Part shown: in pieces, positions 1 through 64,000 of the stretch | How positions within the stretch are numbered: position 1 is the first letter of the stretch | How the letters are laid out: each line of letters starts with the position of its first letter | From: Escherichia coli | Lineage (GTDB): Bacteria > Pseudomonadota > Gammaproteobacteria > Enterobacterales > Enterobacteriaceae | Assembly (NCBI RefSeq): GCF_046105845.1 | Contig: NZ_CP151004.1 | Reading direction: 5' to 3' (one strand) | DNA: 64,000 nt | Translations under genes and position numbers: made by a program | The notes under the pieces: generated by a model | Told to the model about the DNA's origin: nothing | The model's input: only the letters and a program-made list of their open reading frames with translations | Databases searched by the model: none

Positions 1-585
1 CATGCCCTGCGCGATAACGTTGGGCTGGCAAAAGCGGAAGTTATGGCGGAGCGTATTCGCCAGATTAACCCGGAGTGCCGTGTAACGGTGGTGGATGATT
101 TCGTGACGCCGGATAACGTAGCGCAGTATATGAGCGTGGGTTATTCGTACGTGATTGATGCCATTGATAGTGTACGGCCCAAAGCGGCGCTGATTGCTTA
201 TTGTCGGCGCAATAAAATCCCACTGGTCACAACCGGTGGCGCGGGTGGGCAGATTGACCCGACGCAGATTCAGGTTACCGATCTGGCGAAAACGATCCAG
301 GACCCGCTGGCGGCGAAGTTGCGTGAGCGCCTGAAAAGCGATTTTGGCATAGTGAAAAACAGTAAAGGTAAGCTCGGCGTGGATTGCGTGTTCTCTACCG
401 AAGCATTGGTGTACCCGCAGTCAGACGGTACGGTGTGTGCTATGAAAGCCACGGCGGAAGGGCCAAAGCGAATGGATTGTGCATCTGGATTTGGTGCTGC
501 GACGATGGTGACCGCCACCTTTGGTTTTGTTGCGGTTTCTCATGCGCTGAAGAAGATGATGGCGAAAGCGGCCCGTCAGGGGTAA
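1..585 (+). CDS. tcdA: tRNA threonylcarbamoyladenosine dehydratase TcdA/CsdL, C-terminal part (5' end cut by window edge)
   Basis: ORF 43..585 stays open in frame back to base 1 (HALRDNVGLAKAEV-MAERIRQ...); ThiF/MoeB-like E1 fold C-terminus; sits next to csdE-csdA as in E. coli. Confidence 0.8.
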   Translation, partial: HALRDNVGLAKAEVMAERIRQINPECRVTVVDDFVTPDNVAQYMSVGYSYVIDAIDSVRPKAALIAYCRRNKIPLVTTGGAGGQIDPTQIQVTDLAKTIQDPLAAKLRERLKSDFGIVKNSKGKLGVDCVFSTEALVYPQSDGTVCAMKATAEGPKRMDCASGFGAATMVTATFGFVAVSHALKKMMAKAARQG

Positions 586-590
586 ACAAG

Positions 591-627
591 CAGGTCGGAT
601 GCGACGCGAACGTCTTATCCGACCTGG
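591..627. repeat. REP-like palindromic unit downstream of tcdA
   Basis: caggtcggatgcgacgcgaacgtcttatccgacctgg: imperfect palindrome of REP type (GGATGCG...CTTATCC). Confidence 0.5.
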
Positions 628-635
628 TTCTGTGC

Positions 636-1079
636 TTAAACCTGCTTCGCCACAGCGATAATCGCCTCGCTTAACGCATTCAACCCCTGGCTGCGTGAGG
701 CGCTAAGCTGCGCACGCAATCCCAGCTCATCAAACAATGTCAGCGGCGACTGTGCCTGCAATTCGGCGGCGGTTTTCCCCTCAACGGCAGTCAACAACAC
801 CGCCAGCAGGCCGCGCACAATGCGCCCTTCGCTGTCGCCAAAGAAGTGCATTTTACCGTTTTCAGCCATGGTATATCCCAGCCAGACGCGGTTTTCGCAT
901 CCGGCAATCTCTTTAGCCTGTGCTTTTAATTCGTCTGGCAAAGCAGGAAGCTGTTTCCCCAGCATGATCAACTGGCGATATTTATCTTCCCATTGCGTCA
1001 ACGGTGCGAAGGTATTGCGTAACGTTTCTGCGGTTACGGTTGTGCCGAACGGATGTCCGGCGAATTGCGGGTTTGTCAT
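636..1079 (-). CDS. csdE: cysteine desulfurase sulfur acceptor CsdE (SufE-like)
   Basis: 147 aa ORF, SufE-family sequence, abuts csdA stop (coupled). Confidence 0.85.
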
Positions 1080-2284
1080 TAATCCACCAATAATTCCAGC
1101 GCGCGGTCAACGGCATTCACCAGCGCATCCACATCACTCTTTGTATTATATGGCGCAAAAGAGGCGCGCAGTGTGCCGGTTACGCCTAATTCTGCCAGTA
1201 GCGGCTGAGCGCAATGCTGCCCGGCCCGCAGGGCAATACCGTACTCCGCCAGCAGCGTCACCATATCGCTGTGATGAACGCCAGCAAAATCAAAGGCCAG
1301 CAGGCTGGAATCCTGGCAGCGAAATGAGCGGAAGCCAGGACGTTTTGCCAGCGCATCTTCCGCCAGCGTTGCTAAGCTACGGCTCCAGCTTTCGGCCTGG
1401 TTGATATCGTAATCTGCCAGCCATTCCAGCGCCGCGCTTAATCCTATGACACCAGCGACATTTGGCGTTCCAGCTTCCAGTTTCCACGGCGCAGATTGAG
1501 TCGTGAAGCCGTCAAAACTCACTTCGTGAACCATTTTGCCGCCGCCCAGCCAGGGCGACATCGCTTCCAGCAGTTCTGATTTGCCATACAGCACGCCGAT
1601 ACCTGTCGGGCCATACAGTTTGTGACCTGAAAAAGCATAGAAATCAATATCCAGTTGCTGAACATCCGCGGGGAAATGCACTGCCCCCTGAGCACCATCA
1701 ACCATCACCACCATCCCGGCTGAATGAGCAAAGGTAATCGCTCGCGCCAGATCCGGGCAACCGCCAGTGACGTTCGACATTTGTCCCAGAGCAAGAATTC
1801 GACTACGAGGTGTGATCAGTTCTGGCAACAAATCGACATCCGGCAGTCGCTGCGCATTAAGCGGCAATTTCACCACTTTGGCTCCAGTTTGTTGGGCGAC
1901 CATCAGCCAGGGGACAAGGTTAGCGTGGTGTTCTGCCACGCTGACAATAATCTCATCGCCCGGTTGCAGACGCGGACGCGCATAGCATTGTGCCACCATG
2001 TTGATGGATTCAGTGGTGCCGCGCGTCCAGACGATAGTTTTATCATCCGGTGCATTCAGTAATTGCGCCACTTTCTCTCGTGCAGCTTCAAAACGCGCGG
2101 TCAGGCGTTGGGCTTCGGCAAACTGGCTGCGATGGACGTTTCCGGCGCTCAGGCTGTAAAACTGTCGGGTGGCTTTAACCACGGCTTCAGGTTTAAGCGC
2201 GGTCGCGGCGCTGTCGAGATAGACGCCCGCATCCTGAAGTGCGGGAAACTGGGCGCGAAACTGCGCGGGATTAAAAACGTTCAT
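1079..2284 (-). CDS. csdA: cysteine desulfurase CsdA (PLP-dependent, class V aminotransferase fold)
   Basis: ORF 1079..2320 trimmed to the [16 protein letters not shown] start (ATG at 2282-2284 on the minus strand); PLP-lysine motif [11 protein letters not shown]. Confidence 0.9.
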
Positions 2285-2475
2285 GGTACTCCTCGGCTTG
2301 ATGAACCGATCGTGACGCAAAATTCACTTTGATACAAGGAGAGTGCTAACCATCAGAATTATCTGGATATCCTGGCGAAGCCGCGTAAGTAACATATGCT
2401 GAATAGTGTTAGGCGTTAATTTTAGCCTGTTAATCAATACTATTAAGATTTATTAATCGCTTTAAGGAGAAGATG

Positions 2476-2703
2476 ATGAAAAAGACTGCCGCAATTATTT
2501 CTGCCTGTATGCTGACTTTTGCCCTGAGCGCCTGTTCCGGTTCGAACTATGTGATGCACACCAATGACGGACGTACCATCGTCTCTGACGGCAAACCACA
2601 GACTGATAACGATACCGGTATGATTTCGTATAAAGACGCTAATGGCAACAAACAGCAGATCAACCGTACTGACGTGAAAGAGATGGTCGAACTGGATCAG
2701 TAA
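2476..2703 (+). CDS. ygdI: small lipoprotein, DUF903 family
   Basis: [23 protein letters not shown] signal peptide with lipobox (LSAC); 75 aa; RBS aaggaga upstream. Confidence 0.8.
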
Positions 2704-2719
2704 TTCGCGATCGCAAGGT

Positions 2720-2925
2720 AAAAAAAAGCACCGCAATTAGGCGGTGCTACATTAATCACTATGGACAGACAGGGTAAATGTACAGGAAGTGAAAAAAGGT
2801 AGCTTTGCTACCATGGTCTGAATCGCAGACCAATTGCAAACACAACAACACAACATCACAACCGTAAGCCAAAAGTTCACCAGAACACGCATTCCGATAA
2901 AACTTTTCGTTCCGGCTCAGGAAGT
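2720..2925 (-). ncRNA. gcvB: GcvB small regulatory RNA (Hfq-dependent, represses amino-acid/peptide transporter mRNAs)
   Basis: Minus-strand sequence reads ACTTCCTGAGCCGGAACGAAAAGTTTTATCGGAATGCGTGTTCTGGTGAAC...TGTTGTGTTGTTGTGTTTGCAATTGG... (G/U-rich R1 region) and ends in hairpin GCACCGCCTAATTGCGGTGC plus U8; divergent from gcvA. Confidence 0.85.
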
Positions 2926-3053
2926 GCCGCCACTATAGGTATTTGCTGGTAGAAGCTCAACGGACAATTTATAATGGCTCAGATTAAAAAAACTAATAGG
3001 TTACACAGTGTGATCTAATTGTTAAATTCATTTAACATCAAAGTTTAAAAGCC
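2926..3053. promoter_or_regulatory. gcvA/gcvB divergent promoter region
   Basis: 128 bp AT-rich spacer between the gcvB 5' end and the gcvA start codon; known site of GcvA autoregulation and gcvB activation. Confidence 0.5.
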
Positions 3054-3971
3054 ATGTCTAAACGATTACCACCGCTAAATGCCTTACGAGTTTTTGATGC
3101 CGCAGCACGCCATTTAAGTTTCACTCGCGCAGCAGAAGAGCTTTTTGTGACCCAGGCCGCAGTAAGTCATCAAATCAAGTCTCTTGAGGATTTTCTGGGG
3201 CTAAAACTGTTCCGCCGCCGTAATCGTTCACTCCTGCTGACCGAGGAAGGTCAAAGCTATTTCCTCGATATCAAAGAGATATTTTCGCAATTAACCGAAG
3301 CGACGCGTAAACTCCAGGCCCGTAGCGCCAAGGGGGCGTTGACGGTCAGTTTACTCCCCAGTTTCGCCATTCATTGGTTGGTTCCGCGACTTTCCAGCTT
3401 TAATTCAGCTTATCCGGGAATTGACGTTCGAATCCAGGCGGTTGATCGTCAGGAAGATAAGCTGGCGGATGATGTTGATGTGGCGATATTTTATGGTCGG
3501 GGCAACTGGCCGGGGCTACGGGTGGAAAAACTGTACGCCGAGTATTTATTGCCGGTGTGTTCGCCGCTACTGCTGACTGGCGAAAAACCCTTGAAGACCC
3601 CGGAAGATCTGGCTAAACATACGTTATTACATGATGCGTCGCGTCGTGACTGGCAGACATATACTCGCCAATTGGGGTTAAATCATATCAACGTTCAGCA
3701 AGGGCCAATTTTTAGCCATAGCGCCATGGTGCTGCAAGCGGCTATTCACGGGCAGGGAGTGGCGCTGGCAAATAACGTGATGGCGCAATCTGAAATCGAG
3801 GCCGGACGTCTTGTTTGCCCGTTTAATGATGTTCTGGTCAGTAAAAATGCTTTTTATCTGGTTTGTCATGACAGTCAGGCAGAACTGGGTAAAATAGCCG
3901 CCTTTCGCCAATGGATCCTGGCGAAAGCCGCTGCTGAACAAGAAAAATTCCGCTTTCGTTATGAACAATAA
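3054..3971 (+). CDS. gcvA: LysR-family transcriptional regulator GcvA (glycine cleavage system activator)
   Basis: 305 aa; N-terminal LysR HTH (LRVFDAAARHLSFTRAAEELFVTQAAVSHQIKSLE). Confidence 0.9.
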   Translation: MSKRLPPLNALRVFDAAARHLSFTRAAEELFVTQAAVSHQIKSLEDFLGLKLFRRRNRSLLLTEEGQSYFLDIKEIFSQLTEATRKLQARSAKGALTVSLLPSFAIHWLVPRLSSFNSAYPGIDVRIQAVDRQEDKLADDVDVAIFYGRGNWPGLRVEKLYAEYLLPVCSPLLLTGEKPLKTPEDLAKHTLLHDASRRDWQTYTRQLGLNHINVQQGPIFSHSAMVLQAAIHGQGVALANNVMAQSEIEAGRLVCPFNDVLVSKNAFYLVCHDSQAELGKIAAFRQWILAKAAAEQEKFRFRYEQ

Positions 3972-3989
3972 TTTACGTAGGGTACGACC

Positions 3990-4385
3990 ATGACCAGCCG
4001 TTTTATGCTGATTTTCGCCGCCATTAGCGGCTTCATTTTTGTGGCTCTGGGCGCTTTTGGCGCGCATGTGTTAAGTAAAACCATGGGGGCCGTTGAGATG
4101 GGCTGGATCCAGACCGGTCTCGAATATCAGGCGTTCCATACGCTGGCGATCTTAGGTCTGGCGGTGGCAATGCAGCGTCGCATCAGTATCTGGTTTTACT
4201 GGAGTAGCGTTTTCCTCGCGTTAGGCACGGTGCTGTTCAGCGGCAGCCTTTATTGCCTGGCGCTGTCCCATCTGCGTTTGTGGGCATTTGTCACACCGGT
4301 TGGTGGCGTGAGCTTCCTCGCGGGCTGGGCGTTAATGTTAGTTGGTGCTATCCGTTTAAAGCGCAAGGGCGTAAGTCATGAATAA
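3990..4385 (+). CDS. ygdD: inner membrane protein, DUF423 family
   Basis: 131 aa hydrophobic ORF with about four TM segments; overlaps rlmM start by 8 bp. Confidence 0.85.
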
Positions 4386-5478
4386 GGTTGTATTGCTGTG
4401 CCGTCCGGGCTTTGAAAAAGAGTGCGCCGCAGAAATTACCGATAAAGCCGGCCAGCGGGAAATTTTCGGTTTTGCCCGCGTGAAAGAGAATGCGGGTTAT
4501 GTCATTTATGAATGTTATCAACCTGATGATGGCGATAAGTTAATCCGTGAGCTGCCGTTCAGTTCATTAATTTTTGCCCGCCAGTGGTTTGTGGTGGGGG
4601 AACTCCTGCAGCATTTGCCGCCAGAAGATCGTATTACCCCCATTGTCGGCATGTTACAGGGTGTAGTAGAGAAGGGCGGTGAACTGCGTGTTGAAGTTGC
4701 CGATACCAACGAAAGCAAAGAGTTGCTGAAATTCTGCCGTAAATTCACCGTGCCGCTACGCGCTGCCTTGCGCGATGCGGGTGTGCTGGCGAACTATGAA
4801 ACGCCGAAGCGTCCGGTTGTGCATGTATTCTTTATTGCACCAGGCTGCTGCTATACCGGTTACTCATACAGCAACAATAATTCGCCGTTCTATATGGGCA
4901 TTCCGCGCCTGAAATTTCCGGCAGATGCGCCGAGTCGTTCCACGCTCAAACTGGAAGAGGCATTTCATGTGTTTATTCCTGCGGATGAGTGGGATGAACG
5001 CCTGGCGAACGGGATGTGGGCGGTGGATTTAGGCGCTTGCCCAGGCGGCTGGACCTACCAACTGGTGAAGCGCAACATGTGGGTTTATTCCGTCGACAAC
5101 GGCCCGATGGCGCAAAGTCTGATGGATACCGGACAGGTGACGTGGCTGCGGGAAGACGGTTTCAAATTCCGTCCGACACGCAGCAATATCTCCTGGATGG
5201 TATGCGATATGGTTGAAAAACCGGCGAAAGTTGCGGCATTGATGGCGCAGTGGCTGGTTAATGGCTGGTGCCGTGAAACCATTTTCAACCTCAAACTGCC
5301 GATGAAAAAACGCTACGAAGAAGTGTCACACAATCTGGCGTATATTCAGGCACAGCTTGATGAACATGGCATAAATGCTCAGATCCAGGCGCGGCAGTTA
5401 TATCACGATCGCGAAGAAGTGACGGTGCACGTCCGCCGTATCTGGGCTGCGGTGGGTGGTCGTCGCGACGAGCGATAA
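4378..5478 (+). CDS. rlmM: 23S rRNA 2'-O-ribose C2498 methyltransferase RlmM
   Basis: 366 aa; SAM-dependent methyltransferase region ([14 protein letters not shown]). Confidence 0.9.
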
Positions 5479-5521
5479 CAGGCAAGGCCGGGGCGTCGTC
5501 TCCGGCCTGCTACCCTTTCCG

Positions 5522-6253
5522 TCAGGCTGTTACCAAAGAAGTTGCAACCTGGCGCTCATCAGAAATAATGTGCGTGACCTCATCCAGATGCCCGATGCGG
5601 GCTTCCCCTGAACGATTAAATTTACTTTTATCAATCAATAACAACGATTGCGCGGCGCGTTTTAATAGCATTGATTTGTAATCAGCGTTGATGGCATTGG
5701 AGTCCCACAGTGCGCCGCTGCTATCGATCCCTTCACAAGAAAAAATAAACAGATCGATTTCCAGCGATTTAAGTTGGGAAATCAGCGAGGGATTGACGTA
5801 ACAGCCATATTTGCGCTCAAGTGTGCCGCCGGAACTGATCAGTTGAATGCGTTCGCGTTTACCGAGTTCATGGCAAATCGGATGGCTATTGGTGAAGACC
5901 TGGATGTTGATGTCAGGCAACTGGCGTGCCAGATACCAGCAGGTTGAACTGGCGTCTAAGGCTATTACCATCCCTTCTTCAATCCACGCGAGCGCCTCGC
6001 GCGCGATATCTGCTTTATGCGCATAATGGCTTTTCAGCCGGATGTGAAAGGGATCGCCACTGTCTTGATTTTGACGGTGGATATATTTAGCGCGCCCATG
6101 ATTGCGCAGAATTTTACCCTGCGTCTGTAATTCATTGAGATCGCGACGAATGGTTTCTTTACTGACCTTTAGCTGTTCAGAGAGAGCTTCCGTGGTCAGG
6201 CTGGTATGGTTCAGCAGCAGGTCGACTATCGCTTGCTGGCGTGCCGCTTTCAT
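5522..6253 (-). CDS. fucR: DeoR-family activator of the fucose regulon FucR
   Basis: ORF 5522..6262 trimmed to MKAARQQAIVDLL start; N-terminal DeoR HTH, C-terminal sugar-phosphate binding domain. Confidence 0.85.
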   Translation of the reverse strand: MKAARQQAIVDLLLNHTSLTTEALSEQLKVSKETIRRDLNELQTQGKILRNHGRAKYIHRQNQDSGDPFHIRLKSHYAHKADIAREALAWIEEGMVIALDASSTCWYLARQLPDINIQVFTNSHPICHELGKRERIQLISSGGTLERKYGCYVNPSLISQLKSLEIDLFIFSCEGIDSSGALWDSNAINADYKSMLLKRAAQSLLLIDKSKFNRSGEARIGHLDEVTHIISDERQVATSLVTA

Positions 6254-6310
6254 ATTTTTCACCCCATCATTCGATAACCGCCCGCGTCATGCGGGCGTAC
6301 CGGTATGAGA

Positions 6311-6733
6311 TTACGGTGTTACCCCTTTTTTTAAAAGAATATTCCCGTACTTCGCTCGTTCGCCTGTGATAACGATCGCAAAGGCTTTTTGCGCCCGTTC
6401 ATAAAACGCAAAACGATTGATGCGGATGATGTCAGGACACGGGGCTTGTAGTGAAAGCGCATTACGGTAACGTCGTTCTACTTCAGGATCGAGAGTGTCA
6501 CCTTCTACCGCCGCCATCATCACCAGCGGCGGTGCATAACTGTCCAGTTCAAATAACGGGATAATCGCCTGGAGCAAGTCGCTCACCAACAGGCCATCAG
6601 CGCGGATCACCTGCGGTCCCATCGAATGGGCGGGAAAGTGAGCATCGGAAAAAATAATTTCATCTCCATGCCCCATCTCTGCCAGCACTTTCAATAGTTC
6701 GGGAGAAATTAACGGCGAAATTGTTTTCAGCAT
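6311..6733 (-). CDS. fucU: L-fucose mutarotase FucU (RbsD/FucU family)
   Basis: 140 aa, RbsD/FucU fold; last gene of fucPIKU. Confidence 0.9.
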
Positions 6734-6734
6734 T

Positions 6735-8153
6735 TCACACTTCCTCTATAAATTCAGGTTCAGTTTGCGGGTAGAAATAACGGTACTGATAATGAATCTG
6801 CGCGCGGGCTTCTTCCGGGCTGTTAAATTCCCCTACGCCATACCAACCGAACAGCGCAGCTCCTGCGACGGTCGTTTCTGCGTCGTCGAGAACTTTTACC
6901 GGAATATCAAGCATATTGGCTTTAATCTGATTCCACAATGTGTTGCGACTTCCTCCGCCGACTAACAATAATTCAGAGGCTTTAAAGTGCCCGATTTTTT
7001 CCAGCATCTGTAGATTGCGCTGTAATTGCGCGGTTAACCCTTCCAGCGCCGCGCGATAGAAATGCCCCCGCGTGGTATTAAGCGTCACTCCTTGCCAGCC
7101 AGCGTTCTGACACGACAATAAATCACACTGCATTTTCACGCCATCCGCGCCAGGCGCGATCAGACGAGCCTCTTCAATCAACATTTGCCAGGGAGTTTCA
7201 GCCGTCCAGAACAGTTTTCTCACCCATTCCAGCACGCCGGATGCCAGCCATTGCATACCTGGGTTATACAACCCTGCCTGACTATCCAGTTCGCAGGTGG
7301 AACCGGCATACTGACTTAACAGCGAAGTATCAACCTGGGCGCTACGGACCATTAAAATTTCCCATGTACCGGAAGAGAGCACGGGTTCATTTTGTTCAGC
7401 ACCAGCGCCAAAAAGGGCGAACTGGGTATCGTGACCTGCGGAAATCACCGGTATGCCAACGGGTAAGCCGAGCATTGCTGCGGCGCTGTTCTGTAACGTA
7501 CCAATCTGTTCACCCGCCTCCACCAGACGAGGGAAGAGTCGGCGTGGAATACCGGTGGCGTGTAAAATTTGCGGACTGAAATCGCGTTGCTGGATATCCA
7601 GCATCTGGCTGGTTCCGGCCATCGTGATATCAGTAGTGAATTCGCCGGTTAAACGGTGGTTAATCAGCGACGAAATAAAGAGCCAGGCGTGCGCGCGTTC
7701 CAGCAGTTGTGGATGATTTTCTTTCAACCACACCAACTTATATAACGTATTGAAACTAAAGGCTCCGACTCCAGAAATAGCCTGCAACTGCTGTGCGGAG
7801 ATCAACCGTTCAATATTGTCCATTACCGCTGCTGTTCGCGGACATTTCCAGCTAATGATCGGATAGAGCAGATTGCCTTGCTTATCTACCAGAGCGCCAT
7901 CCACACCAAAGGTGGTGACGGCGATACCGCGGATGTGGCAATCAGTCAGTTCACTATTGATTTGCCGACAGCAATCAGCAAAGCGTTGCAAAATGGCGTC
8001 TAAAGACCACTGGTGCCAGGTGTTGTTTTCCATCGCGATATCGCTGGCATTAGGCGTTGAGGCGCGGGCAACAATTTTTCCCTGCCGATTAACCGCGATG
8101 GCCCTGACATTGGTCGCGCCACAGTCGAGTACCAGGATAACTTCTTGTTTCAT
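6735..8153 (-). CDS. fucK: L-fuculokinase FucK (FGGY carbohydrate kinase)
   Basis: ORF 6735..8183 trimmed to [17 protein letters not shown] start; FGGY kinase N-terminal motif. Confidence 0.85.
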
Positions 8154-8261
8154 AATCGCTCCTGCAATATAGCCGGATAACATTGTTTATCCGGCTAACC
8201 ACTCTTGCTTGTTCAGGCCCGGTAGCCGGAGCGACCGGGCATCACATCAGGGAGTAATGTA

Positions 8262-10037
8262 TTAACGCTTGTACAACGGGCCGTAGTTCTGGCAAGCGCG
8301 GTAATCCTGGCCTTCAATATCCATGCCGTGCGCGGCCCAGGCAGAAGGACGATATACTTTGGTCTCTTCAACGTTGTGCATACATACCGGGATACGCAGC
8401 ATGGAGGCGAGAGTGATAAAGTCTGCGCCAACGTGGCCGATGGTCAGAACCCCGTGGTTAGCGCCCCAGTTCGCCATTACCGAATACACATCCGTAAACG
8501 GCCCTTTACCGGTGAGGCGCGGTGCAAACCAGGTGGTTGGCCAGGTTGAGTTGGTGCGTTTGTTGAGGATGTCATGCACATCCTTCGGCAATTCCACGCT
8601 CCAGCCTTCCGCGATTTGCAGTACCGGTCCGAGTCCTTTGATGATGTTGACACGGGTCATGGTGAACGGGACGCCGCCTTCGGTAAGGAAGCGGGAAGAG
8701 TAACCGCCGCCACGGAAGTATTCGTGGATCGCCGGGCACCATTCGGTAGCGGCGAGGCAAGCGTCAGCCTCTTGCTGAGAGATTTCCCAGTGTGGCTTCA
8801 TCGTCGGGTTACCTTCGCTGTCGCGTTGTTTACAGGAACCGTCCAGCGCAGCAGAACCTGAGTTGATCAAATGGATGATGCCGTGTTCTGCCAGTCCGTC
8901 CAGTTTATGCCCCGTTACACGCTCAATTGCTTCTGGTGACCAGTAGGTACGCACATCGGCAAATACCTGAGCGGTGCCGGTGAGCTGGTGACCCATTAGC
9001 ATTGCCACGCCGTTAAGACTGTCGTTTTCAGTCGCCACGACAAAGGGTTCGCGCACGCCATTCCAGTCAAATGAACTGTTGAGGATCGCTTCGGCGGTAT
9101 CGCCATTGGGATATTGATCGGTCCAGTGGCGTTGTCCCTGGAAGCCCGCAGCGATGGCGTTGTAGCCAAGTGATTCTTCCACGCGACCAATATCGGCCAG
9201 TTTGCTGTTGCCTTGCATCATGTCGCGGATACACATCGCCATCAGTAAACTTTCGCGCAGAACTGCGCGGCTTTGCTCGGCATTGCGTTGATACTGTTTG
9301 TTATTTTCATCTTCGCCATAGCGGAAGTTTTTATCAGCCCAGGCCAGCGCCATTTCCAGTTCGGCTTCGTCGTAAATCTTCTGATCGATACGGCGACGCA
9401 GTTCGGTCATATCCACCGCCTGGACTTTCATTCCCAGCCAGGATTCAAAGAAGTTGTGATCAACAATGGAACCGGCGATACCCATCGAAACGCCGCCCAG
9501 CGACAGATAGCTTTTACCTTTCATGCTGGCGACTGCTAAACCGGCGCGGGCAAAGCGCAGCAGTTTTTCTTCAACATCGGCAGGAATCGATGTGTCATCG
9601 GCATCCTGAACATCATGACCGTAAATGGAGAATGCCGGGATGCCTTTCTGGCTGTGAGCTGCCAGAGCCGCTGCCAGGTAAACAGCGCCGGGACGTTCAG
9701 TGCCGTTAAAGCCCCAAATGGCTTTCGGGCGGGTTGGATCCATGTCGATGGTTTCACTGCCATAGCACCAGCAAGGCGTTACCGTAATGGTGAGGCCTAC
9801 ATTCTGACTGCTGAATTTTTCTTCGCAAGCAGCGGCTTCAGCCATACCCGCGATACAGGTATCGGAAATGACACACTCGACGGCAGCTCCGCAGGCATGG
9901 CGCAGTTTCTCGGTCAGCAGTGCAGCCGTGGCTTTCGCCATATTCATTGTTTGTTCTTCAAGCGACTCACGAACACCCATGCGACGACCGTCAATAACCG
10001 GGCGGATACCAATTTTCGGTAAGCTGATTTTTTTCAT
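8262..10037 (-). CDS. fucI: L-fucose isomerase FucI
   Basis: 591 aa, [31 protein letters not shown]-terminus. Confidence 0.9.
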
Positions 10038-10069
10038 TACTGATTCCTCACTTTATTCGGAAAATATGT

Positions 10070-11386
10070 TCAGTTAGTTGCCGTTTGAGAACGGAAACGG
10101 GCAAAGATAAAGATGACTGCGAAGCAGAGTGCCGGGATCAGTTCGGCAGTGGGGATGTTGCCCGCTGCGTCACTGACAAACCCCATGACCGGAGTGACAA
10201 TACCGCCGCCAATAATGGTCATAACGATGAAGGACGAACCGTATTTGGTGTCCTGGCCGAGATTTTTAATGCCCAGCGAGAAGATTGTTGGGTACTGAAT
10301 CGACATAAAGGCACTGCATAAAGTCAGGGCTATTAAGCCCACATGACCGCCAGCGAAGGCTGAGATCAGGCACAGTGCCATAGCGATTAATGCGTAGGCG
10401 GCCAGGACTTTGTGTGGTGCAAAGCGACTGATGAGCCAGGTACCGGTGAAACGACCAATAAAGAAGCACACCATGGTTCCGGTTAAATAGTTAGCGGCAA
10501 AGCCTGCAGTCATACCTGGAATTTCTTCTACAGCGTAGCGAATCAAATAGCTCCAGCAGGCCGTTTGTGCGCCGACATAGCAGAATTGCGCTAATACCGC
10601 CCAGCGCCAGTGACGAATACGCGCCAGACGAGAAAGCGATGCGGAGAACGATCCTTGTTTGGCGTCACTGTGATTATCACTCTGCAATGCCGGGAATTTC
10701 GTCAGCATGATCAGCAGGGCGACCAGTAACACGATAGCCACGATGATCATATAAGGTGTCTGTACCGATAATACCAGGCTGTGTTTATACGCACTCAATT
10801 GCTCTGGAGACATTTTATCGAGAACGTCTTGCGATTGATGTGGCACGTTAGACAAAATAAGACTTTGCCCAAAGACAACCGCGATAATTGCGCCAAATGA
10901 GTTAAATGTTTGCGCAAGATTTAAGCGGAAGTGACCACTGCTTTCCGGCCCTAATACCGTAACAAAAGGGTTTGCGGCAGTTTCCAGACAACCTAATCCA
11001 GCTGCAATAATAAATAGGCCAACTAAAAATAAGGTGTAGTTCATTATTTCTGCAGCGGGCCAGAATAATGCAGCGCCCAAGGCATATAAAAATAATCCGG
11101 TAATAATCCCTGCTTTATAACTGAGTTTTTTCATCAATATCCCAGCAGGGATTGGGATAATGAAATAACCAAAGTAAAAGGCCGATTGGATCAGGCCAGC
11201 CTGGAAATTTGTCAGCGTAAAAGCCTGCTGGAATTGAGGTAATAAAATGTCGTTAAGGTTATTGGCTACCGCCCAAAGAAAAAACAGTGAGCACAGCAGC
11301 GCGAATGGAATAATGTAACTTCTGCTTTGCCCTGCATCTTTATCTACCGCACGGTAACTCTGCGTTTGTATTGATGTGTTTCCCAT
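10070..11386 (-). CDS. fucP: L-fucose:H+ symporter FucP (MFS)
   Basis: 438 aa, 12-TM MFS profile. Confidence 0.9.
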   Translation of the reverse strand: MGNTSIQTQSYRAVDKDAGQSRSYIIPFALLCSLFFLWAVANNLNDILLPQFQQAFTLTNFQAGLIQSAFYFGYFIIPIPAGILMKKLSYKAGIITGLFLYALGAALFWPAAEIMNYTLFLVGLFIIAAGLGCLETAANPFVTVLGPESSGHFRLNLAQTFNSFGAIIAVVFGQSLILSNVPHQSQDVLDKMSPEQLSAYKHSLVLSVQTPYMIIVAIVLLVALLIMLTKFPALQSDNHSDAKQGSFSASLSRLARIRHWRWAVLAQFCYVGAQTACWSYLIRYAVEEIPGMTAGFAANYLTGTMVCFFIGRFTGTWLISRFAPHKVLAAYALIAMALCLISAFAGGHVGLIALTLCSAFMSIQYPTIFSLGIKNLGQDTKYGSSFIVMTIIGGGIVTPVMGFVSDAAGNIPTAELIPALCFAVIFIFARFRSQTATN

Positions 11387-11932
11387 AGCATCCTCTTAGG
11401 TTCAGAAGCTTAAGCACGTAATCGGTTATGTTTTCAAAAGTGCAAAACCAGCGAGTTCGGGCTTCATATCAGTGAATATTTGCCTGTCAGAAATGAACTC
11501 ATGGATTCATTTTCAAATAAAAAACGCTCTGTAATATGACGGCGGTCACACTTATTAGCTGGGAGGTGACTTTATGTGACTACCATCACTTTAATAATCG
11601 AAATTTCATGCCCGTTTCAGAAAATAAATCATAAAAAACACAAACCCGATGACCGTATTAATTGTTTGTGCCGAAAACGGGCATTTCTGGCGAGGGGGAA
11701 TGGAAAAATGACCGTTTTGATAAATATTTTTAAGAGCGGTCATTTTTAATAGGGTTATAAAAAGAGAACTTGCAGTTATTTACTGTGATTAGTTGAACCA
11801 GGTCACAAAATATAAGCTTGTGAATTTCTTTCTGGTTAATCAGGAAGAAGATGGTGGGTAATTAAACGGCTAATTCAATAGTGTGAAAGGAACAACATTA
11901 TTGCCCTGTTTTGAATCAGAGAGAGGTAGCTA
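11387..11932. promoter_or_regulatory. divergent fucPIKUR / fucAO control region
   Basis: 546 bp AT-rich non-coding spacer between divergent fucP and fucA starts; known CRP/FucR-controlled region in E. coli. Confidence 0.6.
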
Positions 11933-12580
11933 ATGGAACGAAATAAACTTGCTCGTCAGATTATTGACACTTGCCTGGAAATGACCCGCCTGGGACTGAA
12001 CCAGGGGACAGCGGGTAACGTCAGTGTACGTTATCAGGATGGGATGCTGATTACGCCTACAGGTATTCCATATGAAAAACTGACGGAGTCGCATATTGTC
12101 TTTATTGATGGCAACGGTAAACATGAGGAAGGAAAGCTCCCCTCAAGCGAATGGCGTTTCCATATGGCTGCCTATCAAAGCAGACCGGATGCCAACGCGG
12201 TTGTTCACAATCATGCCGTACATTGCACGGCAGTTTCCATTCTTAACCGACCAATCCCCGCTATTCACTACATGATTGCGGCGGCTGGCGGTAATTCTAT
12301 TCCTTGCGCGCCTTATGCGACCTTTGGAACACGTGAACTTTCTGAACATGTTGCGCTGGCTCTCAAAAATCGTAAGGCAACTTTGTTACAACATCATGGG
12401 CTTATCGCTTGTGAGGTGAATCTGGAAAAAGCGTTATGGCTGGCGCATGAAGTTGAAGTGCTGGCGCAACTTTACCTGACGACCCTGGCGATTACGGACC
12501 CGGTGCCAGTGCTGAGCGATGAAGAGATTGCCGTAGTGCTGGAGAAATTCAAAACCTATGGGTTACGGATTGAAGAGTAA
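11933..12580 (+). CDS. fucA: L-fuculose-1-phosphate aldolase FucA (class II aldolase)
   Basis: 215 aa, class II aldolase/adducin fold. Confidence 0.9.
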   Translation: MERNKLARQIIDTCLEMTRLGLNQGTAGNVSVRYQDGMLITPTGIPYEKLTESHIVFIDGNGKHEEGKLPSSEWRFHMAAYQSRPDANAVVHNHAVHCTAVSILNRPIPAIHYMIAAAGGNSIPCAPYATFGTRELSEHVALALKNRKATLLQHHGLIACEVNLEKALWLAHEVEVLAQLYLTTLAITDPVPVLSDEEIAVVLEKFKTYGLRIEE

Positions 12581-12607
12581 TTTCGTAAAGCAACAAGGAG
12601 AAGGATG

Positions 12608-13756
12608 ATGGCTAACAGAATGATTCTGAACGAAACGGCATGGTTTGGTCGGGGTGCTGTTGGGGCTTTAACCGATGAGGTGAAACGCCGTGGTTATCAG
12701 AAGGCGCTGATCGTCACCGATAAAACGCTGGTGCAATGCGGCGTGGTGGCGAAAGTGACCGATAAGATGGATGCTGCAGGGCTGGCATGGGCGATTTACG
12801 ACGGCGTAGTGCCCAACCCAACAATTACTGTCGTCAAAGAAGGGCTCGGTGTATTCCAGAATAGCGGCGCGGATTACCTGATCGCTATTGGTGGTGGTTC
12901 TCCACAGGATACTTGTAAAGCGATTGGCATTATCAGCAACAACCCGGAGTTTGCCGATGTGCGTAGCCTGGAAGGGCTTTCCCCGACCAATAAACCCAGT
13001 GTACCGATTCTGGCAATCCCCACCACAGCAGGCACTGCGGCAGAAGTGACCATTAACTACGTGATCACTGACGAAGAGAAACGGCGCAAGTTTGTTTGCG
13101 TTGATCCGCATGATATCCCGCAGGTGGCGTTTATTGACGCTGACATGATGGATGGTATGCCTCCAGCGCTGAAAGCTGCGACGGGTGTCGATGCGCTCAC
13201 TCATGCTATTGAGGGGTATATTACCCGTGGCGCGTGGGCGCTAACCGATGCACTGCACATTAAAGCGATTGAAATCATTGCTGGGGCGCTGCGAGGATCG
13301 GTTGCTGGTGATAAGGATGCCGGAGAAGAAATGGCGCTCGGGCAGTATGTTGCGGGTATGGGCTTCTCGAATGTTGGGTTAGGGTTGGTGCATGGTATGG
13401 CGCATCCACTGGGCGCGTTTTATAACACTCCACACGGTGTTGCGAACGCCATCCTGTTACCGCATGTCATGCGCTATAACGCTGACTTTACCGGTGAGAA
13501 GTACCGCGATATCGCGCGCGTTATGGGCGTGAAAGTGGAAGGTATGAGCCTGGAAGAGGCGCGTAATGCCGCTGTTGAAGCGGTGTTTGCTCTCAACCGT
13601 GATGTCGGTATTCCGCCACATTTGCGTGATGTTGGTGTACGCAAGGAAGACATTCCGGCACTGGCGCAGGCGGCACTGGATGATGTTTGTACCGGTGGCA
13701 ACCCGCGTGAAGCAACGCTTGAGGATATTGTAGAGCTTTACCATACCGCCTGGTAA
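12608..13756 (+). CDS. fucO: L-1,2-propanediol oxidoreductase (lactaldehyde reductase) FucO, iron-containing ADH
   Basis: ORF 12605 MMANRM trimmed to second ATG; Fe-ADH family motifs. Confidence 0.9.
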   Translation: MANRMILNETAWFGRGAVGALTDEVKRRGYQKALIVTDKTLVQCGVVAKVTDKMDAAGLAWAIYDGVVPNPTITVVKEGLGVFQNSGADYLIAIGGGSPQDTCKAIGIISNNPEFADVRSLEGLSPTNKPSVPILAIPTTAGTAAEVTINYVITDEEKRRKFVCVDPHDIPQVAFIDADMMDGMPPALKAATGVDALTHAIEGYITRGAWALTDALHIKAIEIIAGALRGSVAGDKDAGEEMALGQYVAGMGFSNVGLGLVHGMAHPLGAFYNTPHGVANAILLPHVMRYNADFTGEKYRDIARVMGVKVEGMSLEEARNAAVEAVFALNRDVGIPPHLRDVGVRKEDIPALAQAALDDVCTGGNPREATLEDIVELYHTAW

Positions 13757-13774
13757 ATACGCTGATGTGATAAT

Positions 13775-13807
13775 GCCGGATGCGACGCTAGCCGCGTCTT
13801 ATCCGGC
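13775..13807. repeat. REP element between convergent fucO and xni
   Basis: gccggatgcgacgctagccgcgtcttatccggc, canonical REP-type palindrome. Confidence 0.6.
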
Positions 13808-13860
13808 ATATAAGTGCATTAAATTCAATGTGCTGATAATCGTTTGCATCCGGCACGTCG

Positions 13861-16094
<2,234 letters not shown>

Positions 16095-16151
16095 AGGAAA
16101 TACATCGCGTTAAAACGGAGGAAGCGCCGCCCGAAAGCGGCGCGAAAGGAC

Positions 16152-17441
16152 TTAGCTGAACAGAGAGTAGAAGATTGCGGAGATTGCAATCAGACCCATC
16201 ACGACAACGAATACGTTGCTGATGTGACCGCTGTACTTACGCATTGCCGGTACTTTCTGAATTGCGTACATCGGCATCAGGAACAGGATCATCGCGATGA
16301 TTGGGCCGCCCAGGGTTTCAATCATACCCAGGATGCTCGGGTTCAGGGTGGCAACAATCCAGGTCGTTACCAGCATGAACAGCGCAGTGATACGGTTCAG
16401 CTTGTTGATTTCGATAGACTTACCTTTACCACGCAGAGATTTAATCACCATACCGTTGAAGCCTTCACGTGCGCCCAGGTAGTGGCCGAGGAAGGATTTG
16501 GTGATAGCGATAATCGCGATAATCGGAGCCATCCACGCGATAACCGGTGCGTTAAAGTGGTTAGCCAGGTAAGACAGAATCGAGATGTTCTGCTCTTTAG
16601 CCGCAGCCAGGTCTGCCGGAGTCAGGCTCAGTACGCAGCTGAAGACGAAGAACATTACGGTCAGCACCATCATGATGTGTGCGAATGCCAGGATCTTCGA
16701 ACATTTCTGTTCTGCCATATCGCCGTACTCTTCACGCTTCGCAACGGCGAAAGAAGAGATGATCGGAGAGTGGTTGAACGAGAACACCATTACCGGAATT
16801 GCCAGCCACAGGGTCATCCACAGACCGTTTCCGGTTGCCGATGCAGTGTCCAGAGACAGCGTTTCCAGTGCTGCGCCGTTCCACTGCGGGATCAGGTACA
16901 GAGCCAGCAGCATCAGTACGCCAACAAACGGGAATACCAGAATACTCATCGCTTTAACGATCATCTGCTCACCGAAGCGAACGATGGTCATCATACCCAC
17001 GATCAGGATCAGCGACAGAATCGCACGCGGCGGTGGTGTCATACCCAGCTGGTGAGACATGAAGCTTTCAACTGTATTGGTGATTGCCACGCTATAAACC
17101 AGCAGGATCGGGTAGATAGCGAAGAAGTAGAGCAGGGTAATCAGTTTACCTGCGCCAATACCAAAGTGTTCTTCTACAACCTCGGTGATGTCTTCGCCCG
17201 GGTTTTTACCAGACAGTACGAAGCGAGTCAGACCGCGGTGAGCAAAAAATGTCATCGGGAACGCAAGGATAGCCATGATGATCAGCGGGATCATACCGCC
17301 AACACCGGCGTTGATTGGCAGGAACAGCACGCCCGCGCCGATTGCCGTGCCGTAAAGGCCCAGCATCCACATGGTGTCTGTCTTGCGCCAGGCACTACGA
17401 GAGTCTTTCGACGCAATCGTGCTGGTTTGAGTCGTTTCCAT
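16152..17441 (-). CDS. sdaC: serine:H+ symporter SdaC (HAAAP family)
   Basis: 429 aa polytopic membrane protein directly upstream of sdaB. Confidence 0.9.
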
Positions 17442-17950
17442 CTATTTCTCCTGGAGGAATGCAAATAATTCAGCTTTTAGCCAGTTCAGCCCGGGAAGGT
17501 GCCTGACCGTAAAAATGAAATCTGTCTATCGGCGATGGCTTAATCATTTACCGCCGTAATAATTTGAGGGCGGAAAGATACACACAAGTTATGTATCTAT
17601 CAGTGATCTTGATCCCAAATACAATAATCTACTTGGAAGATAGATTATCCCAACGCTTTACTCTGTAAATCAAAAGTAAAAGAGAATTTAAGGGCAATAT
17701 TTGCCCATTAAACGACATCTGACTTCTTCCGGGGCGCGCAATATATGTAGGTTGAACTGAAAAAATCAATACTTTTAGTTAATCATGGCGATAATTTCTT
17801 TTTCATAGCGATAAAATGTGGTTTATGAAAATAGGGAAACGTTTGCGTTGCAATATAAATTGTATGACATATTAACTGTGATGATATTTGTCGCGTGAGG
17901 GTGGTAAGAAACATTCATATAACAAATGAAATAAATTGATGGGTATGTGA

Positions 17951-17987
17951 CCAAAAACGAGAAAACCCGGCAACAAACGTCACCGGG
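17951..17987 (-). terminator. putative rho-independent terminator of ppnN
   Basis: On the minus strand, hairpin CCCGGTGACGTTTGTTGCCGGG followed by TTTTCTCGTTTTTGG just after the ppnN stop. Confidence 0.55.
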
Positions 17988-17996
17988 GGAGGGAGA

Positions 17997-19361
17997 TTAC
18001 GTGCAGATTTCGTAGCAAGGGATGTAGGCTGAGCCTGGCAACTTCATACGATGCTGGGCAACAAAACCCTGTAGCAGGTCATCCATACGACGCATAATCT
18101 CTTTATCGCCGTTGATTTTATAAGGACCAAACTCTTCAATAGCGCGAATACCGACTTCTTTTACGTTACCCGCCACAATACCGGAGAACGCACGGCGCAG
18201 GTCGGCAGCCAGCACTTCAACGGGTTGATCCGGGTAAAGCTTCAGATTTGCCATATTCTCGTGAGACGGCTCAAACGGCATTTGCAAATCTGGCGCAATG
18301 CGCATTGACCAGTTAAAGCTGTAGGCATCGCCTGTGTCGCGGCGATTTTCTTTCACCAGCGGCATCGATTTTTTCATCTGACGAGCGACTTCAGCGGCGT
18401 CATCAATGATGATGCGGTAATGGCGGCGCGCGTTTTCACCCAACGTATGCACGACAAACTCGTCCAGTACGCGGAAGTAGTCGGCGCTCTCTTTTGGGCC
18501 GGTGAGGATCAATGGTAAAACCTGATCTTTGTTGGCCGGGTTCATTAAAATTCCCAGCAAATACAGCAACTCTTCTGCCGTACCCACACCGCCAGGGAAG
18601 ATAATGATACCGTGAGCGATACGGACAAACGCTTCCAGACGTTTTTCGATATCCGGCATGATGATCAATTCGTTGACCAGCGGGTTAGGCGGTTCAGCGG
18701 CGATAATCGATGGCTCTGTCATACCAATAAAACGACTGTCTTTGTAACGCTGCTGTGCGTGTCCGACCGCAGCACCTTTCATTGGCGCTTCCATCGCTCC
18801 CGGACCACAGCCGGTGCAGATATTCAGCTCACGCAGGCCCAGCTGATTCCCGACGCGACGGGCATACAAATACTCGTTTTCGTTAATTGAGTGCCCGCCC
18901 CAGCAGACCACCATATTTGGCGCTTCACCAACATGCAGCGCGCGAGCGTTACGCAAGATGGAAAAGACCAGGTTAGTGATGTGGACGGAGTTGTCGAGAT
19001 TCAGGTTGGGAAAACGAACGGTGTTATGGATTTGCCCGTAAACGAAGAGAATGTCGCGCAGAACCGCGAACAAGTTGGCCTGCAAAGCGCGAATAATTCG
19101 CCCATCGACAAAAGCCTCTTCCGGGGGATTAATCAGTTCCAGCTTTACGCCGCGTTCACGGCGCAAGACGTTAATATCGAAATTTTCAAAACGAGACAGC
19201 AATTCTTTGCTGTTATCGGTCAAACTACCGGAGTTCAGTACGGCAAGTGAACAGTTGCGAAACAGTTGATAGAGGTCGCTGCTGGCGGTGCGTTTAAGCA
19301 TATCCACTTCCAGCTGCGACAACATATCCATGGAGCCAAGCGGGCTAATATGTGTAATCAA
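17997..19361 (-). CDS. ppnN: pyrimidine/purine nucleotide 5'-monophosphate nucleosidase PpnN (LOG family, formerly YgdH)
   Basis: 454 aa; LOG-family core ([14 protein letters not shown]...[10 protein letters not shown]). Confidence 0.9.
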
Positions 19362-19472
19362 GAAAAACTCCTTATGGGACGAATATCGTCATTCCCTTTG
19401 ATTACAATAGCCCTGCCTGATGACCTTTCACAACCTTCTGCGTGAATCCAGCACGCAAAATTGAGAAAAAAT

Positions 19473-20321
19473 TTATTGCCGAACCAGTCTTGTGGTCGAT
19501 GGGACAAAATCGCTATTACTGCGCCACGGGTTAATGTCCAGACCGCCACGACGGGTATAACGTGCGTAAACGCTCAATTTCTCTGGCTGGCAGAAGCGTA
19601 ACAGGTCATTAAAGATGCGTTCCACGCACTGTTCGTGGAACTCGTTGTGATGACGGAAAGAAACCAGGTAACGCAGCAGTTTTTCTCTGTCAATTTGGCG
19701 TCCACGATACTGAATTTGGATCGATCCCCAATCTGGTTGATGGGTGATCAGGCAATTTGATTTCAGCAGGTGGCTGACGAGCGTCTCTTCTACTACTTTT
19801 TCGCCACTGGTGGCATTCTCCAGATAGTCAGTAGTGAATTCATAGTTATCGATAGTGATATCCTGGTCATCAATGCAAGTGCCATTGAAATGACCTATCG
19901 GTTGGCCTTCCAGATCATCAAGACGATATAACGCCACGCTAACCTTACCCTGAGCGCAAGTGCTTAAGTCGCGCTCCAGCGTCTGGCGCACCTCATCCCA
20001 GTTATTAAAACGCGTCTGGTTAAAACTGTTGAGATAGAGCTTAAAACTCTTCGACTCAATCAGATTTGCGCTGGTGTAATCAAGTGCAACATGACCGACG
20101 GCGACCTGCGGCAAACCTTTCGCATTCAGCCAGGAAAGTTCATACAGCGTCCAGATATCCGTACCGTGAAAAGGCAGGTTATCCGCTTTCAGACCCAGCG
20201 GATCGCGATTCAGACTACGTGGAACGCCTTGCAGTAGGCTGGCGTCATAGGTATCCCGGTAATCGGTTGATTTTCCAAGAGTCAGGCCCGCAAGTGCCTG
20301 ATGGTTTGCATAAGAAGACAT
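19473..20321 (-). CDS. queF: NADPH-dependent 7-cyano-7-deazaguanine reductase QueF
   Basis: 282 aa, two-domain T-fold QueF. Confidence 0.9.
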
Positions 20322-20388
20322 GTTTCACCGTCATAAACCAGATAAACTAAACGACAAGTGTATCTGGTTTAAGTGAAGAGAGAAATTA

Positions 20389-20934
20389 GTGGACGATTTG
20401 ACCGCACAAGCCCTGAAAGATTTTACTGCACGCTACTGCGATGCGTGGAATGAAGAGCATAAAAGCTGGCCGTTGAGTGAGGAACTGTACGGCGTTCCTT
20501 CACCGTGCATTATTTCAACCACCGAAGACGCCGTATACTGGCAACCCCAGCCGTTTACCGGGGAACAAAATGTAAACGCGGTTGAACGCGCTTTTGATAT
20601 TGTGATACAACCCACAATTCATACCTTTTATACGACTCAGTTTGCCGGGGATATGCACGCGCAGTTTGGCGATATTAAACTGACATTGCTGCAAACCTGG
20701 AGTGAAGACGACTTCCGTCGGGTGCAGGAAAATCTGATTGGTCATCTGGTGACTCAGAAAAGGCTAAAACTGCCGCCCACGCTATTTATCGCGACGCTGG
20801 AAGAAGAGTTAGAGGTGATCTCGGTGTGTAATCTCTCCGGTGAAGTGTGCAAAGAGACGCTGGGAACACGTAAACGGACGCATTTAGCCTCAAATCTTGC
20901 GGAATTCCTTAATCAACTTAAGCCTCTTCTGTAA
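20389..20934 (+). CDS. syd: SecY-interacting protein Syd
   Basis: 181 aa, [23 protein letters not shown]. Confidence 0.85.
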
Positions 20935-20953
20935 TCCAAATACCCCATCTGGT

Positions 20954-20971
20954 TGTGAGAGATCTCTTACA
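20954..20971. promoter_or_regulatory. UvrY (BarA/UvrY response regulator) binding palindrome upstream of csrB
   Basis: Perfect 18-bp inverted repeat tgtgagagatctcttaca, about 175 bp upstream of the csrB 5' end. Confidence 0.7.
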
Positions 20972-21144
20972 GACTCTGTAGGAGATCGCCAGGAAATAAG
21001 CGAATACTTAAAAAGATAAGAATCGTTATTTTCATTTAAAATCAATATATTGCTTGTCAATTCTTAACTTTCATATGAAATTTTCCTTAAGGCATTGTCT
21101 GTAAGCGCCTTGTAAGACTTCGCGAAAAAGACGATTCTATCTTC

Positions 21145-21510
21145 GTCGACAGGGAGTCAGACAACGAAGTGAACATCAGGATGATGACACTTCTGAAGGA
21201 CACACCAGGATGGTGTTTCAGGGAAAGGCTTCTGGATGAAGCGAAGAGGATGACGCAGGACGCGTTAAAGGACACCTCCAGGATGGAGAATGAGAACCGG
21301 TCAGGATGATTCGGTGGGTCAGGAAGGCCAGGGACACTTCAGGATGAAGTATCACATCGGGGTGGTGTGAGCAGGAAGCAATAGTTCAGGATGAACGATT
21401 GGCCGCAAGGCCAGAGGAAAAGTTGTCAAGGATGAGCAGGGAGCAACAAAAGTAGCTGGAATGCTGCGAAACGAACCGGGAGCACTGTGAATACAGTGCT
21501 CCCTTTTTTT
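21145..21510 (+). ncRNA. csrB: CsrB, CsrA-sequestering small RNA
   Basis: Starts GTCGACAGGGAGTCAGACAACGAAGTGAACATCAGGATGATGACAC; many CAGGATG/AGGA motifs in predicted loops; ends with a terminator. Confidence 0.9.
21478..21510 (+). terminator. rho-independent terminator of csrB
   Basis: gggagcactgtgaatacagtgctccc hairpin followed by ttttttt. Confidence 0.8.
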
Positions 21511-21555
21511 ATTCCTGCTATCCTTCGCGGCAGTTTTTCTTATTGAGGTTGCTTT

Positions 21556-21885
21556 ATGACCACTCATGACCGCGTTCGTCTCCAGTTGCAGGCGCTTGAA
21601 GCGTTACTGCGTGAACATCAGCACTGGCGAAACGATGAACCCCAGCCGCATCAATTTAACAGTACCCAACCGTTCTTTATGGACACTATGGAACCACTGG
21701 AGTGGTTGCAGTGGGTGCTGATCCCGCGAATGCACGATTTGTTAGATAACAACCAGCCATTACCGGGCGCTTTTGCCGTTGCACCCTATTATGAAATGGC
21801 GCTGGCGACGGACTACCCGCAACGCGCGCTTATTCTGGCTGAGCTGGAAAAACTGGATGCTCTTTTTGCGGATGATGCGAGCTAA
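21556..21885 (+). CDS. yqcC: DUF446 family protein YqcC
   Basis: 109 aa ORF; stop overlaps truC start. Confidence 0.85.
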   Translation: MTTHDRVRLQLQALEALLREHQHWRNDEPQPHQFNSTQPFFMDTMEPLEWLQWVLIPRMHDLLDNNQPLPGAFAVAPYYEMALATDYPQRALILAELEKLDALFADDAS

Positions 21886-22667
21886 TGCTGGAAATACTCT
21901 ATCAGGATGAATGGCTGGTTGCGGTAAATAAACCCTCCGGCTGGCTGGTTCACCGCAGCTGGCTGGATCGCGACGAGAAAGTAGTGGTCATGCAAACCGT
22001 GCGTGACCAGATAGGCCAGCATGTGTTTACTGCTCATCGTCTGGACCGACCCACTTCTGGTGTGTTGTTGATGGGATTATCCAGCGAGGCCGGACGGCTG
22101 CTGGCACAACAGTTTGAACAGCACCAAATCCAGAAACGTTACCATGCGATTGTGCGCGGCTGGTTGATGGAAGAAGCAGTTCTGGATTATCCACTGGTGG
22201 AAGAACTGGACAAAATCGCTGATAAATTTGCCCGCGAAGATAAAGGCCCACAGCCAGCAGTGACGCATTATCGCGGTCTGGCGACCGTAGAAATGCCGGT
22301 AGCGACCGGACGTTACCCGACCACGCGCTACGGCCTGGTGGAACTGGAGCCGAAAACCGGACGTAAGCACCAGCTCCGTCGCCATCTTGCCCATTTGCGC
22401 CACCCGATTATTGGCGACAGCAAACATGGTGATTTACGCCAGAATCGCAGCGGTGCTGAACATTTTGGCCTTCAGCGGTTAATGCTGCATGCCAGTCAGT
22501 TGTCATTGACGCATCCTTTTACTGGCGAGCCGCTGACTATTCACGCGGGCCTGGACGACACCTGGATGCAGGCGTTATCACAATTTGGCTGGCGGGGTCT
22601 GCTTCCTGAAAATGAAAGGGTTGAGTTCAGTGCGCCATCGGGTCAGGATGGAGAGATAAGTTCCTAA
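21885..22667 (+). CDS. truC: tRNA pseudouridine(65) synthase TruC
   Basis: 260 aa; RluA-family catalytic motif [12 protein letters not shown]. Confidence 0.9.
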
Positions 22668-22684
22668 TCCAGGGAGAAAACGGT

Positions 22685-23134
22685 ATGGCGGAAATTGGTA
22701 TTTTTGTCGGCACTATGTACGGAAATTCGCTGTTAGTGGCGGAAGAAGCGGAAGCAATTCTGACCGCGCAGGGCCACAAAGCAACGGTATTTGAAGATCC
22801 TGAATTAAGCGACTGGCTGCCCTATCAGGATAAGTATGTTCTGGTGGTTACGTCCACGACCGGGCAGGGCGACCTTCCTGATAGCATTGTGCCGCTCTTT
22901 CAGGGAATCAAAGATACCCTGGGCTTCCAGCCGAATCTGCGTTATGGCGTGATTGCGCTCGGCGACAGTAGTTATGTGAATTTCTGCAATGGCGGCAAAC
23001 AGTTCGATGCATTGTTGCAGGAACAGAGCGCTCAGCGGGTTGGCGAAATGCTGTTGATTGACGCCAGTGAGAACCCGGAACCGGAAACGGAATCAAATCC
23101 GTGGGTAGAACATTGGGGTACGCTGTTGTCCTGA
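22685..23134 (+). CDS. yqcA: flavodoxin-like protein YqcA
   Basis: 149 aa; flavodoxin FMN-binding signature ([13 protein letters not shown]). Confidence 0.85.
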
Positions 23135-23568
23135 TACGTTCAGCAAGCGGTAAATGCCGTTTTAGCGGTGCTGAATCGAATCTTTTCAGGCAAATGCCAG
23201 TAAAAACTGCTTCATAGCGCGGATTTTTACTGGCGTTTGCCTGGAGTCAAGCGATCCATTTCATACTCTTCTTTATTTCTTCGTTTTAACCCTTCCTTTC
23301 TTGTTCTTGTTTTCATTTCCGTGAAGTGGATTCCACCGTCCAGGGCTAATGCCAAAATCGGGCCTCATTGAACGCATTAATGTTGTGTTGTTGCACGGTG
23401 AGCCGCTATGGCGCGCTTTTTATACTGCTATTGCCAGATATAAACACGCGCCGTATTCGGCGAACGACCTATAAAAACGGCAAAAAACACCCTACGTCAC
23501 CTCTGATTTCCTGGCGATGTCGCAGTCCAGAGTGAGCGTGGCTAACGCGAATTTTCAGGAGTGCAACA

Positions 23569-24921
23569 ATGAGTTCTTTAAGTCAGGCTGCGAGCAGTGT
23601 GGAAAAACGCACAAATGCTCGTTACTGGATAGTGGTGATGTTGTTTATCGTCACATCCTTCAACTACGGCGACCGCGCTACGCTCTCTATCGCCGGTTCG
23701 GAAATGGCCAAAGATATCGGCCTTGATCCTGTGGGAATGGGCTATGTGTTCTCTGCTTTCTCATGGGCTTATGTTATCGGGCAGATCCCTGGTGGCTGGT
23801 TGCTGGATCGTTTTGGTTCAAAACGCGTCTACTTCTGGTCGATCTTTATCTGGTCGATGTTTACCTTGCTGCAAGGCTTCGTCGATATCTTTAGTGGATT
23901 CGGCATTATCGTTGCCCTGTTTACGCTGCGCTTCCTGGTCGGGCTTGCTGAAGCGCCATCTTTCCCCGGCAACAGTCGCATTGTTGCGGCCTGGTTTCCG
24001 GCGCAGGAAAGGGGAACGGCGGTGTCGATTTTTAACTCCGCTCAATACTTCGCAACGGTGATCTTCGCGCCGATTATGGGCTGGCTGACGCATGAAGTGG
24101 GCTGGTCACACGTCTTTTTCTTTATGGGCGGTCTGGGCATTGTCATCAGCTTTATCTGGTTGAAAGTCATCCACGAGCCAAATCAACATCCGGGTGTAAA
24201 TCAGAAAGAGCTGGAGTACATCGCTGCGGGTGGCGCGCTGATCAATATGGATCAGCAAAACACCAAAGTTAAAGTACCGTTCAGCGTGAAGTGGGGGCAG
24301 ATCAAACAGCTGCTCGGGTCACGGATGATGATCGGCGTTTATATCGGTCAGTACTGTATCAACGCCCTGACTTACTTTTTCATTACCTGGTTTCCGGTTT
24401 ATCTGGTGCAGGCGCGTGGGATGTCGATTCTGAAAGCGGGCTTTGTGGCTTCCGTTCCGGCGGTTTGCGGTTTTATCGGCGGTGTGCTGGGTGGGATTAT
24501 TTCCGACTGGCTGATGCGCCGCACGGGATCGCTGAACATTGCGCGTAAAACACCGATCGTAATGGGCATGTTGCTGTCGATGGTGATGGTGTTCTGCAAC
24601 TACGTCAACGTTGAGTGGATGATCATCGGCTTTATGGCGCTGGCCTTCTTCGGTAAGGGCATCGGGGCGCTGGGTTGGGCAGTAATGGCAGATACCGCGC
24701 CAAAAGAGATCAGCGGTCTTTCCGGTGGCCTGTTCAACATGTTCGGTAACATTTCTGGCATCGTCACGCCAATCGCAATTGGTTATATCGTTGGCACGAC
24801 TGGCTCCTTTAATGGGGCGCTGATTTATGTTGGTGTTCATGCCTTAATCGCGGTACTGAGCTACCTGGTGCTGGTGGGCGATATCAAGCGTATCGAGCTG
24901 AAACCTGTCGCGGGGCAATAA
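23569..24921 (+). CDS. gudP: D-glucarate/galactarate permease GudP (MFS, anion:cation symporter)
   Basis: 450 aa MFS transporter heading the gudPXD operon. Confidence 0.9.
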
Positions 24922-24922
24922 G

Positions 24923-26263
24923 ATGACGACACAATCCAGTCCTGTTATTACTGATATGAAAGTCATTCCGGTCGCCGGGCACGATAGCATGTTGCTTAAT
25001 ATTGGTGGTGCACATAACGCATATTTCACCCGCAATATTGTGGTACTCACCGATAACGCCGGGCATACCGGCATTGGTGAAGCGCCAGGCGGAGAGGTGA
25101 TTTATCAGACGCTTGCCGATGCTATTCCGATGGTTCTGGGCCAGGAAGTTGCGCGCCTGAATAAAGTGGTCCAGCAGGTGCATAAAGGTAATCAGGCCGC
25201 CGATTTTGATACCTTCGGTAAAGGCGCCTGGACTTTTGAATTGCGCGTTAATGCCGTGGCGGCGCTGGAAGCCGCCTTGCTTGACCTGCTAGGTAAGGCG
25301 CTGAATGTTCCGGTCTGCGAACTGTTAGGGCCAGGCAAGCAACGCGATGCTATTACCGTCCTCGGTTATCTGTTTTATATCGGTGATCGGACCAAAACCG
25401 ATCTTCCTTATCTGGAAAATACGCCGGGCAACCATGAGTGGTATCAATTGCGGCATCAGAAAGCGATGAACAGCGACGCCGTTGTGCGTCTGGCGGAAGC
25501 TTCACAGGATCGCTATGGCTTTAAAGATTTCAAACTTAAGGGCGGAGTGTTACCTGGCGAGCAAGAAATCGACACTGTTCGTGCATTGAAGAAACGCTTC
25601 CCGGATGCGCGGATTACCGTTGATCCCAACGGAGCATGGCTGCTTGATGAAGCTATTTCTCTGTGCAAAGGGCTGAATGATGTTCTCACCTATGCCGAAG
25701 ATCCATGTGGCGCAGAACAGGGTTTCTCCGGACGTGAAGTGATGGCGGAGTTTCGACGGGCGACCGGCTTGCCCGTCGCGACTAACATGATCGCCACCAA
25801 CTGGCGCGAAATGGGCCATGCGGTGATGCTCAATGCGGTAGATATTCCACTTGCCGATCCGCACTTCTGGACGCTTTCCGGTGCAGTCCGCGTGGCGCAA
25901 CTTTGCGACGACTGGGGGCTGACCTGGGGCTGCCATTCCAATAACCACTTTGATATCTCTCTGGCGATGTTTACCCATGTGGGTGCGGCGGCACCGGGTA
26001 ATCCTACCGCTATCGATACCCACTGGATTTGGCAGGAGGGCGATTGTCGCCTGACCAAAAATCCGCTGGAGATTAAAAACGGAAAAATTGCCGTTCCTGA
26101 TGCGCCCGGTCTGGGCGTGGAACTGGACTGGGAGCAGGTACAAAAGGCGCATGAGGCCTATAAACGTCTGCCTGGCGGTGCGCGTAACGACGCGGGCCCG
26201 ATGCAGTACCTGCTCCCCGGCTGGACCTTTGACCGTAAACGTCCCGTTTTCGGCCGTCATTGA
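24923..26263 (+). CDS. gudX: glucarate dehydratase-related protein GudX (enolase superfamily)
   Basis: 446 aa; paralogous to downstream gudD (shared blocks [41 protein letters not shown]). Confidence 0.9.
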
Positions 26264-26283
26264 TTTTGAAAAAGGACATAAAG

Positions 26284-27624
26284 ATGAGTTCTCAATTTTC
26301 GACGCCTGTTGTTACTGAAATGCAGGTCATCCCGGTGGCGGGCCATGACAGTATGCTGATGAATCTGAGTGGTGCACACGCACCGTTCTTCACGCGTAAT
26401 ATTGTGATTATCAAAGATAATTCTGGTCACACCGGCGTAGGGGAAATTCCCGGCGGCGAGAAAATCCGTAAAACGCTGGAAGATGCGATTCCGCTAGTGG
26501 TGGGTAAAACGCTGGGTGAATACAAAAACGTTCTGACGCTGGTGCGTAATACATTTGCCGATCGTGATGCCGGCGGGCGCGGTTTGCAGACATTTGATTT
26601 GCGGACCACTATTCATGTGGTTACCGGTATAGAAGCGGCAATGCTGGATCTGCTGGGGCAGCATCTGGGGGTTAACGTGGCATCGCTGCTGGGCGATGGT
26701 CAACAGCGTAGCGAAGTCGAAATGCTCGGTTATCTGTTCTTCGTCGGTAATCGCAAAGCCACACCGCTGCCGTATCAAAGTCAGCCGGATGATAAATGTG
26801 ACTGGTATCGCCTGCGTCATGAAGAAGCGATGACGCCGGATGCGGTGGTGCGCCTGGCGGAAGCGGCGTATGAAAAATATGGCTTCAACGATTTCAAACT
26901 GAAGGGCGGTGTACTGGCCGGGGAAGAAGAAGCAGAATCTATTGTGGCACTGGCGCAACGCTTCCCACAGGCGCGTATTACCCTCGATCCTAACGGTGCC
27001 TGGTCGCTGAACGAAGCGATTAAAATTGGTAAATACCTGAAAGGTTCGCTGGCTTATGCAGAAGATCCGTGTGGTGCGGAGCAAGGTTTCTCCGGGCGTG
27101 AAGTGATGGCAGAGTTCCGTCGCGCAACTGGCCTGCCGACCGCAACCAATATGATCGCCACCGACTGGCGGCAGATGGGCCATACGCTCTCCCTGCAATC
27201 CGTTGATATCCCGCTGGCGGATCCGCATTTCTGGACGATGCAAGGTTCGGTACGTGTGGCGCAAATGTGTCATGAATTTGGCCTGACCTGGGGTTCACAC
27301 TCTAACAACCACTTCGATATTTCCCTGGCGATGTTTACCCATGTAGCCGCTGCTGCACCGGGTAAAATTACTGCTATTGATACGCACTGGATCTGGCAGG
27401 AAGGCAATCAGCGTCTGACCAAAGAACCGTTTGAGATCAAAGGCGGGCTGGTACAGGTGCCGCAAAAACCAGGATTGGGCGTAGAAATCGATATGGATCA
27501 GGTGATGAAAGCCCACGAGCTGTATCAGAAACATGGGCTTGGTGCGCGTGACGATGCGATGGGAATGCAGTACCTGATTCCTGGCTGGACGTTTGATAAC
27601 AAGCGCCCGTGCATGGTGCGTTAA
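26284..27624 (+). CDS. gudD: D-glucarate dehydratase GudD (enolase superfamily)
   Basis: ORF 26260 trimmed to [20 protein letters not shown] start; enolase-superfamily metal-binding residues. Confidence 0.9.
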
Positions 27625-27689
27625 GACAGAAAACCAAAACCGGCTTCATAAGAAGTCGGTTTGAGATTACTGACGAAGTGGTTTACGGG

Positions 27690-27830
27690 GCCGGTTTTCC
27701 CCCTCGCCCTTTCAGGGAGAGGGGCGGGGTGAGGGTAATCATTCGCACTTGCGTTGGCCTGTTCCCCTCACCCTAACCCTCTCCCCGGAGGGGCGAGGGG
27801 ACTGTCTGTGCTGCTCCCAGCATTGGCATT
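27690..27830. repeat. GC-rich inverted-repeat element between convergent gudD and barA
   Basis: Two copies of a C/G-tract module in inverted orientation: ccccctcgccctttcagggagaggggcggggtgaggg ... cccctcaccctaaccctctccccggaggggcgagggga. Confidence 0.55.
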
Positions 27831-27864
27831 GGACGGAACCTATTTTGACTCGACAAGACGTCCA

Positions 27865-30621
27865 TTACCCGAGAATTTTGCTGGCTTCGCGCGCGACATT
27901 ATCCATCTCGTCCAACAGTTCCAGCAGCTCCGGCTCCAAATCTTCTTCTTTAGTACCGCTACGTAGCTGTTGTTCGATCAGCTGGCAGAGATTCTTCATA
28001 CGCGGCACACCGCTATAGCCGCAACTGCCATGCAGTTTATGAATCAAATCAACCAGGCCTTCCGGGTTTTCTCCAACCAGCTGTTCCTCAACTTTGTTGC
28101 GAACTTCAGGCAGGAAATCGAGTAACATTTGCAGCATATCGCGCGCTAAATCGGTTTTTCCTGCTGCCTGGCGTAGTGCCAGTTGCCAGTCGAGGGTCGC
28201 ATTCGGGTTCACCACAATTTCGTTGACTTCGGGCGTCACGACGCGAGAGGAAATACCGCTGCCAGGTTTGTAGCGCAACAACAAATTATGCAATCGCTCT
28301 TCTTCAATCGGTTTCGCCAGATAATCGCTCATCCCTGCGCCAAGCAGCTTCTCTTTTTGCCCGGCCATTGCATGCGCCGTTACCGCGATAACTGGCGTTT
28401 GTTGCTGATGGGGGAGCTGGTGGATGAGTTCGCAGGCCCGAATGCCGTCCATGTCCGGCATTTGAATATCCATTAAGATCAAATCGAACGGCATCTGTTT
28501 CGCCCGTTCAACCGCCTGATGCCCGCTATCGCAAAGTTCCACATGTTGCACCATATCTTCCAGCAATGCGCCGATAAGTTTCAGGTTAGCGGGGTTGTCA
28601 TCAACCGCCATGACTGTCATTGCCAGCTTACTTTCATCGGTTACAGGCAAAAGCGTGTTTTGTTTGTGATGACAAAATTCCGTCAGGGCAGGTAACAGGC
28701 GCGTAGGTGTTAATGGTTTCAGCAGACACGCGCCGATACCATCTTGCTTAAGTTTTTCAGCATTGACTTGTGCATGGCAAGGAAGTGCCAGCATCAGAAA
28801 ATCGGTCATCGATACCGCTTTCGCTAATCGCTCATGTTGCATTGTTAGCGGCTCGCGGAAGGTCACCGCAATGCCTAATAACATCATGTCGTAATGCGCG
28901 GGAGGCAGCGCGGAGAACGTTGGGCTATAAACCACTTCCAGCGGCGTTTCACTTAAAATATCCAGCGTGCATTGCGCTGCTGCGGAGTTTGGTTCGACAT
29001 AGGCCAGGCGCTTGCCGGCTAGGCACTGGGTGGATGGCCCTTCGATAATAATGTTCGGGTTCAGATCGAGATTAATGTGGAACCAGAAAGTTGAACCGCG
29101 ATTCGGCTGGCTATGGAACGAAATATCGCCGCCCATTTCATTAACCAGTTTTTGTGTAATCACCAGCCCCAGCCCGGTGCCACCATGACGGCGGGAAATA
29201 CTGGCATCAGCCTGTCGGAAGGCCTGGAATAAGCGCGATTGATCGCGTTCAGGAATACCAATGCCGGTATCCCGAATCTGCACTTCAATCTGCACTTTAG
29301 TATTACTCAGCGCACGTTTTTCTACCAGAATATCAATGTTGCCATTCTCGGTGAATTTAATTGCATTCCCCACCAGGTTAGTGATGATTTGCTGTAATCG
29401 CAGTGGGTCGCCAATTACGTTATCGGGCACGTCGCTCTTAATATTGAGCGTCAGTTCCAGCCCTTTATCGTGAGAAGAATGTGCCAGCAGGGTAACGACT
29501 TCATCCAGCGTGCTGCGTAGTGGGAATGGAATACTTTCCAGAATCAGCTTACCTGCTTCCAGTTTCGAGAAGTCGAGAACATCATTAATAATTGCCAGCA
29601 AATTATTTGCCGAACGTTCAATCGTATTCAGGTGATCGCGCTGCGTTGGTGTTAATTCTGTTTTCAGCGTCAGGCGGGTAAAGCCAATAACACCATTCAG
29701 TGGTGTACGCAGCTCGTGTGACATATTTGCCAGAAACTCGGATTTAATACGCGCCGCTTCCTGGGCGCGCTTTTTCGCCAGATCCAACTCAACGTTCTGA
29801 ATTTCCATCTGCTCCAGCGTTTCACGCAGATCGGACGTCGCCTGGTCGATATTGTGCTGCATCTCTTCGTGATAAGCAGCCAGCGACATTGCCATCGAGT
29901 TGATACCGTTTTTCAGCATATCCAGCTCGCCGAGCATAAATCCTTCCACCCGGCTGTCGAGTTGCCCGCGACGGATGCGGTCGACGGTATTCACCATATT
30001 GCGAATCGGACCGGTTACATCGCGCATTAAGCGCCAGCCAAAAATAAGCGCAATACCGATACAAAACAGCATCATCACGCTGGAAATAAAGATCTCTTTA
30101 TATTGCTGCAAGCGAACCGATTTAAGATCCAGCTCAAGCGCAATATATCCCAACATATTTTGACTATTTTTGGCATCGCTACTGGGCGATTCGTCGGGGG
30201 AGTAACTCTCAGAAATAATCGGCGTGCGGAGGATCATAATATCGCCGTCACGAGTGACAGTGAGTTGGCGAGGAAACGGCACGTTGCTGCCGAGCTGCAT
30301 TGATGAGGGATCAAGATGAAAATTGGAGGTGACAAAGAGTCGGTTATTTTCATCATAAACCGAAATCGCGCGAACAATATCGGAATGGCGACGATGCAGT
30401 ACGCTTATTAACTGACCGATAGATTCGCGATTTTGCAGGCTCATGCCATATTCAGTAGAAACTGCAAGCGGCTCAATAATGCTGGCTCCGGCATCTTCCA
30501 GTTGACGCTGCAAGTCGTTATAGCGATGCACAACGAAAAAGATACTCAGCAATAAACCAATAAGGACGGTCGGTGCCAGGATCAGAATCATCATGCGTGC
30601 GCGCAGGCTGTAGTTGGTCAT
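27865..30621 (-). CDS. barA: hybrid sensor histidine kinase BarA (tripartite HK-REC-HPt)
   Basis: 918 aa; H-box SHELRTPLN, receiver [15 protein letters not shown]-terminal HPt. Confidence 0.9.
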
Positions 30622-30677
30622 GGAGTTCCGTTATGGGACAATTAAGGTCACACTGTTAAATTGAGAAAGTCTCGCCA

Positions 30678-31979
30678 ATGGCGCAATTCTACTCTGCAAA
30701 ACGACGCACGACGACGCGTCAGATCATAACTGTTTCAGTCAACGACCTCGACTCTTTTGGTCAGGGCGTGGCACGACATAACGGCAAAGCGTTATTTATT
30801 CCTGGATTATTGCCACAGGAAAACGCGGAAGTTACTGTTACTGAAGATAAAAAACAATACGCCCGCGCTAAAGTCGTACGCCGGTTAAGCGATAGCCCGG
30901 AACGCGAAACGCCACGCTGCCCTCATTTTGGCGTATGCGGTGGCTGTCAGCAACAACACGCCAGCGAGGATTTACAGCAGCGAAGCAAAAGTGCGGCACT
31001 CGCCCGATTAATGAAACACGAAGTCTCTGAAGTGATCGCCGATGTTCCCTGGGGCTATCGCCGTCGCGCGCGTTTAAGTTTGAACTACTTACCGAAAACA
31101 CAGCAACTTCAGATGGGGTTTCGCAAAGCGGGCTCCAGTGACATTGTCGACGTTAAACAATGTCCCATTTTAGTGCCCCAACTTGAAGCATTGCTGCCCA
31201 AAGTCAGGGCATGCCTGGGCAGCTTACAAGCTATGCGCCATCTTGGTCATGTTGAACTGGTACAGGCAACCAGCGGCACGCTGATGATTTTGCGCCATAC
31301 CGCACCGCTAAGTTCGGCTGATCGCGAAAAACTGGAACGCTTTTCGCATTCTGAAGGCCTGGATCTGTATCTCGCCCCCGATAGTGAGATACTCGAAACC
31401 GTCTCTGGTGAGATGCCCTGGTATGACTCAAACGGGTTGCGCTTAACTTTTAGCCCGCGCGATTTTATTCAGGTCAATGCGGGTGTGAACCAAAAAATGG
31501 TAGCGCGTGCGTTGGAATGGCTGGATGTGCAACCTGAAGATCGCGTACTGGATCTGTTCTGCGGTATGGGCAACTTTACACTGCCATTGGCGACACAAGC
31601 TGCCAGTGTGGTCGGTGTAGAAGGTGTTCCGGCGCTGGTGGAAAAAGGCCAGCAGAATGCGCGTCTTAATGGCTTACAGAATGTGACGTTTTATCACGAA
31701 AATCTTGAAGAAGATGTCACAAAGCAGCCGTGGGCGAAAAACGGCTTCGATAAAGTGTTGCTGGACCCGGCGCGAGCAGGTGCCGCAGGTGTTATGCAGC
31801 AAATTATAAAACTGGAACCTATTCGTATAGTTTATGTATCCTGTAACCCTGCAACGCTGGCTCGGGATAGCGAAGCGTTATTAAAAGCAGGATATACCAT
31901 TGCGCGACTGGCGATGCTGGATATGTTCCCACACACGGGACATCTGGAATCGATGGTACTTTTCTCGCGCGTTAAATAG
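30678..31979 (+). CDS. rlmD: 23S rRNA (uracil1939-C5)-methyltransferase RlmD (RumA)
   Basis: 433 aa; TRAM domain, Fe-S cysteines ([14 protein letters not shown]), SAM-MTase. Confidence 0.9.
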
Positions 31980-32026
31980 TTGCGATTTGCCGATTTCGGC
32001 AGGTCTGGTCCCTAAAGGAGAGGACG

Positions 32027-34261
32027 ATGGTTGCGGTAAGAAGTGCACATATCAATAAGGCTGGTGAATTTGATCCGGAAAAATGGATCGCAAGTCTGGG
32101 TATTACCAGCCAGAAGTCGTGTGAGTGCTTAGCCGAAACCTGGGCGTATTGTCTGCAACAGACGCAGGGGCATCCGGATGCCAGTCTGTTATTGTGGCGT
32201 GGTGTTGAGATGGTGGAGATCCTCTCGACATTAAGTATGGACATTGACACGCTGCGGGCGGCGCTGCTGTTCCCTCTGGCCGATGCCAACGTAGTCAGCG
32301 AAGATGTGCTGCGTGAGTGCGTCGGTAAGTCGGTCGTTAACCTTATTCACGGCGTGCGTGATATGGCGGCGATCCGCCAGCTGAAAGCGACGCATACCGA
32401 TTCTGTTTCCTCCGAACAGGTCGATAACGTTCGCCGGATGTTATTGGCGATGGTCGATGATTTTCGCTGCGTGGTCATCAAACTGGCGGAGCGTATTGCT
32501 CATCTGCGCGAAGTAAAAGACGCGCCGGAAGATGAACGCGTACTGGCGGCAAAAGAGTGCACCAATATCTACGCGCCGTTGGCGAACCGTCTTGGGATTG
32601 GACAACTGAAATGGGAGCTGGAAGATTACTGCTTCCGTTATCTCCACCCGACCGAATACAAACGCATCGCAAAACTGCTGCATGAACGCCGTCTCGACCG
32701 CGAACACTATATCGAAGAGTTTGTCGGCCATCTGCGCGCTGAGATGAAAGCTGAAGGCGTTAAAGCTGAAGTGTATGGTCGTCCGAAACACATCTACAGC
32801 ATCTGGCGCAAAATGCAGAAAAAGAACCTCGCCTTCGATGAGCTGTTTGATGTGCGTGCGGTACGTATTGTCGCCGAGCGTTTACAGGATTGTTATGCCG
32901 CACTGGGGATAGTGCACACTCACTATCGCCACCTGCCGGATGAGTTTGACGATTACGTCGCTAACCCGAAACCAAACGGTTATCAGTCTATTCATACCGT
33001 GGTTCTGGGACCAGGTGGCAAAACCGTAGAGATCCAAATCCGCACCAAACAGATGCATGAAGATGCAGAGTTGGGTGTTGCTGCGCACTGGAAATATAAA
33101 GAAGGCGCGGCAGCTGGCGGCGCACGTTCGGGACATGAAGACCGAATTGCCTGGCTGCGTAAACTGATTGCGTGGCAGGAAGAGATGGCTGATTCCGGCG
33201 AAATGCTCGACGAAGTACGCAGCCAGGTCTTTGACGACCGGGTGTACGTCTTTACGCCGAAAGGTGACGTCGTTGATTTGCCTGCGGGATCAACGCCGCT
33301 GGACTTCGCTTACCACATCCACAGTGATGTCGGACACCGCTGCATCGGGGCAAAAATAGGCGGGCGCATTGTGCCGTTCACCTACCAGCTGCAGATGGGC
33401 GACCAGATTGAAATTATTACCCAGAAACAGCCGAACCCCAGCCGTGACTGGTTAAACCCAAACCTCGGTTACGTCACAACCAGCCGTGGGCGTTCGAAAA
33501 TTCACGCCTGGTTCCGTAAACAGGACCGTGACAAAAACATTCTGGCTGGGCGGCAAATCCTTGACGACGAGCTGGAACATCTGGGGATCAGCCTGAAAGA
33601 AGCAGAAAAACATCTGCTGCCGCGTTACAACTTCAATGATGTCGACGAGTTGCTGGCGGCAATTGGTGGCGGGGATATCCGTCTCAATCAGATGGTGAAC
33701 TTCCTGCAATCGCAATTTAATAAGCCGAGTGCCGAAGAGCAGGACGCCGCCGCGCTGAAACAGCTTCAGCAAAAAAGCTATACGCCGCAAAACCGCAGTA
33801 AAGATAACGGTCGTGTGGTGGTTGAAGGTGTCGGTAACCTGATGCACCACATCGCGCGCTGCTGCCAGCCGATTCCTGGAGATGAGATTGTCGGCTTCAT
33901 TACCCAGGGACGCGGTATTTCAGTACACCGCGCCGATTGCGAACAACTGGCGGAACTGCGCTCCCATGCGCCAGAACGTATTGTTGATGCGGTATGGGGC
34001 GAGAGCTACTCCGCCGGATATTCGCTGGTGGTCCGCGTGGTGGCTAATGATCGTAGTGGGTTGTTACGTGATATCACGACCATTCTCGCCAACGAGAAGG
34101 TGAACGTACTTGGCGTTGCCAGCCGTAGCGACACCAAACAGCAACTGGCGACCATCGACATGACCATTGAGATTTACAACCTGCAAGTGCTGGGTCGCGT
34201 GCTGGGTAAACTTAACCAGGTGCCGGATGTTATCGACGCGCGTCGGTTGCACGGGAGTTAG
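32027..34261 (+). CDS. relA: GTP pyrophosphokinase RelA ((p)ppGpp synthetase I)
   Basis: 744 aa; RelA/SpoT synthetase domain and C-terminal TGS/ACT region. Confidence 0.95.
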   Translation: MVAVRSAHINKAGEFDPEKWIASLGITSQKSCECLAETWAYCLQQTQGHPDASLLLWRGVEMVEILSTLSMDIDTLRAALLFPLADANVVSEDVLRECVGKSVVNLIHGVRDMAAIRQLKATHTDSVSSEQVDNVRRMLLAMVDDFRCVVIKLAERIAHLREVKDAPEDERVLAAKECTNIYAPLANRLGIGQLKWELEDYCFRYLHPTEYKRIAKLLHERRLDREHYIEEFVGHLRAEMKAEGVKAEVYGRPKHIYSIWRKMQKKNLAFDELFDVRAVRIVAERLQDCYAALGIVHTHYRHLPDEFDDYVANPKPNGYQSIHTVVLGPGGKTVEIQIRTKQMHEDAELGVAAHWKYKEGAAAGGARSGHEDRIAWLRKLIAWQEEMADSGEMLDEVRSQVFDDRVYVFTPKGDVVDLPAGSTPLDFAYHIHSDVGHRCIGAKIGGRIVPFTYQLQMGDQIEIITQKQPNPSRDWLNPNLGYVTTSRGRSKIHAWFRKQDRDKNILAGRQILDDELEHLGISLKEAEKHLLPRYNFNDVDELLAAIGGGDIRLNQMVNFLQSQFNKPSAEEQDAAALKQLQQKSYTPQNRSKDNGRVVVEGVGNLMHHIARCCQPIPGDEIVGFITQGRGISVHRADCEQLAELRSHAPERIVDAVWGESYSAGYSLVVRVVANDRSGLLRDITTILANEKVNVLGVASRSDTKQQLATIDMTIEIYNLQVLGRVLGKLNQVPDVIDARRLHGS

Positions 34262-34338
34262 GCCGAAATTAGCTCGTATCTACAATGTAGATTGATATAT
34301 ACTGTATCTACATATGATAGCGGTTTGAGGAAAGGGTT
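34262..34338 (+). promoter_or_regulatory. mazEF promoter/operator with palindromes
   Basis: tctacaatgtagattgatatatactgtatctacatatgatag: ATCTACA...TGTAGAT inverted motifs immediately upstream of mazE; known MazE/MazF autoregulatory site. Confidence 0.6.
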
Positions 34339-34587
34339 ATGATCCACAGTAGCGTAAAGCGTTGGGGAAATTCACCGGCGGTGCGGATCCCGGCTACGTT
34401 AATGCAGGCGCTCAATCTGAATATTGATGATGAAGTGAAGATTGACCTGGTGGATGGCAAATTAATTATTGAGCCAGTACGTAAAGAGCCCGTATTTACG
34501 CTTGCTGAACTGGTCAACGACATCACGCCGGAAAACCTCCACGAGAATATCGACTGGGGGGAGCCGAAAGATAAGGAAGTCTGGTAA
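34339..34587 (+). CDS. mazE: antitoxin MazE (AbrB/SpoVT fold)
   Basis: 82 aa [27 protein letters not shown]; stop overlaps mazF ATG. Confidence 0.9.
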
Positions 34588-34922
34588 TGGTAAGCCGATA
34601 CGTACCCGATATGGGCGATCTGATTTGGGTTGATTTTGACCCGACAAAAGGTAGCGAGCAAGCCGGACATCGTCCGGCTGTTGTCCTGAGTCCGTTCATG
34701 TACAACAACAAAACAGGTATGTGTCTGTGTGTTCCTTGTACAACGCAATCAAAAGGATATCCGTTCGAAGTTGTTTTATCCGGTCAGGAACGTGATGGCG
34801 TAGCGTTAGCTGATCAGGTAAAAAGTATCGCCTGGCGGGCAAGAGGAGCAACGAAGAAAGGAACGGTTGCCCCAGAGGAATTACAGCTCATTAAAGCCAA
34901 AATTAACGTGCTGATTGGGTAG
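34587..34922 (+). CDS. mazF: mRNA interferase toxin MazF (ACA-specific endoribonuclease)
   Basis: 111 aa [35 protein letters not shown], PemK/MazF fold. Confidence 0.9.
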   Translation: MVSRYVPDMGDLIWVDFDPTKGSEQAGHRPAVVLSPFMYNNKTGMCLCVPCTTQSKGYPFEVVLSGQERDGVALADQVKSIAWRARGATKKGTVAPEELQLIKAKINVLIG

Positions 34923-34993
34923 GTGTTACTAACTCACTTCTATTCTGGTCACAGGTTTCCACCTGACAGACCCGCAATTTTCAGGACATTCTA

Positions 34994-35785
34994 ATGAATC
35001 AAATCGACCGTTTGCTCACTATTATGCAGCGCCTGCGCGATCCGGAAAATGGCTGCCCGTGGGATAAAGAGCAGACATTTGCCACCATTGCGCCTTACAC
35101 CCTTGAAGAAACCTACGAGGTGCTGGACGCCATCGCCCGTGAAGATTTTGACGATCTTCGCGGTGAACTGGGCGATCTGCTGTTCCAGGTGGTGTTTTAC
35201 GCACAAATGGCCCAGGAAGAAGGGCGCTTTGACTTTAATGATATTTGCGCCGCGATCAGCGATAAATTAGAACGTCGCCATCCGCATGTTTTTGCTGACA
35301 GTTCTGCCGAAAACAGTAGTGAAGTGCTTGCCCGTTGGGAGCAAATCAAAACCGAAGAGCGCGCGCAGAAAGCGCAGCATTCGGCGCTGGACGATATTCC
35401 TCGTAGTTTACCGGCTTTAATGCGTGCGCAAAAAATCCAGAAACGTTGCGCCAACGTTGGTTTTGACTGGACGACGCTTGGTCCGGTAGTCGATAAAGTC
35501 TACGAAGAGATCGACGAGGTGATGTACGAGGCACGGCAGGCTGTTATCGACCAGGCTAAACTGGAGGAGGAAATGGGCGACCTGCTGTTTGCCACGGTCA
35601 ATCTGGCTCGTCATTTAGGGACAAAAGCGGAAATCGCATTGCAAAAAGCGAACGAAAAATTCGAGCGTCGTTTTCGCGAAGTGGAGCGTATTGTTGCCGC
35701 GCGTGGACTGGAAATGACAGGTGTTGACCTCGAAACAATGGAAGAAGTCTGGCAACAGGTAAAACGGCAGGAAATTGATCTCTAA
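34994..35785 (+). CDS. mazG: nucleoside triphosphate pyrophosphohydrolase MazG
   Basis: 263 aa, tandem MazG domains (EETYEVLDAI...; EEIDEVMYEA...). Confidence 0.9.
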   Translation: MNQIDRLLTIMQRLRDPENGCPWDKEQTFATIAPYTLEETYEVLDAIAREDFDDLRGELGDLLFQVVFYAQMAQEEGRFDFNDICAAISDKLERRHPHVFADSSAENSSEVLARWEQIKTEERAQKAQHSALDDIPRSLPALMRAQKIQKRCANVGFDWTTLGPVVDKVYEEIDEVMYEARQAVIDQAKLEEEMGDLLFATVNLARHLGTKAEIALQKANEKFERRFREVERIVAARGLEMTGVDLETMEEVWQQVKRQEIDL

Positions 35786-35997
35786 GGGAATTACGTGGTC
35801 AAGCGCGATTTGTGTCATTTTTTAAATGACAAGCGCTTGATTTGCGTCAAAAACATTTACCCCAAAGGGGCTATTTTCTCACTCCTGATTTCAATAGTGC
35901 GCTGGCGAAGAGGAGGGATAATGAAAGTTTGTGGCACAGGTCATGTTCGGGTATACTGCTTTCCCGTCTTGGTTATTCCATCGTCTTTTCAACCTAA

Positions 35998-37650
<1,653 letters not shown>

Positions 37651-37722
37651 GTAAAAAAGTTAGAACGGCAACGCGTACCCTGGGTACGCGTTGTTTGTCT
37701 GGAGTTTCAGTTTAACTAGTGA

Positions 37723-39036
<1,314 letters not shown>

Positions 39037-39055
39037 GTCTGACTTTATCTGATTT

Positions 39056-39087
39056 AAAAATGCCAGCCTTCGGGCTGGCATTTTTTA
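39056..39087. terminator. bidirectional rho-independent terminator between eno and ygcG
   Basis: aaaaatgccagccttcgggctggcattttttatgg: GC hairpin flanked by A-run and T-run. Confidence 0.7.
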
Positions 39088-39095
39088 TGGTTGAG

Positions 39096-39968
39096 TTACC
39101 AGCGACCGGACGCGCCGCCACCGCCAGAAGAACCGCCCCCGCCGCTAAATCCGCCGCCACTTGAGCCGCCACCGGAACCGCTGTTGTCTGAATGATAACT
39201 TCTACCAGATGCTTTTTTCTGAAGTACACATAAACAGGTAAAGACCATAAATATGGTGAAAGTAAAAAAGAAGGAAAATACAGCAATGGAAAAAGTTTTA
39301 TCGGAGAACAGGAATAAATCTAAAAGATAGATTGCTGAAATACAGACTCCACTTTTACATGCGCGACAAAAATTACTGCCTTGATGAAAAAACCAGAAAG
39401 GGAAGAACATCACTGCAAATACCCAAAAAATAGCAAAGTAATAATGATCACTGGAAGACGTTGATTCACTTTCTGAAGGTTTAGCCGGATATTGGTGTTG
39501 TGAAGTGAGTTGGTTATTCAAAGCGTTTATAGCTAGCTCTAATCCCTGAGCTAATTTTTGTTGTTCAAATGCGGGTATCATGTTGCTACGGATGATATCT
39601 CCAGCCAGAGCATCGGTTACCTTTTCTTCCAGCCCATAACCTACCTGGATGCGGACAGTACGATCCGACCAGGCAACAATGATCAGTATCCCATCATTAC
39701 GTTTGGCATCTCCTAAACGCCAATTGTCAAAAACTCTTGTAGCATATTGTTCAATTGTCTCGTCTTTGGTTGTGGGAACAATTAATACAGCAATTTGCAC
39801 TTGGGTATTATTGAAAATAGATTCTAACTTGTACGTCAGTTCTTTCTTTTCTTGTGAGTTTAAGCTACTCGTAAGATCCGTAACTTGTTGCTGTAATGAT
39901 GGGACAATAGTTGGTTGGGCTGCAACAAAGGAACACACGAATGTGAACATTAGTATGAAATAGCGCAT
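39096..39968 (-). CDS. ygcG: TPM-domain membrane protein YgcG
   Basis: ORF 39096..40037 trimmed to [19 protein letters not shown] (signal peptide); TPM domain, TM segment, C-terminal Gly/Ser-rich tail [28 protein letters not shown]; AT-rich. Confidence 0.75.
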
Positions 39969-40261
39969 TATAAATTTCTCATTAAATCTGGATAAATAAA
40001 TTGACGGCGGCATCGGTAATTTGAGATTCGTTATCATTAAAAACGAACACAGAAAAAATAAATATAAATTTGGTGAATGTTTTTGACATGATTAAATCCA
40101 TTTGCTTTATTTTCTTCTGACATAATACGTTACTCCCTTTAATTATTAACGATATGTTTCGCATTTTTCTTGAAACCTGCCTGTAACAGAATGTTAATAA
40201 GACATGATTGTTGTGGCAGGATCTGCAATAATTAACAATTATCCACTTCACAGAGAATGCT

Positions 40262-40933
40262 ATGCAGTACCCGATTAACGAGATGTTCCAGACCCTGCAA
40301 GGTGAGGGTTACTTTACCGGCGTCCCCGCTATTTTTATTCGTTTACAGGGATGCCCGGTTGGCTGTGCCTGGTGCGACACCAAACACACCTGGGAAAAGC
40401 TTGAGGATCGGGAAGTCTCCCTTTTCAGCATTCTGGGTAAAACGAAAGAGAGTGATAAGTGGGGAGCAGCAAGCAGTGAAGACTTACTCGCAGTCATCGG
40501 TCGTCAGGGATACACCGCGCGTCACGTGGTGATTACGGGTGGTGAACCTTGTATTCATGACTTGATGCCACTAACTGACCTGCTCGAAAAGAACGGTTTT
40601 AGCTGCCAGATCGAAACCAGTGGTACTCATGAAGTACGCTGCACACCGAATACCTGGGTTACCGTATCGCCAAAGCTGAACATGCGCGGCGGCTATGAAG
40701 TGTTGTCACAGGCACTGGAGCGAGCCAACGAAATCAAGCATCCAGTGGGACGCGTACGTGATATTGAAGCACTGGATGAACTTTTGGCGACGCTGACCGA
40801 TGATAAACCGCGAGTCATTGCACTGCAGCCGATTAGCCAAAAGGATGATGCCACACGTTTGTGCATTGAAACTTGCATTGCGCGTAACTGGCGTTTGTCG
40901 ATGCAAACACATAAATATTTAAATATTGCCTGA
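40262..40933 (+). CDS. queE: 7-carboxy-7-deazaguanine synthase QueE (radical SAM)
   Basis: 223 aa; radical-SAM cysteine cluster RLQGCPVGCAWCDTKH. Confidence 0.9.
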   Translation: MQYPINEMFQTLQGEGYFTGVPAIFIRLQGCPVGCAWCDTKHTWEKLEDREVSLFSILGKTKESDKWGAASSEDLLAVIGRQGYTARHVVITGGEPCIHDLMPLTDLLEKNGFSCQIETSGTHEVRCTPNTWVTVSPKLNMRGGYEVLSQALERANEIKHPVGRVRDIEALDELLATLTDDKPRVIALQPISQKDDATRLCIETCIARNWRLSMQTHKYLNIA

Positions 40934-41029
40934 TTACACATTTATATGCGTTATAAATGGGTGGAACCTGTAAAGACTTCCACTCATTTATATTTTTTGT
41001 CGCCTCTGAAAACTCATCCATTTTGCCCA

Positions 41030-41272
41030 TTCTGGACTAATCATTGTCATTCTCTACAAATTCTGTAGCGTTAATTTTTCTCTGGGGTGAAAATTATTAC
41101 GTCGGAGTTTGGTAGATTTTAGTTTGTATAGAGTTATTTTAAATATTTACCTTTTCAATCAATGGATTAAGTGCTCTTTAACATAATAGATGTGTTGTTT
41201 GTGTGATACTGTAAAGTTGGTAGATTGTGACTGGCTTAAAAAATCATTAATTAATAATAGGTTATGTTTAGA
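41030..41272 (+). promoter_or_regulatory. CRISPR leader (AT-rich; promoter and integration-host signals)
   Basis: AT-rich sequence ending ...tggtagattgtgactggcttaaaaaatcattaattaataataggttatgtttaga immediately before repeat 1; the degenerate repeat is at the opposite end of the array. Confidence 0.75.
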
Positions 41273-42643
41273 GAGTTCCCCGCGCCAGCGGGGATAAACC
41301 GTTGTCCTGCTGAACCAAGTAAGCCACTGACAAGAGTTCCCCGCGCCAGCGGGGATAAACCGCATTATATCCTGTGCGTCGTTCATTTATTTACGAGTTC
41401 CCCGCGCCAGCGGGGATAAACCGGCCGCCGCATGGCAAAACAAACATCGGGGTACGAGTTCCCCGCGCCAGCGGGGATAAACCGGAACGGCGGCTATACG
41501 GATTCGACAGGTCAGCGAGTTCCCCGCGCCAGCGGGGATAAACCGGATTGAATGCAGATGGTTCAATGCTCGCATTCGAGTTCCCCGCGCCAGCGGGGAT
41601 AAACCGCCACGCGTGCTTTGAGTGGATGGTGTCGCTTGGAGTTCCCCGCGCCAGCGGGGATAAACCGATACATTATTAAGCGGGCAATTTTTCCAGTTTG
41701 AGTTCCCCGCGCCAGCGGGGATAAACCGAACGGCACGGCCTGCCGCCACGTCCCGCAGCTGAGTTCCCCGCGCCAGCGGGGATAAACCGGGGCCGTGTTT
41801 TCTAACGGATTCGCACATTGCGAGTTCCCCGCGCCAGCGGGGATAAACCGCAGCAGTTCAATACTGAAATCAACATGCCGATGAGTTCCCCGCGCCAGCG
41901 GGGATAAACCGCGCGGTGGGGTTTCATTCGCATCAATTCAAGGGAGTTCCCCGCGCCAGCGGGGATAAACCGGCGGTGAGTGAGAAAATCAGGACGGCTG
42001 CGAGGAGTTCCCCGCGCCAGCGGGGATAAACCGCGCCAAATATGCTGGTGGACTTCTACGCCGATGAGTTCCCCGCGCCAGCGGGGATAAACCGCTATCG
42101 ACGGTCAAGAAAATCCACCGGAAGAAGAGTTCCCCGCGCCAGCGGGGATAAACCGGCAGCAATATATTTGACATAATAGATAACCCGGAGTTCCCCGCGC
42201 CAGCGGGGATAAACCGACGCCAGGGGAGATATAACGCGCCTGTTATGGGAGTTCCCCGCGCCAGCGGGGATAAACCGGTCTTAACTAAAAGATGACCATT
42301 CAGTCGCAGGAGTTCCCCGCGCCAGCGGGGATAAACCGCGGCCCATAATATTAATATAATCCACATGAGGGAGTTCCCCGCGCCAGCGGGGATAAACCGC
42401 GCCGGAAATCATCGTTCTGTAATTGTCTAGCGAGTTCCCCGCGCCAGCGGGGATAAACCGCCCTGTTTGTTATTCCCATTATACGTATAAGAGAGTTCCC
42501 CGCGCCAGCGGGGATAAACCGCTTCTGGCTGGAGGTGGAGAAACGGAGGCAATGAGTTCCCCGCGTTAGCGGGGATAAACCGGATTTAGAGAGCCAGACG
42601 TTGGTCAGTTATTCGAGTTCCCCGCGTCAGCGGGGATAACCAT
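41273..42643 (+). CRISPR. Type I-E CRISPR array, 23 repeats / 22 spacers
   Basis: 29-bp repeat GAGTTCCCCGCGCCAGCGGGGATAAACCG recurs at exactly 61-bp period from 41273 to 42615; 32-bp unique spacers; repeat 22 has C>T (GCGTTAGCGGGG); terminal repeat degenerate (GCGTCAGCGGGGATAACCA). Confidence 0.97.
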
Positions 42644-42655
42644 TCAGGTATGTTC

Positions 42656-42681
42656 AGGCCGGGCAGTTTCCCGCCCGGCCT
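42656..42681. terminator. GC hairpin between array end and ygcE stop (possible bidirectional terminator)
   Basis: aggccgggcagtttcccgcccggcct perfect stem-loop; no clear U-tract, so terminator function is uncertain. Confidence 0.4.
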
Positions 42682-42688
42682 TCCTCAC

Positions 42689-44167
42689 TTACGCATTCGA
42701 CCAGCTCTGGATCGAATCTTCATTCCCCAATTCCCCATGCATCACTTCATACGATTTTTTCAGGATCACATCAGTGTGTTTGGTTAGGTCTTTGAAAATG
42801 CCTTTATTCATCGCGTCGTAGCGTTTGGCGTTGCTCTCAACAGGCATAAAGATATCTTTCACGCGAACCATTTTGTCGACAGCCGTTGCGTAATCCGGGT
42901 ATAGCCCCAGACCTACCGCCGTATTAATCGCTGCCCCCAGGCTTGCACAACCATTAATGGCGTTACGGCGTGCCGGAAGGTTGAACACGTCGGCAAAAAT
43001 CTGCATAAACAGATCGCTGTTCGAACCGCCGCCAGTAATGATCACATGCTTTGCAAAGTGATTCATTTCATTACACATATTGTCGTAATTGTTCTTCAGC
43101 GTCAGCGCCACGCTTTCCAGTATCGAACGATATATCCATGCGTAATCCATGCTGGAATCAAAGCCGATCATAATCCCGCGTTTGTACGGTTCCCACGGAT
43201 TGGTCAGCCAGTCCAGCACCGTCATCAGACCATTACAGCCAGGCGGCACACAAGACGCTTTTTTGTTGAGCAAATCTTCCGGTGAAAGATCCTGTGCTTT
43301 GGCATCCTGAATTAACGACTCGCCTAACATGTCGCGTAGCCAGCTCACCGTCCACATGCCTTTGCGGATACCGTAACCTTCATACAGCAAGGTTTGTGGA
43401 ATAGAAGACATAATCGGCCAGTACGCTACCGGATCTTTCGGCAGTGCTTTGCCGTTCATCATCAACGCGATGTAAGTGCCAAGAGAAATTACCGCAGTTT
43501 CATCATCCAGTAACCCGGCTCCCAGTGCTTCTACCGGTTTATCACTGGTGGTACAAACAACCGGCAGCCCAGCCGGGAAATGTGTAGCCAGCGCGGCTTG
43601 AGGAGTGATATGCCCAAGAACAGTGCCCGGCATTTGCACATCAAACAGCATATGACGGGGGATATTAAACTTCTCCATGACTGCGGCATCTTCACTCCAT
43701 GCCCAGGTCTTATAATCCACCGGCCACTGACCAAAATAGTTGGCGATATTGTCTTTAAACTCGCCGGTTAAGCGATGCGTCAGATAACCTGAAAAAGAGG
43801 TGACATATGCCACGTCAGGATTCGTATGTTCGTAAGGGCGTGTAACGCGTGCATCCTGCCAGCTAATCAACGGCGCAGCTGGCGTGCCATCGGCTTTCAA
43901 TAACGCACGGCAGCAACGGATGGATCCCAGACCAATACCGACAATATCTTCTTTATTTCCGGCAAACTGACTCATCAAATCGTGACCGGCAAAACATAAT
44001 GATGCCCATAAATCGTCGTCAGGATGTTCTGCGGTATCGGCATCTGGCGTGTGCATCGGCTGTAATAAGCCTTTGCCTTCGCAAACCACGTTACCTTCCA
44101 GATCGTACATCACCACTTTTGTGCTCTGACTTCCGCCATCAATCCCTATGATGTATTTTTTCGACAT
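42689..44167 (-). CDS. ygcE: FGGY-family carbohydrate kinase YgcE (substrate unknown)
   Basis: 492 aa MSKKYIIGIDGGSQSTKVVMYD; FGGY N- and C-terminal domains. Confidence 0.85.
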   Translation of the reverse strand: MSKKYIIGIDGGSQSTKVVMYDLEGNVVCEGKGLLQPMHTPDADTAEHPDDDLWASLCFAGHDLMSQFAGNKEDIVGIGLGSIRCCRALLKADGTPAAPLISWQDARVTRPYEHTNPDVAYVTSFSGYLTHRLTGEFKDNIANYFGQWPVDYKTWAWSEDAAVMEKFNIPRHMLFDVQMPGTVLGHITPQAALATHFPAGLPVVCTTSDKPVEALGAGLLDDETAVISLGTYIALMMNGKALPKDPVAYWPIMSSIPQTLLYEGYGIRKGMWTVSWLRDMLGESLIQDAKAQDLSPEDLLNKKASCVPPGCNGLMTVLDWLTNPWEPYKRGIMIGFDSSMDYAWIYRSILESVALTLKNNYDNMCNEMNHFAKHVIITGGGSNSDLFMQIFADVFNLPARRNAINGCASLGAAINTAVGLGLYPDYATAVDKMVRVKDIFMPVESNAKRYDAMNKGIFKDLTKHTDVILKKSYEVMHGELGNEDSIQSWSNA

Positions 44168-44193
44168 GATTTTTCTCCTGTAATTTTCTGGAC

Positions 44194-45471
44194 TTACTTG
44201 CTGCTAGCCATAGCAGGGGCGCTATCAGCAGTACGAATTTTTTGGAACAGCAAAAAGGTAAAGACGATCACCATGGCAAGCGCCGCCATGCCCATCAGCC
44301 ACATATTGCGGTAGGCTTCTGCAGCGGGCAGGGTGTCTTGCCAGTAGCCGATAATCGGGTAAACGAAGACATCCGGCAGGAATCCAATCACCGAACAAAT
44401 ACCTACCGTGGTGCCCATAATGTAAGACGGTGTTCTCGCTTCGCCAGGGCAGGCCCAGTACAGCCCGCGTGAGGCGTAACAGGTGAATCCCAGCAGTAAA
44501 ATCAGGCCAATCCCCATCGCGACCGATTGCGGGTTAGAGTTCGTGACGAGCAGGGCAGTTAACGCCAGCAAGCCGAGTACGGAAAGGATTTGGATCACGC
44601 GGGTAGGGGATTTCACTTTGCTGTAGGTGGTGATAATGCCACCAAGTGGGCCGCACAGCGCGCGGAAGATTTTGTTGATCACAATCCCCATGTAGCTCGC
44701 CGCCACCAGCGACATGCCGTACATTTCGGTCAGATAGTTGGTGGAGTAACTCAGAATGGCGTAGATGGTGAAGACACCAAAAATCACCATGCTGCAATAC
44801 CAGGTGGTTCTGATGCGCAAAACGGCCAGGATGTCGCTAAGCTGGAATGAATGTTTTTCTTCGTTATTGGTATTGCGCAGGTTGTTGTTATCGCTGACAA
44901 AAAACCAACACAAAATGCCCAGCAGAATGTAAACCACACTATAGATAATAATGACCGTTTTCAGGCTGGCGCTGTCATCCGGTGCAAAGCGAGAAAAGAC
45001 CCACATGGTAAACACCGCCAGCGACATTACACCGACGCCGCGCAGCCCTTCCATCCAGCCCATAATTTTCCCTTGCTCGCTATGATCGCCCAGCAACGAT
45101 GCGGCTTTAATCGACACCGACCACAGCATTAAAATCGTCGTTATCGCAAAGGCGACCTGAATACAGAGCATTACCCACAGCGGTGGATATGTTGCCATTA
45201 ACAGACCCAGTAATCCGGTAATGATCATCGCGGAAGTAATCATTTTGCGGTGTGAAAATTTATCGGCAATAACGCCGCTGGGGGCATAAAGAATAATAGC
45301 CGCAATACCAAAGGTACTCATTATTAAACCTATCTCGGTATTGCTGAATCCCATAAATTTCGCCATGGGAATTTGATAAATATAACGTAAATAAGCCAGG
45401 TCGAAACTAACGCCGCCGCTAAAACTAATTATCGCGAGGGTTATCCAACGGCGATATGAGTTGTGTTGCAT
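44194..45471 (-). CDS. yqcE: MFS transporter YqcE
   Basis: 425 aa, about 12 TM segments. Confidence 0.85.
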   Translation of the reverse strand: MQHNSYRRWITLAIISFSGGVSFDLAYLRYIYQIPMAKFMGFSNTEIGLIMSTFGIAAIILYAPSGVIADKFSHRKMITSAMIITGLLGLLMATYPPLWVMLCIQVAFAITTILMLWSVSIKAASLLGDHSEQGKIMGWMEGLRGVGVMSLAVFTMWVFSRFAPDDSASLKTVIIIYSVVYILLGILCWFFVSDNNNLRNTNNEEKHSFQLSDILAVLRIRTTWYCSMVIFGVFTIYAILSYSTNYLTEMYGMSLVAASYMGIVINKIFRALCGPLGGIITTYSKVKSPTRVIQILSVLGLLALTALLVTNSNPQSVAMGIGLILLLGFTCYASRGLYWACPGEARTPSYIMGTTVGICSVIGFLPDVFVYPIIGYWQDTLPAAEAYRNMWLMGMAALAMVIVFTFLLFQKIRTADSAPAMASSK

Positions 45472-45789
45472 ATCGTATTCCCATTTGTAATAGACAAAAA
45501 AAAGAGAAAAGTAAGCCGCCCTTTCAGGTGGATTACTTTTCTCAGGTCTCTAGTAATTGCAATAAGAAATAACATGGAAAGCAGTGGTGTTGTGTGAGAG
45601 TAATCACGCTTCTGCTTTTTAAAATTATTTGACAATTCGAATATCACACTGTGATTACGATCACATTAGCGATTATGCCCTTATGATAAAAATTATCTCC
45701 AGTTACCAGAGATAATGAGAAAGGTAACTTCCCTCTCGCGGGGGAAGTTACCTTTCTTTTTTTTTGCCTTACGGAAATTGGAGCTAACT

Positions 45790-46575
45790 ATGTCAATCGA
45801 ATCTCTCAATGCGTTCTCAATGGATTTTTTCTCCCTGAAAGGTAAAACCGCAATTGTTACCGGCGGGAATAGCGGTTTAGGCCAGGCATTTGCCATGGCG
45901 CTGGCCAAAGCAGGCGCAAATATCTTTATTCCAAGCTTCGTTAAAGATAACGGAGAAACAAAGGAAATGATTGAAAAACAGGGTGTTGAGGTGGACTTCA
46001 TGCAGGTGGATATCACCGCAGAAGGCGCGCCGCAGAAGATAATCGCCGCCTGTTGCGAACGTTTCGGTACCGTCGATATTCTGATTAACAATGCCGGTAT
46101 TTGTAAGCTGAATAAGGTGCTGGACTTCGGTCGTGCCGACTGGGACCCGATGATTGATGTGAACCTGACCGCCGCATTCGAGTTAAGCTATGAAGCGGCA
46201 AAAATTATGATCCCGCAGAAAAGCGGTAAAATCATTAATATCTGTTCATTGTTCTCTTACTTAGGTGGACAATGGTCACCTGCTTATTCTGCCACTAAAC
46301 ATGCTCTTGCCGGATTCACCAAAGCCTATTGCGATGAATTAGGTCAATATAATATTCAGGTGAATGGTATTGCTCCGGGATATTACGCTACCGATATCAC
46401 TCTGGCGACCCGTAGTAATCCAGAAACTAACCAGCGCGTTCTTGATCATATTCCGGCAAACCGTTGGGGCGATACTCAGGATTTAATGGGCGCAGCCGTA
46501 TTCCTCGCAAGTCCGGCATCGAATTATGTCAACGGACATTTATTAGTGGTTGATGGCGGTTATTTAGTGCGCTAA
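45790..46575 (+). CDS. ygcW: short-chain dehydrogenase/reductase YgcW (KduD/gluconate 5-dehydrogenase-like)
   Basis: ORF 45715 trimmed to MSIESLNAFS start; SDR cofactor motif TGGNSGLGQA and catalytic YSATK. Confidence 0.8.
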   Translation: MSIESLNAFSMDFFSLKGKTAIVTGGNSGLGQAFAMALAKAGANIFIPSFVKDNGETKEMIEKQGVEVDFMQVDITAEGAPQKIIAACCERFGTVDILINNAGICKLNKVLDFGRADWDPMIDVNLTAAFELSYEAAKIMIPQKSGKIINICSLFSYLGGQWSPAYSATKHALAGFTKAYCDELGQYNIQVNGIAPGYYATDITLATRSNPETNQRVLDHIPANRWGDTQDLMGAAVFLASPASNYVNGHLLVVDGGYLVR

Positions 46576-46644
46576 TCCATAACGGTGGTTTCTGTTTTCT
46601 CTTATTAATGATTATTCCATTTTTATTATCAGGAAGGAATTACT

Positions 46645-48099
46645 ATGTCTTTATCTCGCGCAGCGATTGTCGACCAGCTAAAGGAAATTGTTGGTGCAGA
46701 TCGCGTAATTACCGATGAAACAGTATTAAAGAAAAACAGTATTGACCGTTTTCGTAAATTTCCGGATATTCATGGTATTTATACTTTGCCGATTCCGGCA
46801 GCGGTCGTAAAACTCGGTTCCACAGAACAAGTCTCCCGTGTGCTGAATTTTATGAATGCGCACAAAATTAACGGTGTGCCGCGTACCGGCGCTTCCGCCA
46901 CTGAAGGTGGGCTGGAAACCGTTGTGGAAAACTCGGTGGTGCTCGACGGCTCCGCCATGAATCAAATCATTAATATTGATATTGAGAATATGCAGGCCAC
47001 GGCGCAATGTGGTGTTCCGCTGGAAGTGCTGGAAAACGCGTTGCGTGAAAAAGGTTACACCACGGGGCATTCTCCGCAGTCAAAGCCGCTGGCGCAGATG
47101 GGCGGCCTGGTAGCAACCCGCAGTATCGGGCAGTTCTCCACACTCTACGGCGCAATCGAAGATATGGTCGTTGGTCTGGAAGCGGTACTGGCAGATGGCA
47201 CCGTAACACGCATTAAAAACGTACCACGCCGCGCGGCAGGCCCGGACATTCGCCACATCATCATCGGCAACGAAGGTGCATTGTGCTATATCACTGAAGT
47301 AACAGTGAAAATCTTTAAGTTCACCCCGGAAAACAACCTCTTCTACGGCTATATCCTGGAAGACATGAAAACCGGCTTCAACATCCTGCGTGAAATCATG
47401 GTGGAAGGGTATCGTCCGTCGATCGCTCGTTTGTATGACGCTGAAGATGGCACCCAACACTTCACCCATTTTGCCGATGGTAAATGTGTGCTGATCTTTA
47501 TGGCTGAAGGTAACCCTCGCATTGCGAAGGCGACAGGCGAAGGGATTGCGGAAATCGTGGCACGTTACCCGCAATGCCAGCGAGTGGACAGCAAGCTGAT
47601 CGAAACCTGGTTTAATCACCTGAACTGGGGGCCGGATAAAGTGGCCGCTGAACGTGTGCAGATCCTCAAAACCGGCAACATGGGCTTTACCACCGAAGTG
47701 TCCGGCTGCTGGAGCTGCATCCACGAAATCTACGAAAGCGTTATTAACCGTATTCGTACCGAGTTCCCGCACGCCGACGACATCACCATGCTGGGCGGTC
47801 ACTCCTCTCACAGCTACCAGAACGGCACCAACATGTACTTCGTTTACGACTACAACGTTGTTGACTGTAAGCCGGAAGAGGAAATCGACAAGTACCACAA
47901 TCCGCTCAACAAAATCATCTGCGAAGAAACCATTCGCCTCGGCGGTTCGATGGTGCACCACCACGGTATTGGTAAACATCGCGTTCACTGGAGCAAACTG
48001 GAACACGGCAGCGCGTGGACGTTGCTGGAAGGTCTGAAAAAACAGTTCGATCCTAACGGCATTATGAATACGGGTACTATCTATCCGATTGAAAAATAA
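46645..48099 (+). CDS. ygcU: FAD-linked oxidase YgcU (GlcD / alkyl-DHAP synthase-like)
   Basis: 484 aa; FAD-binding PCMH-type domain. Confidence 0.85.
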   Translation: MSLSRAAIVDQLKEIVGADRVITDETVLKKNSIDRFRKFPDIHGIYTLPIPAAVVKLGSTEQVSRVLNFMNAHKINGVPRTGASATEGGLETVVENSVVLDGSAMNQIINIDIENMQATAQCGVPLEVLENALREKGYTTGHSPQSKPLAQMGGLVATRSIGQFSTLYGAIEDMVVGLEAVLADGTVTRIKNVPRRAAGPDIRHIIIGNEGALCYITEVTVKIFKFTPENNLFYGYILEDMKTGFNILREIMVEGYRPSIARLYDAEDGTQHFTHFADGKCVLIFMAEGNPRIAKATGEGIAEIVARYPQCQRVDSKLIETWFNHLNWGPDKVAAERVQILKTGNMGFTTEVSGCWSCIHEIYESVINRIRTEFPHADDITMLGGHSSHSYQNGTNMYFVYDYNVVDCKPEEEIDKYHNPLNKIICEETIRLGGSMVHHHGIGKHRVHWSKLEHGSAWTLLEGLKKQFDPNGIMNTGTIYPIEK

Positions 48100-48191
48100 T
48101 ATGTCAGGCAGCGTTCCGCTATGAGGGGCGTTGCCTTTTCGGCTTCTCAGGCGAGAAGCCGTTCTTATTACCGGACAATGAAGGGGTAAAG

Positions 48192-49529
48192 ATGAACACT
48201 TCACCGGTGCGAATGGATGATTTACCGCTTAACCGTTTTCACTGTCGAATTGCTGCGCTCACTTTCGGCGCGCACCTGACCGACGGTTATGTTCTCGGCG
48301 TCATTGGTTACGCCATTATTCAGCTTACACCCGCCATGCAACTGACGCCGTTTATGGCGGGAATGATTGGCGGCTCAGCACTCCTTGGTTTGTTTCTTGG
48401 CAGCCTGGTTCTGGGCTGGATCTCCGACCATATTGGGCGACAAAAAATCTTCACCTTCAGCTTTTTGCTGATTACGCTTGCTTCGTTTTTACAATTTTTT
48501 GCCACCACGCCAGAGCATCTTATTGGACTGCGCATTTTGATTGGCATTGGTCTGGGAGGCGATTACTCAGTCGGTCACACCTTGCTGGCTGAATTTTCCC
48601 CGCGCCGCCATCGCGGTGTTTTGCTGGGCGCATTCAGCGTAGTGTGGACGGTGGGCTATGTGCTGGCAAGCATTGCCGGACATCACTTTATTAGCGAAAG
48701 CCCGGAGGCCTGGCGCTGGCTGCTGGCATCGGCAGCTCTGCCCGCATTGTTGATTACGTTATTACGCTGGGGAACGCCAGAATCGCCACGCTGGCTACTG
48801 CGCCAGGGGCGTTTTGCAGAAGCTCACGCTATCGTGCATCGCTATTTTGGTCCCCATGTTTTACTGGGCGATGAAGTGGCAACGGCGACCCATAAACACA
48901 TCAAAACCTTGTTCTCTTCGCGCTACTGGCGGCGCACGGCGTTTAACAGCGTCTTCTTTGTCTGCCTCGTAATCCCATGGTTTGTGATTTATACCTGGCT
49001 GCCAACTATCGCCCAGACTATTGGTCTGGAAGATGCGTTGACTGCCAGCCTGATGCTTAATGCGTTGTTAATTGTGGGTGCGCTGCTGGGATTAGTTCTG
49101 ACGCACCTGCTGGCACATCGCAAATTTTTGCTGGGAAGTTTTTTGCTGCTGGCGGCAACGCTGGCAGTGATGGCTTGTTTGCCTTCCGGCAGTTCATTAA
49201 CGCTGCTGCTTTTTGTTCTCTTCAGCACCACCATTTCGGCAGTCAGTAATCTGGTGGGCATTTTGCCTGCGGAAAGTTTTCCTACTGACATTCGCTCGCT
49301 GGGCGTCGGTTTTGCCACCGCCATGAGTCGACTTGGCGCGGCGGTAAGTACTGGCCTGCTGCCGTGGGTGCTGGCGCAGTGGGGAATGCAAGTCACCTTA
49401 TTGCTCCTGGCGGCAGTGTTGTTGGTTGGTTTTGTTGTGACCTGGCTATGGGCACCAGAAACCAAAGCACTCTCGCTGGTGGCGGCGGGAAATGTAGGAG
49501 GTGCGAATGAACATTCTGTTAGCGTTTAA
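48192..49529 (+). CDS. ygcS: MFS sugar-type transporter YgcS
   Basis: 445 aa, 12 TM, sugar-porter-like motifs (GRQKIF, PESPRWL). Confidence 0.85.
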   Translation: MNTSPVRMDDLPLNRFHCRIAALTFGAHLTDGYVLGVIGYAIIQLTPAMQLTPFMAGMIGGSALLGLFLGSLVLGWISDHIGRQKIFTFSFLLITLASFLQFFATTPEHLIGLRILIGIGLGGDYSVGHTLLAEFSPRRHRGVLLGAFSVVWTVGYVLASIAGHHFISESPEAWRWLLASAALPALLITLLRWGTPESPRWLLRQGRFAEAHAIVHRYFGPHVLLGDEVATATHKHIKTLFSSRYWRRTAFNSVFFVCLVIPWFVIYTWLPTIAQTIGLEDALTASLMLNALLIVGALLGLVLTHLLAHRKFLLGSFLLLAATLAVMACLPSGSSLTLLLFVLFSTTISAVSNLVGILPAESFPTDIRSLGVGFATAMSRLGAAVSTGLLPWVLAQWGMQVTLLLLAAVLLVGFVVTWLWAPETKALSLVAAGNVGGANEHSVSV

Positions 49530-50286
49530 AGCCGAACCGGATGCCGGAATGCTGGCGGAAAAAGAGTGGCAGGCGGCGGCTCAGGGTAATAGCGGACCGG
49601 ATGTTTCGCTTCTGCGAAGTTTACTCGGTGCTGATGAACAGGCTGCCGCCGCGCTGCTGTTGGCGCAGAGAAAAAACGGTACGTCGATGTCTTTAACCGC
49701 GTTGAGCATGGGGGATGAACGGGCGTTGCACTGGCTGCGCTATCTCATGGCCCTTGGGTTTGAGGAAGCTGTATTGCTGGAGACAGCGGCAGATCTGCGC
49801 TTTGCGCCGGAATTTGTCGCTCGCCATATTGCCGAATGGCAGCGTCAGAATCCGCTGGATCTGATAATTACCGGCTGCCAAAGCAGCGAAGGGCAGAATG
49901 GGCAAACGCCATTTTTGCTGGCGGAAATGCTGGGCTGGCCCTGCTTCACCCAGGTGGAGCGTTTCACTCTCGACGCGCCGTTTATCACCCTCGAACAGCG
50001 TACTGAACATGGGCTGCGCTGTTGCCGGGTTCGCTTGCCTGCGGTGATTGCCGTGCGCCAGTGCGGTGAAGTGGCCTTGCCAGTACCGGGAATGCGCCAG
50101 CGAATGGCGGCGGGGAAAGCAGAAATTATCCGTAAAACTGTTGCTGCCGAATTGCCAGCGATGCAGTGTCTGCAACTGGCAAGAGCAGAGCAACGACGCG
50201 GAGCGAGGCTGATTGATGGGCAAACGGTAGCAGAAAAAGCGCAAAAGCTATGGCAGGACTATTTACGCCAAAGGATGCGGCCATGA
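49507..50286 (+). CDS. ygcR: electron transfer flavoprotein beta-subunit-like YgcR (FixA-like)
   Basis: Start MNILLAFKAEPD; ETF-beta fold; overlaps ygcS 3' end and ygcQ start. Confidence 0.8.
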   Translation: MNILLAFKAEPDAGMLAEKEWQAAAQGNSGPDVSLLRSLLGADEQAAAALLLAQRKNGTSMSLTALSMGDERALHWLRYLMALGFEEAVLLETAADLRFAPEFVARHIAEWQRQNPLDLIITGCQSSEGQNGQTPFLLAEMLGWPCFTQVERFTLDAPFITLEQRTEHGLRCCRVRLPAVIAVRQCGEVALPVPGMRQRMAAGKAEIIRKTVAAELPAMQCLQLARAEQRRGARLIDGQTVAEKAQKLWQDYLRQRMRP

Positions 50287-51143
50287 ATATCGCAATTGTG
50301 ACAATAAATCAGGAGAATGCCGCAATAGCGAGCTGGCTGGCGGCGCAGGATTTCAGCGGTTGTACCCTGGCGCACTGGCAGATTGAACCTCAGCCCGTAG
50401 TGGCGGAACAGGTGCTGGATGCGCTGGTGGAACAGTGGCAGCGAACGCCTGCGGACGTTGTTCTCTTTCCGCCGGGAACGTTTGGCGATGAACTGTCGAC
50501 CCGGCTGGCCTGGCGTTTACATGGTGCAAGCATCTGCCAGGTGACTTCGTTAGATATTCCAACCGTAAGCGTGCGCAAATCCCACTGGGGAAATGCGCTA
50601 ACGGCGACGCTGCAAACAGAAAAACGCCCGCTATGCCTTTCCCTGGCGCGTCAGGCGGGAGCAGAGAAAAACGCCACGTTGCCCTCTGGTATGCAGCAAC
50701 TGAATATTGTCCCGGGTGCGCTTCCCGACTGGCTGGTTAGCACAGAGGATCTGAAAAATGTTACCCGCGACTCATTAGCTGAAGCCAGACGGGTGCTGGT
50801 GGTGGGGCAGGGCGGAGAGGCAGATAACCAGGAAATCGCTATGCTGGCAGAAAAGCTGGGAGCCGAAGTGGGCTACAGTCGGGCGCGAGTGATGAACGGT
50901 GGCGTTGATGCTGAAAAAGTGATTGGTATTTCCGGACATTTGCTGGCACCTGAGGTGTGTATTGTTGTTGGCGCTTCCGGCGCAGCAGCGTTAATGGCGG
51001 GCGTACGCAATAGCAAGTTTGTGGTGGCGATTAATCATGACGCCAGCGCGGCGGTATTTTCACAGGCAGATGTTGGCGTGGTTGATGACTGGAAAGCGGT
51101 GCTGGAGGCACTGGTGACAACCATTCACGCAGATTGCCAATAA
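50283..51143 (+). CDS. ygcQ: electron transfer flavoprotein alpha-subunit-like YgcQ (FixB-like)
   Basis: ORF 50250 trimmed to MNIAIVTINQ; C-terminal ETF-alpha FAD-binding region; ATGA overlap with ygcR stop. Confidence 0.8.
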   Translation: MNIAIVTINQENAAIASWLAAQDFSGCTLAHWQIEPQPVVAEQVLDALVEQWQRTPADVVLFPPGTFGDELSTRLAWRLHGASICQVTSLDIPTVSVRKSHWGNALTATLQTEKRPLCLSLARQAGAEKNATLPSGMQQLNIVPGALPDWLVSTEDLKNVTRDSLAEARRVLVVGQGGEADNQEIAMLAEKLGAEVGYSRARVMNGGVDAEKVIGISGHLLAPEVCIVVGASGAAALMAGVRNSKFVVAINHDASAAVFSQADVGVVDDWKAVLEALVTTIHADCQ

Positions 51144-51147
51144 CGTG

Positions 51148-51253
51148 CTGCCGGATGATCCTGCCTACGGTTCTGGGCTGGGGACTTGTAAGCCTGATAA
51201 GACGCGTCAAGCGTCGTATCAGGCGCTGAATGTCGGATGTGGCGTGCAGCCTA
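51148..51253. repeat. BIME (tandem REP units) between convergent ygcQ and ygcP
   Basis: tgccggatgatcctgcctac...gcctgataagacgcgtcaagcgtcgtatcaggc...gtcggatgtggcgtgcagcctac: several REP-type palindromes. Confidence 0.6.
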
Positions 51254-51289
51254 CAAAGCACATAAATTCAACTCGTTACGAGTATCCCG

Positions 51290-51865
51290 TCAAAGCAATT
51301 TTTTCGCTAACGTCCAGACCCCGGTATTCGTGGTGGAAAGCGCCACAACACCCGCGTTAATCGCATTACGCGCATCTTCTTCATCGCACACCAGCCCGCC
51401 GGCAATCAGCGGTTGGCGGATTTTCTCCGTCACCCAGCCCAGCACTTTAGGCATACAGCCTGGCAGGATCTCAATACAATCCGGATTCGATTGCGCAACT
51501 TGCTTATCAATGTTGTGAAACGAAATTGAATCAACAATAAACAGGCGATGAATACAGAAAAAACCTTCCGCTCTTGCCGCTTTCAACATTGAGGCTTTGG
51601 TACTGATAATGCCGTCCGCCTCAGTCACCAGTTTCAAAAACTGAATCACCACTTCTTTATTTGACGCGCCTTCCAGCAAATCAACATGAATAAAAGCATA
51701 TTTTCCGGCATTTTTAATCTTTTTAACGATTTGACTAATGGTGCAGATATTGCCGTACAACACGGAAATAAACTGGCATTCAGAGTCGATTGCCAGTTGC
51801 AGGCTGGCATTATCTTTAACGGCAGCAATCACCGGATTCTGGCGGAGCAGGTGTAAGAGGGGCAT
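51290..51865 (-). CDS. ygcP: GlpP-like glycerol-3-phosphate-responsive antiterminator family protein YgcP
   Basis: 191 aa MPLLHLLRQNPVIAAVKDNASLQ; GlpP/G3P-antiterminator fold. Confidence 0.8.
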   Translation of the reverse strand: MPLLHLLRQNPVIAAVKDNASLQLAIDSECQFISVLYGNICTISQIVKKIKNAGKYAFIHVDLLEGASNKEVVIQFLKLVTEADGIISTKASMLKAARAEGFFCIHRLFIVDSISFHNIDKQVAQSNPDCIEILPGCMPKVLGWVTEKIRQPLIAGGLVCDEEDARNAINAGVVALSTTNTGVWTLAKKLL

Positions 51866-51881
51866 AAATTATCCTTATTAT

Positions 51882-52142
51882 TTATCCAAAACGGTAGGTG
51901 ATGCCGAATCCGGAAGGCGGATAGCGCCACTGTTGTAGTGTTGATTCGTCGCACAGCAAACGGCAGGTGCCACACTCCAGGCAGCCGCGATAATCAACGC
52001 GTAAGTCACCTTCCGGTGTGAGCGAAAAAAGACCAGCCGGACAAGCGTTAATCAACCGTTGTACCGTCTGGCGCTCAACGGAGTCAGCCGGAACAATGTG
52101 CGGCGCATCGGCAACGCGCCAGAGATTACGGGCTACAGACAT
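51882..52142 (-). CDS. ygcO: ferredoxin-like protein YgcO (FixX-like)
   Basis: ORF trimmed to MSVARNLW (86 aa); Cys motif CLECGTCRLLC; overlaps ygcN 3' end. Confidence 0.75.
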   Translation of the reverse strand: MSVARNLWRVADAPHIVPADSVERQTVQRLINACPAGLFSLTPEGDLRVDYRGCLECGTCRLLCDESTLQQWRYPPSGFGITYRFG

Positions 52143-53404
52143 CGCAGACTCCTGATAACATCGCCCGCCAGATGCCACAGGCCGTGACGACGTAAATGAC
52201 GCCAGAGCAACTGGCGCAGCGGCGGAACAGGTTTATCACCCTGATCCCATAAATCACGGGAAATATCCTGCATTAACGCAGGCCACGCCCGATACCAGCC
52301 AGGGCGTTGCAAAAGCGCCGGAACATGCTGATAACGTTGTAGAACATCCCATAGCAGGCTGCGCTCGACGTTGTGATGATAAAGCGCAAACAGATTTTGC
52401 GGCTCGCGGTGCTGGCAGGCGCTTATCAGCGTTTGTGCCGCCGCCTGCGCGCCAGTTAGCGCCATATCCATGCCGCGCACGGAAATTCCGGTATTGACGC
52501 AACTGCGCAACGCATCGCCCACCAGCAGCCAGCCGTTACCGGCGTATTGCACCGGCATACTGTGCAAGCCACCTTCTGGCACCAGATGCGCACCATACTC
52601 CAGTGATTCCGTGTTTTTGATAAGCGGGCGCACTGCCGGATGCGTTTTAAAGCGAGCCAGCAGCTCGCTTGCCGGAACACGACTTTGCGTAAGGGAAGAG
52701 AGCGGGCAAACAATCCCTAACGAGAGCGTTTGTTGATTAGTATAAAGAAATGCGCCGCCGGGTAAGTCATCACAGATTCCGCCGCTGAACAGCAACGCTG
52801 CGCCTTCGTTATTCTCCAGATGAAAACGTTCTTCAATAGCGGATGTTTCCAGCGACAGCACTTCTTTGATCCCCAACGCCATCGCTTCGCCAGCAGGACG
52901 AGTCACTAACCCGTGACGCTCAGCCAGGACGCTGTTGGCACCTTCTGCCAGCACCACATAACGGGCGCGGAGAATATCGTCACCACAAATGACACCACAC
53001 ACCATGCCGTTTTCTTCATACAGCGCATCCACCGTCGCACCGGGGATGCATTCGACACCTTCTTTTTCGGCTTCGGCAACCAGCCACGGATCGAACCGTG
53101 CACGTAATACACTCCAGGATTCACCGCCGGGCTGTAAGCTGGAAAACGTCGTTGCGCCATCCGGCGTTAACAGGGAAAGGCTTTCGTGAGTGATGCGTCG
53201 TTCAAGAGGCGCGGTCAGATGAAATTGTGGGAGGAGTTCCGCGAGCGCCTGGGTATATAAACGCCCGCCGGAAAGATTTTTGCTGCCGGGGATTTCAGCG
53301 CGTTCCAGTAACAAAACGGATAAACCTGCCCGCGCGCAGCGTAAAGCACAAGCGGTGCCTGCTATACCCGCACCAATAATAATAATGTCGCAGTCGTCTT
53401 CCAT
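52133..53404 (-). CDS. ygcN: FAD-dependent oxidoreductase YgcN (FixC / ETF-quinone oxidoreductase-like)
   Basis: ORF trimmed to MEDDCDIIIIGAGIAGTACA (GxGxxG FAD fold), 423 aa. Confidence 0.8.
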   Translation of the reverse strand: MEDDCDIIIIGAGIAGTACALRCARAGLSVLLLERAEIPGSKNLSGGRLYTQALAELLPQFHLTAPLERRITHESLSLLTPDGATTFSSLQPGGESWSVLRARFDPWLVAEAEKEGVECIPGATVDALYEENGMVCGVICGDDILRARYVVLAEGANSVLAERHGLVTRPAGEAMALGIKEVLSLETSAIEERFHLENNEGAALLFSGGICDDLPGGAFLYTNQQTLSLGIVCPLSSLTQSRVPASELLARFKTHPAVRPLIKNTESLEYGAHLVPEGGLHSMPVQYAGNGWLLVGDALRSCVNTGISVRGMDMALTGAQAAAQTLISACQHREPQNLFALYHHNVERSLLWDVLQRYQHVPALLQRPGWYRAWPALMQDISRDLWDQGDKPVPPLRQLLWRHLRRHGLWHLAGDVIRSLRCL

Positions 53405-53481
53405 GTCGTGCCCCATATATCCAGAGCGCAACACCCTAACATAGCGTTACTTAAGGGAAATTGACCGCCGACACACTCTTA

Positions 53482-53847
53482 TCATTCGCCGCGATAGATG
53501 CAACCTGCGGTGCAGGTTTCTTTCACCATAACCGCACTTAACAGCGGAACAACCGGTTTAACCTGATCCCAAATCCATTTTGCTAAAACCTCGCTGGTCG
53601 GGTTTTCCAGACCTGGAATATCATTGAGATAATGGTGATCGAGGCGCTCATAAGTTGGCTTAAACGCCGCTTTCAGTTCAGCGAAATCGATAATCCAGCC
53701 CGTATGCGGATCGACTTCCCCGGTAATTTCCAGTCGCACCATAAAGGAATGCCCGTGCAGGCGACCACATTTATGCCCTTCCGGGACGTGTGGTAAGCGG
53801 TGAGCGGCTTCGAAGGTGAAATCTTTAAATAACGTGGTGGACATCAT
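53482..53847 (-). CDS. queD: 6-carboxy-5,6,7,8-tetrahydropterin synthase QueD
   Basis: ORF trimmed to [35 protein letters not shown] (121 aa); Zn-binding His/Cys of the PTPS fold. Confidence 0.85.
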
Positions 53848-53931
53848 AATTTCTCTACAGGACGATAAAACCGCCGTAGAGTACCGGAAAGGCTGTTTTT
53901 TCGCATTATCTAAAACGACTTTGTTGCGCAA

Positions 53932-54162
53932 AATCGCTGATTTATCTTAATGATTGGCTAAATTCATTTGTTTTTCATTGGGTTGGTTAATCTGTTTTGT
54001 TGTTAAAGACTATTGCTAAAACAGGTTAGTCGATTTGGTTATTAGTTATCGCTATCCCGTCTTTAATCCACACCGTTCACCCCGTTAACCTTACCTTCTC
54101 TTCTGTTTTATGGGCGCTGACAGGGCGCAGAAACAGCTTTGCTTACTGGAACATAACGACGC
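53932..54162 (+). promoter_or_regulatory. cysJIH promoter region (CysB-dependent in E. coli)
   Basis: AT-rich 230 bp upstream of cysJ; specific CysB sites not resolved by eye. Confidence 0.45.
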
Positions 54163-55962
54163 ATGACGACACAGGTCCCACCTTCCGCGTTGCTTCCGTT
54201 GAACCCGGAGCAACTGGCACGCCTTCAGGCGGCCACGACCGATTTAACTCCTACCCAGCTTGCCTGGGTTTCTGGCTATTTCTGGGGCGTGCTCAACCAG
54301 CAGCCTGCTGCGCTTGCAGCGACGCCAGCGCCCGCCGCAGAAATGCCGGATATAACTATTATCTCCGCTTCGCAAACCGGCAATGCGCGCCGGGTTGCTG
54401 AAGCATTACGCGATGATTTATTAGCGGCAAAACTGAACGTTAAGCTGGTGAACGCGGGCGACTATAAATTCAAACAAATCGCCAGCGAAAAACTGCTCAT
54501 CGTGGTGACGTCAACGCAAGGGGAAGGGGAACCGCCGGAAGAAGCCGTCGCGCTGCATAAGTTCCTGTTCTCCAAAAAAGCGCCAAAGCTGGAAAACACT
54601 GCATTTGCCGTGTTTAGCCTCGGCGATAGCTCTTATGAATTTTTCTGCCAGTCCGGGAAAGATTTTGACAGCAAGCTGGCGGAACTGGGCGGTGAACGCC
54701 TGCTCGACCGTGTCGATGCCGACGTTGAATACCAGGCTGCTGCCATCGAGTGGCGCGCCCGCGTGGTTGATGCGCTTAAATCGCGTGCGCCTGTCGCGGC
54801 ACCTTCGCAATCCGTCGCTACTGGCGCGGTAAATGAAATCCACACCAGCCCGTACAGCAAAGACGCGCCGCTGGTGGCGAGCCTCTCTGTTAACCAGAAA
54901 ATTACCGGGCGTAACTCTGAAAAAGACGTTCGCCATATCGAAATTGACTTAGGTGACTCTGGCCTGCGTTACCAGCCGGGTGACGCGCTGGGCGTCTGGT
55001 ATCAGAACGATCCGGCACTGGTGAAAGAACTTGTCGAACTGCTGTGGCTGAAAGGCGATGAAACTGTCACCGTTGACGGCAAAACGCTGACCCTGAGCGA
55101 AGCGCTACAGTGGCACTTTGAACTCACCGTCAACACCGCGAATATTGTTGAGAACTACGCCACGCTTACCCGCAGCGAAACGCTGCTGCCGCTGGTGGGC
55201 GATAAAGCCAAGTTACAGCATTACGCCGTGACCACGCCGATTGTTGACATGGTGCGTTTCTCTCCGGCGCAACTGGATGCCGAAGCGCTGATTAACCTGC
55301 TGCGCCCGCTGACCCCGCGCCTGTATTCCATCGCCTCCTCGCAGGCGGAAGTCGAGAACGAAGTACACGTTACCGTTGGTGTGGTGCGTTACGACGTGGA
55401 AGGCCGCGCCCGTGCCGGTGGTGCCTCCAGTTTCCTCGCGGACCGTGTGGAAGAAGAGGGCGAAGTCCGCGTCTTTATCGAACATAACGATAACTTCCGC
55501 CTGCCAGCCAATCCGGAAACGTCGGTGATTATGATTGGCCCAGGCACCGGCATCGCGCCGTTCCGCGCCTTTATGCAGCAACGCGCCGCCGACGAAGCGT
55601 CGGGGAAAAACTGGCTGTTCTTTGGCAACCCGCACTTTACGGAAGATTTCCTCTACCAGGTGGAATGGCAGCGCTACGTCAAAGAGGGCGTGCTGACGCG
55701 TATCGATCTTGCCTGGTCGCGCGATCAAAAAGAAAAAATTTACGTACAAGACAAACTGCGCGAACAGGGCGCGGAGCTGTGGCGCTGGATCAATGACGGT
55801 GCCCACATTTATGTCTGCGGCGACGCTAATCGCATGGCGAAAGACGTTGAGCAGGCACTTCTGGAAGTGATTGCCGAATTTGGTGGCATGGACACCGAAG
55901 CGGCGGATGAATTTTTAAGTGAGCTGCGCGTAGAGCGCCGTTATCAGCGAGATGTCTACTAA
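54163..55962 (+). CDS. cysJ: sulfite reductase [NADPH] flavoprotein alpha-component CysJ
   Basis: 599 aa; flavodoxin-like FMN domain plus FAD/NADPH ferredoxin-reductase domain. Confidence 0.95.
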
Positions 55963-57674
55963 TGAGCGAAAAACATCCAGGGCCTTTAGTGGTCGAAGGA
56001 AAACTGACAGACGCCGAGCGCATGAAGCTTGAAAGCAACTACCTGCGCGGCACCATTGCGGAAGATTTAAACGACGGTCTGACCGGTGGTTTTAAGGGCG
56101 ACAACTTCCTGCTGATCCGCTTCCACGGCATGTATCAGCAGGATGACCGCGACATCCGCGCCGAACGTGCTGAACAGAAGCTGGAGCCACGTCATGCAAT
56201 GCTGTTGCGCTGTCGTCTGCCGGGTGGGGTGATTACCACCAAACAGTGGCAGGCGATCGATAAATTTGCCGGTGAAAACACCATCTATGGCAGCATTCGC
56301 CTGACCAACCGCCAGACGTTTCAGTTTCACGGCATTCTGAAAAAGAACGTCAAACCGGTGCACCAGATGCTGCACTCGGTCGGTCTTGATGCGCTGGCGA
56401 CCGCCAACGATATGAACCGTAACGTGCTGTGCACTTCGAACCCTTACGAGTCGCAGTTGCACGCGGAAGCATATGAATGGGCGAAGAAAATCTCTGAACA
56501 TCTGCTGCCACGTACCCGCGCGTATGCGGAGATCTGGCTCGATCAGGAAAAAGTCGCCACTACTGATGAAGAGCCGATCCTTGGTCAGACCTACCTGCCG
56601 CGTAAGTTCAAAACCACGGTAGTGATCCCGCCGCAGAACGATATCGATCTGCACGCCAACGACATGAACTTCGTGGCGATCGCCGAAAACGGCAAGCTGG
56701 TGGGCTTTAACCTGCTGGTGGGCGGTGGGCTTTCCATCGAGCACGGCAACAAGAAGACCTACGCCCGCACGGCGAGTGAGTTTGGTTATCTGCCGCTGGA
56801 GCATACGCTAGCGGTGGCGGAAGCCGTCGTGACAACTCAGCGTGACTGGGGTAACCGAACCGATCGTAAAAATGCCAAAACCAAATACACGCTGGAGCGC
56901 GTGGGGGTTGAGACGTTTAAAGCGGAAGTGGAGCGTCGCGCGGGGATCAAATTTGAACCGATCCGTCCGTATGAGTTTACCGGACGCGGCGATCGTATTG
57001 GCTGGGTTAAGGGCATTGATGATAACTGGCACCTGACGCTGTTTATCGAAAATGGTCGCATCCTTGATTATCCTGGGCGTCCGCTGAAAACCGGCCTGCT
57101 GGAGATCGCGAAGATCCACAAAGGCGATTTCCGCATTACGGCGAACCAGAATCTAATCATCGCCGGTGTGCCGGAAAGCGAGAAAGCGAAGATCGAGAAG
57201 ATCGCCAAAGAGAGCGGGTTAATGAATGCCGTCACGCCGCAGCGTGAAAACTCAATGGCCTGCGTGTCATTCCCGACTTGCCCGCTGGCGATGGCGGAAG
57301 CAGAGCGTTTCCTGCCGTCTTTTATCGACAACATCGATAATTTAATGGCGAAACATGGTGTCAGCGATGAGCATATCGTGATGCGTGTAACAGGCTGCCC
57401 GAACGGTTGTGGTCGCGCGATGCTGGCGGAAGTGGGCCTGGTGGGTAAAGCGCCGGGTCGCTACAACCTGCATCTTGGCGGCAACCGCATTGGGACACGT
57501 ATCCCACGGATGTATAAAGAAAACATCACCGAGCCGGAAATCCTGGCGTCGCTTGATGAACTGATAGGGCGCTGGGCGAAAGAGCGCGAAGCGGGTGAAG
57601 GCTTCGGCGACTTTACGGTGCGTGCGGGCATCATTCGCCCGGTGCTCGATCCGGCGCGGGATTTGTGGGATTAA
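55962..57674 (+). CDS. cysI: sulfite reductase [NADPH] hemoprotein beta-component CysI
   Basis: 570 aa; siroheme/4Fe-4S cysteines ([19 protein letters not shown]); ATG overlaps cysJ stop. Confidence 0.95.
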
Positions 57675-57690
57675 CCATCAGCCCGGTCTT

Positions 57691-57730
57691 GTAGGCCTGA
57701 TAAGACGTGTGAGCGTCGCATCAGGCAAGG
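57691..57730. repeat. REP element between cysI and cysH
   Basis: gtaggcctgataagacgtgtgagcgtcgcatcaggcaagg. Confidence 0.55.
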
Positions 57731-57747
57731 CAAACAGTGAGGAATCT

Positions 57748-58482
57748 ATGTCCAAACTCGATCTAAACGCCCTGAACGAACTGCCGAAGGTAGATCGCAT
57801 TCTGGCGCTGGCGGAAACTAACGCCGAACTGGAAAAACTGGACGCTGAAAGCCGCGTTGCCTGGGCGCTGGATAATCTGCCCGGTGAATATGTACTTTCT
57901 TCCAGCTTTGGCATTCAGGCGGCGGTGAGCCTGCATCTGGTGAATCAGATTCACCCGGATATCCCGGTGATCCTGACCGATACGGGTTATCTGTTTCCGG
58001 AAACCTACCGCTTTATTGACGAGTTAACGGACAAACTCAAGCTCAACCTGAAAGTGTACCGTGCTACCGAAAGCGCCGCCTGGCAGGAAGCGCGCTACGG
58101 CAAACTGTGGGAGCAGGGTGTTGAAGGCATTGAAAAGTACAATGACATCAACAAAGTCGAACCAATGAACCGGGCGCTGAAAGAACTGAATGCGCAAACC
58201 TGGTTTGCTGGCCTGCGCCGTGAACAATCCGGCAGCCGCGCCAATTTACCGGTGCTGGCAATTCAGCGTGGCGTATTTAAAGTGCTGCCGATTATCGACT
58301 GGGATAACCGAACTATTTATCAGTACCTGCAAAAGCATGGCCTGAAATATCACCCATTATGGGACGAAGGATATTTATCGGTGGGCGATACCCATACAAC
58401 CCGTAAATGGGAACCCGGCATGGCGGAAGAAGAAACGCGTTTCTTTGGCTTAAAAAGGGAATGTGGGTTACACGAAGGGTAA
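57748..58482 (+). CDS. cysH: phosphoadenosine phosphosulfate (PAPS) reductase CysH
   Basis: ORF 57595 trimmed to [23 protein letters not shown] (244 aa); C-terminal ECGLH catalytic Cys motif. Confidence 0.9.
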
Positions 58483-58840
58483 ATATTGCCGGATAAATTA
58501 AACGCCTCTGTCAGAAATGATGGGGGCGTTTTTATTTTGCGAGCAGCATTCCTGATTTTAAACGTGAACGCCGCTGGAAGAATCAACAGGTATATAATGG
58601 TGTCGGGTGCTTGAGGCTGTCTGGCGTTAAGCATTCGCGAGGTTCCAGATGGACAAAAGCCCCAGGCGATATTTCTATCAACCTGAGGCCAGCGTTCGAA
58701 CCCAAACAATTCGAATGTTAGTCTCTTCTTTGCAGGGAGGCAAGACATGTGTATATCACTGTAATTCGATATTTATGAGCAGCATCGAAAAATAGTCCAC
58801 TGATATCATCGATAATACTAAAAAAACAGGGAGGCTATTA

Positions 58841-61507
58841 ATGGAACCTTTTAAATATATATGTCATTACTGGGGGAAATCCTCAAAAAGCCTGACGAAA
58901 GGAAATGATATTCATCTGTTGATTTATCATTGCCTGGATGTTGCAGCTGTTGCAGATTGCTGGTGGGATCAATCAGTCGTACTACAAAATGCTTTTTGCC
59001 GAAATGAAATGCTATCAAAACAGAAGGTGAAAGCCTGGCTGTTATTTTTCATTGCCCTTCATGATATCGGAAAGTTTGATATACGATTCCAATATAAATC
59101 AGCAGAAAGTTGGCTGAAATTAAATCCTGCAACGCCATCACTTAATGGTCCATCAACACAAATGTGCCGTAAATTTAATCATGGTGCAGCCGGTCTGTAT
59201 TGGTTTAACCAGGATTCACTTTCAGAGCAATCTCCCGGGGATTTTTTCAGTTTTTTTGATGCCGCTCCTCATCCTTATGAGTCCTGGTTTCCATGGGTAG
59301 AGGCCGTTACAGGACATCATGGTTTTATATTACATTCCCAGGATCAAGATAAGTCGCGTTGGGAAATGCCAGCTTCTCTGGCATCTTATGCTGCGCAAGA
59401 TAAACAGGCTCGTGAGGAGTGGATATCTGTACTCGAAGCATTATTTTTAACGCCAGCTGGGTTATCTATAAACGATATACCACCTGATTGTTCATCACTG
59501 TTAGCAGGTTTTTGCTCGCTTGCTGACTGGTTAGGTTCCTGGACCACAACGGATACCTTTCTATTCAAAGAAGATGCACCTTCAGGCATACAAGCGCTAA
59601 GAACATATTTTCAGTATAGACAACAGGATGCGTGTCGGGTACTGGAGTTGAGTGGCCTTGTATCAAATAAGCGTAGTTATGACGGCGTACATGCCTTACT
59701 GGACAATGGCTATCAACCAAGACAATTACAGGTGTTGGTTGATGCTCTTCCTACAGCTCCCGGGCTGACGGTGATTGAGGCACCTACGGGATCAGGTAAA
59801 ACCGAAACAGCGCTGGCCTATGCCTGGAAACTTATTGACCAACAACTTGCGGAGAGTGTTATTTTTGCCCTCCCTACACAAGCTACTGCAAATGCAATGC
59901 TCAGTAGAATGGAAGCGAACGCGAGCCGTTTATTTACCTCCCCAAATCTTATTCTTGCTCATGGTAATTCACGTTTTAACCACCTTTTTCAATCAATAAA
60001 ATCACGCGCATTTACTGAGCAGGGGCAAGAAGAAGCATGGGTTCAGTGTTGCCAATGGTTGTCACAAAGTAATAAGAAAGTGTTTCTAGGGCAAATAGGC
60101 GTTTGCACGATTGATCAGGTATTGATATCGGTATTGCCAGTTAAACATCGCTTTATCCGTGGTTTGGGAATTGGTCGAAGTATTTTAATTGTTGATGAAG
60201 TTCATGCTTACGACACGTATATGAACGGCTTGCTGGAGGCTGTGCTCAAGGCTCAGGCTGATGTGGGAGGGAGTGTTATTCTTCTTTCCGCAACTCTACC
60301 AATGAAACAAAAACAGAAACTTCTGGATACTTATGGTCTGCATACAGATCCAGAGGAAAATAACTCCGCATATCCACTCATTAACTGGCGAGGTGTGAAT
60401 GGTGCACAACGTTTTGATCTGTTAGCTCATCCAGAACAACTCCCGCCCCGCTTTTCGATTCGGCCAGAACCTATTTATTTAGCTGACATGTTACCTGACC
60501 TTAGGATGTTAGAGCGAATGATCGCAGCGGCAAATGCGGGTGCACAAGTCTGTCTTATCTGCAATTTGGTTGATGTTGCACAACTATGCCACCAACGGTT
60601 AAAGGAACTAAATAACACGCAAGTAGATATAGATTTGTTTCATGCGCGCTTTACGCTGAACGATCGTCGTGAAAAAGAGAATCGAGTTATTAGCAATTTC
60701 GGCAAAAATGGGAAGCGAAATGTTGGACGGATACTTGTCGCCACCCAGGTCGTGGAACAATCACTCGACGTTGATTTTGATTGGTTAATTACTCAGCATT
60801 GCCCCGCAGATTTACTTTTCCAACGATTGGGCCGTTTACATCGCCATCATCGCAAATATCGTCCCGCTGGTTTTGAGGTTCCTCTTGCCACCGTTTTGCT
60901 GCCTGATGGCGAAGGTTACGGACGACATGAGCATATTTATAGCAACGTTAGAGTCATGTGGCGGACGCAGCAACATATTGAGGAACTTAATGGAGCATCC
61001 TTATTTTTCCCCGATGCCTACCGGCAATGGCTGGATAGCATTTACGATGATGCTGAAATGGATGAGCCAGAATGGGTCATCAAAGGCATGGATAAGTTTG
61101 AAAGCGCTGAGTGTGAAAAGAGGTTCAAGGCTCGCAAGGTTCTGCAGTGGGCTGAAGAATATAGCTTGCAGGATAACGATGAAACAATTCTTGCGGTAAC
61201 GAGGGATGGGGAAATGAGCCTGCCATTATTGCCTTATTTACAAACGTCTTCAGGTAAACAACTGCTCGATGGCCAGGTCTACGAGGACCTAAGTCATGAA
61301 CAGCAGTATGAGGCGTTAGCACTTAATCGCGTCAATGTACCCTTCACCTGGAAACGTAATTTTTCTGAAGTAGTAGATGAAGATGGGTTACTTTGGCTGG
61401 AAGGGAAACAGAATCAGAATGGATGGATCTGGCAGGGTAATAATATTGTTATTACCTACACTCGGGATGAAGGGATGACCAGAGTCATCCCTGCAAATCC
61501 CAAATAA
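58841..61507 (+). CDS. cas3: CRISPR-associated nuclease/helicase Cas3 (type I-E)
   Basis: 888 aa; HD nuclease motif (FIALHDIGKFD), SF2 helicase Walker A (EAPTGSGKTETAL) and DEAH-type box (LIVDEVHAYD). Confidence 0.95.
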   Translation: MEPFKYICHYWGKSSKSLTKGNDIHLLIYHCLDVAAVADCWWDQSVVLQNAFCRNEMLSKQKVKAWLLFFIALHDIGKFDIRFQYKSAESWLKLNPATPSLNGPSTQMCRKFNHGAAGLYWFNQDSLSEQSPGDFFSFFDAAPHPYESWFPWVEAVTGHHGFILHSQDQDKSRWEMPASLASYAAQDKQAREEWISVLEALFLTPAGLSINDIPPDCSSLLAGFCSLADWLGSWTTTDTFLFKEDAPSGIQALRTYFQYRQQDACRVLELSGLVSNKRSYDGVHALLDNGYQPRQLQVLVDALPTAPGLTVIEAPTGSGKTETALAYAWKLIDQQLAESVIFALPTQATANAMLSRMEANASRLFTSPNLILAHGNSRFNHLFQSIKSRAFTEQGQEEAWVQCCQWLSQSNKKVFLGQIGVCTIDQVLISVLPVKHRFIRGLGIGRSILIVDEVHAYDTYMNGLLEAVLKAQADVGGSVILLSATLPMKQKQKLLDTYGLHTDPEENNSAYPLINWRGVNGAQRFDLLAHPEQLPPRFSIRPEPIYLADMLPDLRMLERMIAAANAGAQVCLICNLVDVAQLCHQRLKELNNTQVDIDLFHARFTLNDRREKENRVISNFGKNGKRNVGRILVATQVVEQSLDVDFDWLITQHCPADLLFQRLGRLHRHHRKYRPAGFEVPLATVLLPDGEGYGRHEHIYSNVRVMWRTQQHIEELNGASLFFPDAYRQWLDSIYDDAEMDEPEWVIKGMDKFESAECEKRFKARKVLQWAEEYSLQDNDETILAVTRDGEMSLPLLPYLQTSSGKQLLDGQVYEDLSHEQQYEALALNRVNVPFTWKRNFSEVVDEDGLLWLEGKQNQNGWIWQGNNIVITYTRDEGMTRVIPANPK

Positions 61508-61921
61508 CTTCGGGAATGATTGGTATCAATGACGATAACAAGACCAATAACGGTTTATCCCTACTTAAGTAGGGAAGGTGCACAATGTACATCTTCTTTT
61601 AATTTCCCGGTATGAGATTTTATATTCACAGTATGAATATTTTATGTAATAAAATTCATGGTGATTATTATAACTAAAAATTTCTTTGATAATAAAACGA
61701 ATAACTTGCAGATTTGAAATGCATGCATTATTGTCTTTAAACAATTCAACACATCTTAATATATGCATAGGTTAATTGTATTAAACCAATGGATATATTT
61801 TTGCAGTGAATGTGATTATTGAATTAATTACGCCGTATTTTTTCTTTGTTTTTACCGATAACGGAAGTGTGCCGACGTATAGAAATGCAGGAGAAATGTC
61901 GGAGCATATGAAGGAGAACAA
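61508..61921 (+). promoter_or_regulatory. cas3-cse1 intergenic region containing the Cascade operon promoter (Pcas)
   Basis: 414 bp, strongly AT-rich, non-coding, directly upstream of cse1; in E. coli K-12 this region is H-NS-silenced and LeuO-activated (established knowledge; exact promoter elements not mapped here). Confidence 0.6.
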
Positions 61922-63430
61922 ATGAATTTGCTTATTGATAACTGGATCCCTGTACGCCCGCGAAACGGGGGGAAAGTCCAAATCATAAATCTGCAATCGC
62001 TATACTGCAGTAGAGATCAGTGGCGATTAAGTTTGCCCCGTGACGATATGGAACTGGCCGCTTTAGCACTGCTGGTTTGCATTGGGCAAATTATCGCCCC
62101 GGCAAAAGATGACGTTGAATTTCGACATCGCATAATGAATCCGCTCACTGAAGATGAGTTTCAACAACTCATCGCGCCGTGGATAGATATGTTCTACCTT
62201 AATCACGCAGAACATCCCTTTATGCAGACCAAAGGTGTCAAAGCAAATGATGTGACTCCAATGGAAAAACTGTTGGCTGGGGTAAGCGGCGCGACGAATT
62301 GTGCATTTGTCAATCAACCGGGGCAGGGTGAAGCATTATGTGGTGGATGCACTGCGATTGCGTTATTCAACCAGGCGAATCAGGCACCTGGTTTTGGTGG
62401 TGGCTTTAAAAGCGGTTTACGTGGAGGAACACCTATAACCACCTTCGTATGTGGGATCGATCTTCGCTCGACGGTGTTACTCAATGTCCTCACAATACCT
62501 CGTCTTCAAAAACAATTTCCCAATGAATCAAATACGGAAAACCAACCTACCTGGATTAAGCCTGTCAAGCCCAATGAATCTGTGCCAGCTTCGTCAATTG
62601 GGTTTGTCCGTGGCTTATTCTGGCAACCAGCGCATATTGAATTATGCGATCCCATTGGGATTGGTAAATGTTCTTGCTGTGGACAGGAAAGCAATTTGCG
62701 TTATACAGGTTTTCTTAAGGAAAAATTTACCTTTACAGTTAATGGGCTATGGCCCCATCCGCATTCCCCTTGTCTGGTAACAGTCAAGAAAGGGGAGGTT
62801 GAGGAAAAATTTCTTGCTTTCACCACCTCCGCACCATCATGGACACAAATCAGCCGAGTTGTGGTAGATAAGATTATTCAAAATGAAAATGGAAATCGCG
62901 TGGCGGCGGTTGTGAATCAATTCAGAAATATTGCGCCGCAAAGTCCTCTTGAATTGATTATGGGGGGATATCGTAATAATCAAGCATCTATTCTTGAACG
63001 GCGTCATGATGTGTTGATGTTTAATCAGGGGTGGCAACAATACGGCAATGTGATAAACGAAATAGTGACTGTTGGTTTGGGATATAAAACAGCCTTACGC
63101 AAGGCGTTATATACCTTTGCAGAAGGGTTTAAAAATAAAGACTTCAAAGGGGCCGGAGTCTCTGTTCATGAGACTGCAGAAAGGCATTTCTATCGACAGA
63201 GTGAATTATTAATTCCCGATGTACTGGCGAATATTAATTTTTCCCAAGCTGATGAGGTAATAGCTGATCTACGAGACAAACTTCATCAATTGTGTGAAAT
63301 GCTATTTAATCAATCTGTAGCTCCCTATGCACATCATCCTAAATTAATAAGCACATTAGCGCTTGCCCGCGCCACGCTATACAAACATTTACGGGAGTTA
63401 AAACCGCAAGGAGGGTCATCAAATGGCTGA
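61922..63430 (+). CDS. casA: Cascade large subunit Cse1 (CasA, Cas8e)
   Basis: 502 aa MNLLIDNWIPVRPRNGGKVQIINLQSLYCSRDQWRLSLPRDD, recognised as E. coli Cse1. Confidence 0.95.
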   Translation: MNLLIDNWIPVRPRNGGKVQIINLQSLYCSRDQWRLSLPRDDMELAALALLVCIGQIIAPAKDDVEFRHRIMNPLTEDEFQQLIAPWIDMFYLNHAEHPFMQTKGVKANDVTPMEKLLAGVSGATNCAFVNQPGQGEALCGGCTAIALFNQANQAPGFGGGFKSGLRGGTPITTFVCGIDLRSTVLLNVLTIPRLQKQFPNESNTENQPTWIKPVKPNESVPASSIGFVRGLFWQPAHIELCDPIGIGKCSCCGQESNLRYTGFLKEKFTFTVNGLWPHPHSPCLVTVKKGEVEEKFLAFTTSAPSWTQISRVVVDKIIQNENGNRVAAVVNQFRNIAPQSPLELIMGGYRNNQASILERRHDVLMFNQGWQQYGNVINEIVTVGLGYKTALRKALYTFAEGFKNKDFKGAGVSVHETAERHFYRQSELLIPDVLANINFSQADEVIADLRDKLHQLCEMLFNQSVAPYAHHPKLISTLALARATLYKHLRELKPQGGSSNG

Positions 63431-63905
63431 TGAAATTGATGCAATAGCTTTATATCGAGCCTGGCAACAACTGGATAATGGAGCATGTGCGCAAATTAGA
63501 CGTGTTTCAGAACCTGATGAATTACGCGATATCCCTGCGTTTTATAGGCTGGTGCAACCTTTTGGTTGGGAAAACCCACGTCACCAGCAGGCTCTTTTGC
63601 GCATGGTGTTTTGCCTGAGCGCAGGAAAGAATGTCATCCGACATCAGGACAAAAAACCGGAGCAAATAACAGGTATCTCGTTGGGAAGAGCTTTAGCCAA
63701 TAGTGGAAGAATTAACGAGCGCCGTATCTTTCAATTAATTCGGGCTGACAGAACAGCCGATATGGTCCAGTTACGTCGATTACTTACTCACGCCGAACCC
63801 GTACTTGACTGGCCATTAATGGCCAGGATGTTGACCTGGTGGGGAAAGCGCGAACGCCAGCAACTTCTGGAAGATTTTGTATTGACCACAAACAAAAATG
63901 CGTAA
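63423..63905 (+). CDS. casB: Cascade small subunit Cse2 (CasB, Cas11)
   Basis: 160 aa MADEIDAIALYRAWQQLDNGACAQIRR; 8-bp overlap with casA. Confidence 0.9.
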   Translation: MADEIDAIALYRAWQQLDNGACAQIRRVSEPDELRDIPAFYRLVQPFGWENPRHQQALLRMVFCLSAGKNVIRHQDKKPEQITGISLGRALANSGRINERRIFQLIRADRTADMVQLRRLLTHAEPVLDWPLMARMLTWWGKRERQQLLEDFVLTTNKNA

Positions 63906-63917
63906 GGAAACCTTTCT

Positions 63918-64000
63918 ATGTCTAACTTTATCAATATTCATGTTCTGATCTCTCACAGCCCTTCATGTCTGAACCGCGACGATATGAACATGCAGAAAGA
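63918..64000 (+). CDS. casC: Cascade backbone subunit Cas7e (CasC, Cse4), N-terminal fragment cut by window end
   Basis: [27 protein letters not shown] opens at 63918 with RBS aggaaa upstream; continues beyond the window. Confidence 0.8.

Follow-up and report, generated by a model that had tools for sequence, protein, structure and literature searches.

In the published account (PMC4474525), GcvB is described as a conserved, roughly 200-nt, Hfq-dependent sRNA that is abundant in nutrient-rich media and that represses many mRNAs for amino-acid/peptide transporters and biosynthesis, including dpp and opp; according to the same source, gcvB is activated by GcvA and GcvR in response to glycine. 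GcvB acts on its targets by base pairing close to their Shine-Dalgarno region (PMC3879156). In Escherichia coli K-12 the gene is annotated as an ncRNA (b4443, "small regulatory RNA GcvB"; NC_000913.3, 2942696..2942901) between gcvA and ygdI.

As the 3' end of gcvB faces that of ygdI, described ways in which convergent or structured transcripts end are also relevant here. Ju et al. (2019) reportedly defined a class of bidirectional terminators by SEnd-seq. For the bidirectional terminators seen by SEnd-seq, a collision model has been proposed, in which the terminators of convergent pairs are unlike intrinsic ones and are Rho-independent (bioRxiv 10.1101/2022.10.23.513370). In the 3' end table of Adams et al. 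(PMC7815308), it is common for the 3' ends of two convergent genes, e.g., can/hpt, to overlap at a single hairpin. Finally, Dar and Sorek (2018; PMC6061677) report that Rho-dependent transcripts have precise steady-state 3' ends right after stable stem-loops that lack a U-rich tail.

The locus studied here was found in a window of 64,000 nt (i.e., the whole stretch of E. coli DNA that was analysed). A first-pass annotation, made from the sequence alone, had recognised GcvB on the minus strand at positions 2720-2925 and had proposed an Rfam scan as the check, with the lack of an RF00022 match to count against the assignment. When window positions 1..8000 were scanned against all 4227 Rfam families, RF00022 (GcvB) was the sole match at the gathering threshold. 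This match has exactly the proposed coordinates (2925..2720, minus strand) and covers model positions 1-204 of 204, with a score of 199 bits as compared to a gathering score of 42 (E = 1.4e-47); it was recovered again in a scan of the whole window. The minus strand of 2720..2925 reads ACUUCCUGAGCCGG...GCGGUGCUUUUUUUU. Moreover, 281 nt comprising the gene, its promoter and the end of ygdI are 100% identical to the gcvB region (b4443) of K-12 MG1655, and this alignment was used to convert coordinates (K-12 position = 2942696 + (2925 - window position)). Along the window, the genes run csdA(-), ygdI(+), gcvB(-), gcvA(+), ygdD(+), rlmM(+), and the features at the centre of the analysis are as follows.

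2720..2925, minus strand: gcvB, 206-nt small regulatory RNA (+1 at 2925, 3' end at 2720; RF00022 match and identity to K-12 b4443)
2476..2703, plus strand: ygdI CDS, 75-aa DUF903 lipoprotein, convergent with gcvB (ORF list, RefSeq and K-12 annotation)
2704..2751, plus strand: ygdI 3' UTR, with its end 3 nt beyond the hairpin stem (Term-seq of Adams et al. 2021)
3054..3971, plus strand: gcvA CDS, LysR-type regulator GcvA, divergent from gcvB (ORF list, annotation)

The mechanically called ygdI ORF begins one ATG earlier, at 2473, and its stop codon is at 2701..2703. Divergent gcvA lies 128 nt from the gcvB +1; gcvA was also divergent at all loci of the comparative survey (see below) that had sufficient upstream flank, among the matches listed. 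Compared to K-12 GcvB (b4443, RF00022), the present copy thus has the same sequence over 281 nt, the same 206-nt length, the same divergent gcvA and convergent ygdI, and the same series of elements (stem-loop 1 [SL1], R1, SL2, SL3, R2, SL4 and terminator); only the annotation differs. The minus strand of 2720..2925 is the known E. coli sRNA GcvB, identical to the K-12 reference, and as such it is already known and ordinary.

Of 5426 complete E. coli genomes, 5425 gave a match to a 701-nt query spanning this locus, 5385 of them at 99% identity or higher. A chance resemblance to GcvB or a decayed remnant, with no functional GcvB gene at 2720..2925, has a negligible probability, given the E value of 1.4e-47 over the full model length, the near-universal presence of the locus in E. 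coli, and the 100% identity to an experimentally studied K-12 gene, promoter and terminator included. One of the 5426 genomes had no match to the 701-nt query, and one matching place was on a plasmid. In NZ_AP042483.1 (E. coli OkiPb01677) the query was split over two places, the best of which covered only 58%; this suggests an insertion or rearrangement that splits the ygdI-gcvB-gcvA region in that genome.

That GcvB has no entry in the ORF track, as had been remarked, is explained by its being an RNA gene that is non-coding and also unannotated in PGAP RefSeq records. For example, the PGAP record NZ_CP025849.1 (1501..2201) lists ygdI and gcvA and carries no gcvB feature, while its DNA is 100% identical; among the records compared, only the curated K-12 record has an ncRNA gcvB. 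Two minus-strand ORFs in the region were set aside as assumed six-frame by-products: a 46-aa ORF at 2752..2892 that starts in SL1 and spans R1, where the RNA gene explains the region, and a 97-aa ORF with a TTG start at 2443..2736 that is antisense to ygdI, where ygdI does so.

The predicted fold of the full RNA has a free energy of -62.1 kcal/mol (z = -3.6), a stability reached by none of 200 shuffled sequences, and its stems agree with the Rfam consensus. The elements of the RNA, all on the minus strand, are given below.

2865..2919, minus strand: stem-loop 1 (nt 7-61), base-paired both in the MFE fold and in the structure of the Rfam consensus
2837..2863, minus strand: R1, seed region, single-stranded and G/U-rich (nt 63-89; GGUUGUGAUGUUGUGUUGUUGUGUUUG), without pairs in the Rfam consensus, with the seed role taken from the literature (PMC4474525, PMC3879156)
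2832..2814, minus strand: stem-loop 2 (Rfam structure, MFE fold)
2812..2798, minus strand: stem-loop 3, which with U6 at 2797..2792 makes up an internal terminator-like site (Rfam, MFE, and terminator scan, which reported TTTTTT)
2791..2782, minus strand: R2, CACUUCCUGU, highly conserved and unpaired positions of the Rfam consensus
about 2781..2749, minus strand: stem-loop 4, highly conserved positions of the Rfam consensus
2720..2748, minus strand: Rho-independent terminator with an 8-bp stem (AGCACCGC/GCGGUGCU), a 6-nt loop and a U tail to 2720 (terminator scan, fold)

Both of the segments by which the GcvB family is recognised, i.e., R1 and R2, are present and unpaired in the Rfam consensus line. 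The G/U-rich string quoted in the first-pass annotation (TGTTGTGTTGTTGTGTTTG) is located within R1 (minus strand 2855..2837, GcvB nt 71-89). An 8-nt insertion (UUGUGUUG) sets R1 apart from the family consensus, and K-12 has the same insertion. The RNA ends in a Rho-independent terminator with a long U tail, the 3' module of Hfq-dependent sRNAs; its hairpin, AGCACCGC-CUAAUU-GCGGUGCU at 2748..2727, is directly followed by TTTTTTT, and the hairpin-plus-U8 originally described is found here provided that the U closing the stem is counted.

As the sequence is identical to that of the studied gene, the known mechanism of GcvB carries over directly to 2720..2925. Accounts of the identical K-12 and Salmonella gene (PMC4474525) would accordingly extend expression as an RNA of roughly 200 nt, Hfq binding and the repression of dppA, oppA and other targets to this copy. 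According to the literature, the single-stranded, G/U-rich R1 pairs with C/A-rich sequence close to where ribosomes bind on target mRNAs, and the targets are repressed when nutrients are rich.

Candidate control elements upstream of the gcvB +1 are the following.

2932..2960, minus strand: putative sigma-70-type promoter, -35 TTGAGC (2960..2955), 17-nt spacer, -10 TATAGT (2937..2932) (consensus scan, 9/12 matches)
2983..2997, no strand assigned: ATTA-N7-TAAT dyad (LysR-type T-N11-A box), centred at about -65 from the gcvB +1 (read from the sequence)

The -10 hexamer ends 6 nt upstream of the gcvB +1, and, judged by this position relative to the annotated 5' end, TTGAGC-17-TATAGT is plausibly the gcvB promoter. 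CTAAT motifs occur at 2993..2997 and 3015..3019 in the gcvA-gcvB divergent control region, and the ATTA-N7-TAAT dyad represents a plausible candidate GcvA-binding site, an assignment that draws on what is generally known of LysR-type regulators and on the activation of gcvB by GcvA (PMC4474525). Transcription of gcvB proceeds leftward (minus strand), probably from a sigma-70 promoter, with a control region in common with divergent gcvA.

The first-pass annotation had also placed a GC hairpin at 2728..2750, immediately downstream of the ygdI stop, and had suggested that it may terminate both transcripts. Its placement was right to within 2-3 nt (the actual span is 2727..2748), and the hairpin is indeed downstream of ygdI, with the stop codon at 2701..2703 lying 23 nt ahead of the stem. 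A stable GC-rich stem is predicted for both transcripts, as the same 8-bp stem folds on either strand, with -16.2 kcal/mol (z = -4.5) for a 45-nt minus-strand segment and -15.6 kcal/mol (z = -5.2) for a 46-nt plus-strand segment. A U-rich tract, on the other hand, is present in one direction only; the minus-strand stem is followed by TTTTTTT, whereas the plus-strand tail is ACAUUAAU in RNA (ACATTAAT in DNA), with 3 T in 8 nt and no U-tract. The terminator scan of the plus strand found no terminator-like site for ygdI, and a simple symmetric bidirectional intrinsic terminator was set aside on that account. The locus also departs from the described bidirectional terminators in that A-tract, stem and U-tract come together in the gcvB direction only, while the ygdI direction has no U-tract.

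Published Term-seq data place the 3' ends of both RNAs at this hairpin. Position 51 of the 61-nt strings in Supplementary file 1 of Adams et al. 2021 marks the 3' end, as the row for sgrS confirmed. The dominant ygdI 3' end, a "primary" end that is also classed as "antisense" to gcvB, is at K-12 2942870 (-), i.e., window 2751, with 36,630 reads in LB at OD 0.4 and 441,780 reads in M63 at OD 0.4, and the GcvB 3' end is at K-12 2942894 (+), i.e., window 2727, with 134,815 reads in LB 0.4 (PMC7815308). The overlap of the two RNAs is 25 nt with the Term-seq ends and 32 nt with the annotated end of GcvB. As in convergent hairpin pairs such as can/hpt, two 3' ends flank one palindromic stem, with an overlap of about 25-32 nt. 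In M63, the GcvB terminator peak is absent from the curated ends, and the lone GcvB end is minor and internal (K-12 2942763, window 2858, in R1; PMC7815308). As far as the location of both 3' ends is concerned, these data uphold the suggestion of one hairpin that may end both transcripts. For ygdI, with no U-tract on the plus strand, the hairpin is a candidate terminator; Term-seq reports steady-state 3' ends, which can come from processing, and these data show position rather than mechanism.

The Term-seq end of GcvB at 2727 is the first U of the U-run, and the annotated RNA extends 7 nt further, to 2720; this shows that trimming or library effects shift ends in this dataset. The GcvB ends at 2727 and 2858 are suggestive of trimming or cleavage products. 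On the gcvB strand, the same study reports a strong Rho termination region antisense inside ygdI (K-12 2943134 (+), about window 2487 (-); score 10.25, significance 2e-71; PMC7815308), so that transcription escaping the GcvB terminator appears to be halted by Rho there.

Overlapping 3' ends (25-32 nt) at a convergent pair are what would be expected if gcvB and ygdI polymerases met head-on and dislodged each other. We consider this improbable here, since the ygdI end at 2751 is stronger in M63 glucose (441,780 vs 36,630 reads), the medium in which the GcvB terminator peak is uncurated; persistence of the ygdI end in M63 implies that heavy opposing transcription of gcvB is seemingly not required. 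The GcvB side, in addition, is a textbook intrinsic terminator. Overall, the collision model is disfavoured for this locus.

Alternatively, the hairpin could act as a true bidirectional intrinsic terminator, with RNA polymerase on ygdI being released at the GcvB hairpin despite the poor U-tract. The equally stable 8-bp stem in the plus strand, the presence of the dominant ygdI end 3 nt beyond this stem in two conditions, and the frequency with which convergent pairs (e.g., can/hpt) end at one hairpin in the Adams table would all agree with such release. However, a tail with only 3 U in 8 nt and an empty plus-strand terminator scan are difficult to reconcile with it. At intrinsic terminators the usual release point is farther than 3 nt from the stem; the ygdI end is nearer than that, and an RNA released in this way would still need trimming. 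Release at the hairpin is possible in our judgement, though on balance we doubt it.

The ygdI end could also be a product of processing, whereby ygdI transcription reads through into antisense gcvB and stops downstream, most plausibly via Rho acting on the antisense of R1, after which exonucleases trim the RNA in the 3'-to-5' direction back to the stem. An end just 3 nt beyond the stem fits such trimming, and the anatomy as a whole fits the ends described by Dar and Sorek (PMC6061677), i.e., a precise end after a stable stem without a U-tract, with a C-rich, G-poor tract downstream. This tract, the complement of R1, is a 27-nt G-free, C/A-rich run on the plus strand at 2837..2863, where C minus G reaches +12 per 40 nt (99.5th percentile of the window background); it is a plausible candidate rut element, judged by base composition. 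However, Supplementary file 2 of Adams et al., which gives only the top position in each 800-nt window, has no Rho region on the ygdI strand here, and the first 40 nt beyond the hairpin (2754..2793) are rich in G, with C minus G between -5 and -9, as opposed to the mild enrichment of C over G downstream of the ends described previously (PMC6061677). The ygdI stem thus differs from the protective stems of Dar and Sorek in being followed first by G-rich sequence, and Rho dependence of ygdI is a candidate property. We hold the sequence of read-through, Rho-mediated stop and trimming only tentatively, at somewhat short of an even chance; in general terms, we regard trimming of ygdI, with the stem as a protective barrier, as no less likely than termination at the hairpin.

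We also assessed how the hairpin is conserved with and without ygdI. GcvB loci were retrieved from species-representative genomes with a pattern on R2 and SL4 of GcvB, which gave at least 120 loci, at least 119 of them Enterobacterales GcvB; the set analysed comprised 114 Enterobacterales loci among the matches listed. One match (L090, in the Candidatus Saccharibacteria MAG CAMLQK010000002.1) was exact over the 21-base pattern and had no GcvB hairpin downstream; it was judged spurious and dropped, as a pattern with 21 fixed bases and 7 gap lengths should match about once by chance when both strands of 298 Gb are searched.

The core stem GCACCGC/GCGGTGC was present in 112 of the 114 loci listed, and the two exceptions were a double compensatory change (ACACCGC/GCGGTGT) and a single G-U pair. 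Across these 114 listed loci the hairpin loop varied and an optional ninth pair switched between A-T and T-A, while a GcvB U-run of at least 7 was found in all of them (114/114 among the matches listed). Convergent ygdI was present within 400 nt in 78 of the 114 loci listed, with a median gap of 24 nt. In 61 of these 78 loci (among the matches listed) ygdI was no more than 40 nt from the stem, a proximity that would be in line with release of ygdI transcripts at the hairpin. The remaining 36 of the 114 listed loci had no convergent ygdI and an unchanged hairpin; they are distributed as follows.

Loci without convergent ygdI (among the matches listed): Photorhabdus, Xenorhabdus, Proteus, Providencia, Morganella, Moellerella, Edwardsiella and one Serratia (S. 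oryzae)
Further loci without convergent ygdI (among the matches listed): two MAGs (one with no label beyond Enterobacteriaceae, one Pluralibacter) and three isolates from Enterobacteriaceae genera (Kluyvera, Raoultella, Enterobacter)

On the opposite strand, the 8 nt after the stem contained 1-3 T in all of the loci (114/114 among the matches listed), and in the Enterobacteriaceae the sequence of this tail is fixed by SL4 of GcvB. That the opposite tail is never U-rich in the 114 listed loci, its sequence being set by SL4, and that the hairpin is just as conserved in loci without ygdI both speak against a true bidirectional terminator. As the hairpin is equally kept without ygdI and no opposite tail exceeds 3 T in 8 nt, the hairpin is GcvB's own terminator; as the tail stays at or below this number throughout the 114 listed loci, nothing in them points to selection for a U-tract or for termination of ygdI transcripts. 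On this comparative evidence, GcvB alone accounts for the conservation of the hairpin.

Overall, we are highly confident in an explanation that combines the identity and anatomy of gcvB, its intrinsic terminator, and a hairpin that sets the steady-state 3' end of ygdI. In the gcvB direction, the hairpin serves in termination and 3' protection and presumably as the Hfq-binding 3' module. As ygdI converges on the same palindrome, an equally stable stem forms in the ygdI mRNA and fixes its steady-state 3' end 3 nt downstream; for ygdI, the hairpin is either a non-canonical terminator of low strength or a stem that protects the 3' end once trimming has reached it. In the literature searched, no in vitro termination or read-through data were found for this hairpin in both directions, and a search for GcvB together with bidirectional terminators yielded unrelated uses only, e.g., a synthetic terminator in a reporter plasmid. 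In the papers naming both gcvB and ygdI, ygdI figures solely as a neighbouring gene or as the place where a marker was inserted, and neither gene is present in the TERMITe supplements.

GcvB is among the best-studied bacterial sRNAs, and a copy identical to the reference has little discovery value. The practical value of the finding concerns annotation, as scans that use CDS tracks or PGAP records repeatedly flag gcvB as unannotated. Another RNA gene in the window, a full-length CsrB sRNA at 21154..21513 (+) (RF00018, 382.9 bits, E = 2e-111), is likewise missed by a CDS-only track. The window also contains a sok-type antitoxin RNA at 58605..58761 (+) (RF01794, full model, 103.7 bits as compared to a gathering score of 59), a match that implies a hok/sok-like type I toxin-antitoxin locus there.

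It is tempting to hypothesize that the convergent layout is itself functional, with antisense cross-talk between ygdI and gcvB that is tuned by the poor U-tract on the ygdI side. This reading, for which the present analysis provides no positive support, seems very improbable, given that the dominant ygdI end is at the hairpin and that the hairpin and R1 are equally conserved in the 36 listed loci without ygdI. If it were true, ygdI read-through RNA would carry a perfect C/A-rich complement of the R1 seed and could act as a cis antisense sponge or interfere with the transcription of gcvB; conversely, read-through from gcvB would run antisense across ygdI until the Rho stop (about 2487), and the poor U-tract on the ygdI side would set the amount of antisense RNA. 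The hairpin common to gcvB and ygdI is a routine case of convergent genes with RNA 3' ends at a single palindrome, and it would become interesting only if read-through in one direction or the other were shown to regulate GcvB or ygdI.

Follow-up and report, generated by a model that had tools for sequence, protein, structure and literature searches.

The 555-bp gap between ppnN and sdaC is very probably a multi-input region controlling sdaCB at both the transcriptional and the post-transcriptional level, with no separate gene inside it. The products of sdaCB are an L-serine:H+ symporter and L-serine deaminase II. Read on the minus strand toward sdaC, the gap comprises the ppnN terminator, two YieP sites, a PurR operator and a distal promoter, followed by a stretch bound by Lrp, a CRP site, a proximal promoter and a leader of about 125 nt that carries an ArcZ/Hfq target. 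The gap is already known as a documented sdaCB control region, and no hidden element was found in it. Binding of CRP, PurR, YieP and Lrp, the effect of ArcZ and the position of an activating insertion are published results, while the conserved geometry of the CRP site and the proximal -10 hexamer is shown here.

The window, i.e. the whole stretch of 64,000 nucleotides analysed here, is over this region the reverse complement of the ppnN–sdaC–sdaB region of K-12 MG1655. K-12 and window coordinates were aligned, and each feature was placed by its exact sequence. According to both the ORF listing and the K-12 annotation, ppnN (17997-19361), sdaC (16152-17441, with its start codon at 17439..17441) and sdaB (14727-16094) all lie on the minus strand, and the gap between the first two occupies exactly 17442-17996, its K-12 counterpart being 556 bp long. 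The GC content is 0.345-0.365 within the gap, compared to 0.49-0.575 in the flanking genes. The annotated boundaries and the fall in GC content from about 0.5 to about 0.35 bear out the description given in an earlier note on this DNA, of an AT-rich, 555-bp region upstream of sdaC. The same note called the region unusually long, which also holds: in a 50-kb sample of K-12 the gap ranks second in size among the gaps between annotated features and first among those between co-directional genes, and it is long in 76 further species. For this survey, genomes of Enterobacteriaceae, one per species, were scanned for SdaC, yielding 80 loci (L002-L081 being the loci other than the window); ppnN lay directly upstream in 76 of them, and in all 76 the gap measured 436-648 bp. 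Counts out of 77 below refer to these 76 loci together with the window.

Among complete E. coli genomes the gap region is single-copy, with no feature annotated under it, in 5,425 of 5,426. Outside Escherichia its identity to the window is only 37-54%, whereas the neutral benchmark, fourfold degenerate sites of sdaC, gives 58%. Within E. coli, identity to the gap reaches at least 99% in only 373 of the 5,425 genomes and is 95-99% in the remainder, and the SdaC protein of the window (16155-17441) is 100% identical to those of Escherichia whittamii and Escherichia sp. MOD1-EC7003. Judging from these sequences, the source strain may perhaps belong to a minority lineage of Escherichia.

At its upstream end the gap begins with the intrinsic terminator of ppnN (17953..17987, minus strand), a stem-loop CCCGGTGACGTTTGTTGCCGGG with a U tract, which was identified by a terminator scan and by Term-seq. 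The stem comprises 9 bp, 6 of them GC pairs, and runs from 17987 to 17966, after which follows TTTTCTCGTTTTT, with the U tract extending to about 17953; the terminator scan also reads the tract after the stem as TTTTCTCGTT. The primary Term-seq 3' end of ygdH/ppnN has been reported at K-12 position 2927709 (Adams 2021, PMC7815308), which corresponds to window position 17961, so that a GC-rich hairpin, a U tract and an RNA 3' end within that tract, as expected of a Rho-independent terminator, are all found here. The ppnN hairpin that had been proposed at 17951..17987 is thereby essentially confirmed by the scan and the Term-seq end.

The CRP site and the candidate promoters

The most strongly conserved part of the gap is the CRP site together with the proximal -10 hexamer, no other block rising far above the neutral benchmark (0.86-0.97 here compared to 0.58). 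The 22-bp CRP site (17599..17620, minus strand) has the core TGGGATCAAGATCACT at 17617-17602, centred on 17609.5, which agrees with the consensus TGTGA-N6-TCACA at 8 of its 10 core positions. In a CRP ChIP-seq study of ETEC H10407, the motifs AGTGATCTTGATCTCA and AGTTATGTATCTATCA were found under a single sdaC peak (PMC4287617), and these are the reverse complements of window positions 17617-17602 and 17602-17587, respectively; sdaC has also been stated to be Crp-regulated (PMC10882989). The sequence TGNGATCNNGATCACT is present in 76 of the 77 sequences, the lone exception having GTCACT as its right half, and the mean conservation of the core is 0.86, compared to 0.58 at the fourfold degenerate sites of sdaC. 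The second ChIP-seq motif corresponds to a weaker CRP-like sequence, TGATAGATACATAACT (17587..17602, minus strand), which overlaps the spacer of the proximal promoter and shows little conservation in other genera. Six matches to the pattern TGNGA-N6-TCAC occur in the window, where 1.8 are expected, and at least two of those other than the sdaC site coincide with published CRP sites. The other matches lie at 6366-6380, 11575-11589 and 45593-45665, and the sequences at 6366 and 45650 equal the published CRP ChIP-seq motifs for (fucU)/fucR and ygcW/yqcE.

Downstream of the CRP site lies the core of a predicted proximal promoter (17565..17580, minus strand), recognised by a conserved -10 hexamer, TATCTT (17580-17575), and with a predicted start at 17568-17565. 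The hexamer reads TATCTT in 69 of the 77 sequences, TACATT in 5 and TATCGT in 3 (conservation 0.97), and in all 77 it is located 21 bp downstream of the CRP core. The sequence of the spacer itself varies, and the 43-bp arrangement from CRP site to hexamer shows no variation in length (77/77). With the centre of the CRP site 29.5 bp upstream of the first hexamer base, CRP would be centred at -41.5 if the hexamer occupies -12..-7, and the invariant geometry argues for a class II CRP-dependent promoter followed by a leader of about 125 nt, counted from the predicted start. The hexamer is a 4/6 match and lacks a proper extended -10. According to PMC10882989, earlier annotation of the sdaC promoter was computational and none has been verified experimentally, so the predicted proximal start and the -41.5 position both derive from the -10 hexamer alone. 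A divergent, plus-strand promoter sharing the CRP site was also considered; the corresponding -10 region is unconserved. The earlier note had proposed an analysis of conservation, and across the 77 sequences it is the CRP site and the -10 hexamer that emerge as strongly conserved; by phylogenetic footprinting, this pair at class II spacing is likely the core sdaC promoter. CRP cannot be the sole driver of the operon, since expression of sdaC has been reported to be highest in glucose-rich medium (PMC8282354), where cAMP-CRP is low.

The likely core promoter suggested by footprinting thus differs from the annotation published in 2024 (PMC10882989), which is placed about 165 bp further upstream. 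At this distal position (17740..17769, minus strand), the promoter scan and the location of a published insertion indicate a sigma70-type promoter with a -35 element TTGATT (17769-17764), an 18-nt spacer, a -10 element TATATT (17745-17740) and a GC-rich discriminator; its predicted start at about 17733 would give a leader of about 290 nt. Frendorf et al. 2024 likewise annotate the -10 element of PsdaC, with a GC-rich discriminator, at this site (PMC10882989). A promoter-activating +ATT insertion that arose by evolution at K-12 position 2927928 (Heyde 2021, PMC8546631 Table S1) maps to window position 17742, within the distal TATATT, and insertions in the sdaC -10 have been reported to raise expression, with growth on serine being possible without cAMP (PMC10882989). 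Conservation of the distal promoter is moderate only (0.50).

Could the distal promoter then be the only one, starting at about 17733 with a leader of about 290 nt, so that the CRP block is transcribed and acts as a downstream DNA site or as a cis-acting RNA? Its -10 is the only promoter element with genetic support, the site is the best sigma70 match of the scan (9/12), and the 312-nt distal leader folds marginally better than shuffled sequences (z = -1.72; 3 of 100 shuffles equalled it). However, the activating insertions were selected in a cya strain, in which a CRP-dependent promoter would be silent; what they demonstrate is room for improvement at the distal site, and not its being the main promoter of the wild type. 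Moreover, a class II geometry that is invariant in 77 of 77 sequences is hard to explain unless polymerase initiates at this point. Conservation of the distal -35 is limited to Escherichia, Salmonella and some Citrobacter, and RNAalifold finds 0 pairs in the segment from the PurR box to the CRP site, which contains most of the distal leader upstream of CRP. A single distal promoter is, on this evidence, improbable. The published sdaC* promoter mutations would activate a separate upstream promoter rather than render the CRP-dependent promoter independent of cAMP.

A repeat search also revealed two direct repeats, TTATCGCNATGA, conforming to TTATCGC(T/C)ATGA and 20 bp apart (17783..17814, minus strand), at roughly -50 to -80 relative to the distal promoter. 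Conservation across genera is confined to the TTATC core of the first copy. The repeats are possibly a putative regulator site upstream of the distal promoter.

Upstream regulator sites and their spacing

Three further regulators bind upstream of or between the two candidate promoters. Two YieP sites, ATTTGTTATATGAAT (17913..17927, minus strand) and ATATGTCATACAATT (17858..17872, minus strand), are identical to Site 1 and Site 2, respectively, of Freddolino and colleagues, who supported them by IPOD-HR, pulldown with mass spectrometry, EMSA and lacZ reporters (PMC8282354); the second site coincides with a ChIP-exo and IPOD-HR peak in the same study. The part of the gap that holds them cannot be aligned outside Escherichia, the mean identity there being 0.24. 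Upstream of the predicted distal start, they are separated from it by approximately 130 and 185 bp, which is far for a direct activator, so there may be a third promoter nearer the PurR box. One candidate of this kind would have its -10 in the TATATT that immediately precedes the PurR box (17857-17852), but we do not claim it, the hexamer being unconserved in other genera.

The PurR operator, ACGCAAACGTTTCCCT (17833..17848, minus strand), matches the 16-bp palindrome ACGNAAACGTTTGCNT at 14 of 16 positions. It is the reverse complement of AGGGAAACGTTTGCGT, the motif listed for sdaC-sdaB under a ChIP-chip peak in the PurR table of Cho et al. 2011 (PMC3159470), where enrichment was stronger with adenine. 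Boxes agreeing at 12 or more of the 16 positions were found in 49 of the 77 species, compared to 17 of 1,540 shuffled controls. For Lrp, published ChIP shows occupancy of the region upstream of sdaC.

The distance between the PurR box and the CRP site (window 17618-17848, minus strand) is 232 bp in 49 of the 77 species and 231-233 bp in 65, whereas the flanking distances vary, with 42-262 bp from the ppnN stop codon to the PurR box and 111-138 bp from the -10 hexamer to the ATG. An alignment of this segment from 30 species is almost gapless, needing 219 columns for 215-216 nt. Outside a few motif islands, namely TTTATC, TTTTTACAG, AATGGTAGCCTTCGCGCCC, ACAG and GATTATTG, the sequence of the segment diverges at approximately the neutral rate. 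The removal of insertions and deletions from a segment that bears signatures of neither coding nor RNA structure suggests a constraint on spacing, or on helical phase, among the bound proteins. It is conceivable, if on the doubtful side, that the roughly 275 bp from the PurR box through the distal promoter and the CRP site to the proximal -10 form a length-locked regulatory module, in which the proteins assemble into a phased nucleoprotein complex instead of occupying independent sites; such a complex may take the form of DNA wrapped by Lrp, or of a loop coupling the two promoters. The fixed spacing of 231-233 bp suggests an architectural constraint that can be tested.

Within this segment, repeat searches, alignments and folds pointed to a palindrome specific to Escherichia, GGGCAAATATTGCCC (17692..17706, minus strand), at a position where other genera carry the conserved block TAGCCTTCGCGCC. 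Most genera share a block of the form AATGGTAGCCTTCGCGCCC(G/A)TAAAT (window 17684-17715, minus strand; e.g. L047:2612-2827), which in Kluyvera is a perfect inverted repeat (AATGGT-N10-ACCATT) and whose centre gives way in Escherichia to the palindrome GGGCAAATATTGCCC.

The sdaC leader and the search for RNA or protein genes

The short leader predicted for the proximal promoter ends in a target of the small RNA ArcZ. The pairing site, CCAGGAGAAAU (17444..17454, minus strand), was located by its complementarity to ArcZ and overlaps the Shine–Dalgarno (SD) sequence AGGAG (17452-17448). Using the K-12 arcZ sequence, CCAGG(A)GAAAU at -13..-3 pairs with 5'-AUUUCCCUGG-3' of ArcZ, leaving one A bulged. 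This is in agreement with the statement in PMC11331407 that cites Papenfort 2009 and places the pairing at -13..-2 of sdaC. In E. coli, overexpression of ArcZ lowers the sdaC mRNA to about 0.21 (PMC7213987 supplement). The sequence CCAGGAG is conserved in most genera. The energy of the duplex alone is no better than for shuffled leaders; this quantity does not discriminate because the duplex calculation ignores intramolecular structure. Seed complementarity to ArcZ at the translation initiation region was thus found here, and the function of the pairing is taken from the literature. The earlier note had reckoned with an sdaC promoter and a long 5' UTR in the gap. The promoter elements and a leader are indeed present, but most of the 555 bp appears to be upstream regulatory DNA, with the YieP, PurR, Lrp and CRP sites, and not UTR.

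The length of the gap, conserved across the family, could instead reflect an unannotated small RNA, which the earlier note had left as a possibility, or a structured RNA acting in cis, for example a riboswitch or an attenuator that responds to serine/glycine status. The clearest candidate for a structured element is a 5'-proximal stem-loop in the minimum free energy (MFE) fold, CGGCGGU...AUCGCCG with an A/U-rich loop (17530..17556, minus strand), at about +12..+40 of the predicted proximal transcript. A hairpin closing an A-rich loop of 15-19 nt recurs in most of 70 distinct sequences, with a mean z of only -0.94, and pairing in one fixed register holds for 63-64% of cells, compared to 26-45% in slid controls. 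The loop has the consensus AAAAAUUAUAAAAAA, while the stems vary by genus with some compensatory changes, as exemplified by two Kluyvera loci (GGUAUCGG/CCGGUACU versus GGCAUCGG/CCGGUGCU). However, measures of covariation are weak and mostly within the shuffled range, and a covariance model gave no gain over the MAFFT alignment, with 64% of cells pairing. As a weak lead, the hairpin is a candidate Hfq-binding or mRNA-stabilising element. A second feature that could favour an RNA is an inverted repeat immediately upstream of the CRP site (17627-17645, minus strand), which pairs in 73% of cells, compared to 29-49% in slid controls, and could be either a hairpin or a palindromic protein site. The repeat reads ATCTA...TAGAT in Escherichia, CCAC...GTGG in most genera and TACG...CGTA in Cedecea.

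The remaining tests speak against both kinds of RNA. A scan of the gap against Rfam 15, likewise suggested in the earlier note, returned no relevant match at E<=10, the only hit being to a nematode snoRNA model with 14.4 bits against a gathering threshold of 65. The terminator scan of both strands of the gap detected no terminator-like site beyond that of ppnN, and no Term-seq 3' ends fall between K-12 positions 2927709 and 2928350, i.e. from the ppnN terminator to +121 of sdaC. The 3' end at 2928350 itself lies 121 nt inside the sdaC coding sequence (window position ~17320; Adams 2021 supplement, PMC7815308). The MFE of the proximal leader is no better than that of shuffled sequences (z = +0.38). 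For the proximal leader of 30 diverse species, RNAalifold yields a consensus energy of -0.8 kcal/mol and 4 pairs; for the 216 nt that separate the PurR box from the CRP site, it yields 0 kcal/mol and 0 pairs. In the sdaC leader, neither a covarying structure nor a terminator or SD-sequestering helix, the marks of a structured cis-regulatory leader, was detected, and the best-ranked papers of a literature search that combined sdaC with leader, riboswitch, attenuation or uORF held nothing relevant. In addition, the conserved blocks of the gap correspond to known protein-binding DNA sites. The suggestion of an unannotated small RNA gains no support from Rfam, terminator, Term-seq or structure tests, and we consider it very unlikely that the gap encodes such an RNA or a structured one acting in cis.

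We can practically dismiss the notion that the gap encodes a leader peptide or small protein. The candidate, the 25-codon ORF MIKPSPIDRFHFYGQAPSRAELAKS (17547-17470), does fall inside the leader predicted for the proximal promoter, its end being 28 nt upstream of the sdaC start codon, but ATT or ATC stands in place of its ATG outside Escherichia, no 3-nt periodicity is seen in its conservation (0.47/0.53/0.46), it has no proper SD at a usable distance, and none of the reading frames across the gap is open throughout the species. The ORF was thus rejected on its start codon, which is unconserved beyond Escherichia. An antisense ORF of 34 codons was rejected as well, as it is broken in 73 of 73 species outside Escherichia and its conservation in tblastn is at the DNA level only. 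ORFs over the conserved block match other species in all three frames, which indicates conservation of the DNA and not of a coding sequence. A start codon, a frame and codon-periodic conservation across species, as a leader peptide should display, were not found in the gap, and the judgement in the earlier note that it holds no credible ORF stands, no conserved ORF having been found.

Proposed regulation and comparison with known systems

We infer where the proximal transcript starts, that its promoter works by a class II mechanism and how much each of the two promoters is used, and the following scheme is drawn with that in mind. With the CRP/-10 pair as the likely core promoter, cAMP-CRP centred at -41.5 would recruit RNA polymerase to a proximal promoter that has no usable -35, and activation by CRP would couple the uptake and deamination of serine to carbon limitation. 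The distal promoter, approximately 165 bp upstream, would be weak or conditional in the wild type, active under other conditions and strengthened by the sdaC* insertions. YieP, PurR and Lrp would tune the output to nutrient richness, purine status and leucine, respectively. Finally, ArcZ together with Hfq would occlude the SD and thereby block the initiation of sdaC translation.

In class II CRP-dependent promoters, such as galP1 and melR, CRP is centred at -41.5. The sdaC region resembles these in having a CRP site, bound in vivo, whose centre is 29.5 bp upstream of the first base of a -10 hexamer, in the lack of a good -35 at its proximal promoter, and in the catabolic function of the operon. 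In contrast to galP1 and melR, the sdaC start is a predicted one, a second promoter lies about 165 bp upstream, and PurR, YieP and Lrp bind the same region. There is also a likeness to complex amino-acid catabolic promoters of E. coli such as tdcABC, dadAX and gcvTHP, with their CRP, Lrp and PurR inputs, as sdaC joins activation by CRP with repression by Lrp; as for gcvTHP and glyA, its PurR operator ties serine, glycine and C1 metabolism to purine status. It differs from tdcABC, dadAX and gcvTHP in the position of the PurR box: the nearest candidate start is about 100 bp downstream of the box, and the spacing to the CRP site is fixed at 231-233 bp. At the post-transcriptional level, the pairing of ArcZ with sdaC belongs with the Hfq-dependent small-RNA targets at ribosome-binding sites and resembles that with STM3216, the seed spanning the SD at -13 to -2 and blocking initiation, and here sdaC is the published target itself.

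Follow-up and report, generated by a model that had tools for sequence, protein, structure and literature searches.

The locus examined here raises the question of why three parts of one regulatory circuit, the small RNA CsrB, the DNA site of its activator UvrY (SirA), and the gene for the sensor kinase BarA, lie within 10 kb of each other on the Escherichia coli chromosome, and whether this closeness is functional or simply inherited. The window, a stretch of 64,000 nucleotides (NZ_CP151004.1), had been read before without database searches, and every element which that sequence-only reading placed within 10 kb is present and well beyond chance expectation, apart from one slipped end coordinate and one wrong adjective. 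We hold it to be very nearly certain that the locus is the canonical csrB region of E. coli with barA nearby, and nothing we found speaks against this identification. The two genes are most likely close through inherited gene order, with no functional coupling in cis. The csrB gene, its UvrY- and IHF-dependent promoter, and BarA were all previously known, and there is little discovery value in these textbook parts of the Csr global regulatory circuit in a near-K-12 copy. What the analysis adds is correction and description: a near-perfect repeat whose asymmetry is conserved, a rigid promoter spacing, and a barA-csrB linkage that behaves like ordinary synteny. The features are listed below by position in the window and by strand.

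20389 to 20934, + strand: syd (SecY-interacting protein), upstream neighbour of csrB (Pfam Syd, E = 5e-73; RefSeq annotation of an identical strain)
20923 to 21003, unstranded: stretch matching the upstream region, −222 to −142, at which UvrY was crosslinked in published ChIP-exo work (PMC4682653; +1 at 21145)
20954 to 20971, unstranded: 18-nt near-perfect inverted repeat TGTGAGAGATCTCTTACA, probable site of phosphorylated UvrY (exact match to the footprinted K-12 site)
20977 to 20987, + strand: third half-site TGTAGGAGATC, separated by 5 bp from the repeat upstream (conservation; PMC4682653)
21040 to 21052, + strand: IHF-like core AATCAATATATTG, matching WATCAANNNNTTR, at −105 to −93 (read from the sequence)
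21110 to 21115, + strand: TTGTAA, a −35-like hexamer within the conserved CTTGTAAGAC (conservation 70–100%; putative assignment)
21133 to 21141, + strand: −10 region GATTCTATC of a weak promoter, with the hexamer GATTCT at −12 to −7 (conservation 90–100%; putative assignment)
21145 to 21513, + strand: csrB small RNA (RF00018, transfer from K-12 b4408, motif counts, covariation)
21478 to 21510, + strand: csrB intrinsic terminator with an 11-bp stem, a 4-nt loop, and a run of seven T (−21.1 kcal/mol)
21556 to 23134, + strand: yqcC (DUF446), truC (tRNA pseudouridine-65 synthase), and yqcA (flavodoxin) (Pfam, RefSeq annotation)
23569 to 27624, + strand: gudP-gudX-gudD, coding for a glucarate transporter and dehydratases, a variable cargo that separates barA from csrB (Pfam, RefSeq annotation)
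27865 to 30621, − strand: barA, tripartite hybrid sensor kinase of 918 aa (Pfam domains; annotation in the identical strain and K-12)

The identity of csrB was evaluated by covariance model, motif content, and structure. An Rfam scan, proposed beforehand as a check, called CsrB (RF00018) at 21154–21513 on the + strand, scoring 382.9 bits where the gathering cutoff is 71 (E = 2e-111), and the alignment covered the model end to end (positions 1–356 of 356). Alignment to K-12 b4408 placed the gene at 21145–21513 (+), with a length of 369 nt; the start given earlier was exact, but the end, 21510, came 3 nt too early. The sequence-only reading had also described many CAGGATG and AGGA motifs, and we counted 6 and 14 of these, respectively, among 22 GGA triplets. 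Per 369 nt, the window as a whole averages 4.8 ± 2.5 GGA, and csrB is its maximum by this measure. Seventeen of the 22 triplets are fully unpaired in the minimum-energy fold and nine lie within hairpin loops, while the Rfam consensus alignment has 11 hairpins with a GGA loop, so the suggested count in predicted loops also bore out the assignment. Orthologs carry 21–28 GGA each, and compensatory double changes were seen at 21 of 68 consensus pairs (RNAalifold, 58 distinct orthologs). The strong terminator described earlier is present, its stem spanning 21478–21503 and leading directly into the T run. With a score over threshold, exposed GGA motifs, and covarying hairpins, this RNA belongs to the CsrB/RsmB family. 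Binding and sequestration of CsrA by CsrB are established for the K-12 allele, from which the present one differs by 2 nt. A permissive Rfam scan of positions 20300–31000 gave no other RNA except an antisense echo of the CsrB terminator. Searches of plasmids and phages for mobile copies returned only mislabelled chromosomes, megabase-scale fragments, or tiny unannotated records, and we therefore regard mobile csrB as absent from these collections.

The region matches that of E. coli N3 at 100% identity, and 5425 of the 5426 complete E. coli genomes carry it. K-12 MG1655, in which csrB (b4408), the UvrY inverted repeat, and the IHF site have been described (Zere et al., 2015; PMC4682653), has the same gene order, an identical repeat (at −183/−182) and third half-site, a csrB of 369 nt, and a barA (b2786) of the same size flanked by gudD and rlmD. 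The differences amount to six substitutions over 681 aligned bases, with no structural difference seen. Two fall in csrB, at 21196 (A versus C, with the GGA kept) and at 21484 (A versus G); the A at 21484 makes the terminator stem fully Watson–Crick here (A-U), whereas K-12 has a G-U pair. The other four, at −99, −96, −92, and −87, lie in or just beside the IHF-like core. As two of these hit N positions of the consensus, no effect is expected.

The repeat TGTGAGAGATCTCTTACA is centred at −183/−182 of csrB, and the 174 bp between its end and +1 agree with the earlier placement about 175 bp upstream. It had been called a perfect palindrome, which does not hold: the G at position 4 does not pair with the T at position 15, which leaves 8 of the 9 arm pairs complementary. 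This asymmetry is conserved, the perfect form TGTAAGAGATCTCTTACA occurring in only 1 of 63 species. Four species carry a natural variant with C in place of G at position 8. In the literature the csrB repeat is termed “nearly perfect,” the site is not defined by perfect symmetry, and the UvrY site of csrC is much less symmetric (PMC4682653). The earlier description as the consensus UvrY/SirA site was right about the protein, but “footprinted csrB site” is a better term than “consensus.” The repeat is identical in 53 of the 63 csrB-bearing species and has 1–4 mismatches in nine more, the 63rd being represented by a truncated contig (L050) with too little upstream DNA to judge; loss of the palindrome from relatives that retain csrB, which had been named as an outcome that would count against the site, was not what we saw. 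A distant genome (L072) likewise carries an exact copy ahead of its csrB. The ninth base of the repeat always falls at −181 to −185, with the transcription starts of other species placed by alignment to the E. coli +1.

This exact site and position were mapped for UvrY in K-12 by ChIP-exo and DNase I footprinting, and ChIP-PCR showed that binding at the csrB promoter depends on barA (PMC4682653). Comparison of the promoter with UvrY ChIP data, another of the proposed checks, therefore found the same sequence at the same position, and the whole 20923–21003 stretch is identical to K-12. Published binding to an identical sequence supports the assignment of 20954–20971 as the UvrY/SirA binding site. 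We also considered whether the repeat could primarily be something else: a palindrome arising by chance, the terminator of syd, or an operator recognised by a different regulator. It starts only 20 bp past the syd stop codon, and the GATC at its dyad means that Dam, SeqA, or other proteins could contact it. However, the chance expectation for the repeat with up to three mismatches is 0.03 matches, the terminator scan makes no call because there is neither a loop nor a T run, and the repeat is unchanged from genus to genus, in contrast to the variable spacer around it. The repeat was moreover crosslinked in vivo and footprinted by purified UvrY, evidence that in practice already refutes such readings (PMC4682653), and we give them a negligible chance. 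The UvrY site does hold one of two conserved Dam GATC sites, at its dyad (20961), the other being in the third half-site (20984). These could tie UvrY binding to methylation or replication state; a search of the literature outside subscription journals found nothing about methylation by Dam at this promoter.

Between the repeat and the transcription start, the third half-site, the IHF-like core, and the −35 and −10 elements stand out as conserved islands amid a variable spacer. Together with the right arm of the UvrY site, the half-site TGTAGGAGATC makes up another inverted repeat, of 13 nt, and TGTRRGAGATC is conserved at this position in nearly all loci; the region has been described as a “partially conserved additional sequence” (PMC4682653). 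The informative positions of the IHF-like core, TCA..TT, are conserved at 80–100% among 64 sequences. In published work csrB expression requires IHF, for which a putative site is drawn in the interval separating the two regions crosslinked to UvrY (PMC4682653); the core at about −100 is a putative IHF binding site and may be the one drawn. A sigma-70 scan gave no consensus promoter upstream of csrB, so the −35 and −10 elements were assigned from conservation; the lack of a consensus promoter fits with activator dependence. TTGTAA falls within the downstream UvrY ChIP-exo region, −56 to +25 (PMC4682653), and lies 154–157 bp from the repeat start in 54 species. Such rigid spacing of the repeat, the third half-site, the IHF-like core, and the promoter over more than 50 species fits the published DNA-bending model. 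A second TGTAAG at −45 to −40 was considered as a promoter-proximal UvrY half-site and set aside for its poor conservation (40–70%). The conserved TGTAAG at −34 to −29 is inseparable from the −35 element itself.

Work elsewhere on the same sequence, which for that reason applies here, has shown how the locus operates. BarA autophosphorylates and hands its phosphate on to UvrY, whose gene lies at another place in the genome; phosphorylated UvrY binds the 18-nt near-palindrome, and full activation of csrB needs IHF. IHF at the putative core may bend the DNA such that UvrY, bound far upstream, can act on a weak sigma-70 promoter, probably composed of TTGTAA, a 17-bp spacer, and GATTCT. The product would be the 369-nt CsrB, whose roughly 22 GGA motifs, mostly exposed in hairpin loops and single-stranded linkers, would sequester CsrA dimers from their mRNA targets. 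The narG promoter, with NarL at −190, IHF at −125, and Fnr at −41, also uses a distant activator of the FixJ/NarL family through an IHF bend and has been proposed as a mechanistic analogue of the csrB promoter (PMC4682653). It differs in regulator and target, and at csrB a putative partner would act at the promoter-proximal crosslink site.

Related systems share much of this design. Salmonella enterica csrB, controlled by SirA-BarA, has the same 18-nt sequence centred at −182/−181, the extra half-site, and IHF dependence (PMC4682653), and the two Salmonella loci in our set (L011 and L015) keep the syd-csrB-yqcC...barA order, but their csrB has diverged (nhmmer 253–259 bits versus 351–365 in other Escherichia loci). 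In Pseudomonas (GacS/GacA-rsmX/Y/Z) and Vibrio (VarS/VarA-csrB/C/D), a FixJ/NarL-type regulator paired with an orthologous hybrid sensor likewise activates sponge RNAs rich in GGA, acting through a conserved 18-bp palindrome ahead of them, the GacA-box upstream activating sequence, with the consensus TGTAAG-N6-CTTACA. These RNAs differ in being found at other loci and in several redundant copies.

The sensor gene of the present locus is intact. BarA has all six expected domains in the expected order (Pfam: sCache_4 31–177, HAMP 198–248, HisKA 293–357, HATPase_c 404–518, Response_reg 670–780, and Hpt 828–910) and is 98.0–99.9% identical to BarA of other Escherichia loci. Its place between gudD and rlmD, as in K-12, indicates orthology by position. 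The gene is convergent with the gud operon and lies 6.35 kb past the csrB 3′ end, beyond yqcC-truC-yqcA-gudPXD, close to the 6 kb on the other side of gudPXD estimated earlier. No uvrY gene was found in the window, where the only match of a UvrY probe was the receiver domain of BarA itself.

Whether the linkage of barA to csrB is itself selected, either for co-inheritance of sensor and target or for spatial coupling of membrane-inserted BarA with the csrB promoter, can be judged from its distribution. Among 64 csrB-bearing loci, 58, from more than 15 genera, have barA convergent and 1.7–10 kb away. It stays near csrB with or without the 4-kb gudPXD cluster, which is missing from nine related loci where barA directly follows yqcA. 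This constancy speaks for selection on the pair, yet the neighbours on the opposite side are at least as well kept, with ppnN-queF-syd retained in 48 of 48 loci and sdaB-sdaC in 46 of 48, so that barA is not special in this respect. The protein that contacts the csrB promoter, UvrY, is encoded outside the window, and csrC, the second UvrY target, sits at a different locus flanked by yihA/yihI. None of six distant Syd-anchored loci (from a representative search and contig look-ups, one of which, L075, gave a 1-kb contig only) has barA within 10 kb, although in three of the six a csrB-like RNA still follows syd, and one of the six retains csrB with the exact repeat. The CsrB-type RNAs of Vibrio, Pseudomonas, Shewanella, and Legionella are flanked by unrelated genes. 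Linkage beyond the background synteny and across lineages, as a hypothetical sensor-target module would show, was not seen, and selection on the linkage itself appears very improbable.

Rather, sdaCB-ppnN-queF-syd-csrB-yqcC-truC-yqcA-(gudPXD)-barA-rlmD forms a block conserved throughout the Enterobacteriaceae. Because the upstream neighbours are equally kept, uvrY is unlinked, and the distant loci lack a nearby barA, the comparison indicates block synteny of the Enterobacteriaceae and of one of two Pantoea loci and does not indicate functional coupling in cis. The linkage behaves like family-level synteny and is therefore not to be read as a regulatory module. It had been described earlier as a known feature of this region; the gene order is indeed annotated, but we found no paper that discusses the linkage in a search of the literature outside subscription journals, and ordinary block synteny is indicated. 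Incidental synteny is the default reading; weak selection for linkage would also fit with barA having stayed near csrB while gudPXD came and went between them.

The Rfam check for CsrB called RF00018 at 21154-21513 (+), with the whole model covered and a score (382.9 bits) far above the threshold of 71. Alignment to K-12 MG1655, in which b4408 is an annotated 369-nt ncRNA, placed csrB at 21145-21513; by this alignment, the start given in the sequence-only reading was exact and its end (21510) was 3 nt short. The csrB region (20900-21560) is 100% identical to E. coli strain N3 and occurs in all but one of 5426 complete E. coli genomes, with less than 80% of it covered in 22 of these 5425. In E. 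coli MARGA_3 (NZ_CM170101.1; locus L069, 3339-4900), csrB is naturally disrupted by an IS3-family transposase inserted about 94 nt downstream of +1. The PGAP/RefSeq E. coli records examined, K-12 excepted, do not annotate csrB; where they match 20900-21560, syd and yqcC are the only features given. Rfam also called GcvB at 2720-2925 (-; 199 bits) and the sok antitoxin RNA of a hok/sok-type locus at 58605-58761 (+; 103.7 bits).

With 22 GGA, 14 AGGA, and 6 CAGGATG motifs, csrB is the GGA maximum of the window, where sliding 369-nt windows over 64 kb averaged 4.8 GGA (sd 2.5). Counting GGA motifs in hairpin loops, a check proposed with the sequence-only reading, gave 9 such loops in the minimum-energy fold, which leaves 17 of the 22 GGA fully unpaired, and 11 GGA-loop hairpins plus the terminator when the Rfam consensus was aligned to csrB. 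In the 57 full-length orthologs the GGA count is 21-28 (median 23). When 58 distinct orthologs were folded jointly with RNAalifold, the consensus contained 68 pairs, and 21 of these showed compensatory double changes. The terminator has an 11-bp stem and a T7 run (-21.1 kcal/mol). Two of the six substitutions separating the window from K-12 over 681 aligned bases fall within the RNA: A rather than C at 21196, with the GGA kept, and A rather than G at 21484, with a fully Watson-Crick terminator stem (-21.1 vs -20.7 kcal/mol).

The upstream region contains the following elements, of which the -35, -10, and exact IHF core assignments are putative.

Elements upstream of csrB (+1 = 21145)
20954-20971, 18-nt UvrY repeat, TGTGAGAGATCTCTTACA
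21040-21052, IHF-like core (putative exact core), AATCAATATATTG, informative positions conserved
-36 to -27, putative -35 motif, CTTGTAAGAC, conserved island
-12 to -4, putative -10 motif, GATTCTATC, conserved island

About 0.03 chance matches to the repeat are expected in the window at up to 3 mismatches. It had been described as a perfect palindrome about 175 bp upstream of csrB. The distance holds, at 174 bp from the repeat end to +1; the symmetry is only near-perfect, since the reverse complement is TGTAAGAGATCTCTCACA, with 8 of 9 arm pairs matching and a break at positions 4 and 15. The repeat is centered at -183/-182, and the identical sequence has been reported for csrB as "nearly perfect", centered at -183/-182 in E. 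coli and -182/-181 in Salmonella (Zere et al., 2015; PMC4682653). In that study it sits centrally within a stretch crosslinked to UvrY in ChIP-exo, from -222 to -142 (20923-21003 in the window), and was footprinted by purified UvrY; in vivo UvrY binding at the csrB promoter was barA-dependent by ChIP-PCR (PMC4682653). This agreement in sequence and position bears out the assignment to UvrY/SirA. The original observation is confirmed with the correction to a near-perfect repeat, and its interpretation is supported; earlier experiments have already described the csrB-UvrY-BarA system in full.

The same authors noted an extra TGTAGGAGA 5 bp downstream of the repeat and a second, promoter-proximal UvrY crosslink (-56 to +25) without an in vitro footprint, and found that csrB expression requires IHF and csrC expression does not (PMC4682653). 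In the window, this third half-site (20977-20987) and the right arm of the repeat form a second inverted repeat at 20961-20987.

To evaluate conservation, we used 66 YqcC-anchored loci, each from a different species and including flanks of 10 kb (Escherichia, Salmonella, Citrobacter, Enterobacter, Klebsiella, Raoultella, Kosakonia, Cedecea, Siccibacter, Shimwellia, Buttiauxella, Pluralibacter, Leclercia, Lelliottia, Pantoea, and others). csrB was detected by nhmmer in 64 loci, the remaining two having no upstream DNA, and it lies between syd and yqcC in every locus whose contig extends to syd. Absence of the palindrome from relatives that keep csrB had been named as refuting evidence; instead, the repeat is identical in 53 of the 63 loci with upstream sequence and has 1-4 mismatches in nine more, the last (L050) having a contig too short upstream to judge. 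In all full-length cases the ninth base of the repeat falls at -181 to -185, and the G4/T15 asymmetry is conserved, with the perfect form in one genome only. The third half-site, TGTRRGAGATC, is kept in nearly all loci.

In the spacer profile, conservation stands out from variable surroundings at the repeat and the third half-site, at the informative IHF-like core positions, and at CTTGTAAGAC and GATTCTATC. The repeat lies 154-157 bp from the putative -35 motif in 54 species (155 bp in 37 of them), and a promoter scan detected no consensus sigma-70 promoter upstream of csrB. Together these results fit the published model, in which a weak csrB promoter would be activated from afar via an IHF bend. 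The other four substitutions relative to K-12 (-99, -96, -92, and -87; 21046-21058) cluster within 13 bp around the IHF-like core AATCAAnnnnTTG, two in N positions and two just beside it, with the consensus positions kept; the UvrY site region is the same in both.

Two Dam GATC sites, 23 bp apart, occur in the UvrY region: the first sits at the exact dyad of the repeat (20961-20964), and the second closes the third half-site (20984-20987). Across species, conservation is 80-100% for both. The central GATC is absent in about seven species with the repeat otherwise intact, and no repeat position is less conserved than its G, position 8. A literature search found no Dam-csrB connection. That these two conserved GATC sites of the UvrY box have a function is weakly supported.

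The sensor kinase gene had been placed about 6 kb from csrB beyond gudPXD, and it was found there.

27865-30621 (-), barA ORF, 918 aa, with sCache_4, HAMP, HisKA, HATPase_c, receiver, and Hpt domains

The gene carries the name barA in the strain N3 and K-12 annotations and is flanked by gudD and rlmD. The 3' ends of csrB and barA are 6.35 kb apart, with yqcC, truC, yqcA, gudP, gudX, and gudD between. Linkage had been called a known feature of this region: the gene order is annotated in K-12, but we found no paper discussing the linkage. Among csrB-bearing loci, barA is convergent and 1.7-10 kb away in 58 of 64, and DNA runs out in four of the other six. Nine loci, those of E. albertii, Pluralibacter, and Cedecea among them, lack the gud genes, and there barA directly follows yqcA.

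That selection maintains this linkage is weakly supported, as the proximity behaves like background synteny. The opposite side of csrB is equally kept (ppnN-queF-syd in 48/48 loci, sdaB-sdaC in 46/48). uvrY, which encodes the protein that binds the csrB promoter, is not in the window, where a UvrY query matched solely the receiver domain of BarA, and csrC, the second UvrY target, occupies a separate locus flanked by yihA/yihI. While syd also flanks csrB/rsmB in Yersinia and Pectobacterium, csrB-type RNAs in Vibrio, Pseudomonas, Shewanella, and Legionella have unrelated flanks (Kulkarni et al., 2006). Finally, barA was within 10 kb in none of six more distant Syd-anchored loci (Syd identity 34-58%). 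The linkage is therefore not special, and its most plausible reading is block synteny shared by Enterobacteriaceae and one of two sampled Pantoea loci.

In one of these distant loci (L072), several genes separate syd from a downstream csrB that Rfam calls at 88.5 bits, and the 18-nt repeat recurs without mismatch about 210 bp before the Rfam model start. Another (L073, 10760-11058) has csrB at 81 bits between syd and yqcC, its repeat decayed to TGTAAGAAATATCTTTAT. A third (L071, 10745-11030) has a GGA-rich csrB-like RNA directly 3' of syd, sub-threshold in Rfam and with a degenerate box; yqcC, yqcA, and barA are all absent between syd and rlmD. The latter two genomes are AT-rich, with the UvrY repeat decayed (6 mismatches) and barA not nearby, and may be reduced genomes without BarA/UvrY control. 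The distant loci thus indicate that csrB is accompanied by its repeat but not by barA.

Between the gudD end and barA, the window differs from strain N3 by a 10-bp indel. The same intergenic region (27700-27800) holds GC-rich nested inverted repeats, CCCCTCGCCCTTTCAGGGAGAGGGGCGGGGTGAGGG ... CCCTCACCCTAACCCTCTCCCCGGAGGGGCGAGGGG, with 39-nt arms that are 82% complementary, which appear similar to enterobacterial intergenic repeats of the boxC type. Second only to csrB in GGA content within the window is a CRISPR array at 41455-42522, whose 29-nt type I-E-style repeats (GAGTTCCCCGCGCCAGCGGGGATAAACCG) recur every 61 bp and in which spurious minus-strand ORFs translate as repeated VYPRWRGEL / FIPAGAGNS / GLSPLARGT. 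The array adjoins a sugar-kinase ORF (42689-44167, -), presumably ygcE, and is probably the E. coli ygcE-ygcF (CRISPR 2.2/2.3) array.

Follow-up and report, generated by a model that had tools for sequence, protein, structure and literature searches.

Introduction

In D-glucarate dehydratase (GlucD), the C5 proton of the substrate is abstracted by Lys207 or His339 to give an Mg2+-stabilised enediolate, from which the 4-OH group leaves, yielding 5-dehydro-4-deoxy-D-glucarate. This product is then converted to 2-phosphoglycerate via GarL, GarR, and GarK. An alternative D-glucarate pathway, composed of GlucD, KdgD, and alpha-ketoglutarate-semialdehyde dehydrogenase, was reportedly described by Aghaie et al. 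in 2008; the E. coli route differs in using the GarL aldolase in place of KdgD.

A second E. coli protein, the glucarate dehydratase-related protein (GlucDRP, GudX, or YgcY), is said to have been studied by Hubbard et al. in 1998, who reportedly found GlucD efficient and purified GlucDRP strongly impaired in the GlucD reactions. A search of the open-access literature returned no paper mentioning GlucDRP and nothing useful on ygcY, 4GYP, or 4IL0.

Both proteins are represented in the PDB, GlucD (EC 4.2.1.40) by entries 1EC7-1ECQ, 1JCT, and 1JDF, and GudX of strain K-12 by 4IL0 and, together with GlucD, by 4GYP. The locus described here lies in a window of 64,000 nucleotides (the whole stretch of DNA analyzed) from an E. 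coli genome (contig NZ_CP151004.1). Its GudD corresponds to GlucD, with 1ec7 matching residues 1-446 on 1-446 at 1028.8 bits, and its GudX is the product of the same gene as K-12 GudX, matching 4il0 and 4gyp_C over the full length at 1033-1035 bits. The two genes gudX and gudD are a long-known pair in E. coli, and their annotation is already textbook knowledge.

Two further groups of relatives were used for comparison. PDB entries 3N6H, 3N6J, and 3PFR, named "mandelate racemase/muconate lactonizing protein", scored 791 bits with GudX versus 626 with GudD and were therefore assigned to the GudX type. They presumably come from Actinobacillus succinogenes, and their GudX-type assignment is in keeping with the GudX-GudD tandem found in a Pasteurellaceae locus (L026). 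The single-copy GlucDs of Pseudomonas, Acinetobacter, and Bacillus, which operate in the alternative pathway alongside KdgD, belong to the same family and are 72-77% identical to GudD; the loci retrieved from these organisms contained a single GlucD and no gene of the GudX type.

The reading favored here, to which a probability of about 0.9 is given, is that the region represents the gudX-gudD part of a gudP-gudX-gudD operon, in which gudD encodes GlucD and gudX an anciently diverged paralog, held under purifying selection and equipped with the full catalytic set.

Results

Gene Organization of the Locus

The features of the locus are listed in Table 1. The sequence-only reading had proposed two adjacent open reading frames, each of 446 aa after start trimming, and both were recovered, on the same strand, exactly where it had placed them.

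Table 1. Features of the gudP-gudX-gudD locus (positions in the window).
Feature	Coordinates	Strand	Description
gudP	23569..24921	+	MFS galactarate/glucarate/glycerate transporter, operon gene 1; 450-aa ORF; RefSeq name gudP
gudX (ygcY)	24923..26263	+	446 aa; glucarate dehydratase-related protein (GlucDRP), enolase-superfamily paralog; RefSeq name gudX
gudX codons 103-106 (W-T-F-E)	25229..25240	+	clade-specific W103 and E106 on either side of the conserved Thr that contacts the substrate; Q102 and D105 in GlucD
Block 1, gudX copy	25700..25819	+	aa 260-299; 37/40 aa identical to gudD
Block 2, gudX copy	25934..26041	+	aa 338-373; 33/36 aa identical to gudD
gudD	26284..27624	+	446 aa from ATG 26284; D-glucarate dehydratase (GlucD); RefSeq name gudD
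Block 1, gudD copy	27064..27183	+	aa 261-300
Block 2, gudD copy	27298..27405	+	aa 339-374; H339 (catalytic), N341, H368
Hairpin	27637..27662	.	stable, 11 bp; 13 nt after the gudD stop codon; found by folding; probable operon terminator

The start of gudD was assigned to the listed ATG because an AAGGA Shine-Dalgarno sequence (26272-26276) is located 7 nt upstream of it and because the resulting length equals that of the RefSeq protein and of crystallised GlucD. The RefSeq gudD gene likewise comprises 1341 nt and begins 20 nt past the end of gudX. The longer mechanical ORF of 454 aa, which starts at TTG 26260 and overlaps the gudX stop codon, was not adopted. Three antisense ORFs on the minus strand (25550-26260, 25690-26058, and 26494-27273) were also dismissed, as artifacts that arise mechanically opposite the coding sequence.

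Profile searches matched the gudP product to TIGR00893 (538.6 bits) and to Pfam MFS_1. The position of gudX, between gudP and gudD on one strand, is the same slot as in K-12, and no substantive difference from K-12 gudX was noted. The stop codon of gudP is separated from the gudX ATG by 1 nt. With these spacers of 1 and 20 nt, gudX is cotranscribed with gudP and gudD and probably translationally coupled to them. The complete gudP-gudX-gudD locus was present in 5408 of 5426 complete E. coli genomes. The gudX allele of the window is slightly more divergent than usual, with 97.7% DNA identity to its nearest counterpart among complete E. coli genomes, and its product differs by just 5 aa from the top-matching E. 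coli protein in RefSeq.

The hairpin behind gudD folds at -17.9 kcal/mol (z = -5.08), and none of 200 shuffled sequences folded equally well; it probably terminates the operon. Since the better T-run is on the minus strand, the convergent barA gene may make use of it too. A consensus terminator scan of positions 23100-27900 did not flag it, because its plus-strand tail reads UUGAGAUU. Over the same interval, consensus promoter and terminator counts were at or under the shuffle expectation, and no convincing gudP promoter was detected.

Family Membership and Active-Site Residues

GudX and GudD are full-length glucarate-dehydratase-family paralogs of the mandelate racemase subgroup in the enolase superfamily. 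The N-terminal capping domain and the C-terminal modified TIM barrel were recognized in both proteins; in GudX, Pfam MR_MLE_N and MR_MLE_C scored 36.8 and 173.5 bits, and in GudD, itself the crystallised GlucD, MR_MLE_C scored 163.7 bits.

The second gene had been taken for the glucarate dehydratase and the first for a copy of uncertain activity, and both assignments held. With TIGR03247, the NCBIfam equivalog model of D-glucarate dehydratase, GudD scored 899.1 bits, above the cutoff of 828.7, while GudX reached 749.3 bits and, falling under this cutoff, is not filed as a glucarate dehydratase. In RefSeq it is named "enolase C-terminal domain-like protein", and in the PDB "glucarate dehydratase-related protein".

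GudX and GudD both contain the residues typical of the subgroup (K205/K207, D235, E260/E266, N289, H339, and D313), which were invariant in 22 GudX-clade and 37 GlucD sequences. The roles assigned to them, namely the KxK motif as general base, three carboxylate or amide metal ligands, and the His-Asp dyad, are assumed here from the GlucD structure papers and UniProt, not from coordinates. In the comparison of active sites suggested by the sequence-only reading, all 18 catalytic and ligand residues checked were invariant across the same 22 and 37 sequences.

GudX resembles GlucD in the common fold, KxK motif, metal ligands, and His-Asp dyad. It differs in being just 64% identical, in scoring below the equivalog cutoff, and in fixed changes beside the capping-loop contact residues. 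A signature of W103, E106, N293, and A321 was fixed in all 22 members of the GudX orthologous group, including the copy in the window. The sites specific to the clade were L28I, S29G, R94F, Q102W, D105E, D294N, S322A, and G418P, together with two indels; Q102W and D105E occurred in 22/22 GudX-clade sequences and 0/37 GlucDs. These changes lie alongside the capping-domain loops that contact the substrate.

Comparison of gudX and gudD

The pairwise alignment that had been suggested as a check (BLASTP) yielded 285 identical residues out of 448 (64%), with 78% positives, 5 gaps, 595 bits, and E = 0, a similarity well past anything expected by chance. This identity extends along the entire length of the proteins and bears out their paralogy. 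The two motifs quoted as near-identical were both found in both proteins by a regular-expression search, and they mark the two blocks in Table 1. At the nucleotide level, the genes are 65% identical, and the longest exact match in the window is 20 nt.

It was evident that the blocks differ from the remainder of the genes mainly in nonsynonymous change. Block 1 (nucleotide identity 0.81) had a dS of 1.72 and a dN of 0.045, and block 2 (0.82) a dS of 1.43 and a dN of 0.049, compared with 1.86 and 0.29 for the whole gene and 1.95 and 0.35 outside the blocks. Low dN combined with a dS of 1.4-1.7 points to purifying selection rather than to recent duplication or gene conversion. Columns conserved in at least 95% of 59 family members made up 29/40 positions of block 1 and 27/36 of block 2 (72-75%) versus 43% of the whole protein, and conservation of these blocks extends to GlucDs from other phyla. 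Block 1 of gudX carries the equivalents of E266 and N289, presumed Mg2+ ligands of GlucD, with E260 one residue before it, and block 2 those of H339, S340, N341, and H368. The near-identical blocks are active-site barrel strands that selection keeps constant across the whole family, and their near-identity carries no information on the age of the duplication.

Exchange between the two copies was observed elsewhere. Exact gudX/gudD matches of 59 nt and 49 nt were found in other genomes (loci L020 and L006, respectively). In Pantoea stewartii, a gudX'-'gudD hybrid gene is present, with the crossover between residues 286 and 294, within block 1.

A duplication of recent date, or gene conversion that still homogenises parts of the copies, would account for the higher nucleotide identity of the blocks relative to the gene average, and also for a slight excess of shared codons at identical residues (133 observed versus 111.6 expected from codon usage, z = 2.8); the copies clearly do recombine in the genomes just named. 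However, only dN is low in the blocks, their dS being close to that of the rest of the gene, and synonymous-codon identity in 90%-identical segments is 0.43-0.54, compared with a gene-wide value of 0.53. With exact matches limited to 20 nt and the blocks conserved in other phyla as well, this explanation is considered extremely unlikely, and for the window it is effectively refuted by the block dS and the longest match.

Distribution and Phylogeny

The tandem arrangement of gudX followed by gudD was found at about 35 loci, spread over Enterobacterales, Orbaceae, and Pasteurellaceae. In Pseudomonas, Bradyrhizobium, Bacillus, and others, GlucD is single-copy. In every two-copy locus except one (L029), the order was X before D, on one strand and with a short spacer.

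Trees were constructed by neighbor joining on Kimura distances and rooted with six outgroup proteins (P0059, P0064, P0068, P0069, P0076, and P0081). Three other candidates, 39-46% identical (P0005, P0008, and P0019), were discarded as outgroups, as they nested within GlucD beside an extra Lucifera copy. The subtree of each paralog followed the species tree. The bipartition separating GudX had a bootstrap value of 100% without outgroups and 87% with them, and in the rooted tree the GudX clade branched outside all sampled GlucDs. In none of 200 replicates was GudX sister to the enteric GudD. Together with a whole-gene dS of about 1.9 and a tandem common to three groups, this topology indicates that the split between gudX and gudD is very old. 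A later duplication with a burst of change immediately after it could have placed GudX at the base through a long-branch effect. The distances to the far outgroups were equal (1.351 versus 1.337), which argues against it, but at about 1.35, these distances are near saturation.

The sequence-only reading had regarded the blocks as consistent with an ancient tandem duplication. The age stands, on the evidence of divergence and phylogeny, while the blocks themselves are merely strands conserved throughout the family. As to the tandem origin, GudX is no nearer to its neighbor GudD (distance 0.474) than to the single-copy GlucDs of other phyla (0.462), so that the data agree just as well with an old paralog that was kept, or came to lie, next to gudD.

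Under such a course of events, there would have been no duplication in place, and an old, separate GudX lineage would have become the neighbor of gudD, through rearrangement or horizontal transfer, in an ancestor of Enterobacterales, Pasteurellales, and Orbales. The rooted topology, the equal distances, and GudX-type genes of Halomonadaceae that lack an adjacent GudD would all agree with this. On the other hand, the nearly uniform order, strand, and short spacer of the two-copy loci look like the trace of a tandem duplication, an identical tree results if the tandem duplication was ancient and most lineages later lost GudX, and the neighbor-joining method with near-saturated distances restricts the resolution. 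Joining of separate lineages is regarded as possible but less likely than not.

Selection on gudX

The dN/dS values of gudX (0.017-0.048) were comparable to those of gudD (0.011-0.051), and invariant columns numbered 236 in 19 GudX versus 257 in 19 GudD sequences. Given the gudD-like dN/dS and the invariant catalytic and ligand residues, GudX is not decaying, and purifying selection on it is as strong as on gudD.

These values bear directly on the possibility that gudX, as a duplicate, has lost its catalytic function or is decaying, and persists only through its place in the operon. Such a fate would agree with the missed equivalog cutoff, with the impairment reportedly seen in purified GlucDRP, with the merging of both genes into one in P. 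stewartii, and with truncated or frameshifted GudX-like variants. It is nevertheless judged highly unlikely, since selection equals that on gudD, all the checked catalytic, metal, and ligand residues are invariant throughout the clade, the gene is retained in at least three orders and in nearly all complete E. coli genomes, and Halomonas and Salinicola have GudX-type genes that sit on their own next to KdgD.

Discussion

In the favored reading, the gudD product would dehydrate D-glucarate within the D-glucarate utilisation operon, and gudX diverged long ago and is kept by selection with a complete catalytic and metal-binding set. GudX would then be a catalytically competent subunit in hexarate catabolism rather than a dead relic. 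It could work within a GudD/GudX hetero-oligomer, or its substrate could be a hexarate stereoisomer different from D-glucarate. Database matches place both GudX and GudD sequences in PDB entry 4gyp, with two GlucDRP chains; this co-crystal does not by itself prove a hetero-oligomer in the cell.

Lone GudX-type genes located next to KdgD, with no adjacent GudD, were observed in Halomonadaceae. The compact cluster in Halomonas consists of KdgD, the GudX-type gene, and a TctC-TctA transporter, and that in Salinicola of KdgD, the GudX-type gene, and an aldehyde dehydrogenase. These are KdgD clusters of the sort used in the alternative D-glucarate pathway, and their GudX-type genes are located at L033:6001-7338 in Halomonas eurihalina and at L044:4298-5650 in Salinicola peritrichatus. 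The encoded proteins scored 708 and 714 bits with TIGR03247, respectively, and carry the full GudX signature. Being the sole enolase-superfamily gene in its cluster, the GudX-type gene would itself have to supply 5-dehydro-4-deoxyglucarate.

A bolder proposal, which is advanced only tentatively and seems doubtful to us, is that GudX-type proteins are not crippled GlucD copies but functional hexarate dehydratases whose lineage is separate and very old. If this were true, E. coli GudX would have a catalytic role overlooked by the 1998 assays, could use a different hexarate stereoisomer or work solely inside the GudD/GudX hetero-oligomer, and would owe its specificity to the changes in its 20s and 100s capping loops.

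The analysis sharpens the question of the role of GudX, as selection is of GudD strength, all checked catalytic residues are kept, and the lineage appears to date back as far as the GlucD radiation sampled here and occurs on its own in some glucarate clusters of Halomonadaceae. The outcome is a set of concrete proteins and residue swaps for testing, a modest contribution, the pair itself being nothing new.

Two minor observations concern other genomes. Tn-seq data for Dickeya solani (PMC10202176) were considered as evidence that growth on galactarate requires gudX and were set aside as uninformative, because gudP-gudX-gudD-garL-garR-garK lie on one strand in this organism and any gudX insertion would exert polar effects on garL, garR, and garK; its genome also has a separate garD. 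The truncated or frameshifted GudX-like variants are present in public data as P0001-P0003.

Arrangement and identity of gudX and gudD

The pair lies between gudP, which matches NCBIfam and Pfam profiles of MFS transporters, and a convergent ORF of 918 aa corresponding to barA in the E. coli annotation. As the gudD start, TTG 26260 would give 454 aa and overlap the gudX stop codon; ATG 26284, with an AAGGA Shine-Dalgarno motif 7 nt upstream, was preferred. Together with the RefSeq annotation (1341 nt for each gene, spacer of 20 nt) and the 446 aa of crystallised GlucD, this agrees with the sequence-only reading, which had placed both ORFs here with 446 aa each after start trimming. The gudX ATG follows the gudP stop codon by 1 nt, and the 1-nt and 20-nt gaps suggest that gudP, gudX and gudD are co-transcribed and translationally coupled. 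A 4.5-kb query found matches in 5425 of 5426 complete E. coli genomes (full-length in 5408), with the annotation order gudP, gudX, gudD, barA in the full-length matches.

GudD scored 899.1 bits on NCBIfam TIGR03247 (glucarate dehydratase), above the cutoff of 828.7, and its residues 1-446 aligned to residues 1-446 of PDB 1EC7, in line with the earlier naming of the second copy as glucarate dehydratase. GudX, composed of Pfam domains MR_MLE_N and MR_MLE_C, reached 749.3 bits, below that cutoff. Its PDB matches 4IL0 and 4GYP chain C (~1034 bits) are both named 'glucarate dehydratase-related protein' (GlucDRP), so that the activity of the first copy was rightly called uncertain. Since entry 4GYP lists the GlucD sequence as well, the two proteins were crystallised together. 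The pair is long annotated in E. coli, with crystal structures for both proteins.

Features of the window and of loci fetched from other genomes (L numbers)
Feature	Position	Strand	Remark
gudP	23569-24921	+	450 aa
gudX	24923-26263	+	446 aa
gudD	26260/26284-27624	+	454 or 446 aa by start
Block 1 in gudX	25700-25819		GudX aa 260-299
Block 1 in gudD	27064-27183		GudD aa 261-300; 37/40 identical to GudX
Block 2 in gudX	25934-26041		GudX aa 338-373
Block 2 in gudD	27298-27405		GudD aa 339-374; 33/36 identical to GudX
Antisense ORF	25550-26260	-	236 aa
Antisense ORF	25690-26058	-	122 aa
Antisense ORF	26494-27273	-	259 aa
Hairpin, 11-bp	27637-27662		-17.9 kcal/mol, z = -5.1
Inverted repeat, 39-nt	within 27700-27800		82% complementary
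GcvB	2720-2925	-	RF00022, 199 bits
ORF	20389-20934		181 aa
CsrB	21154-21513	+	RF00018, 382.9 bits
ORF	21556-21885		109 aa
sok	58605-58761	+	RF01794, 103.7 bits
Pantoea stewartii hybrid gene	L024:6001-7338		single gene
Lucifera butyrica pair	L061:4581-5951 and 6001-7323		tandem
Halomonas eurihalina	L033:4866-11632 (whole cluster)		lone GudX-type gene
Salinicola peritrichatus	L044:3266-7388 (whole cluster)		lone GudX-type gene

Divergence of the copies and the near-identical blocks

Pairwise alignment by BLASTP gave 285/448 identical positions (64%), 78% positives, 5 gapped positions and 595 bits (E = 0), which establishes the proposed paralogy; nucleotide identity over aligned codons was 65%. 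The two motifs quoted earlier were each recovered in GudX and in GudD. By Nei-Gojobori estimates, dS was 1.72 in block 1, 1.43 in block 2, 1.95 in the rest of the gene and 1.86 overall, with dN of 0.045, 0.049, 0.35 and 0.29, respectively. Synonymous divergence in the blocks thus matches that elsewhere in the gene, and replacement changes alone are suppressed there. Synonymous-codon identity was 0.43-0.54 in 90%-identical windows compared to 0.53 overall, and the longest run of nucleotides shared without a mismatch by gudX and gudD was 20 nt. The same codon was used at 133 positions, a slight excess over the 111.6 expected from codon usage (z = 2.8), which was put down to codon preference at individual positions rather than to sequence exchange between gudX and gudD.

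The blocks hold the equivalents of GlucD E266, N289, H339, N341 and H368, with E260 one residue upstream of block 1. When 59 members of the family, drawn from several phyla, were compared, 72-75% of the columns in the blocks were at least 95% conserved, compared to 43% for the whole protein. The blocks are therefore active-site barrel strands constrained family-wide, and are uninformative on a recent origin.

Three antisense ORFs inside gudX and gudD are most likely mechanical by-products of coding-strand composition.

Age and distribution of the pair

Homologues were scanned in one genome per species, yielding 80 loci. The gudX-gudD tandem was present in every locus from Enterobacterales (including Citrobacter, Enterobacter, Pantoea, Erwinia, Dickeya, Pectobacterium, Serratia and Rahnella), Orbaceae and Pasteurellaceae, except for L029, with gudD inverted upstream, and L024, with a single gene. 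A single gene was found in the fetched loci of Pseudomonas, Acinetobacter, Bradyrhizobium, Burkholderiales, Bacillales, an actinomycete and a verrucomicrobial MAG; these single-copy genes were 69-77% identical to GudD and only 63-66% to GudX.

All trees were neighbour-joining trees on Kimura distances only. The GudX bipartition had 100% bootstrap, and the GudX and GudD subtrees each matched the species tree. With six distant outgroups, GudX formed a clade (87%) sister to all GlucDs, and a grouping of GudX with enteric GudD appeared in 0 of 200 bootstrap replicates. The mean distance of GudX was 0.474 to its own neighbour GudD and 0.462 to single-copy GlucDs of other phyla; the outgroups lay at the same distance from both lineages (1.351 and 1.337, values near saturation). 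On these comparisons, the GudX/GudD split predates or coincides with the radiation of the sampled GlucDs. The ancient origin claimed earlier is well supported by tree position and distances, a result that covers age and not duplication in place.

In Lucifera butyrica, a separate tandem pair of the GlucD family was observed, both members nearer GudD than GudX. P0005, P0008 and P0019, divergent family representatives with 39-46% identity to GudX, nest beside the extra Lucifera copy, so the family gave divergent offshoots more than once.

Recombination between the copies in other genomes

In Pantoea stewartii subsp. stewartii CCUG 26359, a single hybrid gene, followed by garL/garR/garK-sized ORFs, replaces the pair. 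Apart from three isolated exceptions and seven sites of neither type, its 77 informative sites were X-type to residue 286 and D-type from 294 (GudD numbering). The crossover falls inside block 1, which points to unequal recombination of the tandem paralogs with this block as the substrate. Exact gudX/gudD matches of 59 nt in Enterobacter sp. R1(2018) (L020) and 49 nt in Enterobacter asburiae (L006), at nt ~766-830 of both paralogs and the start of block 1, far exceed the 20 nt found in the window and may be short gene-conversion tracts.

State and function of GudX

Against orthologs of nine enteric genomes, dN/dS was 0.017-0.048 for gudX and 0.011-0.051 for gudD. Matched-ortholog protein distances of GudX and GudD were similar in Enterobacteriaceae, those of GudX being 1.1-1.7 times larger at deeper levels. 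The comparison of active-site residues covered N27, H32, T103, Y150, F152, K205, K207, D235, N237, E260, E266, N289, D313, H339, S340, N341, H368 and R422, whose roles we take to be those given in the GlucD structural literature and UniProt record; all 18 were invariant in 22 GudX-clade and 37 GlucD sequences. Fixed differences (GlucD to GudX) were L28I, S29G, R94F, Q102W, D105E, D294N, S322A and G418P, with one insertion and one deletion near residues 89-109. Several of these clade-specific sites border the contact residues N27/H32 and T103 in the capping-domain loops, which set substrate specificity in the enolase superfamily, and conservation between GudX and GudD was lowest in the same region (residues 60-120, 32-46% identity). 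GudX is thus no decaying copy but a protein under selection, equipped for catalysis and changed in its lid.

GudD follows the mechanism established for GlucD. GlucDRP was reportedly found by Hubbard et al. in 1998 to be poorly active on D-glucarate and L-idarate, and it was mentioned in no open-access paper found by literature search. GudX is expressed together with gudP and gudD, was crystallised with GudD, keeps the full catalytic set and is under strong selection. Two roles are considered about equally likely: GudX may be a subunit of a GudD/GudX hetero-oligomer, contributing or modulating active sites, or an enzyme that acts on a different hexarate or acid sugar.

Lone GudX-type genes were observed in two Halomonadaceae, Halomonas eurihalina and Salinicola peritrichatus. 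Both have GudX signature residues, score 708-714 bits on TIGR03247 (below cutoff) and lie directly downstream of a gene for KdgD (5-dehydro-4-deoxyglucarate dehydratase); they are followed by TctC/TctA transporter genes and another KdgD gene in the former and by an aldehyde dehydrogenase gene in the latter. The fetched flanks hold no GudD-type gene. Within these clusters, the first dehydration step has no candidate other than the GudX-type protein.

In Dickeya solani, gudP, gudX, gudD and garL were fitness genes on galactarate in Tn-seq (PMC10202176). There gudP-gudX-gudD-garL-garR-garK lie on one strand, with garD separate; polarity of insertions on garLRK explains the result, which was not taken as GudX-specific evidence.

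Other features of the window

Beside the stable hairpin just downstream of gudD, the minus-strand T-run (UUUUGGUUUU) is better than its plus-strand counterpart (UUGAGAUU); the hairpin may be a bidirectional terminator common to the gudD side and barA. Between gudD and barA, CCCCTCGCCCTTTCAGGGAGAGGGGCGGGGTGAGGGTAA and its partner form a GC-rich imperfect inverted repeat that resembles an E. coli intergenic repeat element of boxC type; it may explain the median of 5 matches per genome for the 4.5-kb query.

The small RNA CsrB is encoded in the gap that separates the 181-aa from the 109-aa ORF and accounts for the GC-skew peak there. The small RNA GcvB and the sok antitoxin RNA were also found, the latter implying that a locus of hok/sok type lies near 58.6 kb; the whole 64 kb is free of tRNA genes.

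Best identities among 5426 complete RefSeq E. coli genomes were 98.6% for 23400-27900 and 99.1% for 30678-35000 (gudX 97.7% and gudD 98.9% to the best genome). These low values place the window in an Escherichia/Shigella lineage without a close representative in that collection. A record labelled E. coli SCPM-O-B-8794 (L022), with gudX and gudD at 91-92% DNA identity to the window and dS ~0.45, probably represents a divergent lineage of Escherichia at the species level.

Follow-up and report, generated by a model that had tools for sequence, protein, structure and literature searches.

The family of repeats closest to the element described here has carried three names in succession, of which BoxC reportedly goes back to Bergler 1992 and Bachellier 1999, and PIT to Hoyne et al. 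2000 and Hoyne & Maher 2002. The repeat was named first BoxC, next PIT (potential intrastrand triplex) element and then TMECO (Holder et al. 2015, PMC4666352), and its published consensus reads 5'-CCCTCNCCC N3-6 GGGNGAGGG N3 GGGNGAGGG[G/T/C/-]-3' (PMC4666352). MG1655 contains 23 copies, with five inverted pairs that each join a type A and a type B arm, and the type designated 'mm' is the commonest in K-12 (PMC4666352). The motif was counted 3,610 times in 262 proteobacterial genomes, and variability at loci carrying it significantly exceeded that of control intergenic regions (Holder et al. 2015, PMC4666352).

Two other groups of repeats resemble the element in part. REP and BIME elements are likewise short GC-rich palindromic intergenic repeats, often located past the ends of convergent or co-directional genes, but are unrelated to it in sequence. 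REPs have a partner RAYT transposase as well as documented mRNA-stabilising and attenuating effects, whereas for BoxC we know of no partner protein or such mRNA effect. The ERIC/IRU and Correia/NEMIS MITEs of enterobacteria and Neisseria share with the element a size of ~100-130 bp, inverted-repeat ends, a long RNA hairpin, an intergenic location and variability between strains. In contrast to these MITEs, the element exhibits no target-site duplication and has no known transposase, and each of its arms is a three-tract triplex motif in its own right, also found as a single copy.

Here we describe an element in the intergenic spacer between the convergent genes gudD and barA, within a stretch of 64,000 nucleotides of Escherichia coli DNA (the window). 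The element belongs to the already described BoxC/PIT/TMECO family and is nothing new in kind, but it sits at a locus where K-12 carries a REP.

An inverted BoxC/PIT/TMECO pair between gudD and barA

Positions 27690-27810 of the window are 100% identical in CFSAN061763 and in 19 other genomes among the matches listed. RefSeq annotation of the identical region confirms the site given in the earlier note, between the converging gudD and barA genes, and the element lies wholly inside the 240-bp spacer that separates their stop codons (27624 / 27865). The features of the locus, with the basis for each, are as follows.

26284..27624, plus strand: gudD (glucarate dehydratase), genomic context; RefSeq annotation of the identical region (CFSAN061763) and ORF list.
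27865..30621, minus strand: barA (sensor histidine kinase), genomic context; RefSeq annotation of the identical region (CFSAN061763) and ORF list.
27689..27812, no strand assigned: whole repeat unit, comprising the inverted BoxC/PIT/TMECO pair, its edges (left ..G.TTTTC, right GACTGnCTGnGC) and the central spacer; limits of conservation in the alignment with four K-12 pairs.
27701..27736, plus strand: left arm, CCCTCGCCC-TTTCA-GGGAGAGGG-GCG-GGGTGAGGG-T, of 'mm' type with one G/A mismatch in the Watson-Crick stem; regular expression of the TMECO consensus.
27737..27763, no strand assigned: central spacer (AATCATTCGCACTTGCGTTGGCCTGTT), kept among E. coli paired copies and not across genera; alignment with the K-12 pairs and cross-phylum pairs.
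27764..27799, minus strand: right arm, read on the minus strand as CCCTCGCCC-CTCCG-GGGAGAGGG-TTA-GGGTGAGGG-G, type A 'mm'; consensus regular expression and Table 1 of PMC4666352.
27637..27662, plus strand: small hairpin, AACCGGCTTC-ATAA-GAAGTCGGTT followed by TGAG, 13 nt past the gudD stop; DNA fold of -9.7 kcal/mol (z -5.0) and alignments.
27647..27846, no strand assigned: allele-specific segment that cannot be aligned to the REP-bearing spacer; alignment with K-12, O157, O103, CD306 and MS20675.
27797..27802, plus strand: GGGGAC closing the right arm, one of the two deletion end points in CFSAN018748; alignment.

The published consensus has exactly two matches in the window, at 27701-27735 (+) and 27765-27799 (-). 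K-12 TMECO no. 23, a type A 'mm' copy, matches the right arm at every base (Table 1, PMC4666352). The left arm is one base off K-12 TMECO no. 10, a type B 'mm' copy, the single substitution lying in the second loop, where GCG stands in place of the published CCG. The C-stem CCCTCGCCC contains the one G/A mismatch of the published 'mm' type. The two arms lie close together on opposite strands, with a TTA loop in the right arm and a CCG-like (GCG) loop in the left arm, and their geometry, a 64-bp arm-to-arm register, is that of the K-12 pairs 10+11 and 12+13. The double C-tract motif CCCTCNCCC-N1-8-CCCTCNCCC also occurs just twice in the 64-kb window, both times within the element, and was absent from 100 shuffles.

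The arrangement of tracts within each arm was compared by inspection with that of a class II purine-motif intrastrand triplex, in which G-stem 1 is paired with the C-stem and mirrored by G-stem 2, and the triads are G·G:C, A·A:T and T·A:T. Alignment of GGGAGAGGG with reversed GGGTGAGGG yields allowed triads only. Judged on its letters, the element carries every defining feature of BoxC/PIT/TMECO that a sequence can test, and it has in common with the family the exact arm consensus, an intergenic and multi-copy distribution, the inverted A+B pair, a shared central spacer and a strain-variable locus. In the part of Table S8 in the supplement of PMC4666352 that was covered, neither barA, gudD nor the exact left-arm sequence is found.

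The C- and G-tract modules quoted in the earlier note are present as described, although the distance between them is 26-29 bp and not about 40 bp. Two ORFs that start within the element (27749..28018 and 27754..27966) had been called spurious; both exist, have TTG starts, take an antisense course into barA and lack any RefSeq annotation. A Pfam search of the two ORFs gave no match above the cut-off. Residues 11-33 of ORF 27749-28018 (window 27779-27847, through the right arm) have a sub-threshold similarity to PF23692 YmjE-like (E = 0.048, 14 bits vs a cut-off of 27), which may reflect a YmjE-like small-protein family overlapping BoxC-derived sequence, or else noise; ymjE was looked for at the K-12 fabI-ycjD BoxC locus and is not there. 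With permissive thresholds, Rfam returned only eukaryotic miRNA precursor models, all of them sub-threshold (best 37.1 bits vs a gathering score of 77.5), and these were rejected as reflecting the generic shape of a long hairpin.

Related copies in E. coli genomes

The earlier note had advised a search for further copies, and blastn against 5,426 complete E. coli genomes establishes a genome-wide repeat family: matches are present in 5,399 of the genomes, the median genome having 15 places, and 67,790 of the 67,816 places are chromosomal vs 26 on plasmids. Five K-12 pair loci were fetched, four of which (ygfF/gcvP, alx/sstT, fepB/entC and hrpB/mrcB) were aligned with the window. Besides the arms, the window and these four pairs have in common a central spacer with the consensus TAAnTnTTCGCACCnGTGCTGGCCTGTTC and short edges, G.TTTTC at the left end and GACTGnCTGAGC at the right. 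Since the edges and the spacer are shared in addition to the arms, the repeated unit in the window extends over ~27689-27812.

The closest K-12 relative is the ygfF/gcvP pair, with 90.1% identity over 100% of 27695-27805 (111 nt; blastn). Approximately 2,400 E. coli genomes lack both ygfF and the adjoining BoxC pair, and a carrier of the gudD/barA pair, strain 144, is one of them. There, bglA is next to gcvP, the spacer between the two genes contains a REP-like palindrome, and homology with K-12 at ygfF/gcvP resumes ~35 bp from the pair. Although neither ygfF nor its pair is present in strain 144, the pairs at the two loci share only 90% identity, and a recent transfer from ygfF/gcvP to gudD/barA, which was considered, is unsupported.

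Folding of the pair and of its single arms

A repeat search detects an inverted repeat with 39-nt arms (27700-27738 / 27762-27800) that are 82% complementary and separated by 23 nt, and each arm is also partly self-complementary. Both RNA strands fold into a single interrupted hairpin of ~100 nt, with predicted energies of -92.2 (+) and -79.5 (-) kcal/mol (z -6.1 and -5.7); none of the shuffled sequences was as stable as the element. For single-stranded DNA (27696-27804), the two strands gave -35 and -35.7 kcal/mol (z -5.3 and -6.0), and the whole pair (-35 kcal/mol) compares with -10.2 and -10.8 kcal/mol for the single arms. The expectation that each module is partly palindromic and that the pair can form one long hairpin or cruciform is therefore upheld by the repeat search and by the RNA and DNA folds, including the check on both RNA strands for which the earlier note had called.

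The G-tracts also suggest a second type of structure, in which they would fold into G-quadruplex (G4) DNA or RNA and the element would act through it. Four runs of at least three G residues, spaced by 1-7 nt, are indeed present on both strands (27715-27735 (+) and 27764-27786 (-)), and the 64-kb window contains only one further motif of this kind. However, CD and NMR of the isolated E. coli oligonucleotide, near-identical to the arms described here and derived from K-12, revealed many imino signals that the authors read as a triplex and not as a G4 (PMC4666352). With the complementary strand only the duplex was present, and in vivo DMS footprinting gave no protection, such that a triplex was not detected in the cell either (PMC4666352). 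In addition, the C-rich complement within the same arm competes strongly by Watson-Crick pairing, as indicated by the DNA fold. Thus, of the G-quadruplex-like structure envisaged in the earlier note, the motif stands, on both strands, whereas the folding is unsupported, the published NMR favouring a triplex and the probing of the duplex and in vivo showing neither structure; we consider it extremely improbable that the element acts as a G4 former. Purine-motif triplexes do not form in RNA (PMC4666352), so that at the RNA level only the hairpin is relevant. The third G-quadruplex motif of the window, GGGCATCGGGGCGCTGGGTTGGG, is at 24657-24679 (+), just upstream of ORF 24923-26263 (gudX).

The pair and the 3' ends of gudD and barA

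A long hairpin between converging genes could stop RNA polymerase or, in the manner of a REP, block 3'-5' exonucleases, and the earlier note had proposed a bidirectional terminator or mRNA-stabilising element for gudD and barA. The very high stability of the RNA hairpin on both strands and its position between two convergent stop codons are compatible with such a role. Moreover, no T-run terminator is seen for barA in this allele, the pair being the first large structure, 64 nt past the barA stop. In other strains a REP occupies the equivalent place, and REPs stabilise upstream mRNA.

An intrinsic (Rho-independent) terminator, however, comprises a U-rich tract as well as a GC-rich hairpin, and only the hairpin is present here: no U-run follows it on either strand, the tails being ACUGUCUGUGCU (+) and GAAAACCGGCCC (-). 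A consensus scan of 27400-28100 for promoters and terminators found nothing, with 0 terminator-like sites, and a separate hairpin of gudD (27637-27662) precedes the element. At gcvP in K-12, the sister copy lies beyond a canonical terminator (GGCGCTTCGGCGCC then T5), which is sited between the gcvP stop and the pair, and other family copies are found both upstream of genes and within the divergent fepB/entC promoter region. One natural strain, CFSAN018748, lacks the pair. Reporter tests of PIT elements, in the summary that PMC4666352 gives of Hoyne & Maher 2002, revealed no promoter or terminator activity, and RNA polymerase was unaffected. These observations speak against a bidirectional terminator, and we infer that the pair has no terminator function at gudD/barA.

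The hairpin at 27637-27662 is likely to be the 3' hairpin of gudD, although it falls short of a strict T-run rule for terminators. Its stem reads CCGGCTTC/GAAGTCGG in the window and CCGGCTC/GAGCCGG in K-12 and in the ST2747 sub-allele (see below), with differences at the top of the stem and in the loop. As a stable hairpin is present at this position in each allele, the alignments suggest that it, rather than the repeat, may represent the conserved 3' structure of gudD. A secondary role of the pair as a REP-like barrier to 3' exonucleases is possible, and is rendered slightly more attractive by the occurrence of a hairpin-forming repeat of either kind at this site in all but one genome. Taken as a whole, we regard a terminator or 3' stabiliser role for the pair as unlikely.

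Allelic variation and a deletion at the gudD/barA spacer

In K-12, O157, O103, CD306 and MS20675, the spacer is of nearly equal length but unrelated in sequence over ~27647-27846. The REP core consensus GCCKGATGCGRCG, reportedly from Stern et al. 1984, has an exact match in the K-12 gudD/barA spacer and no match in 27625-27864 of the window. The same core is present elsewhere in the window, at 13775-13787 and 57714-57726, and with one mismatch at 594, 26835 and 51212 (five matches vs 0.5 expected; the one at 26835, inside gudD, is probably due to chance). REPs of the ordinary kind are thus present in the strain, though the gudD/barA spacer lacks one.

The pair is present at this locus in 188 of the 5,426 complete E. 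coli genomes, and a REP element occupies the spacer in ~96%, the REP content of the remainder being read from the strains that were aligned (K-12, O157, O103, CD306 and MS20675). The flanks of the pair (27647-27697 and 27803-27850) are single copy and are present in 189 of the 5,426 genomes, always at the gudD/barA locus. A copying of the flanks from another E. coli locus is thereby ruled out, there being no donor locus within E. coli. Of the 189 carriers, 152 match the window exactly in the left flank, whereas 37 represent a sub-allele, with ST2747 and HCP5S3_I2 as examples from the genomes inspected. In the ST2747-type sub-allele the left arm has decayed (CAAGGAGAGGACCG) while the CCG loop is kept, and the GCG of the window is therefore a derived form of type B. 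Identity with K-12 per 100 bp is 94-97% over gudX/gudD (24100-27600) and 98-100% over barA/rlmD (27858-32200). The spacer coincides with this step in divergence and may possibly mark the edge of a recombined tract.

A third allele is found in CFSAN018748, where the spacer measures 130 bp and the whole pair is missing through the loss of 110 bp between two GGGGAC 6-mers, of which the first lies in the left flank and the second closes the right arm. The left-flank counterpart is GGGGAC in the ST2747-type sub-allele and GGGGCC in the window (27687-27692). Because CFSAN018748 keeps the right edge of the unit (ACTGTCTGTGC) and has flanks of the sub-allele type, it represents a deletion and not a site that was never occupied. 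The loss has the form that would be expected of slippage between short direct repeats joined by a hairpin. This resembles the behaviour of long palindromes and quasi-palindromes, which are hot spots for deletion (slipped mispairing between flanking direct repeats; SbcCD-sensitive), in that the 110-bp GGGGAC deletion removes the inverted repeat save for the GGGGAC that closes the right arm. The palindrome is interrupted by the central spacer and by mismatched loops, which is the form expected to be tolerated. In contrast to such hot spots, the mechanism at this locus is read from a single natural allele.

The pair as a possible mobile unit within and beyond E. coli

Inverted arms that bound a repeated unit could also be the terminal inverted repeats of a MITE-like, non-autonomous mobile element, recognised by a putative transposase or nuclease and inserted into the gudD/barA spacer. 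To survey the wider distribution of the unit, a single scan of 100,044 species genomes was run for GGGTGAGGG-N10-40-CCCTCACCCTAACCCTCTCCC and returned at least 120 loci, which among the matches listed are distributed over Alpha-, Beta- and Gammaproteobacteria, Geobacter, Planctomycetota, Gemmatimonadetes, Anaerolineae and Acidobacteriota MAGs. In these matches taken together with the window and the four K-12 pairs, 41 convergent pairs from ~18 genomes fit the E. coli consensus on both arms. Full pairs are found in Proteobacteria (alpha, beta and gamma) and Planctomycetota (including a Phycisphaeraceae MAG), whereas in the other taxa only the scan pattern is present. This breadth beyond Proteobacteria is only a modest extension of Holder et al.

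Several aspects of this distribution would suit a mobile unit. Alpha-, Beta- and Gammaproteobacteria share the same arms with Planctomycetota, and the whole unit, spacer and edges included, is repeated within the genomes of E. coli and Serratia oryzae, the latter with at least 19 pattern matches and 9 full pairs with near-identical spacers and flanks. Central spacers are alike within a genome (E. coli; Serratia oryzae) and unlike between genera, which suggests that the pair was amplified as a unit, and presence or absence varies between strains. The asymmetry of the pair is strict: exactly one arm carries TTA in 40 of the 41 pairs and both arms in none, vs TTA in 39 of the 61 unpaired copies of the same loci (~64%). 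The A+B asymmetry of the E. coli pairs therefore appears to be general among the sequences compared.

In a Planctomycetota MAG (VGYW01000037.1, 3395-3853 of the extracted locus), the A+B pair is arranged as a tandem array of 3.9 copies of a 117-bp unit with 97% matches. In every unit the two arms conform to the E. coli consensus, and a further pair lies ~5 kb away on the same contig.

Against a MITE, no target-site duplication or other flanking direct repeat is present around the unit in five E. coli loci, and there is no clean empty site. The sole 'empty' allele keeps the right edge and is explained by microhomology deletion, while the alternative allele is a replacement by unrelated sequence and not an empty site. 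Plasmids account for 26 of the 67,816 places, and no link to mobile elements is reported in PMC4666352. A neighbouring protein that recurs beside the motif, comparable to RAYT beside REPs, was sought by clustering 1,321 stop-to-stop ORFs within 1.2 kb of the at least 120 loci among the matches listed, a sample in which one master copy per genome is easily missed, and no family recurred beyond 3-4 loci. Given the lack of a recurrent neighbour protein and of a target-site duplication, together with the rarity of plasmid copies, a mobile element is a very unlikely account of the pair.

Discussion

The element between gudD and barA is very probably a non-coding BoxC/PIT/TMECO inverted pair that behaves as a passive, structure-prone passenger, with local instability as its main consequence. 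We suggest that the pair occupies a safe position, past the stop codons of both convergent genes, gudD and barA. As single-stranded DNA or RNA, its arms, one with a TTA and the other with a CCG-like loop, would pair across the ~27-bp spacer into the ~100-nt interrupted hairpin, which is predicted to be much more stable than two separate arm hairpins, while each G-rich arm alone may form a purine-motif intrastrand triplex in vitro (per PMC4666352). At the level of the locus, the spacer has been swapped wholesale between lineages, with REP element and pair as the alternatives, and the pair can also be lost through slippage when the hairpin brings short direct repeats close to each other. Hairpin formation would thereby drive the deletion.

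The presence of either a REP or the pair at the same place in nearly all genomes could, however, reflect selection for some structured element and not neutrality. A bolder proposal is that the functional or mobile unit is the A+B pair and not the triplex motif alone, i.e. a heterodimeric hairpin cassette that is amplified within genomes and interchangeable with REPs at convergent 3' ends. It draws on the near identity of the arms from Enterobacteriaceae to Planctomycetota, and we consider it improbable. If true, it would imply either a protein that recognises or mobilises the sequence specifically, or selection for any strong hairpin at such junctions.

For annotation, the element should be labelled as a BoxC/PIT/TMECO pair and not as a terminator, and the two ORFs that start inside it are to be ignored. 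The BoxC family has been known since the 1990s and its biophysics since 2015, and the identification changes little for the locus itself. The polymorphic spacer and the deletion allele fit the published link of the family with instability (PMC4666352), and the polymorphism at gudD/barA is a detail of the locus without a match in the literature searched. The spacer thus offers a clean natural example of family-linked instability, a modest addition, and its REP, pair and microhomology-deletion alleles constitute near-isogenic natural material for questions of mRNA 3' ends and replication.

Follow-up and report, generated by a model that had tools for sequence, protein, structure and literature searches.

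At positions 34262–34922 of the window, by which we mean the whole 64,000-nucleotide stretch of Escherichia coli DNA that was analysed, the toxin–antitoxin (TA) pair mazE and mazF lies between relA and mazG. The mazEF module was the first chromosomal TA system to be described and remains one of the most thoroughly studied. The features of the locus are as follows:

32027–34261, plus strand: relA (GTP diphosphokinase, 744 aa), the upstream core gene; flanking context, outside the cassette
34228–34627, minus strand: antisense RNA aMEF (putative), position carried over from the K-12 annotation (b4844)
34262–34959, plus strand: the mazEF cassette taken as an indel, 698 nt, from alignment with the mazEF-less allele of E. 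coli PK8261
34273–34322, plus strand: the mazEF operator 'cab' with three sites for MazE dimers; exact match to the published oligonucleotide
34339–34587, plus strand: mazE antitoxin, 82 aa; PF04014, NF007312, identity to PDB and K-12 proteins
34587–34922, plus strand: mazF toxin, 111 aa; PF02452, NF007386, identity to PDB and K-12 proteins
34994–35785, plus strand: mazG (nucleoside triphosphate pyrophosphohydrolase, 263 aa), the downstream core gene and presumed ancestral neighbour of relA

The sequence-only reading from which this analysis started had placed the module directly after relA, with a 1-bp overlap between the mazE stop and the mazF start and with mazG about 70 bp downstream, and the coordinates bear this out. 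relA ends at 34261 and mazE starts at 34339; the junction reads TAATG at 34585–34589, where the mazE stop codon TAA (34585–34587) and the mazF ATG (34587–34589) have one nucleotide in common; and the measured gap between mazF and mazG is 71 nt. The relA–mazE spacer is 77 nt and the whole relA–mazG spacer 732 nt. Shine–Dalgarno sequences are found ahead of both genes, GAGG (34327–34330) for mazE and AAGGAAG (34574–34580) for mazF, and in the list of open reading frames (ORFs) mazG is followed by pyrG. A 146-aa ORF on the minus strand (34308–34748), which runs across mazE and mazF and is unannotated in all matching genomes, was taken as spurious antisense.

The identity of the two proteins was examined by HMM search and by comparison of the MazF catalytic residues with the E. 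coli protein, as the earlier reading had proposed. MazE scores 52.9 bits against PF04014 (MazE_antitoxin; cut-off 24.7) and 196.2 bits against the NCBIfam equivalog NF007312 (cut-off 113). MazF scores 84.8 bits against PF02452 (PemK_toxin; cut-off 23.1) and 227.4 bits against the equivalog NF007386 (cut-off 120), with residues 1–111 of 111 covered, so that both proteins lie above the curated Pfam and NCBIfam equivalog cut-offs. All 111 residues of MazF are the same as in PDB entries 3NFC and 5CK9/5CR2 (100% identity), and all 82 residues of MazE align with PDB 1MVF chain D at 100%; 1UB4 chain C gives a near-equal score over MazE residues 1–82. Further, both proteins are 100% identical to those of E. 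coli K-12 MG1655. In E. coli MazF, Arg29 is the general acid/base and Thr52 the stabilising residue (PMC8887465), and the usual inactive mutant is E24A (PMC5888573). All three active-site residues (E24, R29 and T52) are kept in the 111-aa ORF. A frameshift or an active-site loss in mazF, either of which the earlier reading had named as fatal to its claim, was looked for by alignment, and neither was found. From its complete identity to the characterised protein, MazF of this strain would be an ACA-specific, ribosome-independent RNase. MazE is predicted to consist of an N-terminal AbrB/SpoVT-type domain for DNA and a disordered C-terminal tail for MazF. The flanking genes are equally well identified: RelA scores 1676.7 bits against the NCBIfam equivalog NF008124 and carries the Pfam domains HD_4, RelA_SpoT, TGS and ACT, relA also being the annotation in matching genomes, and MazG matches TIGR00444 (419 bits), NF007113 (370 bits) and PF03819.

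The operator is identical to DNA that has been studied biochemically. A 50-nt operator oligonucleotide termed 'cab', used in MazE binding studies (Zorzini et al. 2015, PMC4333400), has an exact match at 34273–34322, and the inverted ATCTACA/TGTAGAT motifs that had been noticed ahead of mazE are present inside it. ATCTACA occurs at 34278–34284 and 34306–34312 and its complement TGTAGAT at 34286–34292. A repeat finder set the first ATCTACA (34278–34284) opposite TGTAGAT (34286–34292), and set ATGTAGAT (34285–34292) opposite ATCTACAT (34306–34313). There is also a direct repeat, GTATCTACA, at 34276 and 34304, with an ATATAT palindrome in the centre. Because of this arrangement of the repeats, the middle arm has two possible pairing partners, the arm upstream of it and the arm downstream, an 'alternating palindrome'. 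Site c of the operator starts at 34276 (GTATCTACAATGTAGATTG), site a occupies 34292–34305 (TTGATATATACTGT, which contains the ATATAT palindrome) and site b spans the second GTATCTACA at 34304–34312. Over both strands of the 64-kb window ATCTACA is found at chance level, five times against 4.7 expected, and three of these five occurrences fall within 35 bp at the mazEF operator.

Other transcription signals were less clear. A simple sigma-70 scan gave no convincing promoter at the operator and did not recover the published promoters; its output was a weak ATGATA/TATGAT pair over the mazE start codon and one within mazE, at chance frequency. In the mazF–mazG spacer, a terminator scan and RNA folding brought out no significant structure (z = -0.05), and for this reason no terminator is claimed between the two genes.

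The description of the module as a classic type II TA system is upheld by the equivalog HMMs, the complete identity to K-12 and PDB proteins, the catalytic residues and the exact operator. The operon has the arrangement of its class, namely small, adjacent and co-oriented genes, the antitoxin first, a 1-nt overlap and a palindromic operator. Judged by its sequence, the region is almost certainly the canonical E. coli chromosomal mazEF (chpA) cassette of type II, intact and presumably functional. This identification is already known in full detail, and there is nothing new in the gene pair.

One element of the locus, the antisense RNA aMEF, went unmentioned in the earlier reading. The K-12 annotation places the ncRNA ameF (b4844) at 2911051–2911450 (400 nt); transferred to the window, it covers the first 41 nt of mazF, the whole of mazE and the operator, and it extends 34 nt into the end of relA. 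As this stretch is collinear with K-12, with no indels across it, the same aMEF would be expected here. In a search against Rfam no family was found across the mazEF region; aMEF itself is absent from Rfam. In published work, aMEF modulates the expression of mazE and mazF (PMC8749433).

How the module would work can be drawn from characterised proteins identical to those in the window (PMC5888573, PMC4333400, PMC1626106, PMC8749433). Two translationally coupled genes, overlapping by 1 nt and each with its own Shine–Dalgarno sequence, would give MazE and MazF. MazF would act as a dimeric endoribonuclease of the CcdB/PemK fold, cutting single-stranded RNA at ACA by means of Arg29 and Thr52. With its disordered C-terminal tails, one MazE dimer would hold two MazF dimers and block their active sites, and MazE, its affinity raised by MazF, would occupy the three operator sites and repress its own promoter. 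MazE would be turned over by ClpAP and Lon, such that any block in synthesis would release MazF. MazF could also cut its own mRNA at ACA sites, and aMEF would tune the expression of both genes. The window has two ACA sites in mazE and eight in mazF, compared with the two and nine reported for K-12 (PMC5888573). The physiological role of chromosomal mazEF is disputed in the literature, with programmed death, reversible stasis, persistence, phage exclusion and selfish maintenance among the proposals (10.1101/048728, PMC7167474).

The closest described relative is mazEF of E. coli K-12 (chpAI/chpAK; b2783/b2782), which has the same MazE and MazF proteins, the same operator, the same 1-nt overlap and the same 77-nt distance from relA, and lies in the same gene order (relA–mazE–mazF–mazG–pyrG–eno). 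Over 732 nt the two loci differ at 12 positions (98.4% identity), and each difference is either silent or intergenic. One of these, a silent change from ACA to ACG at position 34865, has removed one of the nine ACA self-cleavage sites of mazF, and the mazF–mazG spacer is 71 nt in the window as against 70 nt in K-12. With E. coli strain 2012C-4221, the 732-nt relA–mazG spacer shares 100% DNA identity.

The cassette is not present throughout the species. Annotated mazE and mazF are present in 4415 of 5426 complete E. coli genomes, and every full-length match to the spacer is annotated mazE/mazF. The other allele is an 'empty' relA–mazG junction without mazEF, found in 1007 of the 5426 (~19%, against 81% with the cassette). 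UTI89 is one such mazEF-less strain, in which relA and mazG form an undisturbed operon (Fraikin et al. 2020, PMC7167474). In the empty allele of E. coli PK8261 (3448–3542 of the compared locus), the flanks are identical to those of the window and a 95-nt spacer with a hairpin separates relA from mazG, whereas the window has 732 nt with mazEF. Alleles with and without mazEF have in common the relA end and the 34 nt immediately ahead of mazG; between these, the 698 nt at 34262–34959 stand in place of 61 nt of the empty allele. No target-site duplications or repeats are evident at the cassette borders in this alignment. The GC content of the cassette is 46.6%, compared with 53.7% for relA and 51.0% for mazG.

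The 61 nt that the cassette replaces fold into a strong 12-bp hairpin with a U-rich stretch behind it (z = -4.55). It is conceivable, if doubtful, that by removing this hairpin, possibly a relA terminator or attenuator, the insertion of mazEF left lineages with and without the module differing in read-through from relA into mazG. Were this true, loss of the hairpin would alter nucleotide and ppGpp housekeeping, and a core operon would be affected as a by-product of TA insertion, not through the function of the toxin.

The relA–mazG junction was also surveyed in other species. Loci were collected with a degenerate DNA pattern for the RelA C-terminus NQVPDVIDARR, which has one match in the window, so that the survey covers genomes encoding exactly this peptide. 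The resulting 111 loci come from species-representative genomes, nearly all of them Enterobacteriaceae, and include Escherichia albertii, E. whittamii, Citrobacter, Klebsiella, Enterobacter and Kluyvera, as well as Salmonella enterica subsp. arizonae and diarizonae. Homologues of MazE or MazF were found nowhere in these 111 relA loci (0/111). The mazG start could be located in 101 of the 111, at a median of 76 nt past the relA stop and within 150 nt in 96 of the 101. As mazG follows so closely behind relA in loci that are without mazEF, the adjacency of relA and mazG would be ancestral and mazEF a lineage-restricted insertion.

The larger relA–mazG gaps were checked for other TA pairs and carry instead a ~110-aa membrane ORF or a fimbrial operon. 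In Klebsiella spallanzanii the spacer holds a chaperone–usher fimbrial operon, and those of Superficieibacter electus and Klebsiella oxytoca hold related, membrane-protein-like ORFs of ~110 aa. A parDE insertion between relA and mazG has been reported for Salmonella (PMC7167474); neither of the Salmonella subspecies in the set (arizonae and diarizonae) showed it. Such insertions in other species suggest that the relA–mazG spacer is a permissive insertion site. Two matches of the survey pattern are probably contamination: an assembly of Chryseobacterium sp. 18061 with an enterobacterial relA end and mazG on a contig, and a 496-nt contig of Myxococcus llanfairpwll... with an enterobacterial relA end.

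Homologues are also found on plasmids. MazEF pairs on plasmids of Pantoea, Rahnella, Pectobacteriaceae, Citrobacter and Providencia have a full-length MazF with 71–73% identity and an adjoining AbrB/MazE/SpoVT antitoxin; they do not lie between relA and mazG and are too divergent to have been the direct donor. A PLSDB record with a mazF of 98.2% identity (NZ_OL790696.1, a 4.8-Mb 'plasmid') appears from its size to be an E. coli chromosome that was deposited among the plasmids. A prophage origin is unsupported: in the phage collection searched there was no close homologue of MazF, the best match being that of Pantoea phage G19 at 51% identity. The E. coli chpB pair (ChpBS/ChpBK) and the parD/pem systems of R1/R100 (Kis/Kid, PemI/PemK) share the PemK/MazF fold, an AbrB-type antitoxin and the antitoxin-first order. 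However, all of these are only distant paralogues: on the window proteins the ChpB models fall far short of their cut-offs (55 against 129 bits for the toxin and 35 against 101 for the antitoxin), and Kid matches the window MazF at E = 7.6e-9. The locus belongs to neither subfamily.

Taken with the empty junctions in E. coli, the absence from all 111 surveyed loci, the lower GC content than the flanks and the plasmid homologues at 71–73% identity, we infer that mazEF is an accessory, horizontally acquired insertion of ~700 nt in an ancestral relA–mazG spacer. The direction of the indel is read from the outgroups, and the gain probably took place within the E. coli lineage. The accessory status of mazEF has already been stated in a review (PMC7167474); the present counts of presence and absence give numbers to the reviews' qualitative statements.

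This distribution bears directly on an alternative view of the locus, which the sequence-only reading had adopted in linking the module to (p)ppGpp control on the grounds that it follows relA. In the model of Aizenman and Engelberg-Kulka, mazEF is wired to the stringent response: (p)ppGpp made by RelA stops mazEF transcription, MazE decays, MazF brings about programmed cell death or stasis, and MazG moderates ppGpp. The positions fit such a scheme, with mazEF beginning 77 nt past relA and ending 71 nt before mazG and with an unstructured mazF–mazG spacer (z = -0.05) that is compatible with read-through, and published work describes a relA–mazEFG operon as well as a P2 promoter repressed in a ppGpp-dependent manner (PMC1626106, PMC8749433). 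However, mazG stands next to relA with no mazEF in 1007 of 5426 E. coli genomes, and likewise in all 101 Enterobacteriaceae loci with a locatable mazG start (at 150 nt or less in 96), and mazEF possesses an autoregulated operator–promoter of its own. Further, degradation of MazE on starvation has been reported to be ppGpp-independent and the claims about ppGpp are mutually contradictory (PMC7167474); the strains behind the work on ppGpp and programmed cell death were relA-defective and not isogenic (bioRxiv 10.1101/048728); and mazEF is held to have 'no functional link' with the neighbouring cistrons, i.e. relA or mazG (Fraikin et al. 2020, PMC7167474). Since the adjacency of relA and mazG exists without mazEF across strains and species, linkage to relA is optional and recent, neither conserved nor required. 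Behind relA the module is missing from all 111 surveyed loci as well as from 1007 of 5426 E. coli genomes, which does not fit a place in the stringent-response regulon argued from conserved relA linkage. With the junction empty in so many genomes, mazEF found in 0/111 Enterobacteriaceae loci and the literature in dispute, the claim of (p)ppGpp control by position did not stand; the place after relA is in itself no evidence for it, and wiring of mazEF to the stringent response is unlikely. We infer instead that the position of mazEF reflects a permissive insertion site rather than a designed coupling to the stringent response.

The proximity of mazEF to a CRISPR locus has invited another reading. 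A type I-E CRISPR array lies at 41273–42643 on the plus strand, made of 21 perfect and two degenerate terminal copies of the repeat GAGTTCCCCGCGCCAGCGGGGATAAACCG (23 repeats), with an AT-rich leader upstream of the first repeat (41273). Counted from the mazF stop, the first repeat is ~6.35 kb away; counted from the mazE start, ~6.9 kb. The distance of about 7 kb given earlier for the CRISPR leader is therefore acceptable, but it carries no functional signal, with six unrelated genes standing between. These are mazG, pyrG, eno, ygcG, a small frameshifted ORF (yqcG in K-12) and queE, and the order from mazG to queE is standard in all E. coli examined. At this site strain 2012C-4221 has an array of just 273 nt, far shorter than that of the window. 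Towards the end of the window lie the type I-E genes cas3 (58841–61507, plus strand; 888 aa, with Cas3_HD and helicase domains) and cse1/casA (61922–63430, plus strand; 502 aa).

On these grounds mazEF could be taken to form a defence neighbourhood with CRISPR, in which it would work alongside CRISPR-Cas in abortive infection or against phages. A limiting effect of mazEF on some phages has been reported, and the 23-repeat array from 41273 and the cas3 and cse1 genes at 58841–63430 are undoubtedly there. An accessory module of CRISPR-Cas would be expected to adjoin the array or the cas operon, yet ~6.4 kb and six unrelated genes, arranged as is standard for E. coli, lie between the array and mazEF, and the presence or absence of mazEF is a local indel within the relA–mazG spacer. 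Nor do MazE, MazF and MazG match any defence model in PADLOC-DB v2 (0 matches at E <= 0.01), a result that concerns that catalogue and not anti-phage effects as such. A partnership with CRISPR-Cas is thus highly improbable; the proximity looks like coincidence, and nearness to the array is here a matter of synteny, not of association.

Finally, although chromosomal TA loci often decay and one silent change has dropped one of the nine mazF ACA self-cleavage sites, the reading of mazEF as a decayed remnant (a pseudogenised toxin or an orphan antitoxin) has next to no chance of being right and is refuted at the sequence level by two full-length ORFs identical to the functional K-12 proteins, an identical operator and intact catalytic residues.

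Elsewhere in the window, a match to the sok antitoxin RNA (Rfam RF01794, 103.7 bits) lies at 58605–58761 on the plus strand, just upstream of cas3. As this match denotes a type I, hok/sok-like TA locus, the window has a second TA system, unrelated to mazEF. Two small RNAs were also found, CsrB at 21154–21513 on the plus strand (382.9 bits) and GcvB at 2720–2925 on the minus strand (199 bits).
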